Assembly: GCA_001662655.1 (NCBI GenBank)
Contig: KV460217.1
DNA from: Pseudogymnoascus verrucosus
Taxonomy: Eukaryota
DNA length: 64,000 nucleotides
Reading direction: 5' to 3' (one strand)
The notes under the pieces: generated by a model
Told to the model about the DNA's origin: nothing
Databases searched by the model: none
What the model saw: the letters and a program-made list of their open reading frames with translations, nothing else
Part shown: one piece after another, positions 1-64,000 of the stretch
Layout: each line of letters opens with the position of its first letter
Numbering within the stretch: the stretch's first letter is position 1
Program-made: the position numbers and the translations under genes

Positions 1-1480
1 GTATCATGCCACTCGTCGTTATCATCTATATTTTCAGCTACCTCGATCGGAATAGCGTGAGTGAAGCTACTTCTCCCTATTCCAACCTTAATGCTGATGA
101 GATTATTAGATAACTCAAGCTCGTTTGTATGGTTTGCAAGAAGATACCAACGTTACCGGTGCAGTATACAACACTGCTATTGCCATCTTCTCTGCTGGAT
201 ATGTCATTATGCAATTGCCCTCCACAGTCATAATGACCAAAGTGCGTCCTTCTATCTACCTGGTAAGCCATACATGCATGTCATTCTGAATTTTGGCTTT
301 TTGCTCACTCAAGTAGCCATGTTGTATGATTGCATGGGCCATTGTCAGCGGCTCAACAGCTGCAGCATCAAGTCCTGCAGGCCTCCTTGTTGCCCGATTC
401 ATGCTCGGGCTAATCGAAGCTCCCTTCTATCCTGGTGCAGTCTACTTCCTCTCCTGCTGGTATACAAAGAAGGAACTTGGTATACGGATGGCATTCCTCA
501 TCTCGGGCCTCCTTCTCTCCAATGCCTTCGCTGGTCTTATCTCATCTGGCGTCCTCTCCGGTATGGCCGGCGTCGGAAATCTGGCTGCTTGGCGCTGGCT
601 CTTTATTCTTGAAGGGCTAGCAACTATCGCAATCGCCCTAGTGGCTCTTGTCTTTCTCCCGGACTATCCTGCTACAACTAAATGGCTTAGCGAAGAAGAA
701 ACCATCGTCGCCCAAGGCCGCTTAGCCAAGGACGCGGGTAGCGACGATGTCTTGGACGAGGAGAAAGTCCCTATGCTCCAGGGCATCAAATGGGCACTGC
801 AAGATCCGCGTACCTGGATGTTTGCCTGCTTGCAGATGTGTGCTTCGGCTGCCATCTCATACTCTCACTTCTTCCCGACTCTAATCTCCCAACTAGGATT
901 TACCAACAACACTACCACATTATTGCTGACCTCTCCCCCATATCTCTTCGCCTTCCTTTGGTCACTAGGCCTTGCCCTCAATGCAGACAAGATGCAAACT
1001 CGGTCGCCGCACGCGGCCATCTCAATGCTCGTCGGCATGGTTGGCACCATCCTATTGATTGCCGTACCCATCCACTATAAATACCCCCGTTACGCCTTCA
1101 CCTTCCTCGTGGCCTCGGGGTCCTTCGGTGTTTACTCCTCCACATATACCTGGCTCTCCTCTACGATCGTCCGTCCACCCGTCAAGCGCGCCGCCGCCAT
1201 CGGTATCGCCAACACTATTTCTAACACAGCAGCGCTGTTTGGCGGCTACTTCTGGCTTGACATTTACTCCCCAGCCTTCCGCGAGTCGTGGGGCTGCGAG
1301 TTGGCCTTCATGGTTTTGGGGCTGGCGTGTATCCTGACGCTGAGGCTGGTGCTGCAGAGGGCCAATAAGGCGTTCGATAAGTTGGCGGCCGAGATTGACC
1401 CCAATGATAGTGTTGCTATGGCGGCTCTGGATGATGATTCACGGCGTGCAGTACAAAATGGGTTTAGATATATTATTTGA
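1..1480 (+). CDS. MFS transporter, anion:cation symporter (Dal5/Tna1-like) family; 5' end lies outside the window
   Basis: Spliced reading gives YLDRNSITQARLYGLQED (intron 57-109); second intron ~263-317. Typical ACS motifs ARFMLGLIEAPFYPG, WYTKKELGIR, AWRWLFILEG, LPDYP; stop at 1480. Confidence 0.9.
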
Positions 1481-2365
1481 GCGAGCTGTTATTTATATGC
1501 AATGGGGGAAAGTTAGTTTAGCTCTAATTGGATTAAATGTAGATTAGATTGCATGCCTTCAACCTCCTACCGGAGAATAGAAGAAATATTTCTGATCGTT
1601 GAATTGGCCCCTCACAGCACCGGTAAAACTTTATATGGGAGAATGTTCTATCTTGATGCAACAAGAGCCGTCTCCAAACCCTGACCGAGCCCTTCGACGT
1701 CTGATATAATATGGTTCCTATATTATAGCACGATGGTTAGTGATGGGGTCTGTGGAGAAGCTGGAAACTAAGTTTAGAAATGGCAATGCTCATTTCTGGA
1801 ATCATTGGCGTGCTTCGGCCTCTCCATCTAATGGTATAATGGAAACGTACCCACGAGATTTGGATCCCATTATAGTAATGCATTTCAATCTCGTATACTC
1901 CATCCGCGTTTATTTATTGTGGGATTCTCATTAGGACAGTAGTAGGACTTTGCGTAGCCCGAGACTCGTATACTAAAGGTCAGGCCGTCATAAATCCCAA
2001 ATAGCATCGCAGTTGTTGTTTCGCACGCGTCAGCGTAGCGGGGCAATTGCCATGGTATCAGCACCATGGATGCACTAGTGACACTGCTGTCGGGCCTACA
2101 TGCAACTAGCTCTACCCCGCCGGAGATCTACTCCCCGGATTTTCCCACGCGGGGATTCACTCGCCAAACTCCTTTGGCTCCGCCGTCCCGGGAATTTACT
2201 CCCCGATGCTGTGGTATATCACCTTCTTCTTTCTCATTGGAGGAGTACTTATCGGCACTATTCATTTTACTCCCTATAAGAAGTCATACTTAGAGGATTG
2301 TCTCAGTTCCGTGACCAGTCCATTTATTTGATCTCTTTGCCTAGCATCGCCAAATATCCAGTGCC

Positions 2366-3304
2366 ATGGCCAACTCCAAACCAACCTCGGGAGACTTTAC
2401 AAAAACCCCAACCTGGCTCGACTGGTACGAAGGACCAACCACCCCAGCATTCAAACTCCCCCCCGGAGCCGTCGACTCCCACTGTCACGTCTTCGGTCCG
2501 GGCTCGGAATTCCCATACGCCCCTGAGCGCAAATACACGCCGTGCGACGCATCAAAAGCTCAGCTCTTTGCGGTCCGCGACCACCTCGGTTTTTCCCGCA
2601 ACATCGTCGTGCAAGCAACCTGTCACGGCGCCGACAACAGCGCGCTCATCGATGCCTGTTCCTCCAGCGGCGGGCGCGCCAGAGGAATCGCTACCGTGAA
2701 GCGCAGTGTCTCCGATGCCGAGCTAGCCCAGCTCCATGAGGCCGGTGTGCGCGGCGTACGATTTAACTTCGTCAAGCGGCTGGTGGATTTTACGCCCAAA
2801 GACGAGTTGATGGAGATTGCAACGCGAATTGAGCGGCTTGGCTGGCACGTCGTCATTTACTTTGAAGCACAGGATCTGCCCGAGCTATGGGACTTCTTTA
2901 CCGCGCTGCCGACTACCATTGTAGTGGACCATATGGGACGGCCTGATGTCTCAAAGCCAATTGATGGGCCTGAGTTCTCACTGTTTTGCCGATTCATGCG
3001 CGAGCATCCCAATGTGTGGACGAAGGTTTCCTGTCCAGAACGGCTAACTGTTAATGGGCCGCCAGCGCTAGATGGCGAACGTAGTGCGTACAGAGATGTG
3101 GTGCCATTTGCACGCGCTCTGGTAGAAGAGTTTCCAGATAGGGTTTTATGGGGAACGGACTTCCCACATCCTAACCTCAAGAGCCACATGCCGGATGATG
3201 GCTTATTAGTAGACTTTATACCATGGGTTGCTGTGACTCCTGAATCAAGGCAGAAGTTATTGGTTGATAACCCAATGAGATTGTATTGGCCAGAAGAGAT
3301 TTGA
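2366..3304 (+). CDS. ligI: 2-pyrone-4,6-dicarboxylate lactonase (LigI/PmdD-like amidohydrolase), intronless
   Basis: Motifs DSHCHVFGP, PERKYTPCDA, VVQATCHGADN, GVRGVRFNFVKRLVD, VDHMGRP, KVSCPER, LWGTDFPHPN, MPDDGLLVD and KLLVDNPMRLYW match bacterial PDC hydrolases as I recall them. Confidence 0.92.
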   Translation: MANSKPTSGDFTKTPTWLDWYEGPTTPAFKLPPGAVDSHCHVFGPGSEFPYAPERKYTPCDASKAQLFAVRDHLGFSRNIVVQATCHGADNSALIDACSSSGGRARGIATVKRSVSDAELAQLHEAGVRGVRFNFVKRLVDFTPKDELMEIATRIERLGWHVVIYFEAQDLPELWDFFTALPTTIVVDHMGRPDVSKPIDGPEFSLFCRFMREHPNVWTKVSCPERLTVNGPPALDGERSAYRDVVPFARALVEEFPDRVLWGTDFPHPNLKSHMPDDGLLVDFIPWVAVTPESRQKLLVDNPMRLYWPEEI

Positions 3305-3806
3305 AAAGAGGAATATAGCGCGGATCTGAAGGACAACTACGGGTGGCGCAGCTCAGAACTTCACGTCCAGTTCGGAGTAGGTTTCTAGCAAAGCCCTCAC
3401 CTGCAGGACTTCGTCTGCAGCTGTGGCACGTTATACAGTATAACAGTCCATAACACTCTGTTGCCTAGGCCCCTCGCCAATCGAAAGGATACATAAGTGA
3501 TAAGGGCTGCATAGAAGGTTACGGGGGGGGTAGCAGCCTCCAGAGGGGCAAACGTTCCTCATCGTGATTTCAGAGAACAGCCTTGTTCAAGATTACTAGT
3601 AGCTTACCACAAAAACAATTCTTTTTCTACTACTACCTGTGTATTGCTACTACACTTATGGTCTATAGGCCCTATTCTATCTTCATCTTAATAATACAAT
3701 GACTTCCGAAACAGGCTTTAACCAATTCTATTCGAGCTAGGAAGTTAATAGGGCCATCGAAAATCTGCTGCGGCTATATCTTACTATAGTGTGAGAAAGA
3801 AATATA

Positions 3807-6323
3807 TGTTCCGGCCCAACCGTCAGATCGGCCAGCTCGCGAGCTGGCCGGCCCAACCGCGAAGTGGCGGTGTAGAATTGTATCGTAGAAATTGAAATCC
3901 TACCTCCTACCTCCTACAACTATAGTATAGTATAGTAATTATGGCTACTATTACTTCAATTACTCCATTTCCATTTGACGTACGCACTGCTTTTGAGGCC
4001 TATATAAGCAGCCCTACTTACTACAATCGAGAGCAATTCTCACACGAAAAATGGAGCCAAATACACACTATACTCGAGGATCCAGCTGCTTTTATTCCGC
4101 ATAATAAAGAGAGTACAAACCTAAAGCACCATACACTCTCTAGCTTTAAGCTTGTTAATAATAAGCTATATAAGCAGAGTGATAGGCGGAGTGATAAGCA
4201 GCACCTACGAGCTGTAGTTCAAAAGGCTGAGGTGTTTGATGTTATTGCACAAGAGCACCTTAAGCTTCTACACGCAGGTCGGAATAAGGTATGGCCTACT
4301 ATTAAGCAAAAATACTATGGAATAAAGCGAGAGGATGTAGAGTTTATACTTAAACGGTGTAAGAATTGCACTTTGAATAGGCCGAACACTACAAAAGCTC
4401 CCTTAGTTCCTATTATAAGTGGACGGGCGTGGGAGAGGGTTCAAATCGACTTAATTGATATGCGCCACGAGCCTTCAGGGCAGTATAAGTGGATTCTTCA
4501 TATAAAGGATCACTTCTCAAAGTATACACAGCTATACCCATTGAAAAGCAAGCACGCAGAGCCTATTGCAGAGTGCTTTGCTCAATTTATTGCAGCTTTC
4601 CTACCTCCGAAGATTATGCAGGCTGATAATGGGAAGGAATTTAAGGGGGCTCTCTTACTCCTACTACGGAAGTATGGAATACAGGTGGTAAATGGAGCAC
4701 CACGGTCGCCACAAACTCAGGGCCTAGTCGAGCAGGCTAATGGGGTTGTTGAGAATAAGCTCCGGGCATGGAAAATGGATCATGGGTCTACAGAATGGAA
4801 GGATGGGCTATTAGAGGTTACACTTGCTATGAACACCCAAATCCACTCTACAATTGGGTGTGCACCAGCTGAGCTTCTGTTCCGGGAACGGAGCTCATAT
4901 ATCAATTGGCTCGATAGCCAGGCCCGGAAGGATCTAACAATTGGAATTGAGCAGGAGGACCCAGCTATGGGCCCTATTTTCGAGAGCGACCTCCAGTCTG
5001 AGCTTGAGTCCGAGACAGAAGCTCTAATCGACCCACAGCTCCAGCAAGTCCCTGAGCCTAGCTCTAGCTCTGAGCCTGAGCGAGAGCTCGATTCTAGGCT
5101 TCGAGCCCAGCCTAAAAACCGAGCTAGAGCCACAGCCCAGCACCAGCAAGCCCCTAAGCCCAGAATCGAGCACTCTAGCTCAGAGCTCAATTCTGAGCCC
5201 AGCTCTAGCTCTGAGCTCGAGCTAGAGCGAGAGCTCAATTCTGAGCTCTCTCGTCTAGTTCCTACTCGAGCTCAGGCTCGAGTACTGGCTCAAATCCAGG
5301 CTGAGCCAGAGTTCTGTCTTGAGCTCGAGAACTCTAGAGCCCAGCGAGCCCCTGAGCCCAGAATCGAGCTCTCTGGCTTAGGGCTCAGAACTCGAACCAG
5401 AGCTGGCGCTAGAGCCCTGATCCAGCTTGGACCAGAGCTCGGAATTGAGCTCTCTAGCTCTAGCCCTAATTCCGAGCCCAACTCTGGCTCAGAGCTTGAG
5501 CCAGAGCCAGAGCGAGAGCTCAATTCCGAGCCCCGGCGTGGGACCCGGGCCCGAGTTCCAGCTCAGCCTAGAACTGAGCTTCAGGCTACACCTGATCCTA
5601 TAATTGAAAGAGCTATAGCAGCCACTCAACGAGCTAGGATTTCTATGGTGCGGAAGTATACAAAGAAGCATGATATTCAGCACTTTGATATAGGAGCAAT
5701 AGTCTCTATAAAGGTTCCTCGAGAGGATAGAACCTCAACTGATAATAAGAGGCTATTTGCACGGATTCTAGAAGAGCCTTACCCTCATAGGTATCGGATT
5801 CTTACAGCTTCTGGTATTATACAACGCCTTATTCCTACAAAATCACTTGGAGTTGTAGAGCAAGCTCTATGGGCTGATATTATAATTCCTACTTCTACAA
5901 AGCAGGTATCATTAGGGCTTGCAGCTAGAGAGGCGTCTACAAGTGCTCGGGTTGGAATATCCTGTCAGTGTAAAGGGCAGTGTAGTACGAAGAGGTGTAG
6001 GTGTTATAAGGAAGCTAAGGAGTGTAGTGTACACTGCCATAACGATGACCATAACTGTGGTAATTTATCAGGTCTTACTACTCGTACGGAAATAGCTTTA
6101 GTTGAAAGGCCTCGGAAACGAGCACGGGCAGACACTGTTGGAAACGTAGCTATATAGATCAATTGAATACTCTTACTTCTAATTAATTGCTCGCGGTTGG
6201 GCCGGCCAGTATATAACATAACCTAAGAGCGCTTAAAAAAGAGAAATGGTTAGTCGATTCCGAAATCTGCCTTGGGTCTCTCTAAAAAGCCGTATCCTGT
6301 ACCTACAGGGTTGGGCCGGAACA
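3807..6323 (+). mobile_element. Complete Ginger-like (integrase-type) DNA transposon, ~2.5 kb
   Basis: Perfect 15-bp TIR TGTTCCGGCCCAACC (3807-3821) / GGTTGGGCCGGAACA (6309-6323), TGT...ACA ends, and a 4-bp TATA TSD (3803-3806, 6324-6327). A second 19-bp inverted pair lies at 3844-3862 / 6191-6209. A single integrase ORF is present, with no RT, gag or LTR. Confidence 0.9.
3941..6157 (+). CDS. Retroviral-integrase-like DDE transposase (KRBA2/SCAND3/Ginger2-like)
   Basis: HHCC zinc motif (EHLKLLHAG...CKNC), rve core (VQIDLID...KDHFSK...QADNGKEF...QGLVEQAN), low-complexity S/E/P/L linker and C-terminal Cys cluster CQCKGQCSTKRCRC...CSVHCH. The 738-aa ORF is uninterrupted. Confidence 0.9.
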   Translation: MATITSITPFPFDVRTAFEAYISSPTYYNREQFSHEKWSQIHTILEDPAAFIPHNKESTNLKHHTLSSFKLVNNKLYKQSDRRSDKQHLRAVVQKAEVFDVIAQEHLKLLHAGRNKVWPTIKQKYYGIKREDVEFILKRCKNCTLNRPNTTKAPLVPIISGRAWERVQIDLIDMRHEPSGQYKWILHIKDHFSKYTQLYPLKSKHAEPIAECFAQFIAAFLPPKIMQADNGKEFKGALLLLLRKYGIQVVNGAPRSPQTQGLVEQANGVVENKLRAWKMDHGSTEWKDGLLEVTLAMNTQIHSTIGCAPAELLFRERSSYINWLDSQARKDLTIGIEQEDPAMGPIFESDLQSELESETEALIDPQLQQVPEPSSSSEPERELDSRLRAQPKNRARATAQHQQAPKPRIEHSSSELNSEPSSSSELELERELNSELSRLVPTRAQARVLAQIQAEPEFCLELENSRAQRAPEPRIELSGLGLRTRTRAGARALIQLGPELGIELSSSSPNSEPNSGSELEPEPERELNSEPRRGTRARVPAQPRTELQATPDPIIERAIAATQRARISMVRKYTKKHDIQHFDIGAIVSIKVPREDRTSTDNKRLFARILEEPYPHRYRILTASGIIQRLIPTKSLGVVEQALWADIIIPTSTKQVSLGLAAREASTSARVGISCQCKGQCSTKRCRCYKEAKECSVHCHNDDHNCGNLSGLTTRTEIALVERPRKRARADTVGNVAI

Positions 6324-6641
6324 TATATTTTTGGCTTAGCGCCTTTTCGAACCAACACCAACAGCTCCCCATACGTCTTCAGACTCTCTTCTCGCCAACT
6401 CCGGAGATGCTATTTGATTTCAAAACTGCAATTACCCAGCCGTCTGACCAGAAGCTGAGAAATCGACATGCTCTGGACGCATTTTATTGCTGCATCGGCT
6501 TGTGCGACAGGATTGGTAATGGGCCAGCTTATTTATCTCGATGGTGACGTCGTATATTGGGCCGGCGCCTATAAATGAATCGTAGTTCTCCGAATACATT
6601 GTCGTAAACTTCTCAACAGAGCACATAATTCATTTGACAAT

Positions 6642-7511
6642 ATGTCTGACACCAAAATATCAACCATCACCGCCGACGGCGTGGACGTTTTCTATCGCAG
6701 CGCTGGTTCTCCCTCGGATCAAGTAATCCTCCTTCTTCATGGGTTTCCATCTTCGTCACACATGTTTCGCAACCTCATCCCTCTACTCTCCAAGCAATAC
6801 CATGTCATCGCGCCCGACCTTCCTGGGTTCGGATTCACGAATGTGCCAGCAGACAAAAAATACGAGTACACCTTTGCGAATCTCACTCTGACGATCGAGG
6901 CGTTCCTGGATGCCCTCAAAGTCCAAAACTTCGCTGTGTATATATTCGATTATGGGGCTCCAGTCGCCTTTCGCCTTGCCCTCAACCGCCCCAAAGCTAT
7001 CACAGCTATCGTCACCCAGAATGGCAATGCATACGAAGAGGGCCTCGGGAAGGACTTCTGGGCGCCAATTCAAGCGTACTGGAAATCTGGCGCCAAGGAG
7101 GATAGAGATAAAATTGACTCCGCCGTGCTTAACTTTGATATGACAAAATGGCAATACACTTTTGGCTCTCCGCACCCGGACTCTATTTTCCCCGAGAGTT
7201 ATTACCTGGATAGTGCACTGCTTGAGAGGCTAGGCAACCACGGAATTCAGCTGGATCTTCTATACGATTATAGAACCAACGTTGCGCTATATCCCCGTTT
7301 TCACAAGTATCTGGAGACCTCAGGCGTCCCAGTTCTTGCTGTGTGGGGTAAAAATGACCCCGCGTTCATTGCACCGGGAGCAGAAGCTTATAAGAATCAT
7401 GTGAAGGATATTGAGATACACTATTTGGATGCTGGGCATTTTGCTCTGGAAACGAATGAAGTGGAGGTTTCAAAGCTGATGGCGGATTTCTTGAAGAAGC
7501 ATAATATCTAG
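6642..7511 (+). CDS. Alpha/beta-fold hydrolase (epoxide hydrolase/haloalkane dehalogenase-like), intronless
   Basis: LLLHGFPSSSHMFR, APDLPGFG, Asp nucleophile elbow IFDYGAP, QNGNAYEEG, WGKND and catalytic His in DAGHFALE. Confidence 0.9.
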   Translation: MSDTKISTITADGVDVFYRSAGSPSDQVILLLHGFPSSSHMFRNLIPLLSKQYHVIAPDLPGFGFTNVPADKKYEYTFANLTLTIEAFLDALKVQNFAVYIFDYGAPVAFRLALNRPKAITAIVTQNGNAYEEGLGKDFWAPIQAYWKSGAKEDRDKIDSAVLNFDMTKWQYTFGSPHPDSIFPESYYLDSALLERLGNHGIQLDLLYDYRTNVALYPRFHKYLETSGVPVLAVWGKNDPAFIAPGAEAYKNHVKDIEIHYLDAGHFALETNEVEVSKLMADFLKKHNI

Positions 7512-7754
7512 CCAAAATATGACGTTGCGGTGCGTGTTTCCGCATTAGGAATAGGCTGATATTAAATAAGTTTGGATATAAATATATGCCTTGATTTCAA
7601 GCCGATCTTTGTTTAACTGTATCAAGCTTCGTAATAGTGCACCAATTCCTCATAATCCCAGTATTTATGGCGCCAAAATTTAAGTTCTTACTGGCCCCTA
7701 CATAAGTAAACTTGGGCTAACTTATCCACAGCCACGATTGATATTTGTCGCGCG

Positions 7755-7828
7755 GCTATAGCTACTGTTTCATGTTTTAAGGTGGGATGTAGCTATAGCT
7801 ACTGTTTCATGTTTTAAGGCGGGATGTA
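7755..7828. repeat. 37-bp tandem duplication (2 copies, 1 mismatch)
   Basis: GCTATAGCTACTGTTTCATGTTTTAAGGYGGGATGTA occurs twice in tandem. Confidence 0.9.
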
Positions 7829-7994
7829 GTTGCTTGAATAGTCCGAAATGAAAGCCCACAATTTACCAATTCTGTAATCTCTTCTCCTTTACCACTCTCA
7901 ATCTATGGCTTCACTACCATCTATTACTATTGAATGTTAACTTGTCAGCAACTATCCATTATCCCGCTATCATTTAAGTTGTCTATTTATCACC

Positions 7995-8945
7995 ATGGCC
8001 GCCCTAAAACTCAACATCGACCTATTAAAATTCCCTGCTTCTGGCGACACAGAGAAGTCCACGCCTGGAACGTCCATATCAGGCATACTATCATCGATCA
8101 AATCAAAACCCAAGCCCTTGGCACCTGACCTAAATATCCCCAAAGGATACGACCCCTATGATTAGGAGTTTTTCTCATAGTCGAAGACTTCCTTCAGCCT
8201 AACAGCAAGATCTCTGTCCAAGAAGCAGCCGACCGTGTCGTTGATATTTTCCCAGCTGAGCATCTTCGTATGATAGCTGTCAACACAGTCTGTCTTGAAT
8301 GTGCCGAGCAGATTCCCTACGCACACCCTTCACATTTAAAGCCTGTTAGGTTGTTATGGGTAATTGGGCGAAGCGGGAAACGGGTCGCAGACAACGGGCA
8401 GAAGGCATGTATTCTTGGTCTATAACGAAAAACTGTGACTAACACAACTGCAGAAGATTTCTGAAGCCATCCACTGTTTTTATCAACAGTTGGGAGAAGG
8501 TATTACCGACGCTAGAATGGACCCTGTTGATGGCGATGCTACCCCGGAGAGATTTGTCAATTTTCACTCCTTCTTGGCCCATCTTATGAACTCGGGCATG
8601 TCCCTTGCCACATCAGAAGACGCGCTGCGAACAATGCGCCTTGTCTTTGAAGAAAGCACTGAAATACAGGACGCTTGGGTCATGGGAGCGGTGCAGTGGA
8701 TATTATGGAGTGGCTAGGTTCTCTTAGAGTCATTACTTTAGCCGTATAATGATGAGAATATTAGAAGTGAGAGAAAGGATGCTCTCGAAAAGTGGCATAC
8801 TTGGAAGGATGGGTTTCGGAAGGTTTCGGTGGACGATGGGCGGCATGGAAAAGGACGATGGGCGGCATGGAAAAGAGTGCAAGGGGATTGCAAAGAAAGC
8901 GGCAGACGTTATGGAGGCCCTGGAGAAAGGAATGCTATTTTATGA
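7995..8945 (+). pseudogene. Decayed DUF3632-like gene, copy 1
   Basis: Starts MAALKLNIDLLK. An in-frame TAG (~8163) and a frameshift precede DFLQP...AEQIPYAHPSH; later FVNFHSFLAHL...AVQWILWSG ends at TAG 8715-8717. A 22-bp tandem duplication (8831-8874) also shifts the frame. Confidence 0.65.
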
Positions 8946-9273
8946 TCTTTTTGGCCGTCTGATTCTCTCTTGCTTATTTTTAGTTGTTGGATTTATGCGG
9001 CTGTTATCGCAATTATCGCCGGCGGCTAATGTTTCATGGCCGCATCTCTGGCCCAGTTTGATGTGGCTGGCATTAGTTCCAACACCAACACGGAATATTT
9101 ATAGCTACCTTCGTGGTTCGCTTTAACCATCCAGTAGTCCTCCCCTTCAAATAATTATCTGCTTTTCACCCTGGTGTACCAGTGGTTATTTCACTCCATA
9201 TTTGTGATACTGGTTATCTTTCACCTCCACACTACTACATCGCATTCAAGTCTTGTTGCTTTATTGTATTACC

Positions 9274-10162
9274 ATGGCAGCACTGAAGCTACACATAAAA
9301 GAGTTGAAATATAGAGGGGCATACATGGGCAACGACGACGAGTCAAGCCGAAGAGCGCGATTATCCAGCCTTTTGGCGTTTTTCAAGCCAAAGCCGACGC
9401 CGCAGTCTGACCTTGATATCCCGAAGGGTATGACGCGATTGACTACAAGTTATTCCTTGTGATTTGCGACTTTCTCCAGCCTGACAGTACCATCTTGCCA
9501 ATCGATGCAGCTGAGCGTGCTATAGGCGTATTTCCATACAAATATCCGGATTCGGCAACTCATTTCAGTCTGCTTTGCAATTGCAGAACAGATCCCTTAT
9601 CATCACCTCTCACATCTAAAACTAGTGCGACTTCTCTGGCTTGTTGGAAAAAGTGCGCGGCATTTTGAGAAGCCATGGCAGAAGGTTTGTGCAGTTACTA
9701 CGCTTATTACAAACTGTTCGGCTAACGGCTAGACAGGATCCAACCACAAGCTCTTCCCACTACCGCATAGCAGAGTTCTACGGACGCTTGGCAGAAGCCA
9801 CCGTAGACTACCATTTTGATCCTGGCACTGATTATGTGGACCTGGCGCAATATGTAAATCATCAAGCGTTTTTATCACTCATAATGGACGGCGCTTCTGG
9901 CTTCCTACGACTAGGATTGTGCTCTATGTTATGAGCCGTACATTTGAAGAGAGTCATGAGAACGAGACTTCCGACATCCGAGACGCGCGGATTATGGGTG
10001 CGGCACAGTGGATTCTGGACTGGGCAATCTCTGATCAAACTACACTTGGATCCAATAGGCAGAATCAGGCACAAAGGGACCCCCATACAGAATATCGAAG
10101 TAACCATAACTACGAAGCCTATCTCCTTAGATATGTGGCACACATGGATGGGCGAGTTTTGA
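9274..10162 (+). pseudogene. Decayed DUF3632-like gene, copy 2
   Basis: Starts MAALKLHIKELK. It shares DLDIPKG, DFLQP, AEQIPYHH.SHLKLVRLLW, YVNHQAFLS and IMGAAQWIL with copy 1, but these blocks lie in different frames. Confidence 0.65.
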
Positions 10163-11280
10163 CAGGCCGCAGAGAGCGGTGCTTCTCTACGTGAAGATAT
10201 TTCTCTGTTGTGCCTCCTCTCTCACTTCCATCCTCTGCTGAAATGTTGGCAATAACTATCTTTTCTCTTGGCATACGTCTTGCACATGATAATTCCATTT
10301 TTCAACACGGATGTCGTAGCAAAAGCACGAGAACGGGTGATACGTAAATGGATAGGTTACCGGGGATGGGCGGCGGGTATCAACGTAAGTCCCCGCCGCT
10401 CGTGCTTCTCAACGTTGTGGCAAAGCACAAGAGTTATCTCAGCACAATCACGAATAGAGTATTCTTCCCACGCAGAAGCAATAGTGAGAGACTGAACTGG
10501 AGCTTTGCAAAACTGGGAATTAGCACCTGCAATTAAAGCCTTTAACCCCCCTCCCTTTAGCTTGATTTCTAAGTAACTAACTCGAGAATTATAGCCTTGA
10601 GTGATTGAGAGTCTTGATTCTATTTATGGTTACTGTGACTACTTACAGGAGGAATGGAGTCTCAGAATATTTGTTGACCTCGTAGTAATTGCGTACTTGA
10701 GTGTCTTGATTTCATTTACAGTTACTATGACCACTTCAAAAAGAATGGAGTTTAGGGGTATTTGCCAGCTTCTTAGTAATTATTATGCACAGTGGTCTCT
10801 TTCCGGATCCTTCAGCAGCACGAGCGTATGCCGAAGCTATTCATGGTATTGCGGTATTTGACATCATTTAGTATGCTAGCTACTTGAAAATTATCAAGTG
10901 CAAGGTTCACCTCCCAAAAGACAATGACCATTGCTGCACAGTATAAACCAATAAGTGCTTATGATACTATAATCCAGCGTTCTGCTTTGTACCCTCTCAC
11001 CACTCCCGGTCCTCAAAGACTCCGGTTACAGCATATGTGACAGAAATAGTACTCCCAACCTTCCCAGTAAGGCCAGCCTCAAATCATGACCATGTAAACC
11101 GTAGTCAGCCCATCCATTCATGTTATTTCATTCATGCAATGCCCCAAGTATGGGCCACGGTCCACGAATCACCGGTACAAACACGGCATCTAAGGGCCAA
11201 GCCAAAGCGTAATTTAGCAAATAGGTATAATGTCATGAACTCCGCTTTCGTCTTGTCTGGATTAATGCCACCCTGAATTT

Positions 11281-12646
11281 TTACTGAAAGCTCGAATAGC
11301 TCCTCTCATGACCCACAACAACGCCCTCCGAACGATGAATAACGACATCGATTTGCTTCTGGATCCCCCACAACGACTCGATATGCCCACGCATCATTAT
11401 ACTGACTTGGCTATCAGTGGCCCCCTCTTTTCTCGCTACACCGTCGCCCCTTTCGCCCCAATCCCAGCGATGGGCGAGGCCTTGGGTAGGCGAAATAGAA
11501 CCAAGGGCGTAGCCGCGAGCGGTTGATAAGTTGGAGCGAGAGTATGGGTTGGGAGTGTTGTTCCGCGGGGGCTGGCCTAGACAAGTGCGGACGATTTTGT
11601 CGAGAAAAGGCTTTAGGGATGGAAGGCAAGCGCATATTAGGCCTATATTTGCTTCGATTACAGACCAATTTGTCGCTGGGATAGGATCATCTAGGTTCTG
11701 TAGTTAGAGAGACGGAGTGAGAGAGGAATATTTGAGGGGACATACAAGTTGGATCCTTGCCAGCTGAAGATGCAAGCGTAGTCAGTCTGACGATGGTGGA
11801 AATGCACACGCTATATCTGATATCAGCATAGAAATAGAACCATATGTAAAATGACGTACAATCCGCCCAAAGCAAAAACACCGATTAGGCCCAGCTTATG
11901 CCTTAATTTTAGTGGCAACGACGCAAGGCTAGGGATCGGAACGACAAGAATAAACACGTCTGTTGCAATTTGAATCGCAGAGTAGGATTGCCACCAAGGA
12001 GCACTGCGTATACAGTGGCCCCCTTTGATCCTCTTGTCCCAAAAATATGGTAGTGGGTGACATTGCCATATTGTCCCAGCGATAAAGGTGATCCCGGTTG
12101 CGCCAACGACGGCCAGTCCGATCCAGGTGAGGGCTCGAAAGGTCTTAGAAGGAAATATGCGCAAGTAGAACAGCAAAAGAGAGAGCTTGTTGAAAGTGAC
12201 GACAAGTTTGTAAAAGATCTGAGCAAGGTAAAACCACTGTCGTAAGGTTAAGGTTAGATAACTGCATTTCCAGGCGAGGAAGGGATGCCGACTTTCAGAG
12301 CGACGGCTGCCTGGTCCGGACCAAGGTCTCCCGCATGCTCGCCATAGCCATTAACGACCGCCTCGATTTCTGTAATGGCCAAGATAAAAGAGAATATCTG
12401 TAGAGATTATGTTAGCAGTGGCTGTGTCTCGAGGCTGATAGAACCGACCAGTCCGAAGAGGATACTGTAATCATCCCACCAAAGTTGGAACGCCGCACCT
12501 CTGATAAGTCTGGTACTAATACGTGCGCCGACAGTTATACTGGCAAGGATGATTGTAATAATGGATATGATGTAGAGCTGGATCCCGCGACCATCCGACT
12601 CGCCTGGAGTCTTGTGGGGAACGACCAAGGGCCCGGGGCCAAGCAT
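11281..12646 (-). CDS. PTH11-like integral membrane protein (fungal rhodopsin-like domain, no CFEM seen)
   Basis: Exons give LWWDDYSILFG, FYLRIF, IWQCHPLPYFWD, TDVFILVVPIP, KLGLIGVFALGG, STIVRL and WSVIEANIGLICACLPSLKP; stop TAA at 11281-11283; multiple introns. Confidence 0.85.
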
Positions 12647-14082
12647 TTCGACGACTATAGAGTAAAGGCATCCGGGGGGGGAATTCGAGCATATTTACAT
12701 GAAAGGGCTTGGAGATCATTGCCTTGAATATTTCTAATGGGATCACAGCGTATAGCTCTTCCCGTGTGGTATGTCAATGTTTATTCCTATCGCATTGACA
12801 TGCATTGACATGAGGGCCGGGTGCGAGCAGCTCAAGGAGCACATCCACGATAACATCGGGCGTGGAGGCGAGTTCCGAAGCGTGAAGATGGCATAATCAG
12901 CATCGAAGCGATGTGACACTGGTGATCTATCCCATTCGAGACTTTGCGCGTCGACGGACATGTTGAGGGACGTGACATGTGCAGTCAGTTGTAACGCCCC
13001 ATGAGGAATACCTCAGCCCAGAATACCCCGCGAAATCTACTCCAACTTAGGCTCACTGCTTGTAGCGTAGCCGTTGAGATCCATTGCTAGTTGGCATCAA
13101 TTTGTATTTGGCATTAGGTGCGACCTCGTTGATCTCTGTGTGGTAATGAGACGGCGTCGGCACTCATTAGGAAGGCGGGGAACAGTGGATCCATCGGAGG
13201 AACAGTGGAGAGGAGCATAACCTATACTTGGATATAGAGTACCATCGCGCATGGACATTGCCAGATCCAGGTCATGCATTCTAGAAGGGGTCAGTGCAAA
13301 AGCTCGACTATAGTCAACTAGGTTCAGTGTTTGCACCCGGAAGTATTCCGAACACCTAGATGATCTATTTTAGTTTCTTCCGAAAATGAGTTGCTTCCGA
13401 TGCACAACACAGACAGTACAACAACAATGAGTATATATACTAGTAGACTAGTAGTACAACAAATGTCACTGTAAGACAAGCACTTTAGGTCATGCATTGA
13501 TCGTCGTGTAGCGTTGGATAGCCCTGGATCGTGTTGAATAGATCTTGATCGCTTGTAGCGATCTGAGGGAATTGTGGGTGGCCTTGATGATATTTTGCCG
13601 CTTACTGCAGCATCAATTGGTTGAACGATACTAACAGCTGTATTATTCTATAATATATATATGTATAATGCACAACCTTCCCTATATACCCTACTTTATT
13701 ATACTTTAATAACCAACAAAGAGATAGGGGACCATTGATACACCCCGTCGGAACTGCCGCCCAAGCTTCCCTGACAACACCCATCCTTTCCTTCGGGACA
13801 GAGCACTTAATGATATAGCAGGGGGGTGAATATTCCTATACTAGCTAGCCAGGCACAGAACCTCCCCCTAAAATTATATCCTACCAGCAGTATACCCTGC
13901 GCACACCTCACCCTAAGAAGCAGCTACCCCGGTGCTACCAACAGGAGTAGTAGTAGGAAAGGGGGCGCGAGAAGAAAATAAATGCAACAGAGGAAAAGAA
14001 GAAGAACACAAAACAGAGACACCTTCTAGCATAACCCCCAATCTGTGCAACGTATCTCTTCCACCTTGCTCTTAACAGGACA

Positions 14083-15861
14083 ATGGTGCAGATAACATTC
14101 CTCATCCAGCTGCTATTGGCCTGCAGTTCCATGCTGCATGTGTCCCTTGCTTTAGAAGTTGGAGCTCCCATCAAAACCACTAGCGGCATAGCCACGAGGC
14201 GTCCTGCAAGAAACAGGTCAGATGTTTCGGAGTACTTAGGCATTCGATATGCCCATCCTGCAACTGGCAAGCGTCGATTCCAACCACCACTAGCCTTTCG
14301 TTCAGATAAGGCTGTCGACGCTTTCGAGTACTCCCCCGCGTGCCCGTTCACACCATCTCCGCTCCTAGCATATCCCAACAAGAGCGCCACCTTCGATAGC
14401 ATCTATGGAAGGTTCCTTGGGAGAGGAAAGAAGACCTTCTCGGAGGATTGTCTCTCTTTGAATATTTGGACCAAGGGACCAAACCCAGCCAAGCTGAAGC
14501 CAGTACTATTTTTTATCCACGGAGGGCGGTTTGCCACCGGTACTGCAAAGATTACGCACTATGAGGGCCAATATATCGCTGACACCGGCGAAGTCGTTAT
14601 GGTATCGATCAAGTTCGTTCCCCTGCATGGCTCTCAGATCTCTTGTACTGACAATCCACAGTTACCGCTTGCACGTTCTTGGATTTTCTGGGGCTCCTGG
14701 ACTGACACAAAACACCGGCATCCTTGATCAACGCATGGCACTCGAATGGGTCCGAGACAACATCAAAGCCTTCGGTGGAGATCCGAAACGAATCATGCTA
14801 TACGGGCAGTTAGTTGGAGGTCTATCTGCCGACTACCACGCTTACGCATGGCCAGATGATCCAATCGCGTCAAGTATCTTCTCGGTGTCAGGTACTGCTG
14901 CTAGCGTCCAAGCTCAAACCCTCGATCTTAGCAGCCAATACTGTTACAATCTGTCCAAGATCGTGGGTTGCCCGGCAGCTGGAAATGCCGTCCCATGCAT
15001 GCAGAAGCAGCCATGGCAGACGCTTCTTGCAGGCATTGGAAAGCTATCATACGCACCGACCCTCGCAGCAGTTCAACCTCAGTTCCAGGAAACTGCCGAT
15101 GAAGTGACTGTTTTTTCGGACTACGCCGACCGTGGTCACGCTGGCAAGTTTGCTAAAGTGGTTAGTTTCTTTGTCCAAAGACGCTTTATTATTGTCTACT
15201 AACAAACCCAGCCATACCTCGTTGGCAACACCGACTACGAGGCTGGCTTCTACAAGCTTGCAGCCTTTGCAACTAAGCGCAGCCTCACAGAAAAGCAATG
15301 GGATATATTCAATCTCCAAGGCTTCACCTGCGCCAGCCGCATCGCCGCCGAAAATAGACATCACAACGGGATAACTACGTATCGCTATCGCTACTTTGGT
15401 GACTGGTCGAACCTTCGATTATATCCTGACAGTGGCGCGTACCACGTAGCCGACCTCAGTATGTGGCACGGCGTGGGCCAAGACGTCAGTGAGGAGCCGA
15501 ATACAGAGACCGAGGACAAGACAAGCTCCTACATGATGAAAGCCATGATTGCGTTTGCCACGGATCCCGAAGACGGCCTGAGTAAGATGGGGTGGCCGAA
15601 GTACGCAGATCCGTCAAGTGATCAGTTGGTACAGGAGCTTTATTCTAAAAGTCCCCTTTTGCTCAGCTCGTTGTCTGAATCTTCCCGTATGTTTTTTAGG
15701 TCACTGACCATGGAGAAAGTTACTAATGGAACCTAGCGAAAACTTTAGTGAGATTGGGATTTAACAATGAGACGGAAGCAAGCTTTTCTTCGCCTTATGT
15801 GCACGATCTGCCCTGCCTAGCTTTCAATGGAGACACAAAGTATGCCCAGGGAGCTATGTAA
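14083..15861 (+). CDS. Secreted carboxylesterase type B (cholinesterase-like), nucleophile Ser replaced by Leu
   Basis: Signal peptide, EYLGIRYA, SEDCLSLNIW, FIHGGRF, INYR (across intron 14613-14661), DQRMALEWVRDNIKAFGGDP, then GQLVGG where GxSxG is expected; GNTDYE and YHVAD follow. Confidence 0.85.
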
Positions 15862-16074
15862 GCATAGCATAGCTCAGGCTGTTGATATGTTAGGCTTTAT
15901 TTGGAAGATTACATGCCTGATTAATATTGCTGTCAGTACCTAAGATAGTGGCGCATAGTTATCAGAACATCATGACACAAGATCAAACTTAGACAACCGA
16001 GTTGTAGAAAGACGTGAACAGAATTTAGGATTACGAACCGGAACACAATGGATTAGAGTCGTCATTATCGCCTA

Positions 16075-16280
16075 GAGCGATCAAGCGCGCCTACTTGAAC
16101 TACAGCTGCCGCAAATGGTAATGGTCGCTTCGAGTGATTGAGCACACCTACCCGAACTTCAGTTGCAATAAATGGAAATCGGGACCTCGAGTGATTGAGC
16201 ACACCTACTTGAACTTCAGTTCTAATAAATGGCAATTGTGGCTTCGGGTGATTAAGCCCACCGACTTGAACTATAGTTAC
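16075..16280. repeat. 57-bp degenerate tandem repeat, ~3.5 copies
   Basis: A GAGTGATTGAGCACACCTACTTGAACT-like core recurs at 16075, 16132, 16189 and 16246 (exact 57-bp period). Confidence 0.85.
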
Positions 16281-16362
16281 AGTTGTACAAGCGCAATATT
16301 GTACAACCACACATATTCTCTCTAAAAATGACCATTAACGCCTTTTCCACTGAGATAGCCAC

Positions 16363-17229
16363 TCAATGGCTAGTATATGTCTCGCTCGTGCACATCTTAT
16401 ACTCTGGGCACCATTTAAGGATGTCATCCATGCTCCCAGCCTGCCACACATTGGCCTGGTGATATCCAAGCGGCTTCTCGGCCCAGATAGTCTCCACGGC
16501 AAACTGGCTAGCCACCTCTTGTGTCGGGAAGTGCGCATTCCTCTCGTTCATCTTGGCATAGAACCACTGGTCTTCGTAATCCACGTTCGGGCCATCCTTG
16601 TACTTCCCATTCTTCTCCTTCCTGTCCTCTGCCCAGGACTCCTTGCCCACAATATCCAGGATCAGAGGTACGTTGCGAATGGATAATCCGCCATTATACC
16701 CCGCACCAAGGCCCTCTCGAACCGGCGCCCCAATGAAATCATATTCCAGGAAGTCGTCAACCGTGCGGCGCGAGTTAGCGCAGATGATAGAATCGGACTG
16801 GAACATCAGGACGCGCTCTGCAGGCGCCAGCTGCTGCCAGAACCATGGCTTCGAGAAGAAGGCCGACACGGAAGAGTGCTCTTTGAAGGTCTCGGTCTCT
16901 GGGAGGAGGACAAAGGATATGCTCTTATCGGCAATTTTCCGCTCAAAAGCCGCGGAGGTGGAGAGATTCACCATGGCTGCCTGGGTCGTGAAGATCTTGA
17001 TGGGCCATGTTGGGCCGAGGACGGAGGAGAAGTGGAGGATGAGTGGGACGAGGTTTGGTGTTGCCCGCGTTTCCATCAAGGCCGCGACCTTTTTCGAAGA
17101 TGGGGAAGTTTTGCCTGTGGAGCTATGGTATATTTGCGAGGCTGATGGGAGGTTCGAATCACGGGCTGAGAAAAGAACTAGTAGCACGATGATGGAGATG
17201 ACGATAAGGAGGAGGATGCGGGAACGCAT
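16363..17229 (-). CDS. DUF5672-family type II membrane protein (putative glycosyltransferase-like)
   Basis: N-terminal TM anchor, VLMFQSDSIIC, DDFLEYDFIGAP, NGGLSIR, EDQWF, FAVET and PLGYH. Confidence 0.75.
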   Translation of the reverse strand: MRSRILLLIVISIIVLLVLFSARDSNLPSASQIYHSSTGKTSPSSKKVAALMETRATPNLVPLILHFSSVLGPTWPIKIFTTQAAMVNLSTSAAFERKIADKSISFVLLPETETFKEHSSVSAFFSKPWFWQQLAPAERVLMFQSDSIICANSRRTVDDFLEYDFIGAPVREGLGAGYNGGLSIRNVPLILDIVGKESWAEDRKEKNGKYKDGPNVDYEDQWFYAKMNERNAHFPTQEVASQFAVETIWAEKPLGYHQANVWQAGSMDDILKWCPEYKMCTSETYTSH

Positions 17230-17731
17230 GCTTGCGACGTTTGGGTTACCCCCGAAGACGTTGGCTACAGATTTCTCTGAGGTAAGAGGTCAATTGGAGA
17301 TCTTCCGGCTATGAGGCCAGTATCCAGAGAAGTAGACGTACCCAGTTTGTCGGTGGTTTGTGCCCAGGACGTATATAATTCCACGACTTTGAGCCACGAG
17401 TCCTATATTATACGATGTCATTCAGGAGAATCGAGGCTGACGGCGAGCCTCACGCATTTGTTGTGACTACGAAAGCTTATGTAATACTATTGTGGGGTAA
17501 ATCGACAGGGGTACGAAGGTACAAGCATTACCCAAGCGCGAAATGTTGATATAATTCCTACATTTTATCTCATGGGCATAGATGTGACTGAGTCTATTAA
17601 GTATGGACTGCATATTTGAAGGTAAATGTATTATTTGTTTTTATATTCCTTCACTTCTTCCGGCGCCAATCCCATTCGGTGCAGATTGACTCGTCAGATC
17701 CTATCCTATGTACATTCAGAGGACAGTTATT

Positions 17732-20700
17732 TTACCAAGCTATCCTTGCCAAGAATCCCTTTGGCCAACTTCTTACTATAAGTTTCCTGATTTCGTCCAT
17801 CACGAGGATTCCTAGAGCCAAGGGGAGAGGAATGAACCAGAACTCGAGTGGTACCTTTGCTGTTCCAAAGATTCTTTGGATTCCTGGCTGCTCTGTTACA
17901 AATATTGCAATGGCCAAGCTCATAGCCATACCTGCCAGCAACCAAGGGTTTCTTCTCTTCTTTCGAATAGGATCTGCTTGAAGGATTGACAGCCGCTTGT
18001 TGCGGATGCTAAGAATATTGCCCCATTGCAATATGACTAGCGTAACGAAGTATACGCTTTGTCCGACTGTGTTGAAGTGTACCAGTTCGTCTGTGGTATA
18101 GCCATGGAAGCCATCGGAATAGCTTTCAAAGGCCAGGGCCAGTGAATGAAAGGGAATGCCCGCATGTTTATACATGTATAAGAAGAACATGCTGTGCGCG
18201 CAAATGGTCTCCATGACACCTATGAAGAGGTAGCTTTGGATGTATATCTTGACGTTGATTAGGTGATCTTTCTTGGCCTTCCGAGGTGGAAGCTCAAGCA
18301 AGTCGAATTCTTCTTTTTCCATGATGAGGGCAAGCGAAAGGAAGAGATCCGTGAAGACACAGATAATAATCATGAGGAATGTCGAGAGTGGGAGAGGAAA
18401 CCCAAAGTAGACATTCATCAGTACTGGCCAGATCTCAGACCAAGAACCTGCGGGCAGGAGGTAACTGATAATCTTTTGCAAGTTTTGGAATACCAGGCGC
18501 CCAAGTCGAATGGCATCGACTATGGAATCGAACTTGTCGAGGAGTACAAGATCGGCTGCTTCAAGGGCGACGTCGCTGCCGGTTACCACCGCGATTCCAA
18601 CGTCGGCAGCTCTCAAAGCAGGTGCATCGTTGACACCATCGCCAGTAACTGCGACAATATTATCCCGCTGTTTGAACTCTTTCACGATACGAAGCTTCTG
18701 CTCCGGGCTTGTGCGCGCGAAAACAATTTCTTCGTACTTGCATACCAAGTCCCAATCCTCTCTGCTCAGTTTCGATATCGAAGGCCCTTCAAGGAGCAGA
18801 CTAGTTTTGGTCCAGTATTCAGGTTGTCGTTTCTCGACCAAATCAGTACTCCGATTGGCGAAATTATCAAAGGTATCAGGATCAGCCGCATTTGTGAATA
18901 TACCAATGTCGCGGGCAATCGCAGAAGCAGTCAGGCCAAAGTCACCTGTTACCATAAAAAACCGTATACCCGCACGACGGCAGGCTGCTACCGTTGCGGC
19001 CGTCTCTTTGCGGGGTGGGTCGGTTATTCCAAGAACACCAATGATGGTAAGATTGTTGATGCAGCTGTCTTGGATTTCGTTCATAAAGGCGTTGGACCCA
19101 AGAGTTTCGCGAGGGGTGATGTGACGCTGGCATAGCAATATGACACGCTGCCCACTTCGTGAAAGATTCTCCTGGAGTGCTAGAAACTGAGCTTGGGACG
19201 CTTGGTCAAATGGCTTAATGGTCTTGCTTTCATAAGACCAATAACTTGTGCAGTGAGGCTGGAGGACGTCCGGGGCTCCTTTCATCAACATGAGAAATTG
19301 TGATTCGACTCCCGTCTTATCGGTCTTGTGCAGCGTAAGCATCCATTTACTTTTTGAGTTAAAGGGTATTTGGAAAACTCGCGGGCTCTCGTCGTTGATA
19401 GATTCAATGAATCCTTTCCGTGCTGCTTCTGCAAATTTCAGAACCGCTCCATCGGTAGCATTGCCCTGGATAGCTCGGTCCATGACTGGCTGATTCTTTG
19501 TCAGGGGATCGAAAGTCGCATCGTTACAGAGAGCCGAAGCACGATGGAGCTCTTTCAGCGGGGCCGAATTTCCTTCTGAAAGCATAGAAAATGCCTCGCC
19601 GGCAGTCATACGACCATCTAAAAACCCCACGGTTGCCACGACCATTTTATTCTCCGTCAAAGTGCCCGTTTTGTCAGAACACATGACATTAACGCAGCCG
19701 AGAGTCTCGACAGTTGATAGCCCTTTGGGGAGGATATCACTACTCTTCATCCTTCGAGCAATAATCATCATGGTTAGAGCGACTCCGACTGGCATTCCTT
19801 CTGGAATAAAAGCTACAACACAGCCCATGGCGTTGTTAAGCATGCTGATGACGCTCATAAAGGCAGCATGCTTTACTCGTAGCCAACCCACCCAAGTCAA
19901 GATTATAGCGGTTGCCAAAACAACAGTAAAGGCGACAATTATCAGGACGAAGCGGTGGATCTCGCGTTGGATAAGAGTCGGTTCGTCCTTCACAGCATTT
20001 GTGGCCTTTGCGATTCGCCCCATGACAGCATTGCCTCCCGTGAGAACAACAACGCCTATTGCGCTACCATTAGTGACCATTGTACCCATCAATGCGATGT
20101 TTCGAGTTTCAAGGAAGTTTGTGTCTGTCATATCGATGGCTCCTTCTATTTCATCCGACTCTCCTGTTAACATTGAGCGATCAAAACGCACATCACCAGA
20201 TGTGCTCAGGAGACGTATGTCGGCGGGAACTTTGTTGCCAATGCTGATCTTAATGATGTCTCCGACAACGACATCTGAGGAGGCAACTTTCAGGGGTTGC
20301 CCATCGCGGATGGCCAAAGTGTCTCCAGGGAGAAGGTTGAGAATGGATTTCATTGTCTTCGCGGTAGACCAGTCTTGAAAGGCGGAGAAGGAGGCTTGGA
20401 GGAAGATCACAATCATGATGAGGATTGCTAACCCGAGATTGTAGGGAGCTGGATTCGGATCACCCAGCGGCCGCCAACAAATGAAGAAAACGATGACACC
20501 AATCCACAGCACAGAACAGAAGCCGCCGAAGATATAGAACAGTATCTTTTTGACGTAATTCTCACGGCGATGGGGGAATGCGTTCTTTCCGTTCTGTGAG
20601 AGTCGAGTTGCTGCCTCGGAAGCACTGAGACCTTTGTCACAATGGACATTGAGGGCGCTGCACACATCATCTCCGTTGCGTTTGTGGTAGTCCAAGTGTT

Positions 20701-21031
20701 CGAAGTAGTCCTTCTCTTCTATCTCGTCGGCTTTCTTCTTCTTCTTTAGTGCCTCTAATAACTTCTTACTGGGTGCGACCTCTCCGATTGCCTGAGACTC
20801 CGAGACCTGGAAGGATAGTGTTCGGAATTCAATAGGGACACCTTGAACTGCTCGAGTGCGGTCCCGGACACTTGAGATTGAGTCACGGCTGACTGAACGA
20901 CGCAGACTTCCACGCCTGTTTTTTGATCGGTCGCGTTGTCCCTCTGGGCCAAAGGTGATGCGTTTTGGTATGTCATGATCTGCAGCTTCTAGATCTTCTG
21001 AGCTTGATCGTTCTTGGTCGCTCGAATCCAT
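17732..21031 (-). CDS. P-type II cation ATPase, Na+/K+-ATPase-like (fungal ACU-type), intronless
   Basis: LTGES, VAFIPEGMP, CSDKTGTLT phosphorylation site, KGAPD, DPPR, MVTGD and TGDGVNDAPAL; first ATG at 21031. Confidence 0.88.
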   Translation of the reverse strand: MDSSDQERSSSEDLEAADHDIPKRITFGPEGQRDRSKNRRGSLRRSVSRDSISSVRDRTRAVQGVPIEFRTLSFQVSESQAIGEVAPSKKLLEALKKKKKADEIEEKDYFEHLDYHKRNGDDVCSALNVHCDKGLSASEAATRLSQNGKNAFPHRRENYVKKILFYIFGGFCSVLWIGVIVFFICWRPLGDPNPAPYNLGLAILIMIVIFLQASFSAFQDWSTAKTMKSILNLLPGDTLAIRDGQPLKVASSDVVVGDIIKISIGNKVPADIRLLSTSGDVRFDRSMLTGESDEIEGAIDMTDTNFLETRNIALMGTMVTNGSAIGVVVLTGGNAVMGRIAKATNAVKDEPTLIQREIHRFVLIIVAFTVVLATAIILTWVGWLRVKHAAFMSVISMLNNAMGCVVAFIPEGMPVGVALTMMIIARRMKSSDILPKGLSTVETLGCVNVMCSDKTGTLTENKMVVATVGFLDGRMTAGEAFSMLSEGNSAPLKELHRASALCNDATFDPLTKNQPVMDRAIQGNATDGAVLKFAEAARKGFIESINDESPRVFQIPFNSKSKWMLTLHKTDKTGVESQFLMLMKGAPDVLQPHCTSYWSYESKTIKPFDQASQAQFLALQENLSRSGQRVILLCQRHITPRETLGSNAFMNEIQDSCINNLTIIGVLGITDPPRKETAATVAACRRAGIRFFMVTGDFGLTASAIARDIGIFTNAADPDTFDNFANRSTDLVEKRQPEYWTKTSLLLEGPSISKLSREDWDLVCKYEEIVFARTSPEQKLRIVKEFKQRDNIVAVTGDGVNDAPALRAADVGIAVVTGSDVALEAADLVLLDKFDSIVDAIRLGRLVFQNLQKIISYLLPAGSWSEIWPVLMNVYFGFPLPLSTFLMIIICVFTDLFLSLALIMEKEEFDLLELPPRKAKKDHLINVKIYIQSYLFIGVMETICAHSMFFLYMYKHAGIPFHSLALAFESYSDGFHGYTTDELVHFNTVGQSVYFVTLVILQWGNILSIRNKRLSILQADPIRKKRRNPWLLAGMAMSLAIAIFVTEQPGIQRIFGTAKVPLEFWFIPLPLALGILVMDEIRKLIVRSWPKGFLARIAW

Positions 21032-22407
21032 GGTAGACAGCAATTGTCAAAGGGGCTATCTTCTCAAGGAGAGCGGACCAATTCTGTAGATCAAGGGGGA
21101 TTTAAAAAACGGCGAAGGCGATGTTAGCAGAGTGGTTGGTAGCGACAACGGGCTGCCTTTATCATGGCCTGCTCATGTATGAGGCATATTCAACGACAGT
21201 CTTGTATCCATAGTAAAAACTCCTAATAAATTCCCGATGTTGAAAATGCACGTAAATTCTCAGCTGGAATCTCCCACGAGCCATATTTGATTATTGGGTT
21301 AGACCCTTCTGTAGAAAGGGGGGCTGTGTAAGCGTGTTCTTGTTGCGTTCCATGGTGACGGGACCGGGCCAAAATGCCTCACGCCGCGGCATCGCATAAA
21401 AAATATATGCCTCAATCCGATGACGATTGCATTTGGTAATCATGTGTAGAGCAACATCAACATGCCACTTCGTATACGTCGAACCAAATTTTCATTGCGA
21501 TAAGGTTAAACACGCTAAGTACATGGCATGGGGAAATATGATTGGGATTTGACGTTGGACAGGTTCGGTAGGTGGTCCGCACCACTGCTCGTGCCACTCA
21601 AAATTGTGAGAGTCCATACTGTATTGTACATAGCTGAGGACCGATTCTAGCAGTTTAAACTAATAGTATTCCCCTCTTTATCTGTATTTCTAAGTAACTA
21701 ATGTGGCAATAATAGCCCTTAGTAACCAAAAGCCATTATTTTAGGTACAGTTACTGTAGCGGTAGCTGTTATCCATAGTCCCCCTTCAGACTTCTAGGGG
21801 GTAAGAGTACATAAATAACACAGAAATACTCAGTAGAGCACGGTAAATATCATCATAATGCGTCTTTGTGTCAGGATATGTATATGGCCATTAATATACT
21901 AAACATCATCATAACAAAAGTCAAGATTCCTTCATTTTGTCTCCCGTGATTGCAACGCCGCTCCCCACATCCAACCGATCGTATGAAACCGAGGCCGCGA
22001 TATAGAGCAATAAAATCTCTCACTGACCGCCACTATTATTTTAGGTAGGTCAGGGAACCCCCCACTTAAGAGGGCACCCCCCACTTCAAAAGGTCTAGCG
22101 CATCCCACGCTGCTAGCGCAAAGGGGTTCTATAACCTGCTACCCATACCTGACAGGTGATAGGTACGCGGCCCTGTAATTACCCCCCCGGCAGCCAACAT
22201 TCAGGAGACAGGCACGATAGCATCGTGGCTCAGAGTCTGAACCGAGATAGATCTATGACTGGAGCTAATGGTGTGAAAACGGGGGATGGCGTCTGTTATT
22301 GGTCGTGATACACAGCCGACTCTGAAGGGCTGGCTAGAACTATGCGCGTTTTTCGTGTAACCACTACGAGGATTGCAACGATCTCTTCAGTTCAGCTGAG
22401 TGTTACC

Positions 22408-25210
22408 TCATACCATAACAACATCTTGCCCCATCTCACCGTCTCCGTTTCCGGCAAAGGCCACCTCATCCATCTCCCTTAGCGTATATTCGACAAGGTA
22501 ACTTTCGTCGACTAGTTCTTCCATCCGTCGGTAATGCCGCTCTGTATAGGCCTTGAGCGCATCCAAAACCTCCTTCAAACTCTTCCCTTGGCCACCCTTG
22601 ACCTTCATGTTCGTAAATCTGCTGGCAGGGTAGCTCTTCACTAGCGTCCAAAGGATCGTTTGTGCAACTGGCGCCGTGCGGGCATTTGTGTTCCAATCTC
22701 TCAGGCGGAGCAAAAGGAGGAAAATTTGCTCGTCACTTAGGCTTCCGATTACTTCGTCAACAGCGTGTAGCCCACTCAAAGACCCATCATCCTTGGCGCC
22801 AGTGACAACAGCAGTGAATAGTGAGAGGAGACGCCCAGGATGGTTAAGCTGGAGAGCGAGCGTGATAGCCTCTCGATATGACCCGGCATGGATGTAATTT
22901 TGCAATTCCTGTTCTTGCTCGACGAATTGTGTTGCAGCAGCGGTCGAAGCAGCCTGTGTTGCAGTTGTTGTATCCGTCCAGAATGAAACCGTAGAATCGC
23001 CACTACCGGAGACAATGGTATTTGTTTCTGGATGCACCGCCAGCGCCCACACTCGGTCTTCGTGGTTATCAAGCGTACACTCCACTTCCCCACTGCTGGT
23101 GTCCCACACTTTTACGAGCCCGTCGCCACCAGCGCTTGCAACCTGAACGTGTCTCTTGTTGTTGGCTTCTTGTTTGGGGATATTTAGCCATGCGACTTTA
23201 AGGACACTATTGGTATGTCCTTCGAATGTACGCAGACAGCTGTAATCCGATAAACTCCACAATTTGAGCGTCTTGTCGCCACTGCCTGTGAGAATAAGCC
23301 CCTTCCCACCCGCCGAGCCATTCTCGCCAACTATAATCGGCGTGTTCTTTGGCGCAAATTTTACCGACCATACACCACGTCTATGGCCACGAAGGATACC
23401 CATAGTCTCGCCTTCTTCTACGGACCATATCTTTACTGTGCGGTCCTGGGATGCAGAAGCAAACACTTGTCCATTGTGGTTGATATCGATGGCGTTGATA
23501 TCTTTGTCGTGGGCTTTCCTTGTATAAAGAGCTCTTGGCGCCTTTTGTGGGGCGGCGTGCAAAGCTGCAATATCCCAGCGCTTGACGGTTTGGTCCTGAG
23601 ACCCAGTTAAAAGAAATTTTGGCGGATGGTTTAGAGGATCATTGTATGCTGGAGAATCCAATGGCGGAACAGTTCGTGAGAGTGCGACGGCACCTATCGA
23701 TTCCGCATGTCCAGAGAGTGTCGCATAACAAGTAAACGAGTTATTAGCGGGGTCGACACGCCATAAACGAGCAGTGTTGTCTTTAGCTCCAGTGGCGATC
23801 CAATGTCCAGACCAGTCGATGTCGAGACAGATGATGATGTCTTCGTGGCCATTCAATTGAGCCACATCTGCTCCGAAATATGTCGAGTCTGACTGGGCGA
23901 GGGATACAATACGGATCTCCTCCGAGTTGGTGGCCAAGGCGAGCAATGATCGGTCAGGGAGAAGGTAGCCCAGGTCAATGATCTCGTCGTGGGTACCCGA
24001 AATTCGCTTTAGCTCTGGTAATGCGGGCATTGTCTTCCCTTCGACGTATTCCAGTCCAGATACCGAATGAAGAATAATAACGTGGTCGGTGTTGATGGTG
24101 AGAATAAACGGGAGGCCTTGAAAGTATACAGCCCCGACAACTGCATCGCCCTCGTCTCCCGGGGTCTGCGCAGTAGTTGCCTCTCTTCCAGACTCCGTCT
24201 GCCATACCCGTAGCCGTCCATTCGCTCCGGCAGTGTATGACAGCTTTCCATCCCCAATAAATCCAGCGGCTTCCACCTCCTCTAAGACAGGTGTAACTTT
24301 CCTGACTTTCCACGTCTTCGCATCCCACCACATCACTGTCTTGTCTCTACTGGCGGATAAAAGCAGATTCTCTTCTGACGAATAATCCAACGCTCTAACA
24401 TCTGAGACGTGGGAATCAAGGGTGGAGGCACAGTTCCGCTTGTATAGATCCCAGACTCTGATCTTTCCATCTTGGCTTCCCGAGGCTAGTCGGAAACCTC
24501 TCGCCAGTGCGTTGTCCCCATTTGATGCTTCATCCGCGCCATTATCACCGAGCCGGTTTTTTCTGTTTCTAGCTGATATCCCAGTCTCTTCGCCGCTATT
24601 GCCTGTCGCAAGCTCGAAGAAGTGCAAGGCGGAGATCAAAATATTTGGCCCGCGGAATGTGTGTGTTACATATCCTCCCCTAATATCCCAGACCTTCACT
24701 ACCCCGTCGGCAGCACCGGTGGCTAGCAGTGTACTTGTTCGGTCCACGGCCAAAACAACAACAGGCGTCGTGTGTGGCTTGAGAGTTCGCAACAATTCGG
24801 TTGTGATGGTATCGGACGAAGAAAGAGAGGGTTTGAGCGCGTAAATTCGCATAGATAATGATCGAGAGCAGATAATCAGATGTGTCGCAGAAGGTGTCAC
24901 TGGGAGGGCATTAGCATAAAACTCAATCGGATGGCTTTTTTTTGGCAGACTCACAGGTTAGTGTCGATATTTCTTCTCCGTCCTGTCACAAAGTTAGCAC
25001 ATACTGGCAACAACAGGGCCATTGTGGACAAACCCCTTCAATTCTTGCCAGCTGCTTGCCGGTGTTCAGATCTGTAATCAAGGCATCTTCCCCAAGTGTT
25101 GTCGCAAGAAGGCGCCCAGTGTGATCGAGTGCGACACTCCCACCAGTGTAGATAGGTTGAATAACCTGTTCAGCCTCAAAGGTAGTCTGATATGCAGCCT
25201 TTGTGGCCAT
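22408..25210 (-). CDS. UTP13: U3 snoRNA-associated protein 13 (WD40 plus Utp13 C-terminal domain)
   Basis: N-terminal IQPIYTGGSV, many WD repeats, AHDKDINAID, GHRRGVWSVKF, C-terminal RLRDWNTNART and AYTERHYRR; two 5' introns flanking a ~28-nt exon. Confidence 0.92.
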
Positions 25211-25551
25211 GATTGCAAATGTCGCGACTAGCGCGAGAGGTTGTTAATCGCGATATGGGTGAAGAAAAAGATCTTTGATGTTCTTGCGACAATCTCAAAA
25301 ATTTGACGCAGAACAAGGATGATACGGATAAGCTTAATCTTAGCGCCAAACCCCACTCTCGACACCGCGACCCTGCCTGTCCAGGCTTGAACTACACACA
25401 GGCAACGAATCAATACAGCTATAATACCACAATATCTGAAGATTCACCACCGACGTCGCGGTCTATCTCTATAATGATCACATGGTGGCTGTGACCCCAC
25501 TTTTGAGATAGAGAGGCATCTCACAAACCTCACAAACGATATTGATCAAAA

Positions 25552-27490
25552 ATGACGCGCCTGGAACCGTTGATTGTTTCCGCACTGGTATGATTCCAAC
25601 CTTTGACTTTAGCCAGTTGATTTAGCGTAGACACCTTCTACGCCACCTAGAAATATCTAACGAAGATTAGGGCCGCTCACCATACAATGACGAGCTCATA
25701 GTTAACGACGACCAGGGGCAGGGCGATGGAACAGTCCGCATAGGGCAACAGTACGACGACCGTGGCAGGCCCATCAACCCCGAGACAACACAGCGCACGA
25801 AGAACCTTGTCCGGGCATCGAACGAAGTCTTGCAAGCAGCAGGTATTATTGAACCCAATGCGGATTATAGGGCACGTGACGAGGCTCTGAAGGCTGCAAG
25901 AGAAGAGGATTTCGAGAAGGCCTTCAGACGGCGGACAATAGGCGGGGTACTGCTCACGGCGGGTGTGTGGGGAACAAGCGGTCTAAGGAGGAGAACGTTG
26001 GTATGATTTAAAATCTGGGTTATCAGATCGTCTGTTAATTTCTACAGCTGTATCGGGAATACTCCAACCATCCTCTGTTAGACATCATTCGTCTTGAGCG
26101 CGTAGACCGTTCTGTTCCCCGTATTCTAGGGGCAGGATTGCCAGCCCTATTACTAAATAGAGGTATATGAACCAACGGTGCCTGATGAAGACATCACACT
26201 GACCGAAAACCAGCTTTCGGTAACTTTGCGCTTGTGTACGAGCAGATATTCGACATCAAGAATCAATCAACAAAACGAATGTACGTACCATGCCGTTAAC
26301 TAATCAGTGGTAGTGAATGCTAGTATATCTGTTCGGAGAAATCACTAACCCTTTATAGAATCGAATACTGCTTCTATCATGTCATGTTCCATTACCAATA
26401 TTTCGCCACCCTTCAGCAGCTCAACCTCTTCAACCCCCGACAGCTTGTTCCGACCTTGCTTTTCATGGTTCCGTTCTCTTCTCAATCTCCTCTCTATCTA
26501 CCTGCTTTTCCAGCCACTGTTTCTACGCCTAATTTGCTATCTTGGGTGAGCTCGGTCGGCTTGGTCCTTGCACCCTGTATTCTACTTGCGGCATGGAAAC
26601 GTACCACTCAATTACTCTCAAATCTCATTTTCGACCCCCTATACGAGTTTCTACCTCATCCATCCAATCCCCGCCCACAATCTCCCGACCTACTTGGTAC
26701 TATCAATGAATTAAGGCAAACAATACAAGAACATGACTATGACGATCTATCAAACCCGCCAAGACTGCCAGATCCCAACAGCGTTTCAAATGCGTCTGAT
26801 TATTCTTCGGGAAGCACGGAATCGGATTTAAGCCCAGAGACACATCGACATGGTCCTCCGTTCACCGCCTCGCCGGTAACACCAACATCCGATCCACGTA
26901 CCCTCCGTGCCCTCGAAGGTGAACCCCGTTCCCCGCTACCTCAAGAAGCAGAGCAAGAACTGGACTACTCCCCGTCAAGGCGGCGAGACTCGCTTGCTAC
27001 AACAACAGACGAGGAAGCGATCGCACAAACAACCTTTATTTCCTTCGACGTCGAGGCGACCGATGAACCGGCGGAAGCAATCGGCTCGTACTCGGCCGAA
27101 CTCCGGAATGCAAACTACGCTGACGAGCCACGGTCAGATGCCAAGATCTATAACTTGACAGCTACTTCTCTCCTACCGGCCCATTTAGCTGCTGATGCGC
27201 TCAGTGTTCTCGCTGCTGCGGTTTTTACAATGCCCCTCGAGGCTATGGCAGTTAGGGCTATCGGCCAAAGCTGGAGAGTGAAAATGGGCCTACCTGTCGG
27301 GGATATGTTCTGGATATTCCTGGGGGGGGGGTCTGGGCTGACGTGGAATGGAGTTGCAAGTGTTGCCACATTGTTTGTTACGGAGGTGTTGATCACCGGT
27401 GTCGTTTGGGGGGTTTATTCTGGGGGTATGACTTTGTGGGATTGGAAGAGTGGGGAAGCTGAGGCTAAGAAGGCCAAGGACTCAAAGTAG
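25552..27490 (+). CDS. Hypothetical multi-exon fungal protein with predicted membrane segments
   Basis: ATG at 25552 (MTRLEPLIVSAL), canonical GT-AG introns with branch sites, long final exon (ORF 26384-27490) with hydrophobic segments; divergent from UTP13. Confidence 0.6.
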
Positions 27491-27601
27491 TTCAGACGGC
27501 ACGGCCAACTTTTTGCTATCCCTTTCTTTCCTGGCTATGCATTGCTAAATACGTGTAAGATACCATTCTAAAGACAGAACTTTATACCATGCGCCGTCTA
27601 C

Positions 27602-29083
27602 CTATGCTCGTAACTTCCACCCTGTTGTGAAAGCGCTTTCCGCCCTCGCCCATCCAGCTGCTACTGTGGCGCAAACCAGAAACACGCCAACCATTATCGT
27701 GGTTTTCTCAAAATTCCGTGTTGCACCATCAAGCCCGCTATCACGGATGAGCGCACCAGCAATTGGAGTCCCGAAAAGTGTCCCTATGCCTCTAAGCATA
27801 TACAACAGCCCATTAATAGACGCGAAATTCTGGATGCCGAATTGCTCCGCGATTGCTGTGGGAAAAAGAGCGACGTAGGCCGATGCGGTAACGCTATATA
27901 GCATAGTGAAAGAGATGAACAAGGCGCGGCGGACGGCAAGGGGAAAGAACATCGTCGAAGGTAGCCAGAAGACGAGAGTGGCAATAGCCGACACTAAAGT
28001 GGTCAAGAATAGGGCGTTCAGACGCCCATATCGGTCTGCAAGCGCCCCAAGAACGATCTTTCCGCCAAAGTTGCATGCATTACTAAGAGCGATGAAGTTT
28101 GCGCCAGCTGTCTGACTGTAGCCCAGTGTTTTTGCGTAAGACGAGAAGAAGTAGACGGGCGTGTAATACGCTGCTGCCTGCATAACAGCAGCAGAGGCGT
28201 GGGCCATAAATGGCCGGCTCTTCACAATGGGCCAGTTTGCACGTGGTATGTTTAGACCCTGCCGACGGCCTTGAGCCTCCTGGACCCGTTGGGCTTCTGC
28301 TGCTGGTTCCCACTTCAAGACTAACGCTGAAGCAGAAATCATAACGAAGGCCATAACTCCAGTTGTCCTGAGAGCGTTACGGAAGCCAATTGTCGCATTG
28401 AGGTACCTGAGCAATGGAGCCCATGCAACACCACCGATCCCAGTGCCGCTCAAAACGATGCCCATAGCTAACCCTCGGCGACCATTGAACCAACCTGGAG
28501 CGACAGTAACGGCAGGAATATATGACAAGCATGTCGCGCAGCCGAGGAGAAGCCCCTGTGTAAGAACGAAGTGCCATAGTTTCTGTCCAAAAGATGCAGC
28601 AATATTTGCAACCGCAAATAGAATCCCTCCAATTAGGGACACAGATCGGGGACTGTAAGACTTTGTCCATGCGCTAGCAAATGGTGCTCCAATTGTCATG
28701 AGTGAGACGGCGAGAGTGCCGATGAGATCTATCTCTGCCGCACTGGCACCAGCAAACGGCCCATCCATCGTTTCATATAACTCTTGATAAACACCAAATG
28801 CAAAATTTAGTCCACAGCCTGTAAAAGTAAGCATGAGAGAGGAGATGACTATTAGCATCTGTTGAGTACGTCGTTGGCTAGCCATGGCTGGCGTTATATC
28901 CGGCACCGGATTTCGTTGAGACACGATTCTAGAGGGTAATTGTGCCTCCTCACTGGCGTGATCCATAGTATTGACAGGTATTTCTTGTAGTCGACCAGTT
29001 TCTTCCGATAATGGAATCATTTCTGTGCCGCAACTACGCTCCGGTTGTGACTCTCGCCGAGAGCCGGCATCGCCGCGAAGCAT
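27602..29083 (-). CDS. MFS monocarboxylate-porter-like transporter (MCH family)
   Basis: FAFGVYQELY, WFNGRRGLAMGIVLSGTGIGG, GALADRYGRLN and about 12 hydrophobic segments. Confidence 0.88.
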   Translation of the reverse strand: MLRGDAGSRRESQPERSCGTEMIPLSEETGRLQEIPVNTMDHASEEAQLPSRIVSQRNPVPDITPAMASQRRTQQMLIVISSLMLTFTGCGLNFAFGVYQELYETMDGPFAGASAAEIDLIGTLAVSLMTIGAPFASAWTKSYSPRSVSLIGGILFAVANIAASFGQKLWHFVLTQGLLLGCATCLSYIPAVTVAPGWFNGRRGLAMGIVLSGTGIGGVAWAPLLRYLNATIGFRNALRTTGVMAFVMISASALVLKWEPAAEAQRVQEAQGRRQGLNIPRANWPIVKSRPFMAHASAAVMQAAAYYTPVYFFSSYAKTLGYSQTAGANFIALSNACNFGGKIVLGALADRYGRLNALFLTTLVSAIATLVFWLPSTMFFPLAVRRALFISFTMLYSVTASAYVALFPTAIAEQFGIQNFASINGLLYMLRGIGTLFGTPIAGALIRDSGLDGATRNFEKTTIMVGVFLVCATVAAGWARAESAFTTGWKLRA

Positions 29084-29449
29084 TTTCGATATGGCCGCCT
29101 CGGTAATGCCAAAATGGCGCCACAGAGAGTAAGTGGTAATGTTAAATAAAGTAAACCTATTTTATTTCATCAATAGCCAGTGAAAAATAACTAGAAACGT
29201 ATTTATATAGTTGATTGAAGTCGCACCGAGGGTAGAAATTCAATGCCGTCAACACCCGAACCTGAAGACGAACCAGCGTAAGCAGGGATATATGAGTCAT
29301 GTGACAACATGCAAACGCGCTCCGTTCAAAGTGGCATTGATAAGTAATAGATGTGAATTCGTTGTTCATAGTAATTATTAAGTTGGGAATTTTATAGAAA
29401 CGATATCTAGTAGAGTGGATGTGCCATCTTGAAGTCTTGAAAGGGGCTC

Positions 29450-29655
29450 TGTATAAGAGTAGTATTTACAGCAACTATTATTAAAATAATGGTGTTTAAT
29501 CACTATGTATAATGACAGTATTCACGGCAACTATAGTTAGAATGGAGGCGTTAAATCGCTGTGCACAATAATAGTATTTATAGCAACTATTATTAAAATG
29601 ATGACGTTAAGCACCGTGTATAAAGATGGTGTCTATAGCAACTATGATTGATAGG
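29450..29655. repeat. ~56-bp AT-rich degenerate tandem repeat, ~4 copies
   Basis: GCAACTAT anchors at 29471, 29527, 29583 and 29638, with similar flanks. Confidence 0.8.
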
Positions 29656-29785
29656 GGCCCTGGTCCGGAACTCAGCTATAAGTGGTGGTTTGGCGAATAT
29701 CTTATACTATTCTGCCCAAAAGCCCAAAGAAGGACTTTAAGAAACAGCTTAATTCAGAGTCTATTCATGTAGCACACAATAGAGC

Positions 29786-30403
29786 CTAATACATCCCACC
29801 CTCGTGCGGTTTTCCCATACGCGCCTCATCAGCGTTGTTTTTCCAATCTATATAAGAAATCCATCCCTTCTCAGTCCACTCAGTAAGATCTAGCCCCTCC
29901 TGGTTATTATCCAAAGTCGCGGCATTAACACTCAAGTACGCAACCTTGCCCTTCCCCCATTTCTCTGGATCCGCCGTCCACACCTCCTGCACCTTGCCCT
30001 CAACCTCAACCTCACGGACCACTCCCTCGCCGGCGAAAGCAAAGCATCTAACCCCACACTTGCTGCAGAAGTACCAGTGGATAGCCCCCTTAAAGCACGT
30101 ATAATCGCTCAAGCCCCCATCTGTAGGGTTCAGCGGGCTCAAAAGCAGAAAGTCGTTCGGCTCATCCATCAGGCGGACGTGAAAGTACGACATTTTTTGG
30201 CAGGTCGAGCAGTTGCATTTCCGGATGCGGATGGTTGAGGAGGGTGATGGTGGGTTGGCGGAGATGATGGGCGGTGGGAGGGTGAGATATGTGATATATT
30301 TGGTACGGCCGCAGTGGCAGGACCCTGTGTAAGGCCGGCGGCCGGGAGAGATGGTGGTGGTTGAGAGGGATGAGGAGAGGGATTCTACCGCCTCGGTCGC
30401 CAT
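29786..30403 (-). CDS. GFA/CENP-V (Mss4-like) zinc-binding protein
   Basis: YTGSCHCG, KCNCSTCQK, FCSKCGVRCF, SVNAATLD. Confidence 0.85.
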   Translation of the reverse strand: MATEAVESLSSSLSTTTISPGRRPYTGSCHCGRTKYITYLTLPPPIISANPPSPSSTIRIRKCNCSTCQKMSYFHVRLMDEPNDFLLLSPLNPTDGGLSDYTCFKGAIHWYFCSKCGVRCFAFAGEGVVREVEVEGKVQEVWTADPEKWGKGKVAYLSVNAATLDNNQEGLDLTEWTEKGWISYIDWKNNADEARMGKPHEGGMY

Positions 30404-30970
30404 TTTAAGTACTGTTGGGAGTAGTGAAGCTTTTGGGAGTGATGGAAAGAGAGGAAAAGATCTTAGAGTCTTCTATCTTGATCGCTGGATGCTGGATGCT
30501 GGCACTATATATTGTGAAGGCGGGGTTGTAGAGTAGAGGGCGCTATTGTCAGCGATCAACAGGCTCGTCATGTGACGGTAGGCAGCACCTTGGTTTTATT
30601 CACAAGAATCTTGAAATGATTTAAGTTCCACAGACAAGCATCGCACTCCAGTGGTGTGTGTCACTATCGTACATTTATGGGTCTTGGTGGCGTTAGACTA
30701 AGCCTATATTGGTTTCGACCCAGCGCCCAACACATAATAAATATGAGAACCATCAGCAATTAAGGCAGTTCTGGCGCACGCTTCCTAGGATTAAATCACA
30801 GCGACGAGAAATATCACAGATTAGACAGGAAAGGGTTTAATTATAGCTCTAAGTATTTGGCAGCTAACATACGCTATGTTATGAAAACGAAAGCAAGGCA
30901 TTCCGAAGCATACATATTGTATTTATGCACCGTTCCTTCGAACCATAAGTAGGCTGCCCAGTGTCGAACC

Positions 30971-32843
30971 TTATTTACTTGCGCCTTTGTAGATCTGGAA
31001 AGGATGCGCTTCAGTGTTAAAAACAAATGCGTTCTTTCCCTTGCCATCCACTTGCCAAACGTTATCCTATAGTCTATATTAGCGTTTACGCACAAGAGAG
31101 TTATATGCCAAATGACAGCAGGGTGCGATCGTTAATGTGGCTGTAATGGGGAGTTGTATATGAATCCATGGAGAATGGTGTAACAAACCTCAGCATGAAT
31201 CAGGTAGGCGTATTTTAAGACCTCTGCAAACAGGAAACTCTCCTGGAAGTCCGTCTTCTGGCCTCCACCCTCAGCATTGACATCGGAGATAGAGCTGAAG
31301 CCGCTGCCAACTCGGGTGGTCGCATTAATCGCCACGAAAGCATCCCATGCCCATTCTTGGTACTTTTGGTCCCCAGTCATCCGGTATGCGTAGTAATAGC
31401 TTTCAATTACCTCAGGGCGCAAGACGTAGTCCGGGGAGGTGATATAAAAGCCATTCTTTTTGAAGAAATCAATCTGATTAGTTGGGACTTTGCTGGCATC
31501 CCAGGAGAATCCCTCTGGGCCAATCTGGGTTTTGGTAGCAGTGTAGGTAGCGCGGCAGCCGTCGACAAGAGATAGACCGAAATCAATGTAATCCTTTCTC
31601 TTTAAGACAGACCCGCCAAGAAGGAAGTTGCCACCATCAAAGCAGGTTAGATGACCTGAATTTTGCTGTAAGGTGGTCCCGTCGTAGTTGGCAACGAACG
31701 TAAGTTCTGGTCTGGGTTCCGGGTGGGATGTAAGGTGCTTGATAGTGGAATCGGCAGCAAGGATCCAGCTACACTTATTAGATAAAGACAAGCATAAGAG
31801 GAACCTGTCATCTTACCGGTCTTTGTACGTCTCGAATCGGGACGGATCATAAATATACATCTTAATTAGGTACTCGTAGAAAGAGTCATCGCCACCGCCC
31901 CAGCCTCCACGGGCATCTACGAATTCGCCGGTGGTAAGGTTGACGTTCGTTCCGACAAGGCCGGGAAATGGAACATTCTTCTCTGGCTTCGGGGCTAGGA
32001 GGTGCGATTCTCCCTTCTGACTAAGCTTGGCATATTCGTCGTCGCCAGTCAGATCGGACAATCGAGTCCATTCTAGAACCAGGGTGCCGATGGTAGCGAT
32101 GCCGTTGGTATCGCCCCCATCGGTTGTCTGGGCCGCGAGATTGAGGTTATTTGCAGGCACCCCAGACGGCGTATCAAATGCAAACTTCATCTGATCTGCC
32201 AGATTCTTTGACTGGGCAAGGAGAGATTCGATATTTTTGTTCTGTTAAAAGTCAGTTGGCGTTTGGTCATGTGGGTATGTAGCTTGGTGTCGGTCAGCTG
32301 CTCTACTTACATCAGGGACCAGACCCGCCAAAGGTCCTTTCAAGAGGTCATATCCAGATATCATGCCCCCGAGATATCGAATCTAATCAGTTAGCGCGTC
32401 CTAATTCATGAATCTGCGAAGGCTATTTACTGTCGTTTCAAACAAGCTGACTTGGTCATCCGTTTTAGTGAAATCCACAGTTGGGATATAATCCACAATT
32501 TGATTCACAATTTCTGGGATCTCCATAACCAACGCCGTACTGAGGGCATCGGCTGCGCTTGCTCCCCAGCCATTTCTAAGAAATTGTTAAAACCGAACTA
32601 TGTAGAGTAGGATTTAGGGGAGACAATGTACCTTGAGTTCGTAAACCCATTTGTAACTGGGCGGAGTTCGTCATGCGGGAACGCATACTTATAATAACCT
32701 TCCCATGCAAACTCGAAGGCCTCCTTCACAGCCGCGGCACGGGCTGCACTGTGCTCTTGCTTTGGTACGCATCTTTGCGGCGCTGCTAATGCGACTGTGG
32801 CGAGCGACAGGCCGGAAACCAAACGAAGTGTTGAGATGAGCAT
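30971..32843 (-). CDS. Secreted GH47 class I alpha-1,2-mannosidase
   Basis: Signal peptide, [72 protein letters not shown] and final exon FNTEAHP; several introns. Confidence 0.92.
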
Positions 32844-33873
32844 GGTGATAGCCGTCAATCAATTTGGTCCTTGACGATCGAGACTTTATTTTAACAACCC
32901 CTCTCTATTGCGTAACATTAAATTGGGGCAAGAGCTACTTTACTTATACACGTACTGGCCGTGGACATGCTGTACGTTGGAAGCATGGCCCCCTCCGCAT
33001 CTCGTCCACGTGCGAGGATCACTGTTGAGCTTCCCCATGTTGTCTTGAATTGACCGGAGCGCCAAGGTACGGGGGCCGCGATCCTTCATCCTCATCGTCG
33101 CGAATTAGGCGAAGAGCCGACGGAGGAGCCGATGATCAAGATGATCATCTCGTAAATTGACATTTCTAAGGAGTTAAAAGGCAGGGGAACGAGTAAGTCC
33201 GAAATAATGCCTCCCACAGTACGCCATTACAAGGACAGGGCAGTAAGCCGAATGTCAGCAGTGCTCACTACATTCTGTTGCTACAAAGCAAAGTAGAGTA
33301 CTGTATAGAGCAGCATACATACTACAACATACTAACAGTAAGCTGCAGTTGTACTTCGGCGTCACTCATCTTCAAAAGGTAAGGATTTGCAGACAAAACA
33401 CCGAGATTCCGATGAATCCTGTACACGCCAAATGAGGCGTAACAAGCATAACAAGCGCAACAGCTTTAATCTGTTTCCCCGCACCGTTGAAAGAGGCAAC
33501 GGATGCGGAATTATACCCGTAATTTTTATCCATAGGGGCATTGCTTGATGTACCTTGGCGGGGTTGGCCAATAAGATTGATTATAGACTGGACTGGAGGT
33601 TGGGGCCGCCGAGCACCGAGAGCCCTGTCTCTCTTTGACGATCACTCTGCCAGCTTGAAACCTTGAACTTGCGGGGTTGGAAAGCTAAAGAAATGTGACG
33701 TTGTATATCCCCGCTCTGAGATATGCCGTGGGACAAAGCTGCTGTTAGCGAGAGAGACCTCGTGCAGATGGAGCCCATCCAGGCAGGTGGTGTTATATAA
33801 CCCTGTCTCTCAATAAGGCCGTAGTTGTCGTGGTGCACACAACAGAATTATCTATTTCAAATTCGCAGCAATA

Positions 33874-35518
33874 ATGTGGAACAAGCTTGCGGTCGCGGGC
33901 TTCATGGTGGCTACGGCTACGGCCTCGATATCCGACTCATGCCCGGATTATTTAGATTACGCCAAAGAGTATCATGCTCCTTATTCGGCGGGGAAGTATA
34001 ACCTCTCGTCCCAGCGACCAGCTCTGTCGTGCCGGACTTTCGGGTCTCAAGATGTTGAGGACACGATTGATCGTATGAACAAGACCATGCGTGACCCTGA
34101 TCTCTTCCAGCTATTTCAAAATGCCTTCCCTAATACTCTCGATACGGCAATCAAATGGCACGGCACTGCGGAGGGGAGTGACGAGGAACTAACCTTTGTC
34201 ATTACTGGAGATATGTAAGCTGATGTGGCTGCCGAATTGAACTGGAGTCTTATTAACGAATGTTAGAAATGCAATGTGGCTGCGCGACTCTGCAAACCAG
34301 ATGCAATCCTACCTGCCACTGTTAAAACCAGCAACATCTAGTAACTCGATAGCTTCTCTCTACCGAGGAGTTATCAATCTGCAAGCCCGGTATCTTCTAA
34401 CTTCGCCATACTGCAACTCGTTCCAGCCTCCCGTCGAGTCTGGTATCCCACCAGCAGAAAATGGTGCTTCAACGGACGACAGGGTTTTCCCAACTTATAC
34501 CAATCAAACGGTATTCGAATGCAAATACGAGCTCGATTCTCTTGCTGCATTCCTTGAGGTCTCGTCAAACTACTACAAAGCTACGAAGGATATCAATTTC
34601 TTCAAGAAATACAAGTGGGTCGATGCCATCAATGCCGTTCTAGATGTTGCGACGACTATGATGGAGCCAACATATAACCAGAATGGTAGTGTCAACACAA
34701 GTCCATATACGTTTACACGACAGACCAACAGGGCTACCGAAACGTTTGCCAATGACGGACTTGGAAATCCTAGTGCTCCGAACACTGGGTTGATTCGTTC
34801 TGGTTTCAGGCCATCGGATGATGCTACCATTTATCAGTTCCTGATTCCGTCCAATATGATGTTTGCTTCATATCTCGCCTCCACCGCCGAAATTATGGGT
34901 GCCCTTCCAGGCCACAAATCTCTTGGCAATCGCATGGCTCAGATGGCCGTTTCTCTCCGCGAGTCCATCGACAAACATGGAATTGTTAATGATCCCGTGC
35001 ATGGCCGCATCTACGCCTTTGAGGTCGACGGATATGGCTCCCGGAATATCATGGATGACTCAAATGTTCCCAGTCTATTATCTGCGCCATTCATTGGTTA
35101 CGTTGACAGGAAGAATAAGGTGTATCAAAATACACGCAAGGTTATACTCAGCACGGCGAATCCGTACTTCATGAAGGGTCCCGTATTCAACAGCATTGGC
35201 GGTCCACATGTTGGGCCTGGGTTTGGGTGGCCCATGGCGAGTATTATACGCATTCTAACTTCAGATGATGACGCCGAAATAAAGGAGGCCTTGCGCGAAT
35301 TGCTGTCCACCACAGATGGGTTAGGGCTCATGCACGAGGGAATCAACTCATTCGACTCCTCTAAATGGACGAGACAATGGTAAGCCTGACTTTTATCTCA
35401 CCATTGATAATGCTAATTACTGCCATGTAGGTTCTCCTGGGTTAATGGCCTGTTCGGGCAAATGATTTTGGATTTGGAGGAGAGGAAGCCGTATATCCTA
35501 AAAACAAACTTCCAGTAA
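33874..35518 (+). CDS. Secreted GH125 exo-alpha-1,6-mannosidase (DUF1237)
   Basis: Signal peptide, [71 protein letters not shown]; introns near 34215 and 35380. Confidence 0.92.
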
Positions 35519-35842
35519 TTCGCATAGGTTAGACATTCTTATAATAATACCAAAGCAAATCTTGATAGCGGTGGTCCTTCGCTTTAGTCTCATGTTTCCT
35601 ACGATATTGTGATGTTATAACTGTATATGCATAGTGAGTGGGTTGCCAGTTCTCGCAATACCGGTCTAACACTTCTTATATTTAAATGCTATTCTGTTGA
35701 CACGACTTTCGTCTGTAGTAATTAGGTGTGTCTATTTTAATTACAATTTTGCTATAAACGCTACCTTTTTATACAACAATTTAATAGATTTGTTTTAATA
35801 ATAGTTACTATAAGTATGAGATATTTGTCAAACCACTACTTA

Positions 35843-36400
35843 TGTCTAAGTTCTAGGCTAGAGATTCTGTTGATTAAAAAGCGGCGTATTCGCTCTATCG
35901 TTTCTAAGGGAAAGAAATATCACTCATGCCCGAGCTCTGAAGTAGAATTGTCTTTACTAAAGAAATAAATCCTAGGCACTCGTCTCTCAAAAGAAAGAAA
36001 GGCTGCTCATATTATAATTCAAGACTACAGATCTCGTTAACGAAGAAATAATTTCAGGGCACTATTCTCTTGAGAGAAGGGAAGGGCTCTTCATATTTGA
36101 CTTCTAGAACATAGTTTCTAGTAACTAAAAAACGACTTGTAGTCACTGTCCTGTCAATGAGAAAGAGACGCCCCCACCTTCAGGTTCTAGACTACAGTTC
36201 CCGTTCAAAAAGAAATGGTTTCGAGGCACCGCTCCCTTATAAAGGAAAGAAAGGGCTCCTGGTGTCTAAGTTCTAGAGTAGGGATTCTTTAAATGAAAAA
36301 AAGACTTCTCAGCGTTGTCCTTCCGAAGAGAAAGAAGGGATCTTAACGTTAAAGTTGCAGACTAGAGTCCCCCTCCATTAATAAATGGGTTCTAAACACC
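35843..36400. repeat. ~84-bp highly degenerate tandem repeat, ~7 copies
   Basis: A TTCTAGACTAGAG-like anchor occurs at 35851, 35935, 36018, 36102, 36185, 36271 and 36355; AAAGAAA and GGCAC blocks recur in register. Confidence 0.7.
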
Positions 36401-36674
36401 AACCTCGAACGATATAACAACCAAGCTTGTAGTAAAGGACATGTGCGCAGAGCACTCAAATGAACGCATAACAATGATATTATCTAGTGGACATTCACAG
36501 CATCTTCGGAACTATACGCACTGTTCCTACGTTAGACTTTTAGATAGCTCGGTTAGGGGGAGAAATTATAAAATTAAAATCTAATATCTAAGAGATACCC
36601 ATCTCCATCTCCAAAGAATTGAAAACCAACGAATTGATTAGTCTCCCCCGAGATTTAAATGTAGAATACCCCCA

Positions 36675-37790
36675 TTAGACCCTCTTTAGAGCGGCTTCAT
36701 CGCTGAGGTCTTCTCCTTCTTCCATGACGCGACAGACACCAAGCTCTACTGCCTCTTCCCAGTTGCTTGCAATCTTGTCCACTGCCAGTTTCAGGCCACT
36801 AAGGGCCATCTTCGCTTTCTCGGTTCTCATAAGCCTTCCTGCCCTGGCTGCTGGATCATTGGCAAATGGGCTCTTAGAGTAATCGCGATCTAGGTGTCTG
36901 ACGTCCAGAGAAACAACAACTCTGGTCATCCCTTCTAACTTCACAACGATGTTGATCACTCTGCACCGAAGTTGCGCCAACAGTCTGATTACTCGTGACC
37001 CCTCTGTAAAGAAATTGGCAAACGTCATCGGATCTTCAGTATCTGACGCCGCTGGGTCTTTTGACGGAGCCCTTGGCGCAAAAGCAAGGGTGATAGAGTC
37101 CAACGCCACGTCGCTTGCAATCAGAGTCCGAATGGAGTTGGCAGTGTCTTGCATCCACGCCAAACTCGAAGTCTCCTTGGTGTGCTCGATCACCACATTT
37201 CGGAACAGGTAGACGTATGATGGGTATAGGCATTGGTCGAATCTCGAGATGGCGCTGTTGTCTCGCACAAGTGCATGGAAAGTGTTGCGCTGATACAGGA
37301 AGTTGGTGGCCTCTTCATTTATCTTTTTGCAGACTCGCAGAATTCCCAGGTCAAGTCCCGCATTTCTTTGTACCTCGCACCAGTCGGGATGGAGAATAAT
37401 GGGTGCGTTGCTGATAAGGAGATGGCCATAGACAATTTCTCGGAGCTCCATTGGAAGATTTGACAAAAGAGGATACGCAGGTTTCTCCACCAGCGCTGGG
37501 TTGGATTTTGCTTCTCGCTTCAGCCTTGCAGTCTCCTTTCTAGCCTTCAAGCCTTGATAGCGCCTTGGTTTGGAGATTGCAAAGGTAGGCCCAAAGTTCA
37601 ATACTCCCCATGTCAGATGACAAGTTGAATCTTTGGTAAAGCTCGTGCTGTAGTCTGGTGGGTTCATTGGTTCTTCTCCCGCTCTTTCGGGCATTGACAG
37701 CACATCGTCCCTGCAGAGTAGCCGTTTCCGATAGGCTTTGCGACTTCTGCGCGGTTGTTTCGCTTCAGAGGAATTGGATTCAGTCGCCAT
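36675..37790 (-). CDS. Hypothetical fungal protein with F-box-like motif
   Basis: LLSNLPMELREIVYGHLL...ILRVCKKINEEATNFLYQRNTF, a motif common in ascomycete F-box-like proteins; ATG at 37790. Confidence 0.7.
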   Translation of the reverse strand: MATESNSSEAKQPRRSRKAYRKRLLCRDDVLSMPERAGEEPMNPPDYSTSFTKDSTCHLTWGVLNFGPTFAISKPRRYQGLKARKETARLKREAKSNPALVEKPAYPLLSNLPMELREIVYGHLLISNAPIILHPDWCEVQRNAGLDLGILRVCKKINEEATNFLYQRNTFHALVRDNSAISRFDQCLYPSYVYLFRNVVIEHTKETSSLAWMQDTANSIRTLIASDVALDSITLAFAPRAPSKDPAASDTEDPMTFANFFTEGSRVIRLLAQLRCRVINIVVKLEGMTRVVVSLDVRHLDRDYSKSPFANDPAARAGRLMRTEKAKMALSGLKLAVDKIASNWEEAVELGVCRVMEEGEDLSDEAALKRV

Positions 37791-37883
37791 TTTCGGTAGC
37801 AACTAAAAAGAAAAGAAGAGGAGGTAATATGAGGCTGAAGAGTGATGGATTGTAGCACTTTTTGGCAGGAAAGACTGGATGTG

Positions 37884-37970
37884 GACGCAAGTGCCAGTGA
37901 ACGCAAGTACCAGTAAAGACAAATGCCGGTGAAGACAAGTGCCGGTGAAGACAAGTGCCAGTGAAGACGA
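37884..37970. repeat. 16-bp tandem repeat, ~5 copies
   Basis: GACAAGTGCCRGTGAA-like unit repeated just upstream of the F-box-like gene. Confidence 0.85.
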
Positions 37971-38279
37971 GCTGCTCTGTAGACTTGAAATGATGGCAGC
38001 GTTGAAGCCTAGAATTGTGGTATTGTTTTTTAAGTCAAGAGCCTACGGATGAGGTTAGAATTGAGGCGTAAATACGGGAGGTTGAGAACTTGCGTTGGAT
38101 TCGAGATAATTCGAACTAAAACGAGACAGAATGACGAAAGCTCATGGCAAACATGGAAGGTTAAAGCTGGTAGAGATCGAAGACGTGGGTGTCCAGGGTG
38201 GTACGAGTAAGCGTAGAAGATCGGAGTCTGAGGAGTAAAGGCGGAAGGTTGAAGGTTGGAAGCGGGGGTCAAAAGCTGG

Positions 38280-39615
38280 TAGAGTTTCACGCTTGGGGTT
38301 TGAGGCTTGTAGTTTGAAGCTCGGAGTTCGAAGTTTGGAGCTTGAAATTCAGAGTTCGAAGCTTTGAGTCTGAAGGTTGGAGTTTGAAGCTTGGAGTCTG
38401 AAGCTTGGCGTTTGGGGGTCGGAGTTTGCAGCTTGGAGAACATGGAGAACATGGAGGTCGAAGATGGAGATAAAGATAAAGGTTGAAAACGTCGAAGGTT
38501 GAAGATAGAGGGCGAAGGCGGAAGTGGAAGGGAGATTGAAGGTGGTCGACGGCGAAGGTGGATGTGAATATCAACTCGAAAGTGGGAGGTCTAGTGGAAG
38601 ATGGAGGCCGAAGATGCAGGTGGGTGATGCGGGAGAAGGTTGGGATAGAATATGAGTGTGGACGGTGGAGGCGAAAGGTGTAGGTCGAAGGGGAAGGTGA
38701 GAGATCAAGCAAGATAAGCTCGAAAGTGATGAATCTTGGGATTGAACTTTGAAATCTTTAAGTGGGCCTAGAATAGTAAATTTGTAATTCCGTAGTAACG
38801 AAGAATGGGACAACTTACTTGATTAAAAGATTCGAGTTTTGATTTATCCACGGATCGAGTTGTAGTTCTGTAGAAGGGAGAGTTGAATCGTCTGATTATC
38901 TTGGTTGACTTGTTGGCGCGGGTGAGACGGAGATGAAGAGAGAAAAGATGGATGACGACAGTAAAAACGAGTAGTTGGCTTGATAGCGTAGGCAGAAGGA
39001 AAAGAGGAAAGAATGAAGGTGGGTAGCGGAAGCCTGGAGCTCGAAGTTTGGAGCTTCAAATTCGGATTTTGAAGCTTAGAGTCTGAAGATTGGAGTTTGG
39101 AGGTCGGAGTTTTCTGTGGTCGACGCCATGTGATCTCATGAATCAAAGAACCTCATGGTTGACTTGACGGCGTGGAAGAGGTAGCGCGGATGAGCCGAAA
39201 GGATGAGAAGGATAAACGAAGATGAGTGGATAATAGAACAGGAAAGTTTTAAGAGCAAATTTGCACGTTTTGAAGTGAACGAGGCGGAGCAAAAATTCCT
39301 TTGGCGGGGGTTGATTTTGGTTGGTTTGAATTGCTTGACTTTGTATCGTAGATGGGGCGGAAATGAAAGAATAAGAGAGAGTGAAGGAGAGTGGTGGTGA
39401 CCTCGTAACAAGCGGAAAACTTCCTACATAATGGTCTTGGTCGCGAAGAGAGAACGGATGAATGGTAGGCGCAGATTGGAAGAGGTCTCGCAGTGCGGTG
39501 AAGAGACCTTCTATCTTCGACCTTCCTATACTTCCGCCTTCGAATTTCAACCGCTTGGCCTCGAACTTCAACCCCAAACTTCAGTCCTAAACCTAAACCT
39601 CAAACCTCAAGCCTC
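38280..39615. repeat. Heptamer (GRAGYTT-like) tracts within a purine-rich low-complexity region
   Basis: 7-bp periodic tracts at ~38290-38435 and ~39028-39113, and a complementary-orientation tract at ~39530-39615. Confidence 0.75.
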
Positions 39616-40754
39616 TTAGCATGCCACAGCTACTTGTCTTTCCTTCTTCCTCTCTTCCCACCCCCCCATTCTTCCCTTTTTATTTTCTCTTCCGTCGAAG
39701 ATAGAATGGCGGAGATAGATTGATGGATGGAGAGTGGTGAGGGGTAGAGAAGGATTGTGGAGAGTAAAGATCGAAGGGTGGATGGCGACAGATAGAAAGT
39801 AGAGATCGGAGAGCGAGAGTTCGAGGTAAGATTGGAATCTGATGTTGAGTTTGGATAGATCAATAAAATATATTGTCAGGCCTTTCGGCGGACGGGTCGG
39901 GACAAAAATCTCTTGGTTCGCAAATGACTTTTTAGTGTATACAAAGATAGAGGTAGAAGTGTAGAGAGTAAAAGAAAGAAGAAGAAGAGGGTTGAGGAGA
40001 GTAAGATCAATAGTTAGATGATGAGAGCCGGAAGATTAGAGATCGAAGGGTGGAAGGTGGAGGATAGTAGAAGAGGGTGAAGGTCAGAGAGTGGGAAGGG
40101 GGAAAAGGTTAAGCAAAGCGGATTTCAGAAGATCAATAACAGATGACATGGCAACAGTGACTGGCAAGCCATAATTGGTACTGGGTTACTGGCGTAGAGC
40201 AACAAGGAGCAGAGACTTTAATGTATATATAACCAGTCACTTGGTATAGTGACTAGCAAGCCATACTCAGAGATGGGTTACTGGTGTAGCTTGGTATAGT
40301 AAATATGAGGAATTAAATAAATATAATAGGAAACTCCGACCTCATACGAATCACACAGGTGTAGCACAGAGGTGAGATACCAATTGTATTTGTTTTCTCG
40401 CAGTAGCGAACAATGATTATTCAGATAGAACGAATACTTTATCCCAAACAGACCAGACTATCTCCATTGTCCATATGATATCCAGCCTATGGTGGTCTAC
40501 TGATTTGATTCCACCTCTATTAGTGTACAGTTCCGATAATGTAGTTGCCATAAACACTGTCAAATGTTATCACATTTGGTCTTGGTGATCAAGGTGACCA
40601 ATCACAGAAAATGCTCCATAAAAATGATGACTAATCACCACTTTGAAGTGGCCCGCGAGGCTTCAGCCTTTTGGTCCCAAAAGCTTCAGTGCTGTTCTAA
40701 ATAGGCAACGTCGGAAACTGGTCAACGCGCCACAACGAATATCTTCACCAAACA

Positions 40755-42365
40755 ATGGCAAAACGACACGCGGTAGACTCCTTGGAGGACATTGCTGGGA
40801 CAGACTCTCCAGTATCGAAGAAGTACCGGGGCGACAGTCACCCGGGATTCCAGAATGGCGGCCTCCCGTCAAGGACGATGGTACAGGAGGGCCTCGAGAC
40901 GAGTGAGCGCATTGAGGAAGAAGGCGCCCCAGGCGACTTTAATGACATCGAGTCCGACGAAGAGCAGGTAGATACGACGGTCTATCGGCAAGAAGCACCA
41001 ATCGAAGGGTATGACGACCTATACCTCGACACAATCGACCGGCACGTCCTCGACTTCGATTTCGAGAAACTTTGCTCTGTAACGCTATCCAATATCAACG
41101 TTTATGCATGTCTTGTCTGTGGGCGATACTATCAAGGGCGCGGACCTAAATCGCATGCGTACTTCCATGCCCTCGACGTCGATCATCATGTGTATATCAA
41201 CATGCAGACGCAGAAGATTTACGTTCTCCCAGAAGGCTACGAAGTCAAGAACAAATCCCTCGACGATATCAAGTTCGTTTCAGATCCGAGATATACAAAG
41301 CAGGAGGTCATGGCTTTGGATCGCGCCCCGAAGGAAGCCTGGGCGCTCAGCGGAAAGCAGTATACACCAGGCTTCGTGGGCATGAACAACATCAAAGACA
41401 ATGACTACTTCAATGTTGTCATACAAGCACTATCTCACGTCCCACCACTACGGAATTACTTCATGCTTGACGACTTTTCCACAAAGCCAGAGCTAGCGAA
41501 GCGGCTATCGATTCTGGTGCGCAAAATCTGGAATCCGAGAGCCTTCAAGGCACACGTCTCACCCCACGAACTGCTGCAAGAAGTGTCACTGAGGTCGAAT
41601 AAGAAATTCGCACTCACGCAGCAAGCAGACCCCGTCGAGTTCCTATCCTGGTTCCTCAACAACCTCCACGTCGCACTCGGCGGCTCCAAAACAAAACCCG
41701 GAAGCAGCATCATCCAACAAATATTCCAAGGCAAGCTGAAAATCGAGTCCCAAGCCATCACCGCAAAGGCAGACGCCGGCGATCGCCTCCGCTTCGAAGA
41801 AGCCGCCGAGGTAAAAGCTGACGTCAGCCGCTTCCTATTCCTTACCCTGGATCTCCCCGCCGCACCTCTCTTCCAGGATGAGCTGGAGCGCAACATCATC
41901 CCACAAGTTCCCCTCACATCCATTTTATCGAAATACGATGGCCTGAAGGCGCAGGAGCAACTCAACCACCGCAGGCGGTACCGTCTTCTCCACCCACTCC
42001 CACCGTACCTGCTTTTCCACATCAAGCGCTTCAGCCAGAACAAGTTCGTCTCCGAGCGCAACCCCACCATCGTCACGTTCGATGCGAGGAACTTGAATAT
42101 GGGCCCGTACGTAGAGCCGAACCCGAAATACGCGCCGCCTGGTGAACCGATCTGGTATGATCTCGTAGCGAACGTGGTTCATGAGGCGGTGAGGGGGAGG
42201 GAGGATAGTGTGGAGGGGGAGGCGGAGAGGAGGGCGTGGAAGGTGCAGTTGAGGAGGAAGGAGGATTGGGTGCAGATCCAGGATTTGTTTGTGGAGCAGA
42301 CGCAGAGGGAGCTGTTGTATCTGGGGGAGAGTTACTTGCAGATTTGGGAGAAGAGGAGAGGTTGA
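40755..42365 (+). CDS. SAD1: U4/U6.U5 tri-snRNP-associated protein (USP39 ortholog)
   Basis: YLDTIDRHVLDFDFEKLCSVTLSNINVYACLVCG (ZnF-UBP), GMNNIKDNDY (Asp at the catalytic Cys position), WNPRAFKAHVSPHE. Confidence 0.95.
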   Translation: MAKRHAVDSLEDIAGTDSPVSKKYRGDSHPGFQNGGLPSRTMVQEGLETSERIEEEGAPGDFNDIESDEEQVDTTVYRQEAPIEGYDDLYLDTIDRHVLDFDFEKLCSVTLSNINVYACLVCGRYYQGRGPKSHAYFHALDVDHHVYINMQTQKIYVLPEGYEVKNKSLDDIKFVSDPRYTKQEVMALDRAPKEAWALSGKQYTPGFVGMNNIKDNDYFNVVIQALSHVPPLRNYFMLDDFSTKPELAKRLSILVRKIWNPRAFKAHVSPHELLQEVSLRSNKKFALTQQADPVEFLSWFLNNLHVALGGSKTKPGSSIIQQIFQGKLKIESQAITAKADAGDRLRFEEAAEVKADVSRFLFLTLDLPAAPLFQDELERNIIPQVPLTSILSKYDGLKAQEQLNHRRRYRLLHPLPPYLLFHIKRFSQNKFVSERNPTIVTFDARNLNMGPYVEPNPKYAPPGEPIWYDLVANVVHEAVRGREDSVEGEAERRAWKVQLRRKEDWVQIQDLFVEQTQRELLYLGESYLQIWEKRRG

Positions 42366-42863
42366 TGTGTGGGTTGGATGGTGAGGTAGACCGGGGGAGG
42401 GTCGTCCCATGGATCTGGTTATAGAACTGTAATTAATTGTAAATTGGGCTGGTAATTAGCGTTAAAATCTATGAGATGTATTTCTACGACATATATTAAG
42501 ATGCCAACATGGCCGACGTTTTTTGTAGATTTTATATTGCTCTCCTTGAGAAAAATTTGGTTATTGCTATAAAAAATCGAGCTAATCTAAATGCTGATTT
42601 AGAGGTTTATCAAATAGCTGGCGACGGGGACCTACAAGAGCAAAGGAGATATCGTAGCAATTGTATTTTCAAACTCCAAGGGCGGGGTAGGCAAAAGTCA
42701 AGATCTCATAAGAACCGTGGGTTGAAACATTATAATGCCATTCTGCGCTCAACTGAGCCGCGATTTCGCTTGCTATGCCAATCCATCTCCCTCCCACCAA
42801 GCATGCATAACTATATACAACACAACCTCAGGGAGGAAGTTCAACCACCACCACCTACAACGT

Positions 42864-44630
42864 CTAGGATTCCCTAGCTACCTCAAATACCATAGCCCCA
42901 TTTTTGCCAGCCACCTTCGCCCACCTCCCCATCCTGTGCTCTTTCCCAATCGCCACAACGATGCACGCCCCATCCTTCCCTCTATCCCCACGCTCAAAGA
43001 CAGAGATATCATTGATAACGCCGCTAACCACCGGCTCCGGGTTCTTCTTCGGGTGTGAAATAGCAACAGCAGTTTCCTCCGCCGCTTCAGCCTCGGCAGA
43101 CGAATCCTCCATCGCAACATCCTCCTTAATAGCAGCAAGAGGAGTCTTAACCGCCCCGTGCGGCAACCCCGCAGTCCCTACCACTCCCAAAGCCTCAATC
43201 TTCTTCCTATCATCACTAACCTTCCACGCCCTCAACTGCCCATCCCAACTCCCCGACAAAATCACATCCGAGTACGGAATCGTCGCAAGCGCCGTGATCC
43301 ATCTCGGCTGCGGCTGCGGCGCCTTCGACGGATCAGGGTTAACCTCCGCGGACGTCTCATCCAGCGCCAACGCTGGGTCGAAGCCGTGGGCAAGGGAGAC
43401 GGTGTGGATGGGCTTCTTCTTGTGGATGACCCATAGCGAGATCGACCCGTTGTCCGAGCCTGTGACGAACATCTCCTCGTCAATCATCGCGACGCGGTCC
43501 ATGCTCCCCTCCATCGCCTTAGGCGTAGAGGAACCACGAGCTCTCTTCCCGTCTCCGCCACCGCCACCGCGGAAGACGAGTTGGGTCTCTTCAACTACCT
43601 TCCACAGCCTCGCTGTGCGGTCTCGTGCACCGACGCTGATGCACCGCTCTTGCGCTAGGGAGGCGACATCAACGACCTCGTCTTGGTGACCGAACAACGT
43701 CTCGATGTAGGCCAGCTCGTCTAGAGACCAGATCTTGATCGTTCGGTCGCTAGAAGCGGAGTACAGCTGGTTCGTGCCGCGGCGGAACGTGAGTCCCGTG
43801 ACGGAATCGCGGTGCTGGGAAAACACGCGCAGGGGCTCGAGGGTCGCAGCGTCCCAAATCACGATACGCCTATCGCGACCACCTGTGGCGACGAACTTTC
43901 CGTCCTGGGATGCGGCGACGCAGAGAATAGCGCCGACGTGGCCCTTGTAGGCATTGTTCTTGGCCTCGTTCTTGTTCCCCTTTGCGATTGCGATGCGCTC
44001 GGGCCTTCGTTTGGGGGGTGGTGGGGGCTTCTTTGATTTCTTCTTGCCGTCCTTAGGGAGCCATTGGTTGGCGGGGAGGTCTTGGAGCTTCCACTTGACG
44101 AGGGAGATGTCTTTTGATACCGTGTAGGCGTAGGGATGGCAGGTGGCTATCGAGGTTACGGTCTCGGTGTTGCTGCGGAAGAGGGTGTGGGATGCGGCGG
44201 AGAATGATAATTGCTTCGCCAGGCTTCGGTATATCCTGCCTTTGGTCTCGGCGACGTCTTCCTGTAACCTCTCTGCGATCAGGTCCCGGTCAATCTCTTC
44301 TGCGTCGAAGCCGACTTCGTCCACCTCGTCTCTGATGTTCTCTAGGTATCGTTCTGCAAGTCGTAATCTCCTCTCGGCTGCTGTCTCTTCCTCGCCTCCA
44401 GAACCGGAGTCGCTCGACGCCTCATCTAAGTCGACGCCATTGCCTCTGGGCCCGTCGTCGCTTTCCGAGTCGCTGCCCGATATCGACTCATCTCGCTGCT
44501 GTTTTCTCTGTTTTGGGGCAGAAGTCTCTTTCCTCGCAGCAGATCCTGCGACTCTTTTCTTCGGGACCTCTGAGCTCGAGGGTCTCTTGCGCTTCTTCTG
44601 CGCCGCGGGGACTGTGAAAAACGAAGACAT
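42864..44630 (-). CDS. RRP9: U3 snoRNP WD40 protein Rrp9 (U3-55K)
   Basis: ETAAERRLRLAERYL, DRDLIAERLQED, YIETLFGHQD, RLWKVVEETQLVF, PRWITALA, GKEHRMGRW. Confidence 0.93.
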   Translation of the reverse strand: MSSFFTVPAAQKKRKRPSSSEVPKKRVAGSAARKETSAPKQRKQQRDESISGSDSESDDGPRGNGVDLDEASSDSGSGGEEETAAERRLRLAERYLENIRDEVDEVGFDAEEIDRDLIAERLQEDVAETKGRIYRSLAKQLSFSAASHTLFRSNTETVTSIATCHPYAYTVSKDISLVKWKLQDLPANQWLPKDGKKKSKKPPPPPKRRPERIAIAKGNKNEAKNNAYKGHVGAILCVAASQDGKFVATGGRDRRIVIWDAATLEPLRVFSQHRDSVTGLTFRRGTNQLYSASSDRTIKIWSLDELAYIETLFGHQDEVVDVASLAQERCISVGARDRTARLWKVVEETQLVFRGGGGGDGKRARGSSTPKAMEGSMDRVAMIDEEMFVTGSDNGSISLWVIHKKKPIHTVSLAHGFDPALALDETSAEVNPDPSKAPQPQPRWITALATIPYSDVILSGSWDGQLRAWKVSDDRKKIEALGVVGTAGLPHGAVKTPLAAIKEDVAMEDSSAEAEAAEETAVAISHPKKNPEPVVSGVINDISVFERGDRGKDGACIVVAIGKEHRMGRWAKVAGKNGAMVFEVARES

Positions 44631-45118
44631 GTCGTGATTTGTCTGGGATATATCCCAGATCTCTTGTGTATAATCACAGTCGCCTCGTAATTCGCCAGAA
44701 GTACCGCAATGTTGTTGTCGAGATTTCTTCTTCTAGTCTCGGTCGATCGATTTCAAAAGTTCCCATACTCTCTCGTTACCCAGTGTACAAAATAAATTCT
44801 TCGCCAAGAGTTTCTTGCCAGAAAGGCGGTCAAGGAAAGTTTGGCGGCAGGCCAGGCAAGTCAGGCAGAATCCGACGCGTCAGGTTAAGCTAATCCGCTA
44901 GAGCACCAGGGAGCTATCCGCTGTGATCGAGAGAGCTCACGACTGACGCTGGAGCCTCATCATCAGCCATCAATCACCGCTTTAACGTCCACCAAGATAC
45001 CCCGAGCGACGACGTGCAAGCTTGACTCCTCAGCTATATCCATCGCCATTTCATCAGTGATTTGACATCACCTTAACACCCTGAGCTTCTCCGACCAAAC
45101 AACAACCCAGCCGCCAAG

Positions 45119-45915
45119 ATGTGAGTTTCTTGTTATTCAGACGGCTATCGCGGCCTCGCTTTACGGGTTCTAATGGCGTGCACAGGGAGGTTCTACTTGG
45201 TATCACTGGAAAGGACTTCACCATCATCGCCGCCTCCAAAGCGGCCATGAGAGGCGCCACCATCCTGAAGGCATCCGACGACAAGACCCGCGCGCTCAAC
45301 CAGCACACATTGATGGCCTTTTCCGGCGAGGCAGGAGATACCAGTACGTCGAAGCCTTCTTAAAGTACTAGCATATCTAACAATCACCTAGTCCAATTCG
45401 CGGAATACATCCAAGCAAACGCCCAGCTGTACTCGATGCGCAACCAGATCGACCTCTCGCCATCCGCCATTGCGAACTTCGTCCGCGGACAACTGGCATC
45501 CAGCTTACGGTCGAGGAAGCCGTATAATGTCAACCTCCTGCTTGGAGGCGTGGATCCCATCACCGGGAAGCCGAGCTTGTACTGGCTGGACTACCTAGCA
45601 TCGTTGGCTCAATTACCATATGCCGCCCACGGCTACGCACAGTACGTTTATGGCTCCAGCTTAATGGCAGAATTGATAGGATATTTATGGATGCTAACGG
45701 ATACGCTCTACAGATACTACTGCCTCTCCATCCTTGATAAGCACCACCACCCCGACATTGACTTTGAGCAAGGAATGAAGATCCTACGACTGTGCACGGA
45801 TGAGCTGAAGAGGAGATTGCCGGTGGACTTCAAGGGGATGTTGGTGAAGGTTATCACGAAGGATGGGATCAGGGAGGAGGAGTATGATGATGATGCGGTG
45901 GTGAAGAGCGCCTGA
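45119..45915 (+). CDS. PRE1: 20S proteasome subunit beta-4
   Basis: Start codon split AT|G by intron 45121-45185; MEVLLGITGKDF, GEAGDT|VQFAEYIQAN, SLRSRKPYNVNLLLGG, PYAAHGYAQ; three introns. Confidence 0.93.
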
Positions 45916-47532
45916 TGGGTGCCTGAGAGAGCGTGTCTTGTTTCTATGGTGTTCTAGAGCATAGCATTCGGGGTTGAATGCAAGGTGTATTATGATTCGA
46001 GTGGTGGTGGTTCTACTGCTTGACTGTGTGTGATGTGGTTCAGTCTTGTCTGTCTGGTCTGGCACTGTTATTGTTCTGTTATGGTCCTGTTCTGGGTGCA
46101 TATGAACAGCCTCACATGGAAAGGCATATTGGTCACGTGAACCTGTCAGTGCCAGGGCTGATTATAGGATACGCATTTCCTTTGGTCGTAAGGCATAACG
46201 TGGCGAATAGTTCGGAACCAAAGACAGACGGCTCACTCACAATATGCGTATTCTTCTGCATGTACCTCGTTTATAAAGTACGGGACATAGTACAGAAAAT
46301 ATTGTGCACAGTTTGTTGGTAGCGGTGGTAGCGGTAGAAGCGGTAGAAGCGGTAGAAGAAAGTGGTCTGGAGAGCGTTAAGCGTCAAGTACATCAGTGCT
46401 ACATGCATATGTATGGTTCGCCTCAAGGGGCATCCGAGCACGTGACTAACTTCTCTCCCAGCCAAACAAGGCTGCCAGACTCCAACTACAGGGGGCGAAT
46501 ATCCCCATAGTTGGGAGCGTTGGAGTACTCTATTGGAAAGTTATTAGGTGGGGAAAGGGGCAAAAAAGAAGGGGCATAAAGGAGTTAATAAGAGTGTTCA
46601 TATACGGGTCTATGTCTATTAATATTAGAACTATATAACCGTATTGATTTGACATTCAGAGTATTGTTGGAATGATCTCTCCTGTTGATTTTTGTAGAGA
46701 ACTATCACACAGTACTACAATATCCCACCGGGTGGCAAAAAGAAAAAAAGTGTTTCAGACACGCAGGTTTCTGAATATGTACTGTATGTCTTGTCTTGTA
46801 TGTACCTTTCATACTCTAAATGTACTGTAGAGGTACATACTGCGCTGCACTGCACTGCTAACTGCCTACTTCTATACCAGACAACTTCCTCCAAAACTTG
46901 CCTATTCTATGTACCTTTTACACCAACCACACACTAAAAAGGTACTTAGCCTCACTGCCCCCCAAAAAAAGTGGCGGTGATCAAACTTTACCACTATTAC
47001 CACTATCAACAACTCAAAATGGCGCTAAGGAACCACGCTACCCACGAATTTTCTCGGCTTTTGCCTTTGCCCTACCCATGTTTTTATTCCGCCTTCGCCT
47101 TCCCGAACCTCGTCTGCCTTCTCTCTCTCTCCTGATCTCCTTCGATCTTCAAACTCTCCTCCTCCATCAAACAAACCCTACCTCTTACCACTTTATATCT
47201 CCACATCATCTCCTCTCCTCTCTCTCATCACCCTTCTTCATTCCTTACGAAAGCCTTTCTTTCACGAGGAATATAGTTTGACGAGATTAATTATTGTCCT
47301 TTTTTCAACGGCCTCTCTACGTTCGAAGAAATAGATTCGTACAGCAACGACTCTCTTTTTTCGTCTTTAGATTTCTTCTTCGATCTTTTCGACGCTCTTT
47401 ATTAGATCTCCCCAGCGATCTTGAAAGAGTACCCAGTACAGGCCGATTAATCAACCTCTGCAACAGTTCGCAGACTCAGCATCTACAGAACCAACGAAAC
47501 TTCACCTTACAATCACCTCAAGACCACACAAT

Positions 47533-49896
<2,364 letters not shown>

Positions 49897-51548
49897 ATAT
49901 TCCACTCGAGGCGACTTCGTCTCTACTCTTCGGACTTTGATGACGACGCCGCACGGTACCTGCAAGACCGAGACTTGTGGAACTTATTTCTTTTCGACCG
50001 CTTTGTACTTGCTTCGATAATTCTTTTTGCTTTTATATCTCATTTTGCGAGATTCGATTTCACGATGGCAGCATTCACGAGCACGCTGCACAGAGAGCAG
50101 ACTTGTGAACTCGACCATACACCGGCATACGATAGATAGCGTTGTCTTTTGTTTCTGGCTGTCTCTTCACCTTTTCTTGATACCCAAATACATCAAGGAG
50201 CGAGGTGGCATCAGGCAGGCTGCATGAGATATCTTGGTGGCGTAAGAATAGGCCATCTGATGCTTTCACACAATGGGGATAGAGGAGCCGGAGGGACAAA
50301 TCATCTGGGATTCGAATTACGCATTATGACCGTCATGTTCAGCGCTTAATCTCTCTTTTATTCACATGCGGCTTCCCTTACCGGAAGCGCTGTGTGATGA
50401 CTTGCGATTTTTACTTTTCCTTTTTCCTCGCATAGACTGGCTGAAGTTTTTGTTGTCATGCTCTACCGGATCATATGGGCTTCGATCGTAGACAAAAGTG
50501 GATTTTCTTTCGATTTTCAACAACCGGGCCGGCAGACCTGTGTTGCAAGCGGCGGATCTCTTAACGCATTCATGGGATCTTCTGGGCGATGCGGTAAATA
50601 TATTGGGCATGGACAATTGTGCTATTCGGCGGGCGGCGTCTTTGAAGCAGGCATATTCCTTTTGTTCTCTAGATACGAATAGAGGATGGAGAGGAGCGTG
50701 CGGTACGACGCTATGGCGCTGATGGCATTACGGAAGTGCTCCGGCCTCTTTGCACGCGTGAGGGCGGTGGCTTTTACCCTTTGGGAGGGTATGGGGATGT
50801 GCTGCACTCATGTGCGAGGACTCGACGGGATAACTTAACTTGGGGTATCCGAATTGAAACGTCTACGTATTAAACAATCCTGCCTCGCTGTGATATGAAC
50901 TCATGTGATATTATCTGATCAATCAAATATGCCAATAATTCTCGTACCTACAAGAAACAGCCCAAAAGCTTGATTGATGTGGGGGGGACAGTGCCGAAGA
51001 ATAACCCCGTTAATCTTGCCACGAGGTTGCCGCGCGAAATAGAACAGCCTGGATGGAAAAATCGTGGCTAAATACTCTAATTCATACTACCGCGGAACCG
51101 GTCGCCCCGCGTTTGGGCCCTTCATCAAAGCAGCCAAGCCTCTATACCGACATTGACCAAGATGTTCCATCAATTAGCTGCTGATGGACGTGCGTTTGCT
51201 GGGTGAAATTCGGCCTCGGCACCAGTCGCCGGGTCGTGCCACGCGTGCTGTGGTTTCGCGATATATTAAGACGCCCCTTGTTCAAGCACCCCACAGTTAT
51301 ATTCACCATTGGTGGTTTCCAGCGCTGGGACCTGCCGGCGGCATTCTATATTCAATTTTTGCGTTTTAATTGCGATACGGGATGAAGGCTCCTTGCTAGC
51401 TTTGAGAATGGGTCATGAGGCCGTTTCTTATCCTTTAGGCCAGTGCGCAACGGGATGGACCAGACTTAAAGATGAGAGCGAGGTTCGGTTTTTGATGTGC
51501 CACCGATCTTCAAGATTCCCGAAACTTTGATCTGCTCCAGCCTTCGTC

Positions 51549-52759
51549 ATGCATTTCTCCGTCATCGTCGCTTCGGCGATCTTCGCTACCCGGGCAATGG
51601 CCGTTGGAGTCGTTGGCACGCCTGAGGGATTCGTGAGTGCCCTCTTCATATCCCCTGAGATCCCCAATGCCATTTCCCGTCACTAACACCATCACAGGGA
51701 AAAGGGACAACTGGTGGCGGCAGCGCAACCCCCCAATACCCCGCCGACATCGCCCAGCTCAAGACCTGGCTCACCGACTCCACGGCCCGCGTCATCGTCC
51801 TCAACAAGGAGTACAACTTCATCGGCTCCGAAGGCAGCGTGACCGAGACTGGCTGCCGCCCCGCCTCCAACACCTGCCCCGGCAACGGCGGCCAGGACGC
51901 CATCAACCAGGCGAGCTGGTGCACGAACGGCAACGCTGGCGCGGGCGCAACTTCCATCTCCGTGACCTACGACAAGGCTGGTATCTCCGGCATCAATGTC
52001 GGCAGCAACAAGTCCATCATCGGCATCGGGTCCTCGGGTGTGATTAAGGGCAAGGGCCTCCGCATCGCGAACGGCGCCAAGAATGTCATTATCCAGAACA
52101 TCCACATCACCAACCTCAACCCCCAGTACATCTGGGGCGGCGACGCCATCACCCTCGCCGGCACCGACCTCGTCTGGGTAGACCACGTTAAGGTCTCCCT
52201 CGTAGGCCGCCAGATGTTCGTCGCTGGCGAATCAGCCTCCAACCGCGTGACCCTCTCCAACAGCGAGTTCGACGGCAACACCAGCTGGAGCGCAACCTGT
52301 GACGGCCACCACTACTGGACCATCTACCTGACGGGTTCCAACGACTTGATCACCATGAAGGGGAACTACATCCACCACACCTCAGGTCGCGCGCCCAAGG
52401 TCGGCAGCAACACCCTCCTCCACGCTGTTAACAACTACTGGTACGCCGTCTCCGGCCACGCCTTCGACATCTCCTCCGGCAACGTGGTGGCGGAGGGCAA
52501 CGTCTTCCAAAACGTTGTGAAGCCGCTGAATGCCAACACCGGGAACTTGTTCGGGAGCCCGGACTCGAACACTAATACGCAGTGCGCGGCGTACCTTGGG
52601 CATAATTGCCAGCTTAATGCGTTTGGCAGCAGTGGGACCCTGGGGGGGACCAGTGTTAATGCGTTGGTTAACTTTGCGGGGAAGAATGTGGCGAGCTCGG
52701 TGTCGTCGAGTGGGTTGGCGAGTAGCATTGCTGCTAATGCTGGGATTGGGAAGATTTAG
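51549..52759 (+). CDS. Secreted pectin lyase (PL1)
   Basis: Signal peptide, VVGTPEGF|GKGTTGGG (intron ~51633-51697), VGSNKSIIG, KGKGLRI, IWGGDAITL, VWVDH, SGRAPK, HAVNNYW. Confidence 0.93.
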
Positions 52760-52785
52760 GGGGTTGAGGTGGGGGTGTAAATAGT

Positions 52786-52893
52786 TGGGTGACGGGTGGT
52801 GTGTGTCACTGAAATTCTTGTATATACGGATACGTATCAGCAGGACTGTTCTTAAATGCCTAGTATATATATCATTGAAGGCAGATTACAAGC
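52786..52893. repeat. Dispersed direct repeat, copy A (pectin lyase 3' flank)
   Basis: TGGGTGACG...GTGTCACTGAAA...TGTATATACG...TGTTCTYAAATGCCTRGTATATATATCAT...GCARATTACAA; matches 55391-55484. Confidence 0.85.
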
Positions 52894-53301
52894 AACATGG
52901 GTGTGTTGTAGTTGGGGCATACCATTCTACTATCCTGGGTGGTAACTTGTGGCATAGCACTTATATGTAAATCGGCTTTTCTATAAAGGAATAAGTTATA
53001 GTAACTATGGCAGCAGGGAAGTGCGACAGCGACGGTGCTAACTAGGGTTTCGTTCTAACATACATCCTAATTTTGTTGATACTTATATGTTAGAATACTG
53101 TCGAGGTGGGGAATGCTAAAGGAGTGGGACGAGACAACTTGTCGTCAAGCTGCAGAAGGCTAACCATAGCTTAAGTACTGTCCTCTGCAGCTTAGTATTA
53201 TACCACAAAGACGGAGGTTTCGCGGCCCATAGTTGCCATTAAAGTCTAATATTCCTAAATAACCTCTACGTACAGAACTTCTCTCATCTATTGACATTTC
53301 G

Positions 53302-54281
53302 CTATCCTTTATACTGAGTTGTCACCGGCTGTAGCTCTTCAAAGTTATCCCCATAAACATCAACATCACCAATGCTGCCCATAGTATCCTTTGTAATAAT
53401 AGCGCCCGGATGACACACGTTGAACACAATCATAGCGAGAAACATGAGCGTGGCGTCGAATATGTATACGTATATCTCGTGGCTCAAAAGCACACCATCT
53501 TGGCCCATCACGTACTCTATGATACGAAATACGGATCGGACAAGAATTAACAAGCAGGCCGTGTACAGAACGATCAGATGTCGCTCCCAAGGGATAGTCG
53601 CGCTGCTAGAGCGTGTGGTCGGAGACTTCTGTATGCGAAGGTGGAAAACCATCGCCACGAGGACGAACAAGCCGAAGAATAGTACCTGGATACCGAGACC
53701 AGCTGTGATCACATTCTGGCCTAAATTGACACTGCTGGTGGTCTTCGCGTTGGAGAGGATACCGCCACCGCCGCTCTGCGCGAGAAATGAGAGCACATCG
53801 CCGCCGACGAAGATCTTCGTGAGTCGACTCACTCGGATAAGAGAGTGCTTTTCGCCATCGACGAGTCGTATGATGCGGCCGAGCACCATGTAAATGGATG
53901 CGGCGAATAGAGTTGGCGCCAGGAGAATGAGCAGCGATTGCATTACATAAGGAATGAGACTCCAGTTCGGGGTTTCATTTGCGGAGAGGGCGCGCCCTAC
54001 ATAGCCGATTGTTTCGACTAGGAACAGTGTTAATAGGAAATTTATGGACGGGTAGTGAAAGGACTGGAATTTGATAAAAAAAAAGCCCTATTCGGAGGCG
54101 AGGGATACATACAAATTCCCCCCATGACGAAGGGTATGAAGTACCAAGTTCGCTTGCGAAAGAGCTGGTATGTGTGGAACAATGTCGAAATTGCGAAGAG
54201 GACTATCATTACGATTGCCGCAGCTTTAGACGGGCTGTAATGGTAGAGTTTGAACTCCCCAACTGCTCTGGATTCCCTCAT
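53302..54281 (-). CDS. RTA1-like (Rta1/Rsb1) membrane protein
   Basis: YHYSPSKAAA, FETIGY (intron 54018-54112), LLAPTLFAASIYMVLGRII, KIFVGGDVLSF, LVRSVFRIIEY, YIFDATLM. Confidence 0.92.
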
Positions 54282-55390
54282 TGTTGTAATGATTAGGAGG
54301 CTTGGAATGAGCGAAAGCTTAGCAATTGAATCTTAGGTTGCATAAAAAGACAGTTGTATCAGAGAAATGGATTGGAATGCAAAGATCTGGCATGAGGGAA
54401 TATTAATGGTTTTATATATCTGTAGTATAGAACCCACGGATGACGACGTCGCCGACTACGCCAACCTGGTGCATTCATATCAACGAGTATATTCCTCAAG
54501 CGGAACTTCCCTTGGGACGCGTCCCTCTGTTTGGCCCGCTTTCGTCGCATCTTGATACATTCATTGTCCAGTTATTCGCCCTGGTCAAACTGTCATGCCT
54601 CTGCCAAACGCCGTTTATAAATGCTTACAGTGGGTTTCTCCCATTCGGTTCGCATTCTGTTGCTACACCCCTGTCTCGCACTCGGACTCGCACTCGCACT
54701 CGCACTCGGAGGGCAAAAATAGGTACAAAGTAGCGCAGGATCGGCAACTTGTCACATCTTAGCGCTCGTATTTAGCCCCATGCTTATTTTTCATTGTGCC
54801 TTGCCAAGGAGGTGTACGCGTTCCAGCGAGTTGACAGGGTAAATCTGTGATTTTCTGTACTACAGATGTTATCTTCAGGGCTAGATCCGATAAGCTGCCG
54901 CTCCTAGTTGAGCTCCTATTGGAATTCTATGCGCCCTGACTTATCAGCACAGCCTCATCTTCTCAACTCTGCTTACTATACGTGTATAAGGCTTTGTTAG
55001 CGTACTGTACTATGCTGTACAAAAGCTTCGCACTTGCATTTGTAACGGTTCGGATTTTCAAGAGTTCCGATTTTCCGGTGCCCACGCCACACATACACGT
55101 AACATTAGCGATAGTTTAACACCTCTAACCTCCCTAGCATTCCTTCCCTCCTGACCATGTCTGATATGCATGATAACGGTGGGCAGTCGAGATACTCTTC
55201 CATTAGATCTCACCGAAAGAGCCGGGCGGGATATAAAACGTGTAAGAGGAGTAAGATTACAGCGAGTCCAGTGCATCCGCCCACCTCCTTCTAGTATCTG
55301 TTGTGCGAAATAGTCTCCTTTGGCATTTGGGATGTTTCCCTCACATAGACCTTGGCTTCGCTTCAAGCACTTAAGATTATGGGGTGGAGC

Positions 55391-55484
55391 TGGGTGACGA
55401 GCGTGTCACTGAAAGTCATGTATATACGCAGAAGGGATGTTCTCAAATGCCTGGTATATATATCATCAAAAGCAAATTACAAAC
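55391..55484. repeat. Dispersed direct repeat, copy B
   Basis: Diverged copy of 52786-52893 in the same orientation. Confidence 0.85.
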
Positions 55485-55594
55485 TTCATGGCCATGCTGT
55501 ATTTAGGCAATAAAATATTCTCGTTTCCCTCCATGGTAATTTTATGGCACAGCATTTATTGTATAAAATCGACGAAAACAAAAAGGAAGTAAAA

Positions 55595-55713
55595 ACATAC
55601 AACAGTGGGTATTCGCTGGTGGTCACCCACCCAACTACTAATCCACCGATCTCAAGCTTGTGTATGGCAGAGCGGACGGGATGCCCAATTCTCTTGAGTC
55701 TATGGTCGTATGT
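55595..55713 (-). rRNA. Dispersed 5S rRNA gene
   Basis: Minus strand reads ACATACGACCATAG...GCATCCCGTCCGCTCTGCC...AGTAGTTGGGTGGGTGACCACCAGCGAATACCCACTGTTGTATGT (119 nt), followed by a T-run Pol III terminator. Confidence 0.96.
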
Positions 55714-55786
55714 GACTGTTGCTTGGATGCTGGGATACATAAACTAGGGAGAATCTACAATTCTCATAATCTGCATTACTTTAAAT

Positions 55787-58185
55787 CTATTCGAGGATAT
55801 CCGTCGTCCAAACCCTATTTTCTTCATTCCCGTCCAGAGTATCGTCCGGAATAGAGGAGCATATAAGCGATACATCAACCACCCCAGGTTCCACAGAATC
55901 TGGGTTAATTGCTCGCCGAATCTGTGCAACAACCTCGGTGATTTTCGACACGTCCAAGTGTACCCAGCTCCACATCTGAAATACTTTGAGAGAGTCTGCG
56001 GACATGTCAGCTTGAAGCGAAAAGCTATAGAAAAGACAGTCGAGCTCACCTTGGAGTATGCGCGCGATCTGCCACCAACGCGCAAAGTTCTCCAGTGAAA
56101 TACTCAGCAGATCGAGGGCGTTATCGATCCTTGTAGCTACTTCCGAATTGCCGTCGTCGGTAAAAGACATTTTGTGAATGGTCAACCCACAGTGCGCATG
56201 CCATATCGCACAGCTTATCACAGGATCCGCAACAGCGAAGTATTCCGATTCCCAATGGTGGAAAACACCTGCGAGATCCTCCGCATAAGTAATACTGCTT
56301 TGCCAGCAGCTGAGGGAGTCCCCTGTTATTCTATGTGCTTGTTCAGTGCCTAAGGTTCTCACTGGCTCGTTGATTATCAAGTGTGCGCTAGTACACGTTA
56401 GTTGCTGCCATCTTGCTAGGAATTGCACTTACGTGTGAAACATAATTATCGTTTCGAGTCTATGTCTGTGGGAATGAAACTGCTCTGATGGACGCTTAGC
56501 GGCATTGAAGTACCAGGCTGGTAAAGCGAGACGCATGCATGAAAATGTGTTTCTGAGAGCCATCATACGAGCAATTTCCTCTGGCGTTGAGTTTGCATAG
56601 AGGCGCTGCTGGCATTGAGATACGCCCCGAAGTAGTGACACGGCGAGAAGGTGGATATTAAATCCATCTCCGGGATCAAGAGACTGCATTTCTCGGACTG
56701 CCCTCCATGATTTGGCTGAGTCGGTGTCCAAAAGCGTCCCGGTGGACTGTTTTGTAATTCCATTCGTAAAATCTGCAACTGTTGTCGAAACCAGCGCGGA
56801 GCCAATTGTATGGCAATCTATTCCAAATGGCATTACGGCGGTAACATTGATCGTTGAATCCAATTTCCATATTGCCCACCATACAAATCTCCATTCTTCT
56901 CGATCCGCATCGGACAAGCCACACGAGTTTCCCTTAATATCAATCTGATGAAGTCGACTAGCAAGAGACAGTCGCACAGCATTTCCGACATACATCCATG
57001 CCTTACGGCCGGGATAATTGGTATACTCATGGATAGCCAATAGACATGCGGTTTTAATATCATCTAGACATATTGCGCTGTTTTCTTCAAGCCTATTATG
57101 GGACTGTTGGTGTGCAAGCTTTGCAAAATTCTCCCATGGTGTAGAGAACTTCCCAAAGACTCGAAAAACATCAGACGTCGGGACAAATCTCGACGACATA
57201 GCAAACATGGCGTTGAGAAGGCTTTCGGGGATTTGGTTTTCGTGAAACCTTTGGTGGAACATAGGCTTGCGGAACATGGGGAAGATGGGTTGAATATGAT
57301 CGAAGTATAGACAGATACTGAAAATATATTAACATAACCCGCAACATTAGGGTTTGTTACATACAGAAGCTGTTTGGAATCTTCAGCTAATGTGCTAGCA
57401 GAAAACAATGTTGACGCACTAATGACTGGCGACATGACTGGTTGTTCAACAGAAAAAGGTGGACTATCTTCGGTCCTAACAGGGTTGCCTTCGAGAGATG
57501 GCGAAAACTGTAACAGTGATTCCATGTTCGTCACTGCCTGCAATGGGCCGTTGCTGTTTGGGCCCAGGATGGGGTATGTGAAGTTCTGCTGCTCATAGCC
57601 CTGCAAAAAATCGACGGCGAGTGGATTATGGTATGCTAGCGGTTGCATTTCGGAATCTTGCGTGTAATAACCTGGTATGGCATTCTGTCCCGATGCTAAT
57701 TGGCCATGGAGGCCTTGTAATAAGCCTTCAAGATGATCTTCCAACTATAATTAATGCCAAATCATCAGAGTCAGGAATGAACTGACTAACTCAATCTGAA
57801 TGACATATCTCTCGTCTTCGAGGATACCGAACCTTTAGCAGGACCAGGCCGTCTCTTTTTACCCTCGTATTGGCAGGTATAACCACTCGTTCGGCACCTT
57901 GAGCATGTCGGCCGTTCGAGGTTGCCTATATAAGCATGAGCAGTCTAAACAGTGTTACATCGGGAGTATACCGTACATTTTCTTTTCAATCTAAATAAAG
58001 GGACACTATGTCAGCATTACGAATCTGTAACAAGTCGAGTTCCATTACCTCTTGCAGTTGCTACACACCCGGTATTTTGAGGCACTATCTTCCTCTCCAC
58101 GATTCAAATTGCCAGAGCTTCTTGTACTCGTAGTCGATGTCGTGTCTCGCAAAGCTGAAGGGCTGAGGTCTTGTTGACTGTACAT
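55787..58185 (-). CDS. Zn(II)2Cys6 transcription factor with fungal-specific TF domain
   Basis: Spliced CSNCKR|LKRK|CNLERPTCSRCRTSGYTC uses a 14-nt micro-exon (57977-57990). Middle domain AWMYVGNAVRL...LHQID...REEWRFVWWAIWKLD. ATG at 58185. Confidence 0.85.
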
Positions 58186-58512
58186 TTGCAGATATCTGGT
58201 TTGGATAATAAGGGTCTAAGTTGATTAATATGAGAGGATAGATAATAGATGGTGGGAGTGGCGTACATTTTGTACGATTTGAAAGAAGGTGGAGAAGCAA
58301 AGTCCACTAGTGCGGGGTGTGGAGGATGGGCCCGCCCCCAATACTTCCGTACTCAAGTGCTAATGTCTAACTTTTCCTAGTTGAGATAATACCCTAGATT
58401 ATGCTGGGGGATCCACAAAAATGAAATTCATTAATACAAGAGGAGCCTCATAGACTTTTCGGGTCTACTAAATATGGAAACTTTTCATCATTATTATCTT
58501 CTATGGGAATAA

Positions 58513-59621
58513 TTATTGCGTTCCTTCTTTCTCAAACACAATAGTATTTCTTAGAACTCCAATTGGCTTCACTTCCACCTCGACTACGTCTCCATCCTTG
58601 AGAGGACATTTGGGGTTCTGGAACCAGCCTACACCTGCTGGCGTACCGGTCATAATAGCCGTGCCCGCAGGAATCGTCGTACCTGTCCGATGAAGTTTTG
58701 TTAGCTTATCTGTGCCCTTTAATATAGAGAAAAACATTGAAGCCACTCACCTTGCGACAAGAAGCTTAACAATTCGTCTACTGGGAAGATAAAATCAAAC
58801 GGGCTATCCTGAACCACCTTTCCATTCACTCTTGTCGTAATCCTGCGGTTCTGGTCGGGACTAAATACTGAGGGGTGTACAAGTCTTGGTCCCAATGGGC
58901 CGAATTTATCGAACCCCTTAGCGTACGTGTACTGACCACCAGAAGTGCGCTGGAAAACCCTTGCCGTGAGGTCGTTTCCGATGGTGTATCCAAGGATGTA
59001 TGACATGGCCTTTGAAGCTGGGACAGATCTTATGGAGTCGCGGAGAACGACGGTGAGTTCGCCCTGTTGTGAAGAGGGATATGTAAGCAATCGCCAGGGC
59101 AAGAACAGTAACTAAAATGCAGTGAGACATGAATTTACCTCGAAATCAGGGAAGGAGCGGTGGGCTTGTGGAGGGAAGCTGATGGATGTGTTGTGGTCTG
59201 CGAGAGCAGCGGCTGGTTTGTACCACATTGGCGGGTCTTCTGGAATTGGTATCTTTGGATTAATTACGTCAGTTTTGCTAATTTATGAGATATAGGGCAG
59301 TGAAAGACGAACCGAGGCTTCGTTTGCATGGTTTCTGTAGTTCAAGCCAACGCAGATAATTGGAATACCTGTGGTAGGAACTGGTGCTAAAAGCTATACA
59401 CAAGCGTTAATAAGTTACAATGATTTGAATTGCGTATCTGTGAGGGATCATACATTTTTGACCGTCACCTCCGCAAAAACACCATCCGACTCGAGTGCCT
59501 CAATGCTGGCATATCCCTTCACCTTCAAACCTGAAGCTGCTGTTTCATCTAGAGAAAGTGCCGCCCAGTGTTCGCCGCCTTCTACAGCTGTAAAGCGAAT
59601 AATACTGTCCCAATGAGCCAT
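58513..59621 (-). CDS. Fumarylacetoacetate hydrolase (FAH) superfamily protein
   Basis: [67 protein letters not shown]; four introns. Confidence 0.9.
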
Positions 59622-60333
59622 GGTTAATATATGATTGAATGATACTGGAATGCTTTGATTTTTCGACTTCACCTCAGACTCCATATAACATATATATAAT
59701 CATCCTCTAAAACAACCTTAGGAAACATAGCTAGCCATGTCTACACTAGGCAGTCGCAAGTTCTACATTAAGCGCAAAATAATCATTATCTTGTTGCGGA
59801 CTAATCTCTGCGTTCTATGCGGACAAATTTGAGGGATGCCCATCTCAGAGTGCCTGTGCTTTCATGGACCACCTTGCCGGGCTCAAAACGGCTAGACTAT
59901 AAAGTGAACTTTGGTAGAGTGGGGCTAGTGGGGAATTATTAGCATCTGCGCAGGATATTCGGCAACGTGCGGAGTATTTGATGCGCGGGGCATTTGAATA
60001 TGCATGTGCGGAGTAAATAGATATGCCGCCTCCGCCTCCGCATGTACCTATTGGGCATCTATTGCAGGGACAATACGTCGGGGATTTGTGAAGCTCACCA
60101 AAGATGGAGATCCACAAGGAAGACTTGTAGAGCTTGCCACGTGAGGAAAGATCAAAGAGCTCGTTCGAGCTAGCTATTTGCACTTTCCTAATCCGATCCC
60201 CTAATCCGATTCACTAGGCCTTGAATCCTCGAAGGCTGCGACGCAAACCCCAAGGGATTGAACAAGGCGCTACATTTTCAACAAAAAATGTATATCATGA
60301 TTATGTATTTGGTCTGCAATGATCATAATATAA

Positions 60334-61409
60334 CTATTCTGCTACTCCTTTCTCTGGTCTAACAGGTCCCCAAATATACATAGACGCGGCACCTTCACTC
60401 TTTGTTCTCCCAGTAACATTGTCAATATTAACTACATCCCCATCTGCATAATGCTCAATCGTGAACCCTGTTGGATCTCTCCAATAATCGAAAATCTGCG
60501 AGCCCAGGATATGTCTTCCAACGCCCCAGACCGGAGTATAGCCTTTGCTGAGTAGGAAGTCGTGGCCTAGAAGTTGTGTATCAAAGTCTTCCACCTCGAA
60601 TGAGCAATGGTGGAGGCGATGCTTATCAGGGAAATTTGCTGGCGCGCGAAACAAGAACAACGTATGGTGATCGCTGTACTCTTTGGCGTGATCCAGGTGC
60701 ATGAAGGTTAGAGTATCAATTTCTTCGCCATTGACCTCTTCGTATAGAATGTCCGAGGGGACAAAGTTGAAATTGAGAGTATAGAAGGCAATATCCTCGT
60801 CGAACATGGACGTGATGAAGCCGTAATGGCCGAGCTTATGAACCATAGCCGGGCCGAGTTTGAATCTCTGGAATTCGCCTACAAAGTTAGCCTCTATTTC
60901 GAAATCCTTATGACACAACGCAAACATATACCTTTTCTGGACTTCTGCAGAGTAGTATTATACGCTCCTTTGTGAATTTCCGTGCTAGTGGCAACCTTTG
61001 TTGGCGCTGGACGTTCTCCATTACCCCAGAGAACATGAATCTTAGAGGACGATGGAGACTCGATAGTCACGATTTTGCCACCACCTGGGCCGAGATTTGG
61101 CCTCACTTCTGACGCCCCCTTCAACTTTGATGATTTTATAAAATCCTCTTCTGTCTGAGCAATAAAAGCAGCACCTTCAAAGCGCTTCTGTCCATCTTTA
61201 CTCTTGATGGCTACATACGCACAAGAGTCTTTTCCCCAGCCACGGTAGTATATGATATCTTTGTCTCGCCCTGCTTCCTCAAATCCAAAATCTTTCGCGA
61301 ATTGGTCGAATTTTTCGAGGTCAGGATGTGCAAGATAGACGTGGCTGAGGCGGTTGAGTTGGATCTTGTCTGGCGAGTTGATGACAGGTGGAATACGTCC
61401 TGGTAGCAT
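60334..61409 (-). CDS. VOC/glyoxalase-fold extradiol ring-cleavage dioxygenase (trihydroxytoluene oxygenase-like)
   Basis: RLSHVYLAHPDL, VHKLGHYG, FMHLD, DHHTLF, HHCSFEVED, WGVGRHILGSQIFDYWRDPTGFTIEHYADGD (His/His/Glu metal ligands); one intron ~60879-60931. Confidence 0.88.
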
Positions 61410-61915
61410 CTTGAATATAGTATGTCACTAAATTGAAGAATGATGAGGAGATAATATCTGAGGTGTATTAGAGTGATACTAGCTTGAATGTCGAAGATTG
61501 CAGTAGTATTTTGATACAGTAGAATAACGGAAGATTATGGTGGATAGTATTCAATAAACTCTAACCTTCCTCTAAATGATCTCTTATCTGTTGAATTCAT
61601 TTCACCATTTGCTATCCTGCATAATTAGTAAATTGTGAGTTTTAGCTTCCACCTAATTACTCCGCGGGACGTATGGGGAAGCGGAACATCTTTTGGATAG
61701 CTTCTCCGCTGAGTGGTGGTGTATGGTAACCCCTCGTCCCACAAAAATACGGAACAGAAAATTAACGAGCACATGCAGATGCGGTGGTGTTGAATCCAAC
61801 ATGCAAGGGTCCATGTAATAAGCTTCCCCGCAATCTGTCTCTTTATATTATTTTGAGTCTTCACTTTTCTCCAGAGAGATTGCAGAAAGCTAAGACGACT
61901 AAACAGTAGCTAATC

Positions 61916-64000
61916 ATGGAAGAAGCAACTATATTGATTATTGGGGCTGGACCAAGTGGTCTTGCTCTGGGGACACTTCTTGCTCGTATGAATCTCAAGG
62001 TACTCTAAAAATTGGGACCTTTTAGAGCTTAAATTAACAGATTTCCAGGTCGTCATTTTGGAGAAAGATATAGAAATCTGTGAAGATCCTCGCGGCATTG
62101 TTATAAATGGAGATGCAGTTCGCATCTCATACCAAATTGGCATTGGTGAAGGACTGACGACGAGAATTGGCAAGGGTAAGCAAGACATATACTTGAGATG
62201 ACCCCAGTAAGTATTTCATCTGACTTGCATTGAAGATATTGGTGTTCTTCACTTTCATAGTGGCAACTTCAGGCAACGCACGTTCATGAACTATGACTTG
62301 ACAATCGACTGGGCCGAACAAGGAGTTTCCAACAACATCGCCCAGTTTCAGCCAAATTTCGGTAAGTTAGCGACTTTCTGTAGTCATCTTGCATTTCTAA
62401 TAATATTGTTAGAGCGAGAGATCAGAAGTGTGATCAAAGACCTACCATGTTGCGATCTTAGACCAGGTTGCGAAGTCATAAGCAGGGACGAAGGTAAAGA
62501 CACCACCGTGGTTGAGTACATAACACAAGATGGAAGTAAGAAATCTATCAAGACGTCGTGGCTCGTTGGGGCAGATGGAAAGCGCGGTGTGGTAAGGAAG
62601 AAGTTCCTGGAACCGGAAGGCATCAAACAAATTGATCGCCTGTAAGTCGGCAAAATGACAACATCTTTTCGAGATCGCCACTAACATCAATTGCTGACAG
62701 GTGGACCTATGTTGGAACATGGGTCGCGGCGAACCTCAAAATAACAACACCAACACCGAAGACGCACCCAGATTTTCCGCTATGGCAGCTTGGATATACA
62801 CCAGAGCAAGTGCATGATATATTTTGGCCAAGCGGCTTCCAGTAAGTCTCAGTCTATTGTATTGTTGTTATGGAGACTAACTATACTTCTAACACCAGCT
62901 TCTGCAATAATCCTAAGAGACCGGCAGTTAGTGGAAGATTCGGACCGGCTGGGGCTCAGTTCTGGAGGTATGAAAAATTGTCAGAATACCTCTATCCACG
63001 AGCTAACATCACATTAGGCACGAATTCTCAATTGAGCCTAACGATAATCTAGATAACATAGAAGATAATTTTTGGAAGCAATTCGGCACGTGGATGATAG
63101 TGCCAGGGTCAAAATTTTCACAGAAACTTGGAGATACTACAATCGAATTTCCCAGGGATTGTATAGACCTCATCCGCTGCCGGCCATTTCAGTATGCTTT
63201 CACATACATCCATTTCTTAGATTAATTGCTAATTCCAAATTAGATTTGCTTCAAAAGTCGTCAATAGGTGGTATTGTCGGAAAACTATGTTGATCGGCGA
63301 CGCTGCTCACGTCTTCCCACCATTTGGTGGCCAAGGGATTGCCACTGGTATACGAGACGCCCAAGCCTTGAGTTGGCGACTTGCCATCATGTCCAACCTG
63401 CAGGTTTCTCGTGAAACACGGGAACGGATCCTCACAGGGTGGAGTCAAGAGAGACTCCACGCCTGGGATGCGGCCACTTTATCAACAAAATTGAATGGTA
63501 GCATTGTCAACCAACGTTCATTAATCAAAGGACTTTTTTACCGGTTTTTTATGCGAATCCTGTGGTCTGTACCTGGGTTTGCGCATTTCCGCACGAAGGC
63601 GGCATTCCGAGACAAGCTCATATATAATACTCAGAGTTGCCCTGGTGGCTTCTTCCTGGAATCTGCAGGAGGTGGCCGCAAGGTCGCGCAGATCTGGGTT
63701 CGAAGACCAGGACCAGGCCATAAACCGACGCTTTCCGACAGGGTTTTTCTTCGCAACCTATCTCATCTTTCGATTCTAGTCCTTGTCAGAAAGCCTGAAG
63801 ATATTGATCCTGCCGGAATCGAAGAGGTGCTGCAAGTGTCAAAATTATCCGAGCAAGTCTTGACTATGCAGGATATTACATACTTATACCTAAACAGCAC
63901 TCAACAGCCTCTGTACGAGAATGATGAACATATATACTACCCGTGCAAGGTAGATGAGTTGACTGTTGAAGGGATAACACCAATTAGGGGCTACCACGAA
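61916..64000 (+). CDS. FAD-dependent aromatic hydroxylase (MhpA-like); 3' end beyond the window
   Basis: IIGAGPSG Rossmann motif, EDPRGI, WLVGADGKRGVVRK, IGDAAHVFPPFGGQGIATGIRDA; many introns. Confidence 0.88.

What the first reader, a model, noticed from the sequence alone, without database searches (positions are those of the whole stretch)
2366..3304. Bacterial-type PDC lactonase (LigI/PmdD) embedded in a fungal chromosome: probable horizontal transfer
Seen: an intronless 312-aa ORF next to an intron-containing fungal gene, with the full LigI motif set (HCH, RFNFVKR, DHMGRP, CPER, GTDxPH). Known: LigI/PmdD acts in the bacterial protocatechuate 4,5-(meta)-cleavage route for lignin-derived aromatics, whereas fungi normally use intradiol cleavage. 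From memory, the N-terminus (FTKTPTWLDWY) and the GPPALDGERSAYRDVVP insert resemble Comamonas-type betaproteobacterial PmdD more than sphingomonad LigI. Inference: a transferred gene that lets the fungus use PDC made by bacteria or by its own pathway. The C-rich start and G/T-rich end mirror host genes here, which argues for an ameliorated gene rather than contamination.
Basis: partly seen in the sequence, partly recalled or inferred. Interest (0 to 1): 0.85.

Follow-up and report, generated by a model that had tools for sequence, protein, structure and literature searches.

The report
Bacterial lignin-pathway lactonase gene in fungus
A group of related soil fungi carries an intact bacterial-type gene for an enzyme that opens a ring compound formed during lignin breakdown; it was most likely captured from bacteria long ago and has been kept next to a fungal acid-uptake transporter.

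Summary
Window 2366..3304 (+) is an intronless 312-aa ORF and a full-length LigI/PmdD-type 2-pyrone-4,6-dicarboxylate (PDC) lactonase (Pfam Amidohydro_2 2.5e-60; solved Sphingobium LigI 4d8l E 1.2e-107), with every family-invariant position kept.

It is not contamination. The rest of the window is ordinary fungal chromosome. An independent 47.9-kb contig spans the gene and both flanks. The same gene occurs in 11 named Leotiomycete genomes (Pseudogymnoascus, Cadophora, Leptodontidium).

Its nearest non-fungal relatives are 79-83% identical Burkholderiales-type bacterial proteins. These lie inside protocatechuate 4,5-cleavage operons in 90 of 92 well-flanked loci. The fungal window holds the lactonase alone.

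GC3 is 0.59 (host range 0.48-0.82), against a bacterial median of 0.87, so the transfer is old.

Fungal sequences form one clade. Whether that clade is nested in, or sister to, the sampled Comamonadaceae group is not resolved.

New here: the gene is always paired with an intron-bearing fungal organic-anion MFS permease. Relatives of that permease across Pezizomycotina are paired with a distant native amidohydrolase of the same superfamily.

Verdict: horizontal transfer well supported. PDC uptake and hydrolysis is inferred, not shown.

The parts
2366..3304 (+). Intronless CDS of a LigI/PmdD-type 2-pyrone-4,6-dicarboxylate lactonase (312 aa, stop included), bacterial in origin
   Evidence: ORF. 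Amidohydro_2 E 2.5e-60. LigI 4d8l E 1.2e-107. 79-83% identity to Burkholderiales-type proteins. All 39 columns that are >=97% conserved over 341 family rows are kept.
3..1480 (+). 3' part of an intron-bearing fungal MFS permease gene of the organic-anion (DgoT/HpaX-like, 'allantoate permease') group. Exons 3-56, 110-262, 317-1480; the gene runs off the window's 5' end at about residue 66.
   Evidence: tblastn of P0122 and the sequence itself. MFS_1 E 5.8e-25. TIGR00893/HpaX-like, below cutoffs. Adjacent to LigI in five other genomes, by consecutive locus tags or a fused gene model.
57..109 (+). Spliceosomal intron 1 of the MFS gene (GTGAGT...TAG, 53 nt)
   Evidence: Gap between the two tblastn segments, and the sequence printed.
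263..316 (+). Spliceosomal intron 2 of the MFS gene (GTAAGC...TAG, 54 nt, in frame)
   Evidence: 18 extra columns in the tblastn segment, and the sequence printed. The stop-to-stop ORF resumes at 317.
1481..2365 (.). 885-bp spacer between the MFS stop and the LigI start; presumed LigI promoter/5' UTR
   Evidence: Coordinates. Both indels between the window and the X5 contig fall here (2096, 2287).

Best explanation
The ORF is a functional bacterial-type PDC lactonase gene (LigI/PmdD).

Origin. An ancestor of a Leotiomycete group (Pseudogymnoascus, Cadophora, Leptodontidium) took it from a proteobacterium carrying a Burkholderiales-type protocatechuate 4,5-cleavage (pmd/lig) operon. Only the lactonase is seen at the fungal locus. 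It landed 885 bp downstream of, and in the same orientation as, a native intron-bearing MFS organic-anion permease. It has since been inherited together with that permease and recoded to host composition.

Mechanism (inferred). The permease imports PDC, or a very similar pyrone-carboxylate released by lignin- or tannin-degrading neighbours. The metal-independent lactonase then hydrolyses the lactone to 4-oxalomesaconate/4-carboxy-2-hydroxymuconate, which host enzymes would have to process further.

Shown: identity, bacterial ancestry, chromosomal residence, age, conservation, and pairing with the permease. Inferred: the substrate, the role of the permease, and the fate of the product.
For: Identity
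- Amidohydro_2 E 2.5e-60.
- Full-length match to solved LigI, 363 bits. By my hand count from the alignment, 161 of 297 aligned positions are identical.
- The window residues H39, H41, Y57, R132, R138, Y165, H189 and D265 align with LigI H31, H33, Y49, R124, R130, Y156, H180 and D248. They are invariant in 13 of 13 fungal and 274 of 274 close bacterial rows. The PDB variant 4dia differs from the wild type at the position aligned with D265.

Bacterial ancestry
- Of the 120 best hits, the only fungal cluster is the gene's own. The other organism-named rows are Hydrogenophaga, Rubrivivax, Aquitalea, Lampropedia, Burkholderiales and Hyphomicrobiales.
- 591 relatives were found in prokaryote genomes; the best 80 are 77-83% identical, mostly Comamonadaceae.
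- The nearest Atlas clusters are 100% Bacteria.
- The family has 6635 representatives at E<=1e-3.
- LigK, LigA, LigB or LigC lies beside the bacterial gene in 61 of 63 well-flanked genome loci and 29 of 29 well-flanked metagenome loci (Pfam/NCBIfam).
- The fungal protein and Hydrogenophaga PmdD are equally far from Sphingobium LigI: 363 and 361 bits.

One fungal clade
- FastTree, 341 rows: support 90.
- Quick IQ-TREE, 78 rows: 96*.
- Careful IQ-TREE, 38 rows: UFBoot 98, and recovered in 99% of 200 bootstrap trees.

Not contamination
- Fungal genes fill the window.
- A 47,895-bp contig of run X5 covers 1-3700 in one piece, with 9 substitutions and 2 indels.
- The gene is present in 11 named fungal genomes, on contigs of up to 3 Mb.

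Age
- GC3 is 0.587, against a host range of 0.48-0.82 and a bacterial median of 0.871 (n=160). The best nucleotide identity is 72-74%.

Constraint
- All 5 SNPs seen in coding sequence are synonymous: 2 in LigI, 3 in the MFS.
- For one strain pair, LigI is 92.6% identical and its MFS neighbour about 94.5% (the second figure is my arithmetic).

Pairing
- MFS-LigI adjacency is seen in the window, four Pseudogymnoascus genomes and Cadophora sp. M221.
Against: - No enzyme assay exists.
- No whole genome was held, so it is unknown whether the fungus has anything to make PDC or to consume the product. The window has no LigA/B/C/K homolog.
[quoted passage not shown] The close bacterial set also includes Bradyrhizobium, Methylocella, Steroidobacteraceae and Zoogloeaceae, so the donor family is uncertain.
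- The three nearest sisters (P0007, P0056, P0083) are unnamed and could be eukaryotic or bacterial.
- 12 positions are fungal-specific, including W->F next to the catalytic Asp (position 266). A shifted substrate is therefore possible.
- The roles assigned to the catalytic residues are recalled from Hobbs et al. 2012, which I could not read.
Confidence: 0.78

Rival explanations
1. Same horizontally acquired gene, but the enzyme now hydrolyses a different lactone (a fungal or plant pyrone- or muconolactone-carboxylate) and not PDC, so it has nothing to do with a 4,5-cleavage route.
For: - No pathway partner lies in the window.
- There are 12 fungal-specific substitutions, including F266 beside the catalytic Asp.
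- The family contains other lactonases: 4-sulfomuconolactone hydrolase is the only NCBIfam hit, and it is below cutoff.
- Related MFS permeases in other fungi pair with a distant amidohydrolase that lacks the R138 and Y165 equivalents.
Against: - All eight LigI active-site and substrate-binding positions, including R132, R138, Y57 and Y165, are kept in 13 of 13 fungal rows. Among 54 deep family representatives, only 11 keep R138 and only 11 keep Y165.
- The protein is 79-83% identical to proteins sitting in pmd/lig operons.
Confidence: 0.15
2. The MFS-LigI pair spread among Leotiomycete genera by fungus-to-fungus transfer after one bacterial acquisition, not by vertical descent with losses.
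For: - The named distribution is patchy: three genera in two orders.
- A TIR-bounded integrase element lies 495 bp downstream.
- Fungal-fungal divergence (12-14%) is close to fungal-bacterial divergence (17-20%).
Against: - Both the LigI tree and the MFS tree separate Pseudogymnoascus from Cadophora/Leptodontidium, as taxonomy does.
- LigI and the MFS diverge in step.
- Only 15 of the cluster's 55 members were listed, so the true distribution is unknown.
Confidence: 0.15
3. Ancient eukaryotic or fungal gene inherited vertically and lost almost everywhere; or transfer in the reverse direction, fungus to bacteria.
For: In the careful tree the outgroup attaches beside the fungal branch.
Against: - 80% identity to bacteria across domains, with no other fungal lineage among the 120 best hits or the 41 'longer' hits.
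- The gene has no intron, while its neighbour has two.
- The bacterial genes are operon-embedded in 90 of 92 well-flanked loci.
- The family has thousands of prokaryotic members, including far deeper branches.
Confidence: 0.03
4. Bacterial contamination or a chimeric assembly.
For: None found.
Against: - GC3 0.587 against a bacterial median of 0.871.
- One X5 contig of 47,895 bp bridges the MFS, LigI and the downstream flank.
- The gene lies on large contigs in 11 named fungal genomes.
- The flanks are fungal genes.
Confidence: 0.01

Closest known systems
LigI, 2-pyrone-4,6-dicarboxylate hydrolase of Sphingobium sp. SYK-6 (PDB 4d8l, 4di8, 4dia)
   Same: Same fold and length class. Full-length alignment at E 1.2e-107. 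By my hand count, 161 of 297 aligned positions are identical. All recalled active-site residues are kept.
   Different: The fungal protein has the 8-residue insert (two 4-residue gaps in LigI) and a longer N-terminus. It sits in a eukaryotic chromosome without ligA/B/C/K neighbours.
PmdD-type lactonases of Comamonadaceae and other Burkholderiales (for example the Hydrogenophaga, Malikia, Acidovorax and Delftia loci L001-L080)
   Same: 77-83% identity and the same length. The same insert length occurs in 267 of 274 close bacterial rows. The N-terminal motif is the same type.
   Different: The bacterial genes have a GC3 median of 0.87 and lie between the LigK aldolase and LigA-LigB-LigC, under a LysR regulator. 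The fungal gene has GC3 0.59, stands alone behind an MFS gene, and carries 12 clade-specific substitutions.
Native fungal COG3618-type amidohydrolase paired (as fused gene models) with the related MFS permease in Aspergillus, Fusarium, Colletotrichum, Aureobasidium and Hypoxylon (P0334-P0424)
   Same: Same superfamily (PF04909). LigI is also its nearest solved structure (E 1.1e-6). It shows the same kind of pairing with an organic-anion MFS.
   Different: Only 26% identity to the window protein (69 of 266). It lies upstream of the MFS, not downstream. The R138 and Y165 equivalents are not aligned to the same residues. Its MFS partners form a different clade.
Other bacterium-to-fungus transfers of single metabolic genes (for example AS3MT, PMC5398495; D-amino-acid enzymes, PMC5169069; both seen as search listing and abstract start only)
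   Same: A single intronless bacterial enzyme gene fixed in a fungal lineage that includes Pseudogymnoascus (listing).
   Different: A different enzyme and pathway. I found no paper describing LigI/PmdD in fungi.

Membership tests
LigI/PmdD PDC lactonase (COG3618, amidohydrolase superfamily) | Amidohydro_2 (PF04909) TIM-barrel domain covering the whole protein | tested here: met
   E 2.5e-60, residues 36-307 on profile positions 1-287 of 289.
LigI/PmdD PDC lactonase (COG3618, amidohydrolase superfamily) | Close full-length similarity to a biochemically and structurally characterised LigI | tested here: met
   4d8l E 1.2e-107, query 15-311 on chain 7-294. The next PDB family (2ffi) scores only E 1.4e-32.
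LigI/PmdD PDC lactonase (COG3618, amidohydrolase superfamily) | Catalytic and substrate-binding residues H31, H33, Y49, R124, R130, Y156, H180, D248 (roles recalled from Hobbs et al. 2012, which I could not read) | tested here: met
   They align to H39, H41, Y57, R132, R138, Y165, H189, D265. These are invariant in 13 of 13 fungal and 274 of 274 close bacterial rows.
LigI/PmdD PDC lactonase (COG3618, amidohydrolase superfamily) | Curated equivalog model score | not testable with these tools
   NCBIfam has no LigI model. Both the fungal protein and an operon-embedded Hydrogenophaga PmdD hit only SlmHylase, below its cutoff: 210 and 215 bits against 500.
LigI/PmdD PDC lactonase (COG3618, amidohydrolase superfamily) | Hydrolysis of PDC to OMA/CHM without a metal cofactor | not testable with these tools
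   Needs a recombinant enzyme assay.
Protocatechuate 4,5-cleavage (lig/pmd) gene cluster | Lactonase encoded beside LigAB dioxygenase, LigC dehydrogenase and LigK aldolase | tested here: not met
   tblastn of Hydrogenophaga LigK, LigA, LigB, LigC and orf405 against the 64-kb window gave no hit at E<=1e-3. The Pfam survey of 27 window ORFs found none. The rest of the genome could not be searched.
Bacterium-to-fungus horizontally transferred gene | Fungal sequences form one clade whose nearest relatives are bacterial, inside a family that is otherwise prokaryotic | tested here: met
   Nesting within one bacterial family is not resolved.
Bacterium-to-fungus horizontally transferred gene | Physical linkage to native eukaryotic genes in independent assemblies | tested here: met
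   The X5 contig of 47,895 bp spans 1-3700. Consecutive locus tags or a fused gene model link LigI and the MFS in 5 other genomes.

The most novel reading that the evidence does not exclude
An organic-anion MFS permease paired with a COG3618 lactonase-type amidohydrolase is an old, widespread but uncharacterised two-gene catabolic module of Pezizomycotina. It may be the missing lactone-opening step of the unresolved fungal extradiol (meta-cleavage) route for plant phenolics. The Leotiomycete lineage here rebuilt or replaced that module with a bacterial xenolog (LigI/PmdD), gaining true PDC specificity. That would let these fungi feed on a dead-end intermediate that bacteria and chemistry release from lignin and tannins.
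Probability: 0.22. Interest if true: 0.72.

Novelty: new member of a known kind. Interest (0 to 1): 0.55.

Why it matters
Fungi are thought to funnel aromatics through intradiol-type central pathways. [quoted passage not shown] A conserved, constrained, genuinely LigI-type lactonase in a fungal lineage gives a concrete and cheap experiment. Express the protein, assay it on PDC, and knock out the pair. This would ask whether some fungi consume PDC, a compound of industrial interest as a lignin-derived polymer precursor.

The recurring permease-amidohydrolase pairing in many other fungi points to an unstudied catabolic module.

As an evolutionary case it is a clean and datable bacterium-to-fungus transfer: shared by several genera, fully ameliorated, and an operon gene kept without its operon.

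Tried and rejected
- Whole-genome search for LigB and for extra LigI copies: no genome is held for this window. Pathway completeness stays open.
- Metagenome contigs, searched for independent fungal loci: 80 loci, all 76-82% identical and bacterial-looking; no fungal locus.
- 'Longer' LigI search for fused fungal gene models: 41 hits among 2774 candidates, all bacterial-style fusions (dehydrogenase, PrpF, RraA, LigA, TctC). The one MFS-containing hit, P0483, is an Arg/Ala-rich, high-GC, frameshift-like bacterial product. The tool itself rates a blank from this search as weak evidence.
- Names for the nearest sisters P0007, P0056 and P0083: none on record.
- Careful IQ-TREE on 78 rows did not finish in 695 s, and one search returned nothing. 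I replaced it with a careful 38-row tree.
- RSCU correlation does not discriminate: LigI against host r=0.51, against bacterial genes r=0.45, and host against bacterial r=0.59.
- Expression. X1 (guessed RNA) has three small contigs at 1097-1259, 2443-2595 and 3164-3363. X2 (a rhizosphere metatranscriptome) has one contig, on the MFS only (1166-1439). X6 (kind unknown) has eight small contigs on both genes. All are contigs and DNA carry-over is possible, so transcription is not shown, and stretches without cover mean nothing.
- Earlier findings of this scan: nothing, by sequence or by words.
- Hobbs et al. 2012 (DOI and PMC3416963) is not held.
- The idea that LigI simply displaced the native amidohydrolase at the same MFS gene is not supported as stated. 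The LigI-linked MFS genes form a clade separate from those fused to the native enzyme, the gene order differs, and in two Pseudogymnoascus models (P0326, P0327; sequence read for P0326) the MFS is fused to a mitochondrial-carrier domain, which P0326 shows at its N-terminus.
- Structure prediction, fold search and complex prediction were not run. The solved LigI homolog makes the first two unnecessary, and neighbouring genes alone do not justify the third.

Full report
**1. The observation**

Window 2366..3304 (+) is an uninterrupted 312-codon ORF that begins at the first ATG after an in-frame stop.
- It is an Amidohydro_2 protein, E 2.5e-60 over residues 36-307.
- It aligns end to end with the solved 2-pyrone-4,6-dicarboxylate hydrolase LigI of Sphingobium (4d8l, E 1.2e-107, 363 bits). 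By my hand count from that alignment, 161 of 297 aligned positions are identical.
- NCBIfam offers no LigI model. The only hit is 4-sulfomuconolactone hydrolase, far below cutoff. An operon-embedded bacterial PmdD behaves the same way.

**2. It is in a fungal chromosome**
- The gene just upstream on the same strand is an MFS permease with two GT..AG introns (57-109 and 263-316). It runs off the window's 5' end.
- The remaining 60 kb encodes ordinary fungal proteins: Utp13, a proteasome subunit, a DEAD-box helicase, a fungal-specific transcription factor, RTA1, fungal rhodopsin, GH47, GH125 and a P-type ATPase.
- A 47,895-bp contig from an independent run (X5) covers window 1-3700 in one piece. 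It differs by 9 substitutions and 2 intergenic indels, so it is not the same assembly.
- The exact protein belongs to a 90%-identity cluster of 55 members. The 15 listed rows include LigI from eight Pseudogymnoascus genomes, two Cadophora and one Leptodontidium, on contigs of up to 3 Mb.
- The window protein is 96-97% identical to named Pseudogymnoascus proteins, so the window is a Pseudogymnoascus-type Leotiomycete.

Contamination and chimerism are excluded.

**3. Where the gene came from**
- In a search of 5.8 billion proteins, the only fungal cluster among the best 120 is the gene's own. The rest are 78-83% identical proteins. Those that carry an organism name are Hydrogenophaga, Rubrivivax, Aquitalea, Lampropedia, Burkholderiales, Burkholderiaceae and Hyphomicrobiales.
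- In one genome per prokaryote species, 591 stretches encode a relative. The best 80 are 77-83% identical and mostly Comamonadaceae or other Burkholderiales. A minority are Bradyrhizobium, Methylocella, Steroidobacteraceae, Pseudoxanthomonas and Zoogloeaceae/Rhodocyclaceae.
- The ESM Atlas neighbours are 100% Bacteria.
- The family has 6635 representatives at E<=1e-3.
- In the Hydrogenophaga locus L016 the homolog lies in the order LysR regulator, a 405-aa ORF, LigK aldolase (NCBIfam equivalog 413.7 bits against a cutoff of 304.5), LigI, LigA, LigB, LigC.
- Across loci with at least 3 kb on both sides, LigK, LigA, LigB or LigC lies beside LigI in 61 of 63 genome loci and 29 of 29 metagenome loci. 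None has a match anywhere in the 64-kb window.

So an operon gene has been kept without its operon.

**4. Phylogeny**
- FastTree, 341 rows (13 fungal, 274 close bacterial or unnamed, 54 deep representatives): the fungi are one clade (support 90). P0007, then P0056+P0083, are successive sisters, and the group is nested among Hydrogenophaga-like sequences.
- Quick mixture-model IQ-TREE, 78 rows: the same picture, with fungi at 96*.
- Careful IQ-TREE, 38 rows: the fungal clade stays (UFBoot 98, SH-aLRT 63, in 99% of 200 bootstrap trees). However, the long outgroup branch attaches at a trichotomy of P0007, the fungi and the other 29 ingroup rows (28 bacterial or unnamed close rows plus the misplaced outgroup row OG_P0183).

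Fungal monophyly is therefore robust, and so is the unrooted split of fungi+P0007+P0056/P0083 against all named bacteria (96/94* and 95/97*). Nesting inside Comamonadaceae is not robust, and no donor genus can be named. P0007, P0056 and P0083 carry no names.

Independently of rooting, the fungal protein and Hydrogenophaga PmdD are equally distant from alphaproteobacterial LigI, at 363 and 361 bits. The fungal lineage therefore branches within bacterial LigI diversity. Inside the fungal clade, Pseudogymnoascus separates from Cadophora and Leptodontidium, as taxonomy does.

**5. Age and constraint**
- The gene's GC3 is 0.587. This is inside the range of 12 host coding stretches (0.48-0.82) and far from the median of 0.871 for 160 bacterial or metagenomic homologs. 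The best nucleotide identity to any of them is 72-74%, against about 82% at protein level. The gene is fully ameliorated, so the transfer is old. It predates the divergence of the genera that share it, unless it later moved between fungi.
- RSCU correlations do not discriminate.
- All 39 alignment columns that are at least 97% conserved over the 341 rows are kept in the window protein.
- The eight LigI active-site and binding positions are invariant in 13 of 13 fungal rows. Their roles are recalled from Hobbs et al. 2012, which I could not read. Only 11 of 54 deep representatives keep R138, and only 11 keep Y165.
- All five substitutions that other strains show in coding sequence are synonymous.
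- Twelve positions are fungal-specific, among them W266F beside the catalytic Asp.

**6. The partner**

The upstream MFS is of the organic-anion (DgoT/HpaX-like) type. Depositors name it 'allantoate permease'.

LigI and this MFS are adjacent, by consecutive locus tags or a fused gene model, in four named Pseudogymnoascus genomes and in Cadophora sp. M221. In Leptodontidium both genes are reported on a contig of the same length. For one strain pair LigI is 92.6% identical and the MFS about 94.5%, which suggests they were inherited together.

Unexpectedly, 14 of the 120 best MFS relatives are gene models fused to a PF04909 domain. They come from Aspergillus, Fusarium, Colletotrichum, Aureobasidium and Hypoxylon.
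- That amidohydrolase is N-terminal, so it is encoded upstream of the MFS.
- It is only 26% identical to the window protein.
- LigI is still its nearest solved structure, at E 1.1e-6.

In an MFS tree of 75 rows, these 14 are scattered through a 63-row clade that follows fungal taxonomy. The six LigI-linked MFS genes form their own starred clade, sister to the Zopfia, Lophiostoma and Kalmusia genes.

So pairing an organic-anion permease with a COG3618 enzyme recurs in Pezizomycotina, and the Leotiomycetes have an analogous pair built with a bacterial enzyme. Direct displacement at one locus is not shown.

**7. Mechanism**

Shown: a conserved, intact, LigI-type lactonase of bacterial descent, physically and evolutionarily coupled to an anion permease.

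Inferred: the permease takes up PDC or a close analogue from the environment, and the lactonase opens it to 4-oxalomesaconate/4-carboxy-2-hydroxymuconate. LigI chemistry is reversible, as described in passages of PMC13047686. Downstream steps are unknown because no genome could be searched.

[quoted passage not shown] The abstract of PMC10832562 lists the assumed fungal central pathways, and none of them is a 4,5-cleavage route.

Evidence for transcription is only a hint from small contigs in one guessed and one true RNA library.

**8. Novelty**

Six literature searches found no paper describing LigI/PmdD in fungi or its transfer. The library lacks most subscription journals, and large HGT surveys may list the gene in supplements that I did not open.

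Bacterium-to-fungus transfer of single metabolic genes is a known kind of event (listings), so this is a new member of a known kind. It has two features of wider interest: an operon gene retained alone for a long time, and the link to a recurrent and unstudied permease-amidohydrolase module.

**9. Verdict**
- Horizontal transfer: strongly supported, about 0.9.
- Retained PDC lactonase activity: likely, about 0.65-0.7.
- Functional coupling to the permease: plausible, about 0.5.
- Donor: a Burkholderiales-type pmd operon lineage. The family is not resolved.

Noticed in passing
window 3800-6330: A 2.5-kb element bounded by a perfect 22-nt inverted repeat (3800-3821 / 6309-6330), with subterminal GGCCGGCCCAACC motifs. 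It encodes one 738-aa ORF (3941-6157) with Integrase_H2C2 and rve domains, a long Ser/Glu/Pro/Leu-rich repeat region and a Cys-rich C-terminus. There is no reverse transcriptase and I saw no clear target-site duplication. From memory it resembles 'Ginger'-type DNA transposons. It lies 495 bp downstream of LigI.
   Followed up: partly
proteins P0334, P0336, P0340, P0343, P0344, P0354, P0356, P0359, P0362, P0364, P0368, P0370, P0404, P0424: In Aspergillus, Fusarium, Colletotrichum, Aureobasidium and Hypoxylon, an uncharacterised COG3618-type amidohydrolase is annotated as fused to (so encoded directly upstream of) an organic-anion MFS permease related to the one beside LigI. This is a widespread two-gene module of unknown substrate.
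   Followed up: partly
window 55787-64000: A possible aromatic-catabolism neighbourhood about 52 kb from LigI: a fungal-specific transcription factor (56429-57328, -), a Glyoxalase/dioxygenase-superfamily ORF (60334-60957, -; E 1.5e-7) and an FAD_binding_3 aromatic-hydroxylase-type ORF that runs off the window's end (63233-64000, +).
   Followed up: no
protein P0001 (ENA metagenome, 417 aa): A LigI homolog with an internal duplication of roughly the middle third (the VRGxRFNFVRRLVDF...VSCPERL block occurs twice). It may be an assembly chimera or a real tandem duplication.
   Followed up: no
proteins P0445-P0461: Many bacterial or metagenomic proteins fuse LigI to an NAD_binding_2/DUF1932 dehydrogenase domain (16 of the 41 'longer' hits). 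The same dehydrogenase type lies upstream in the Hydrogenophaga locus L016 (2940-3854).
   Followed up: no
L016 5988-7202 and its homologs: A 405-aa ORF with no Pfam or NCBIfam match sits between the LysR regulator and LigK. It is conserved beside LigI in 60 of 63 well-flanked genome loci and 28 of 29 well-flanked metagenome loci. By position it may be the hydratase or isomerase step, but it is unassigned here.
   Followed up: partly
window 7755-7828: A tandem duplication of a 37-nt unit (97% identical), downstream of the alpha/beta-hydrolase gene at 6642-7511.
   Followed up: no
proteins P0326, P0327: In two Pseudogymnoascus genomes (VKM F-4246 and F-4513) the MFS is annotated as fused to a mitochondrial-carrier (PF00153) protein. 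The order there is therefore carrier, MFS, LigI. The window starts too late to show the carrier.
   Followed up: no

Follow-up and report, generated by a model that had tools for sequence, protein, structure and literature searches.

Four contiguous genes at the end of a 64,000-nucleotide stretch of Pseudogymnoascus verrucosus contig KV460217.1 (hereafter, the window) most likely form, judging from their sequences, a self-regulated catabolic module for a plant or fungal substituted resorcinol-type phenol, and this module is probably detoxifying as well. We hold a catabolic route of hydroxylation, extradiol ring cleavage and hydrolysis by a fumarylacetoacetate-hydrolase (FAH) family enzyme to be likely, and lean towards a resorcinol- or hydroxyquinol-type intermediate. 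The locus is laid out as follows:

55594..55713, minus strand: dispersed 5S rRNA gene at the left edge, outside the pathway (Rfam RF00001, 74.2 bits)
55787..58185, minus strand: TF1, Zn2Cys6 transcription factor, 696 aa (7-exon spliced model without stops; Zn_clus and Fungal_trans domains)
58513..59621, minus strand: FAH1, FAH family (HpcE/FAHD2/acylpyruvase type), 281 aa (5 exons; FAA_hydrolase; PDB relatives)
59622..60333, no strand: FAH1 promoter region; GCGGA(G/C)WWW occurs four times, at 59796, 59819, 59969 and 60008
60334..61409, minus strand: VOC1, two-domain type I extradiol dioxygenase by sequence and fold, 340 aa (2 exons; active-site residues and predicted fold)
61410..61915, no strand: divergent VOC1/FMO1 promoter, 506 bp, with GCGGA-type sites including GCGGAGTAATT (61655-61665, minus strand)
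61916..64000, plus strand: FMO1, single-component flavoprotein aromatic hydroxylase, MhpA-like by sequence, 613 aa (8 exons; FAD_binding_3)

The original prediction of four contiguous intron-containing genes held up, with all four present, intact and stop-free once spliced at GT-AG introns. TF1 runs from an ATG at 58185 to a stop at 55787, its last intron being optional (in frame), and contains a middle homology region and a complete C-x2-C-x6-C-x6-C-x2-C-x6-C motif spread across three exons. The VOC1 model matches database protein P0001 letter for letter and that of FMO1, whose stop codon lies 135 bases beyond the window end, is identical to P0121. The start codons of VOC1 and FMO1 are 506 bp apart, as the proposed divergence across ~500 bp implied, and the suspected continuation past the window was borne out by a second module comprising a hydroxylase (FMO2), an esterase, a frameshifted TF, a frameshifted VOC and a transporter. 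As for the suggestion that ligI provides a second meta-cleavage-related locus, the ligI-like gene is real (window positions 2345-3301; E 1e-107 against LigI 4d8l), but it lies 52 kb away and nothing ties it to the cluster.

A search of the 30 Mb genome returned three VOC loci of the VOC1 family and no more, every one of them within ~10 kb of a flavin hydroxylase and two also of an FAH gene. With so few such loci, all near a flavin hydroxylase, chance grouping is unlikely. The second module also shares a promoter motif with the first cluster. Defined post hoc, after inspection of the cluster promoter regions, the motif GCGGA(G/C)WWW occurs nine times in cluster promoter sequence totalling 4,466 bp versus six times in the other 96.5 kb, and the four GCGGAGTAWWT sites of the 592-kb contig all fall in cluster promoters. 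The motif was not enriched in the metagenome loci L014 and L015 or in L023. A repeat to the right of the second-module esterase matched neither a tRNA nor an Rfam family.

In line with its earlier assignment as an extradiol dioxygenase, VOC1 has the full six-residue extradiol active site. Alignment with BphC (1han), whose ligand numbering and roles we assume in assigning the metal triad, places the ligands at H177, H250 and E301 in the C-terminal domain and the second sphere at H231, H282 and Y291; none of these six residues varies across the 60 fungal relatives that were aligned. The AlphaFold model (pLDDT 93) retrieved, among the top Foldseek matches listed, only two-domain VOC proteins, nearly all of them extradiol dioxygenases (E 1e-21 to 1e-16), with a TM of about 0.7 to catechol 2,3-dioxygenases; the best match was 3b59, an uncharacterised Mn-bound glyoxalase-family protein. 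VOC1 is like the type I enzymes XylE, BphC, LapB and HpcD in fold, two-domain layout and active-site residues, yet differs from them in sequence, being 15-20% identical to characterised extradiol enzymes, matching only Glyoxalase in Pfam and scoring below cut-off for all named NCBIfam dioxygenase families (41-52 bits versus 320-366 for XylE, BphC and HpaD).

FMO1 is a class A flavoprotein aromatic hydroxylase by its GxGxxG, DG and GD motifs (positions 10, 163 and 334) and its Pfam match. Its best NCBIfam family is the MhpA-like PRK06183 (80 bits versus a cut-off of 390, with the last exon alone scanned), on which FMO2, scanned as a whole protein, reaches 352 bits. FMO1 shares only about 30% identity with the hydroxylases of two further loci of the same genome, C3 and C4, and 23-28% with proteins labelled resorcinol 4-hydroxylase, so that a substrate class is not directly transferable; several bacterial relatives of FMO2 carry that same label automatically. 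FAH1 displays the H-x-x-E, E-G-E, N-D and K motifs (74, 119, 150, 168 and 236) of acylpyruvate-hydrolase-type FAH proteins, which we take to supply the metal-binding E-x-E, D and K and the lid H-x-x-E, and it is a candidate C-C hydrolase by sequence. The FAH family also includes decarboxylases and isomerases, and the nearest structures of FAH1 include both C-C hydrolases and enzymes of these other kinds.

In the pathway we propose, TF1 would sense the substrate and switch on FAH1, VOC1 and FMO1 through the GCGGA(G/C)WWW sites. With FAD, NAD(P)H and O2, FMO1 would add a third hydroxyl to give a substituted hydroxyquinol (2,3,5-trihydroxy-R-benzene), and VOC1, as an Fe(II) extradiol dioxygenase, would open the ring beside the substituent to a 2,4,6-trioxo acid. 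Since such an acid is an acylpyruvate, FAH1 could split it by a single hydrolysis into R-COOH and acetylpyruvate, or into a beta-keto acid and pyruvate. This one-step hydrolysis would explain why the core is devoid of a semialdehyde dehydrogenase, an MhpC-type hydrolase, a hydratase and an aldolase.

Trihydroxytoluene, extradiol cleavage and FAH-family hydrolysis are likewise the stations of the DntB/DntD/DntG pathway of Burkholderia DNT degraders and of the orcinol pathway of Pseudomonas putida. Among the systems compared, the nearest characterised analogue appears to be HcdABC of Pseudomonas mandelii 7HK4, which is reported to convert a substituted resorcinol through a 2,3,5-trihydroxy compound, meta cleavage and hydrolysis to the proposed end products succinate and acetylpyruvate (PMC6222606). 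By description, rather than by sequence, it shares three families with our cluster, namely a class A flavin hydroxylase, a type I extradiol dioxygenase and an FAH-family hydrolase; it differs in being a bacterial operon and possibly in a smaller HcdB (reported bands of 62, 31 and 20 kDa, with HcdC at 31 kDa). HcdABC fits the order of hydroxylase, ring cleavage and FAH that had been put forward as bacterial logic, but the same order recurs, with another ring-cleaving enzyme, in a fungal pathway. The Aspergillus gallate/1,2,3,5-tetrahydroxybenzene pathway combines a flavin monooxygenase, ring cleavage and an FAH-like protein, whose genes in ascomycetes often share a cluster with MFS and TF genes. 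Its ring-cleaving candidate is a DUF3500 protein where our cluster has a VOC protein, and the words VOC, glyoxalase and extradiol are absent from the text searched (PMC10832562). Within the ORFs scanned (the window and 37 kb beyond) there was no DUF3500 gene, its place being taken by the VOC gene, and for ATEG_01257, which is related to FMO1 at 33% identity, the same text records no induction on gallate (PMC10832562).

Clues to the substrate came from elsewhere in the genome and from metagenome loci. Between C3 and C4, the FMOs share 65-83% identity and the TFs 68%; C3 carries a hydroxyquinol 1,2-dioxygenase-like enzyme with an iron-alcohol-dehydrogenase-family gene, read from its sequence as a putative maleylacetate reductase, whereas C4 carries VOC and FAH beside its FMO. 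That such close hydroxylase paralogues keep company with an intradiol pair in one locus and VOC plus FAH in the other suggests hydroxyquinol-type intermediates. In addition, L015 adjoins a lignostilbene-dioxygenase-like gene (E 8e-210) and a VAO-like oxidase, recalling the published sco-vao pairing (bioRxiv 343673); this stilbene-type neighbour is present in one of the two orthologous long loci, L014 being without it. Together, the paralogous loci and the one stilbene-cleavage neighbour lend indirect support to the resorcinol-type reading, and a short list of candidate substrates comprises 3,5-dihydroxybenzaldehyde/benzoate (from stilbenes), orcinol or alkylresorcinols, and 2,4-dihydroxyphenylpropionate (from coumarins). 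The idea that the stilbene-cluster papers already describe a VOC-FAH cluster was rejected for their main texts, neither of which contains VOC, glyoxalase or extradiol.

Co-conservation had been put forward as a check on the cluster, and the gene set is indeed kept together in named fungi, metagenome loci and bacterial loci. In 12 named fungi, selected by eye, accession numbers or locus tags place VOC next to FMO, and the orthologues of the pair are adjacent in Aspergillus nidulans (AN10883/AN7065), Onygenales and Sordariales. In Penicillium griseofulvum, the order TF-?-VOC-FMO is found within four accession numbers (KXG48292/94/95), the TF, KXG48292, being 47% identical to TF1 and two accessions from the VOC orthologue. 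The orthologous VOC/FMO/FAH trio recurs in L014 and L015 at 57-70% identity, where no TF1 relative was found; among long fungal-like metagenome loci, tblastn left 5 of 14 without FAH and 8 of 14 without FMO. The module is common in filamentous ascomycetes and no rarity. An FAH gene lies within 8 kb of the VOC gene in 57 of 80 bacterial loci, 28 of the 80 also having an MhpA-like FMO, while the same search found neither partner in 23; some bacterial VOC loci have an HpaB-type hydroxylase and an aldolase in place of the usual partners. Because of these partnerless and differently partnered loci, the VOC1 family as a whole appears to serve several substrates. An acyl-CoA synthetase downstream, seen in 5 of 23 bacterial loci scanned, fits the release of R-COOH.

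The same three reactions might instead act on a monophenol (3-hydroxyphenylpropionate/hydroxycinnamate, an alkylphenol or a flavonoid ring) via a catechol; FAH1 would then be a hydrolase or a decarboxylase, and genes outside the cluster would supply other steps. We consider this unlikely. In its favour, MhpA-like families give the best scores for FMO1 and FMO2, some homologues are automatically named 3-(3-hydroxyphenyl)propionate hydroxylase, an alpha/beta hydrolase is present in the second module, and P. rubens degrades naringenin via intermediates that resemble those known from the fde meta pathway of bacteria (bioRxiv 2023.09.18.558247). However, neither the core nor L014 and L015 contain a hydratase, aldolase or aldehyde dehydrogenase, and the alpha/beta hydrolase belongs to Abhydrolase_3, the esterase type; the second module, this gene included, is missing from the contigs of run X3, a hole that proves little and is no proof of absence. 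In the Fde/Ifc flavonoid pathways, as reported, an FAD monooxygenase hydroxylates a resorcinol- or phloroglucinol-type A ring and a glyoxalase-family dioxygenase cleaves it, but cupins and other enzymes absent from our cluster are needed, which sets these pathways apart by description (PMC11069340). Variovorax loci, considered as fde/ifc clusters, were ruled out as such by gene content.

Quite improbably, the genes could serve tailoring or self-protection in a biosynthetic pathway, hydroxylating and oxidatively opening the ring of a polyketide made elsewhere. The nearest solved structures of FMO1 are polyketide oxygenases (all weak matches), an NRPS-like gene lies 5 kb from VOC in one distant locus (L047), and the fungal luciferin cycle likewise combines a hydroxylase with an oxygenase that opens the ring and with Cph, a caffeoylpyruvate hydrolase of the FAH family that is included in FAMeDB. 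The original prediction had named a neighbouring PKS as evidence for such a role; none of the 31 ketosynthase matches of the genome lies on this contig, which leaves the catabolic reading unrefuted. Moreover, scans of the long ORFs in the window and in the 37 kb that follow it, which served as the check for NRPS and terpene synthases, brought up no backbone enzyme, and none was found in L014, L015 and L023. The bacterial contexts are catabolic, and in fungi the trio stays constant while flanking genes change. Least probable of all is that VOC1 has the VOC fold but another activity (isomerase, lyase or HPPD-like) and that the module modifies the phenolic with the ring unopened, as the Glyoxalase-only Pfam match of VOC1, its similarity to 3b59 and its low identity to characterised enzymes might allow. 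Against this stand the invariance of its extradiol-specific second-sphere residues and the hydroxylase and C-C hydrolase with which it is constantly paired.

Returning to catabolism of resorcinol-type phenols, the route has, as far as we found, been worked out in bacteria and not yet in fungi. The literature search, with most subscription journals outside its reach, retrieved no characterisation of AN10883, AN7065, Afu7g06950/60 or ATEG_01257, of a fungal trihydroxytoluene oxygenase or of a VOC/extradiol cluster, and none in connection with orcinol or resorcylate/stilbene, in accordance with the earlier failure to match a characterised fungal cluster. A 2025 survey describes fungal extradiol cleavage as poorly characterised and large fungal VOC clades as lacking a reference enzyme (PMC12420386); the three VOC-domain rows of the FAMeDB table (2026) are all 4-hydroxyphenylpyruvate dioxygenases. 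The locus offers a full candidate pathway with a regulator and a putative binding motif, with orthologues in the model A. nidulans and the substrate narrowed to a short list. It bears on whether fungi run a bacterial-type meta pathway, on the ways in which fungi rid themselves of phenolics from plant defence and on the valorisation of lignin and stilbenes. The surprise is moderate, since proteins of this type are widespread and already have automatic annotations.

More speculatively, and a little short of even chances, the module may represent an undescribed central pathway of fungal aromatic catabolism in which substituted hydroxyquinols undergo type I extradiol cleavage, a pathway taken up a single time from bacteria and spread across Leotiomycetes, Eurotiomycetes, Sordariomycetes and Dothideomycetes. 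It would consume the resorcinol half of stilbene phytoalexins as well as lichen and fungal alkylresorcinols, with VOC plus FAH as a plug-in able to replace intradiol dioxygenase and maleylacetate reductase behind the same hydroxylase and regulator. In a midpoint-rooted tree of 48 rows, in which 33 of 85 bacterial and 12 named fungal rows were chosen by hand, the fungal VOC proteins form a branch of their own (15 of 15 rows, SH-aLRT 98) beside three alphaproteobacterial proteins; given the midpoint root, the chosen rows and the lack of an AU test, the direction of transfer is not readable from it. What likens VOC1 to the DntD subfamily is solely the automatic names of its relatives: the fungal P0097, 54% identical to VOC1, is named trihydroxytoluene oxygenase, and others metapyrocatechase 2.

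As in the original prediction, the right end of the window carries four contiguous, intron-bearing genes of the families named; hand-checked models, with which Pfam agrees, are free of stops and have GT-AG introns throughout:

58185-55787, minus strand: TF1, Zn2Cys6 regulator (696 aa)
59621-58513, minus strand: FAH1, FAH-family hydrolase (281 aa)
61409-60334, minus strand: VOC1, two-domain VOC dioxygenase (340 aa)
61916 to 135 bases beyond the window end, plus strand: FMO1, flavin hydroxylase (613 aa)

The divergent VOC1 and FMO1, expected ~500 bp apart, are separated by 506 bp, and both models are identical to database proteins (P0001 and P0121, respectively). The window spans G000:C12 372001-436000 in a fungal assembly of 30 Mb, and the nearest database relatives of its proteins carry the Pseudogymnoascus label. 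Left of the cluster lie a 5S rRNA gene, an RTA1 gene and a pectate lyase. The 5S gene (55594-55713, minus strand), at the cluster's very edge, is of the dispersed type, and two segments similar by eye (~55370-55560 and ~52790-52980) flank the RTA1 gene.

FMO1 contains all three class A hydroxylase motifs; the best, if weak, family matches of its last exon are MhpA-like. FAH1 groups with HpcE/FAHD-type proteins and retains an H-x-x-E motif, which we take to be the lid, along with conserved motifs presumably involved in metal binding. The cluster likely encodes a route of hydroxylation, extradiol cleavage and FAH-type hydrolysis, in which FMO1 would convert a substituted resorcinol to a substituted hydroxyquinol, VOC1 would open this ring extradiol to a 2,4,6-trioxo acid, and FAH1 would hydrolyse a C-C bond of this acylpyruvate, with TF1 controlling the route. 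Such a cluster would presumably work like the Dnt and orcinol pathways. Compared by function rather than by sequence, its proposed logic also resembles that of HcdABC, the hydroxylase, extradiol dioxygenase and FAH hydrolase set of Pseudomonas mandelii 7HK4, whose HcdC is proposed to split an acylpyruvate formed from a triol (PMC6222606, available text). The fungal gallate pathway follows the same logic, but has a DUF3500 protein as its ring-cleaving candidate (PMC10832562, available text). The original prediction had matched the genes to no characterised fungal cluster, and none emerged from the literature searched, subscription journals and preprint supplements being outside its reach. In the accessible parts of these sources, fungal VOC extradiol clades are described as having no reference enzymes (PMC12420386), the VOC entries of FAMeDB are HPPDs only, with Aspergillus nidulans AN10883 and AN7065 absent (PMC13094099), bioRxiv 184242 and 2020.07.23.217166 make no mention of VOC or extradiol enzymes, and one fungal gene is annotated as trihydroxytoluene oxygenase, without test (PMC5716253).

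As to the substrate, a monophenol or a flavonoid is unlikely; flavonoid meta pathways are treated in the available text of PMC11069340 and bioRxiv 2023.09.18.558247. We lean towards a substituted resorcinol-type compound. One clue is the cluster core: the further enzymes that a catechol meta route needs are missing from it, and a triol derived from resorcinol would give an acylpyruvate cleavable by one FAH. The source genome holds two further FMO-family loci, on contigs C3 (L012-L013, 286-298 kb) and C4 (L010-L011, 865-878 kb), whose hydroxylases are 65-83% and regulators 68% identical between loci. At C3 the ring-cleavage pair is an intradiol enzyme, with hydroxyquinol 1,2-dioxygenases as its best solved relatives, and a maleylacetate-reductase-like gene that reads as a maleylacetate reductase; at C4 it is an intact VOC plus FAH. 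The simplest reading is that this FMO family would yield hydroxyquinol-type triols, cleaved intradiol or extradiol; FMO1 is only ~30% identical to these hydroxylases. Stilbene cleavage of resveratrol gives 3,5-dihydroxybenzaldehyde. At L015:11764-20845, the neighbours of the three orthologous enzyme genes are a lignostilbene-dioxygenase-like gene, a P450 and a VAO-like oxidase, the first and last corresponding to model 3 in the accessible part of bioRxiv 343673; locus L014 has no stilbene-dioxygenase-like neighbour. In the source genome, a stilbene-dioxygenase-like gene lies with FAH, aldehyde dehydrogenase and MFS genes on contig C30 (L174-L175, 57.8-66.3 kb), a probable stilbene catabolic cluster. 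The cluster would matter more if it turned out to represent a route of extradiol cleavage that fungi use generally on resorcinol-type defence compounds of plants.

A PKS next door would instead have pointed to biosynthetic tailoring. This is improbable, as none of the genome's 31 ketosynthase matches lies on C12, the window's contig, and no backbone enzyme was found among the long ORFs of the window and 37 kb beyond. The cluster is probably catabolic.

VOC1 can be aligned with BphC, XylE and LapB. Its H177, H250 and E301 align to BphC positions that we take to be metal ligands, and H231, H282 and Y291 to presumed second-sphere positions. Structural matches to the AlphaFold model (pLDDT 93) are two-domain VOC proteins that share 14-20% identity with VOC1, almost all of them being extradiol dioxygenases, and VOC1 scores under the cut-off for every named dioxygenase family checked. 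Because fold and six active-site residues match, VOC1 is, as judged from model and alignment, a type I extradiol dioxygenase with no named specificity. That it lacks ring cleavage is very improbable, all six residues being unchanged in 60/60 full-length fungal relatives. Among 2,655 candidates, 2,630 are relatives at E <= 1e-10, some automatically named trihydroxytoluene oxygenase or metapyrocatechase 2. A 48-row tree (unrooted, without AU test) separates all 15 fungal rows from the rest at one branch (SH-aLRT 98), with three alphaproteobacterial proteins next to them, a grouping that fits a single old acquisition by fungi.

The cluster is real, intact and conserved. VOC and FMO relatives, read by eye from accessions and locus tags as a collection of positives and not as a rate, are neighbours in 12 named fungi. 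They lie directly side by side in Helicocarpus griseus, Aspergillus nanangensis, A. lucknowensis, A. nidulans (AN10883 and AN7065, 69% and 62% identical to VOC1 and FMO1, respectively), Coccidioides posadasii, C. immitis, Penicillium griseofulvum, Podospora didyma and Rhinocladiella mackenziei; in Colletotrichum orchidophilum, Cercophora newfieldiana and Neonectria ditissima their numbers differ by two to four. In P. griseofulvum, KXG48292 is a 47% TF1 relative, KXG48294 the VOC and KXG48295 the FMO; we infer KXG48293 to be the FAH, whereby the gene order would equal the window's. Predicted VOC-FMO fusions of 979-999 aa (P0126, P0137, P0138, P0298; Fonsecaea, Podospora, Coniochaeta) may be annotation merges, since an A. 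nidulans fusion record was subsequently split. Of 79 metagenome loci, 29 were judged fungal-like, 14 of these being at least 10 kb; in these 14, tblastn found FAH in nine, FMO in six, both in six and a related TF in four. All three enzymes have orthologues (57-70% identity) at both L014 and L015, in changed order, and no TF1 relative was found at either locus. Among the best 80 of 596 bacterial loci, FAH occurs in 57, FAH plus an MhpA-like FMO in 28, and neither in 23. Pfam scans of 23 bacterial loci placed an acyl-CoA synthetase downstream in five; others had an HpaB-type hydroxylase instead, or an aldolase. Four loci with bacterial VOC1 relatives (L105, L111, L131, L132) combine an HpaB-type hydroxylase and flavin reductase, often with an RraA-like aldolase and FAH, which looks like an uncharacterised pathway for another substrate.

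The suspicion that the cluster runs past the window was borne out by a second module directly downstream (G000:C12 436787-448296; L006:3787 to L007:5296):

FMO2: intronless, 536 aa, MhpA-like (352 bits on PRK06183)
Abhydrolase_3 esterase
TF2: Zn2Cys6 factor with a one-base frameshift
VOC2: 38% identical to VOC1, with a one-base frameshift
MFS transporter

For FMO2, only ~17 fungal-looking matches precede bacterial ones at 33-37%. Over TF2 and VOC2, the contig from sequencing run X1, possibly the source itself, shows no gap, that from X2 is longer by two letters and, over VOC2, that from X6 by one (gap positions not displayed). This fits both genes being intact in relatives, and their loss may therefore be recent. 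A ~260-bp multicopy repeat between esterase and TF2 (L173:4943-5200), not a tRNA and without Rfam match, is skipped by the X6 contig.

GCGGA(G/C)WWW, a motif defined after inspecting the promoters, has 9 sites in the 4,466 bp of both modules' promoters versus 6 in the other 96.5 kb. All four C12 copies of GCGGAGTAWWT (69 sites genome-wide) lie in these promoters. CGG-type sites suit Zn2Cys6 factors, and we infer that TF1 binds the GCGGA-type sites; L014, L015 and L023 show no enrichment of the motif.

Outside the cluster, an ORF at G000:C12 ~452-453.5 kb (L007:8949 to L008:502) combines a delta-endotoxin N-terminal domain (PF03945) with a following jacalin-like lectin domain. Elsewhere in the window, a ligI-like 2-pyrone-4,6-dicarboxylate hydrolase gene (2345-3301, plus strand; single ORF; E 1e-107 versus 4d8l) has an MFS gene on one side and a retroelement ORF with an integrase (3926-6154) on the other, and looks to be of bacterial origin.
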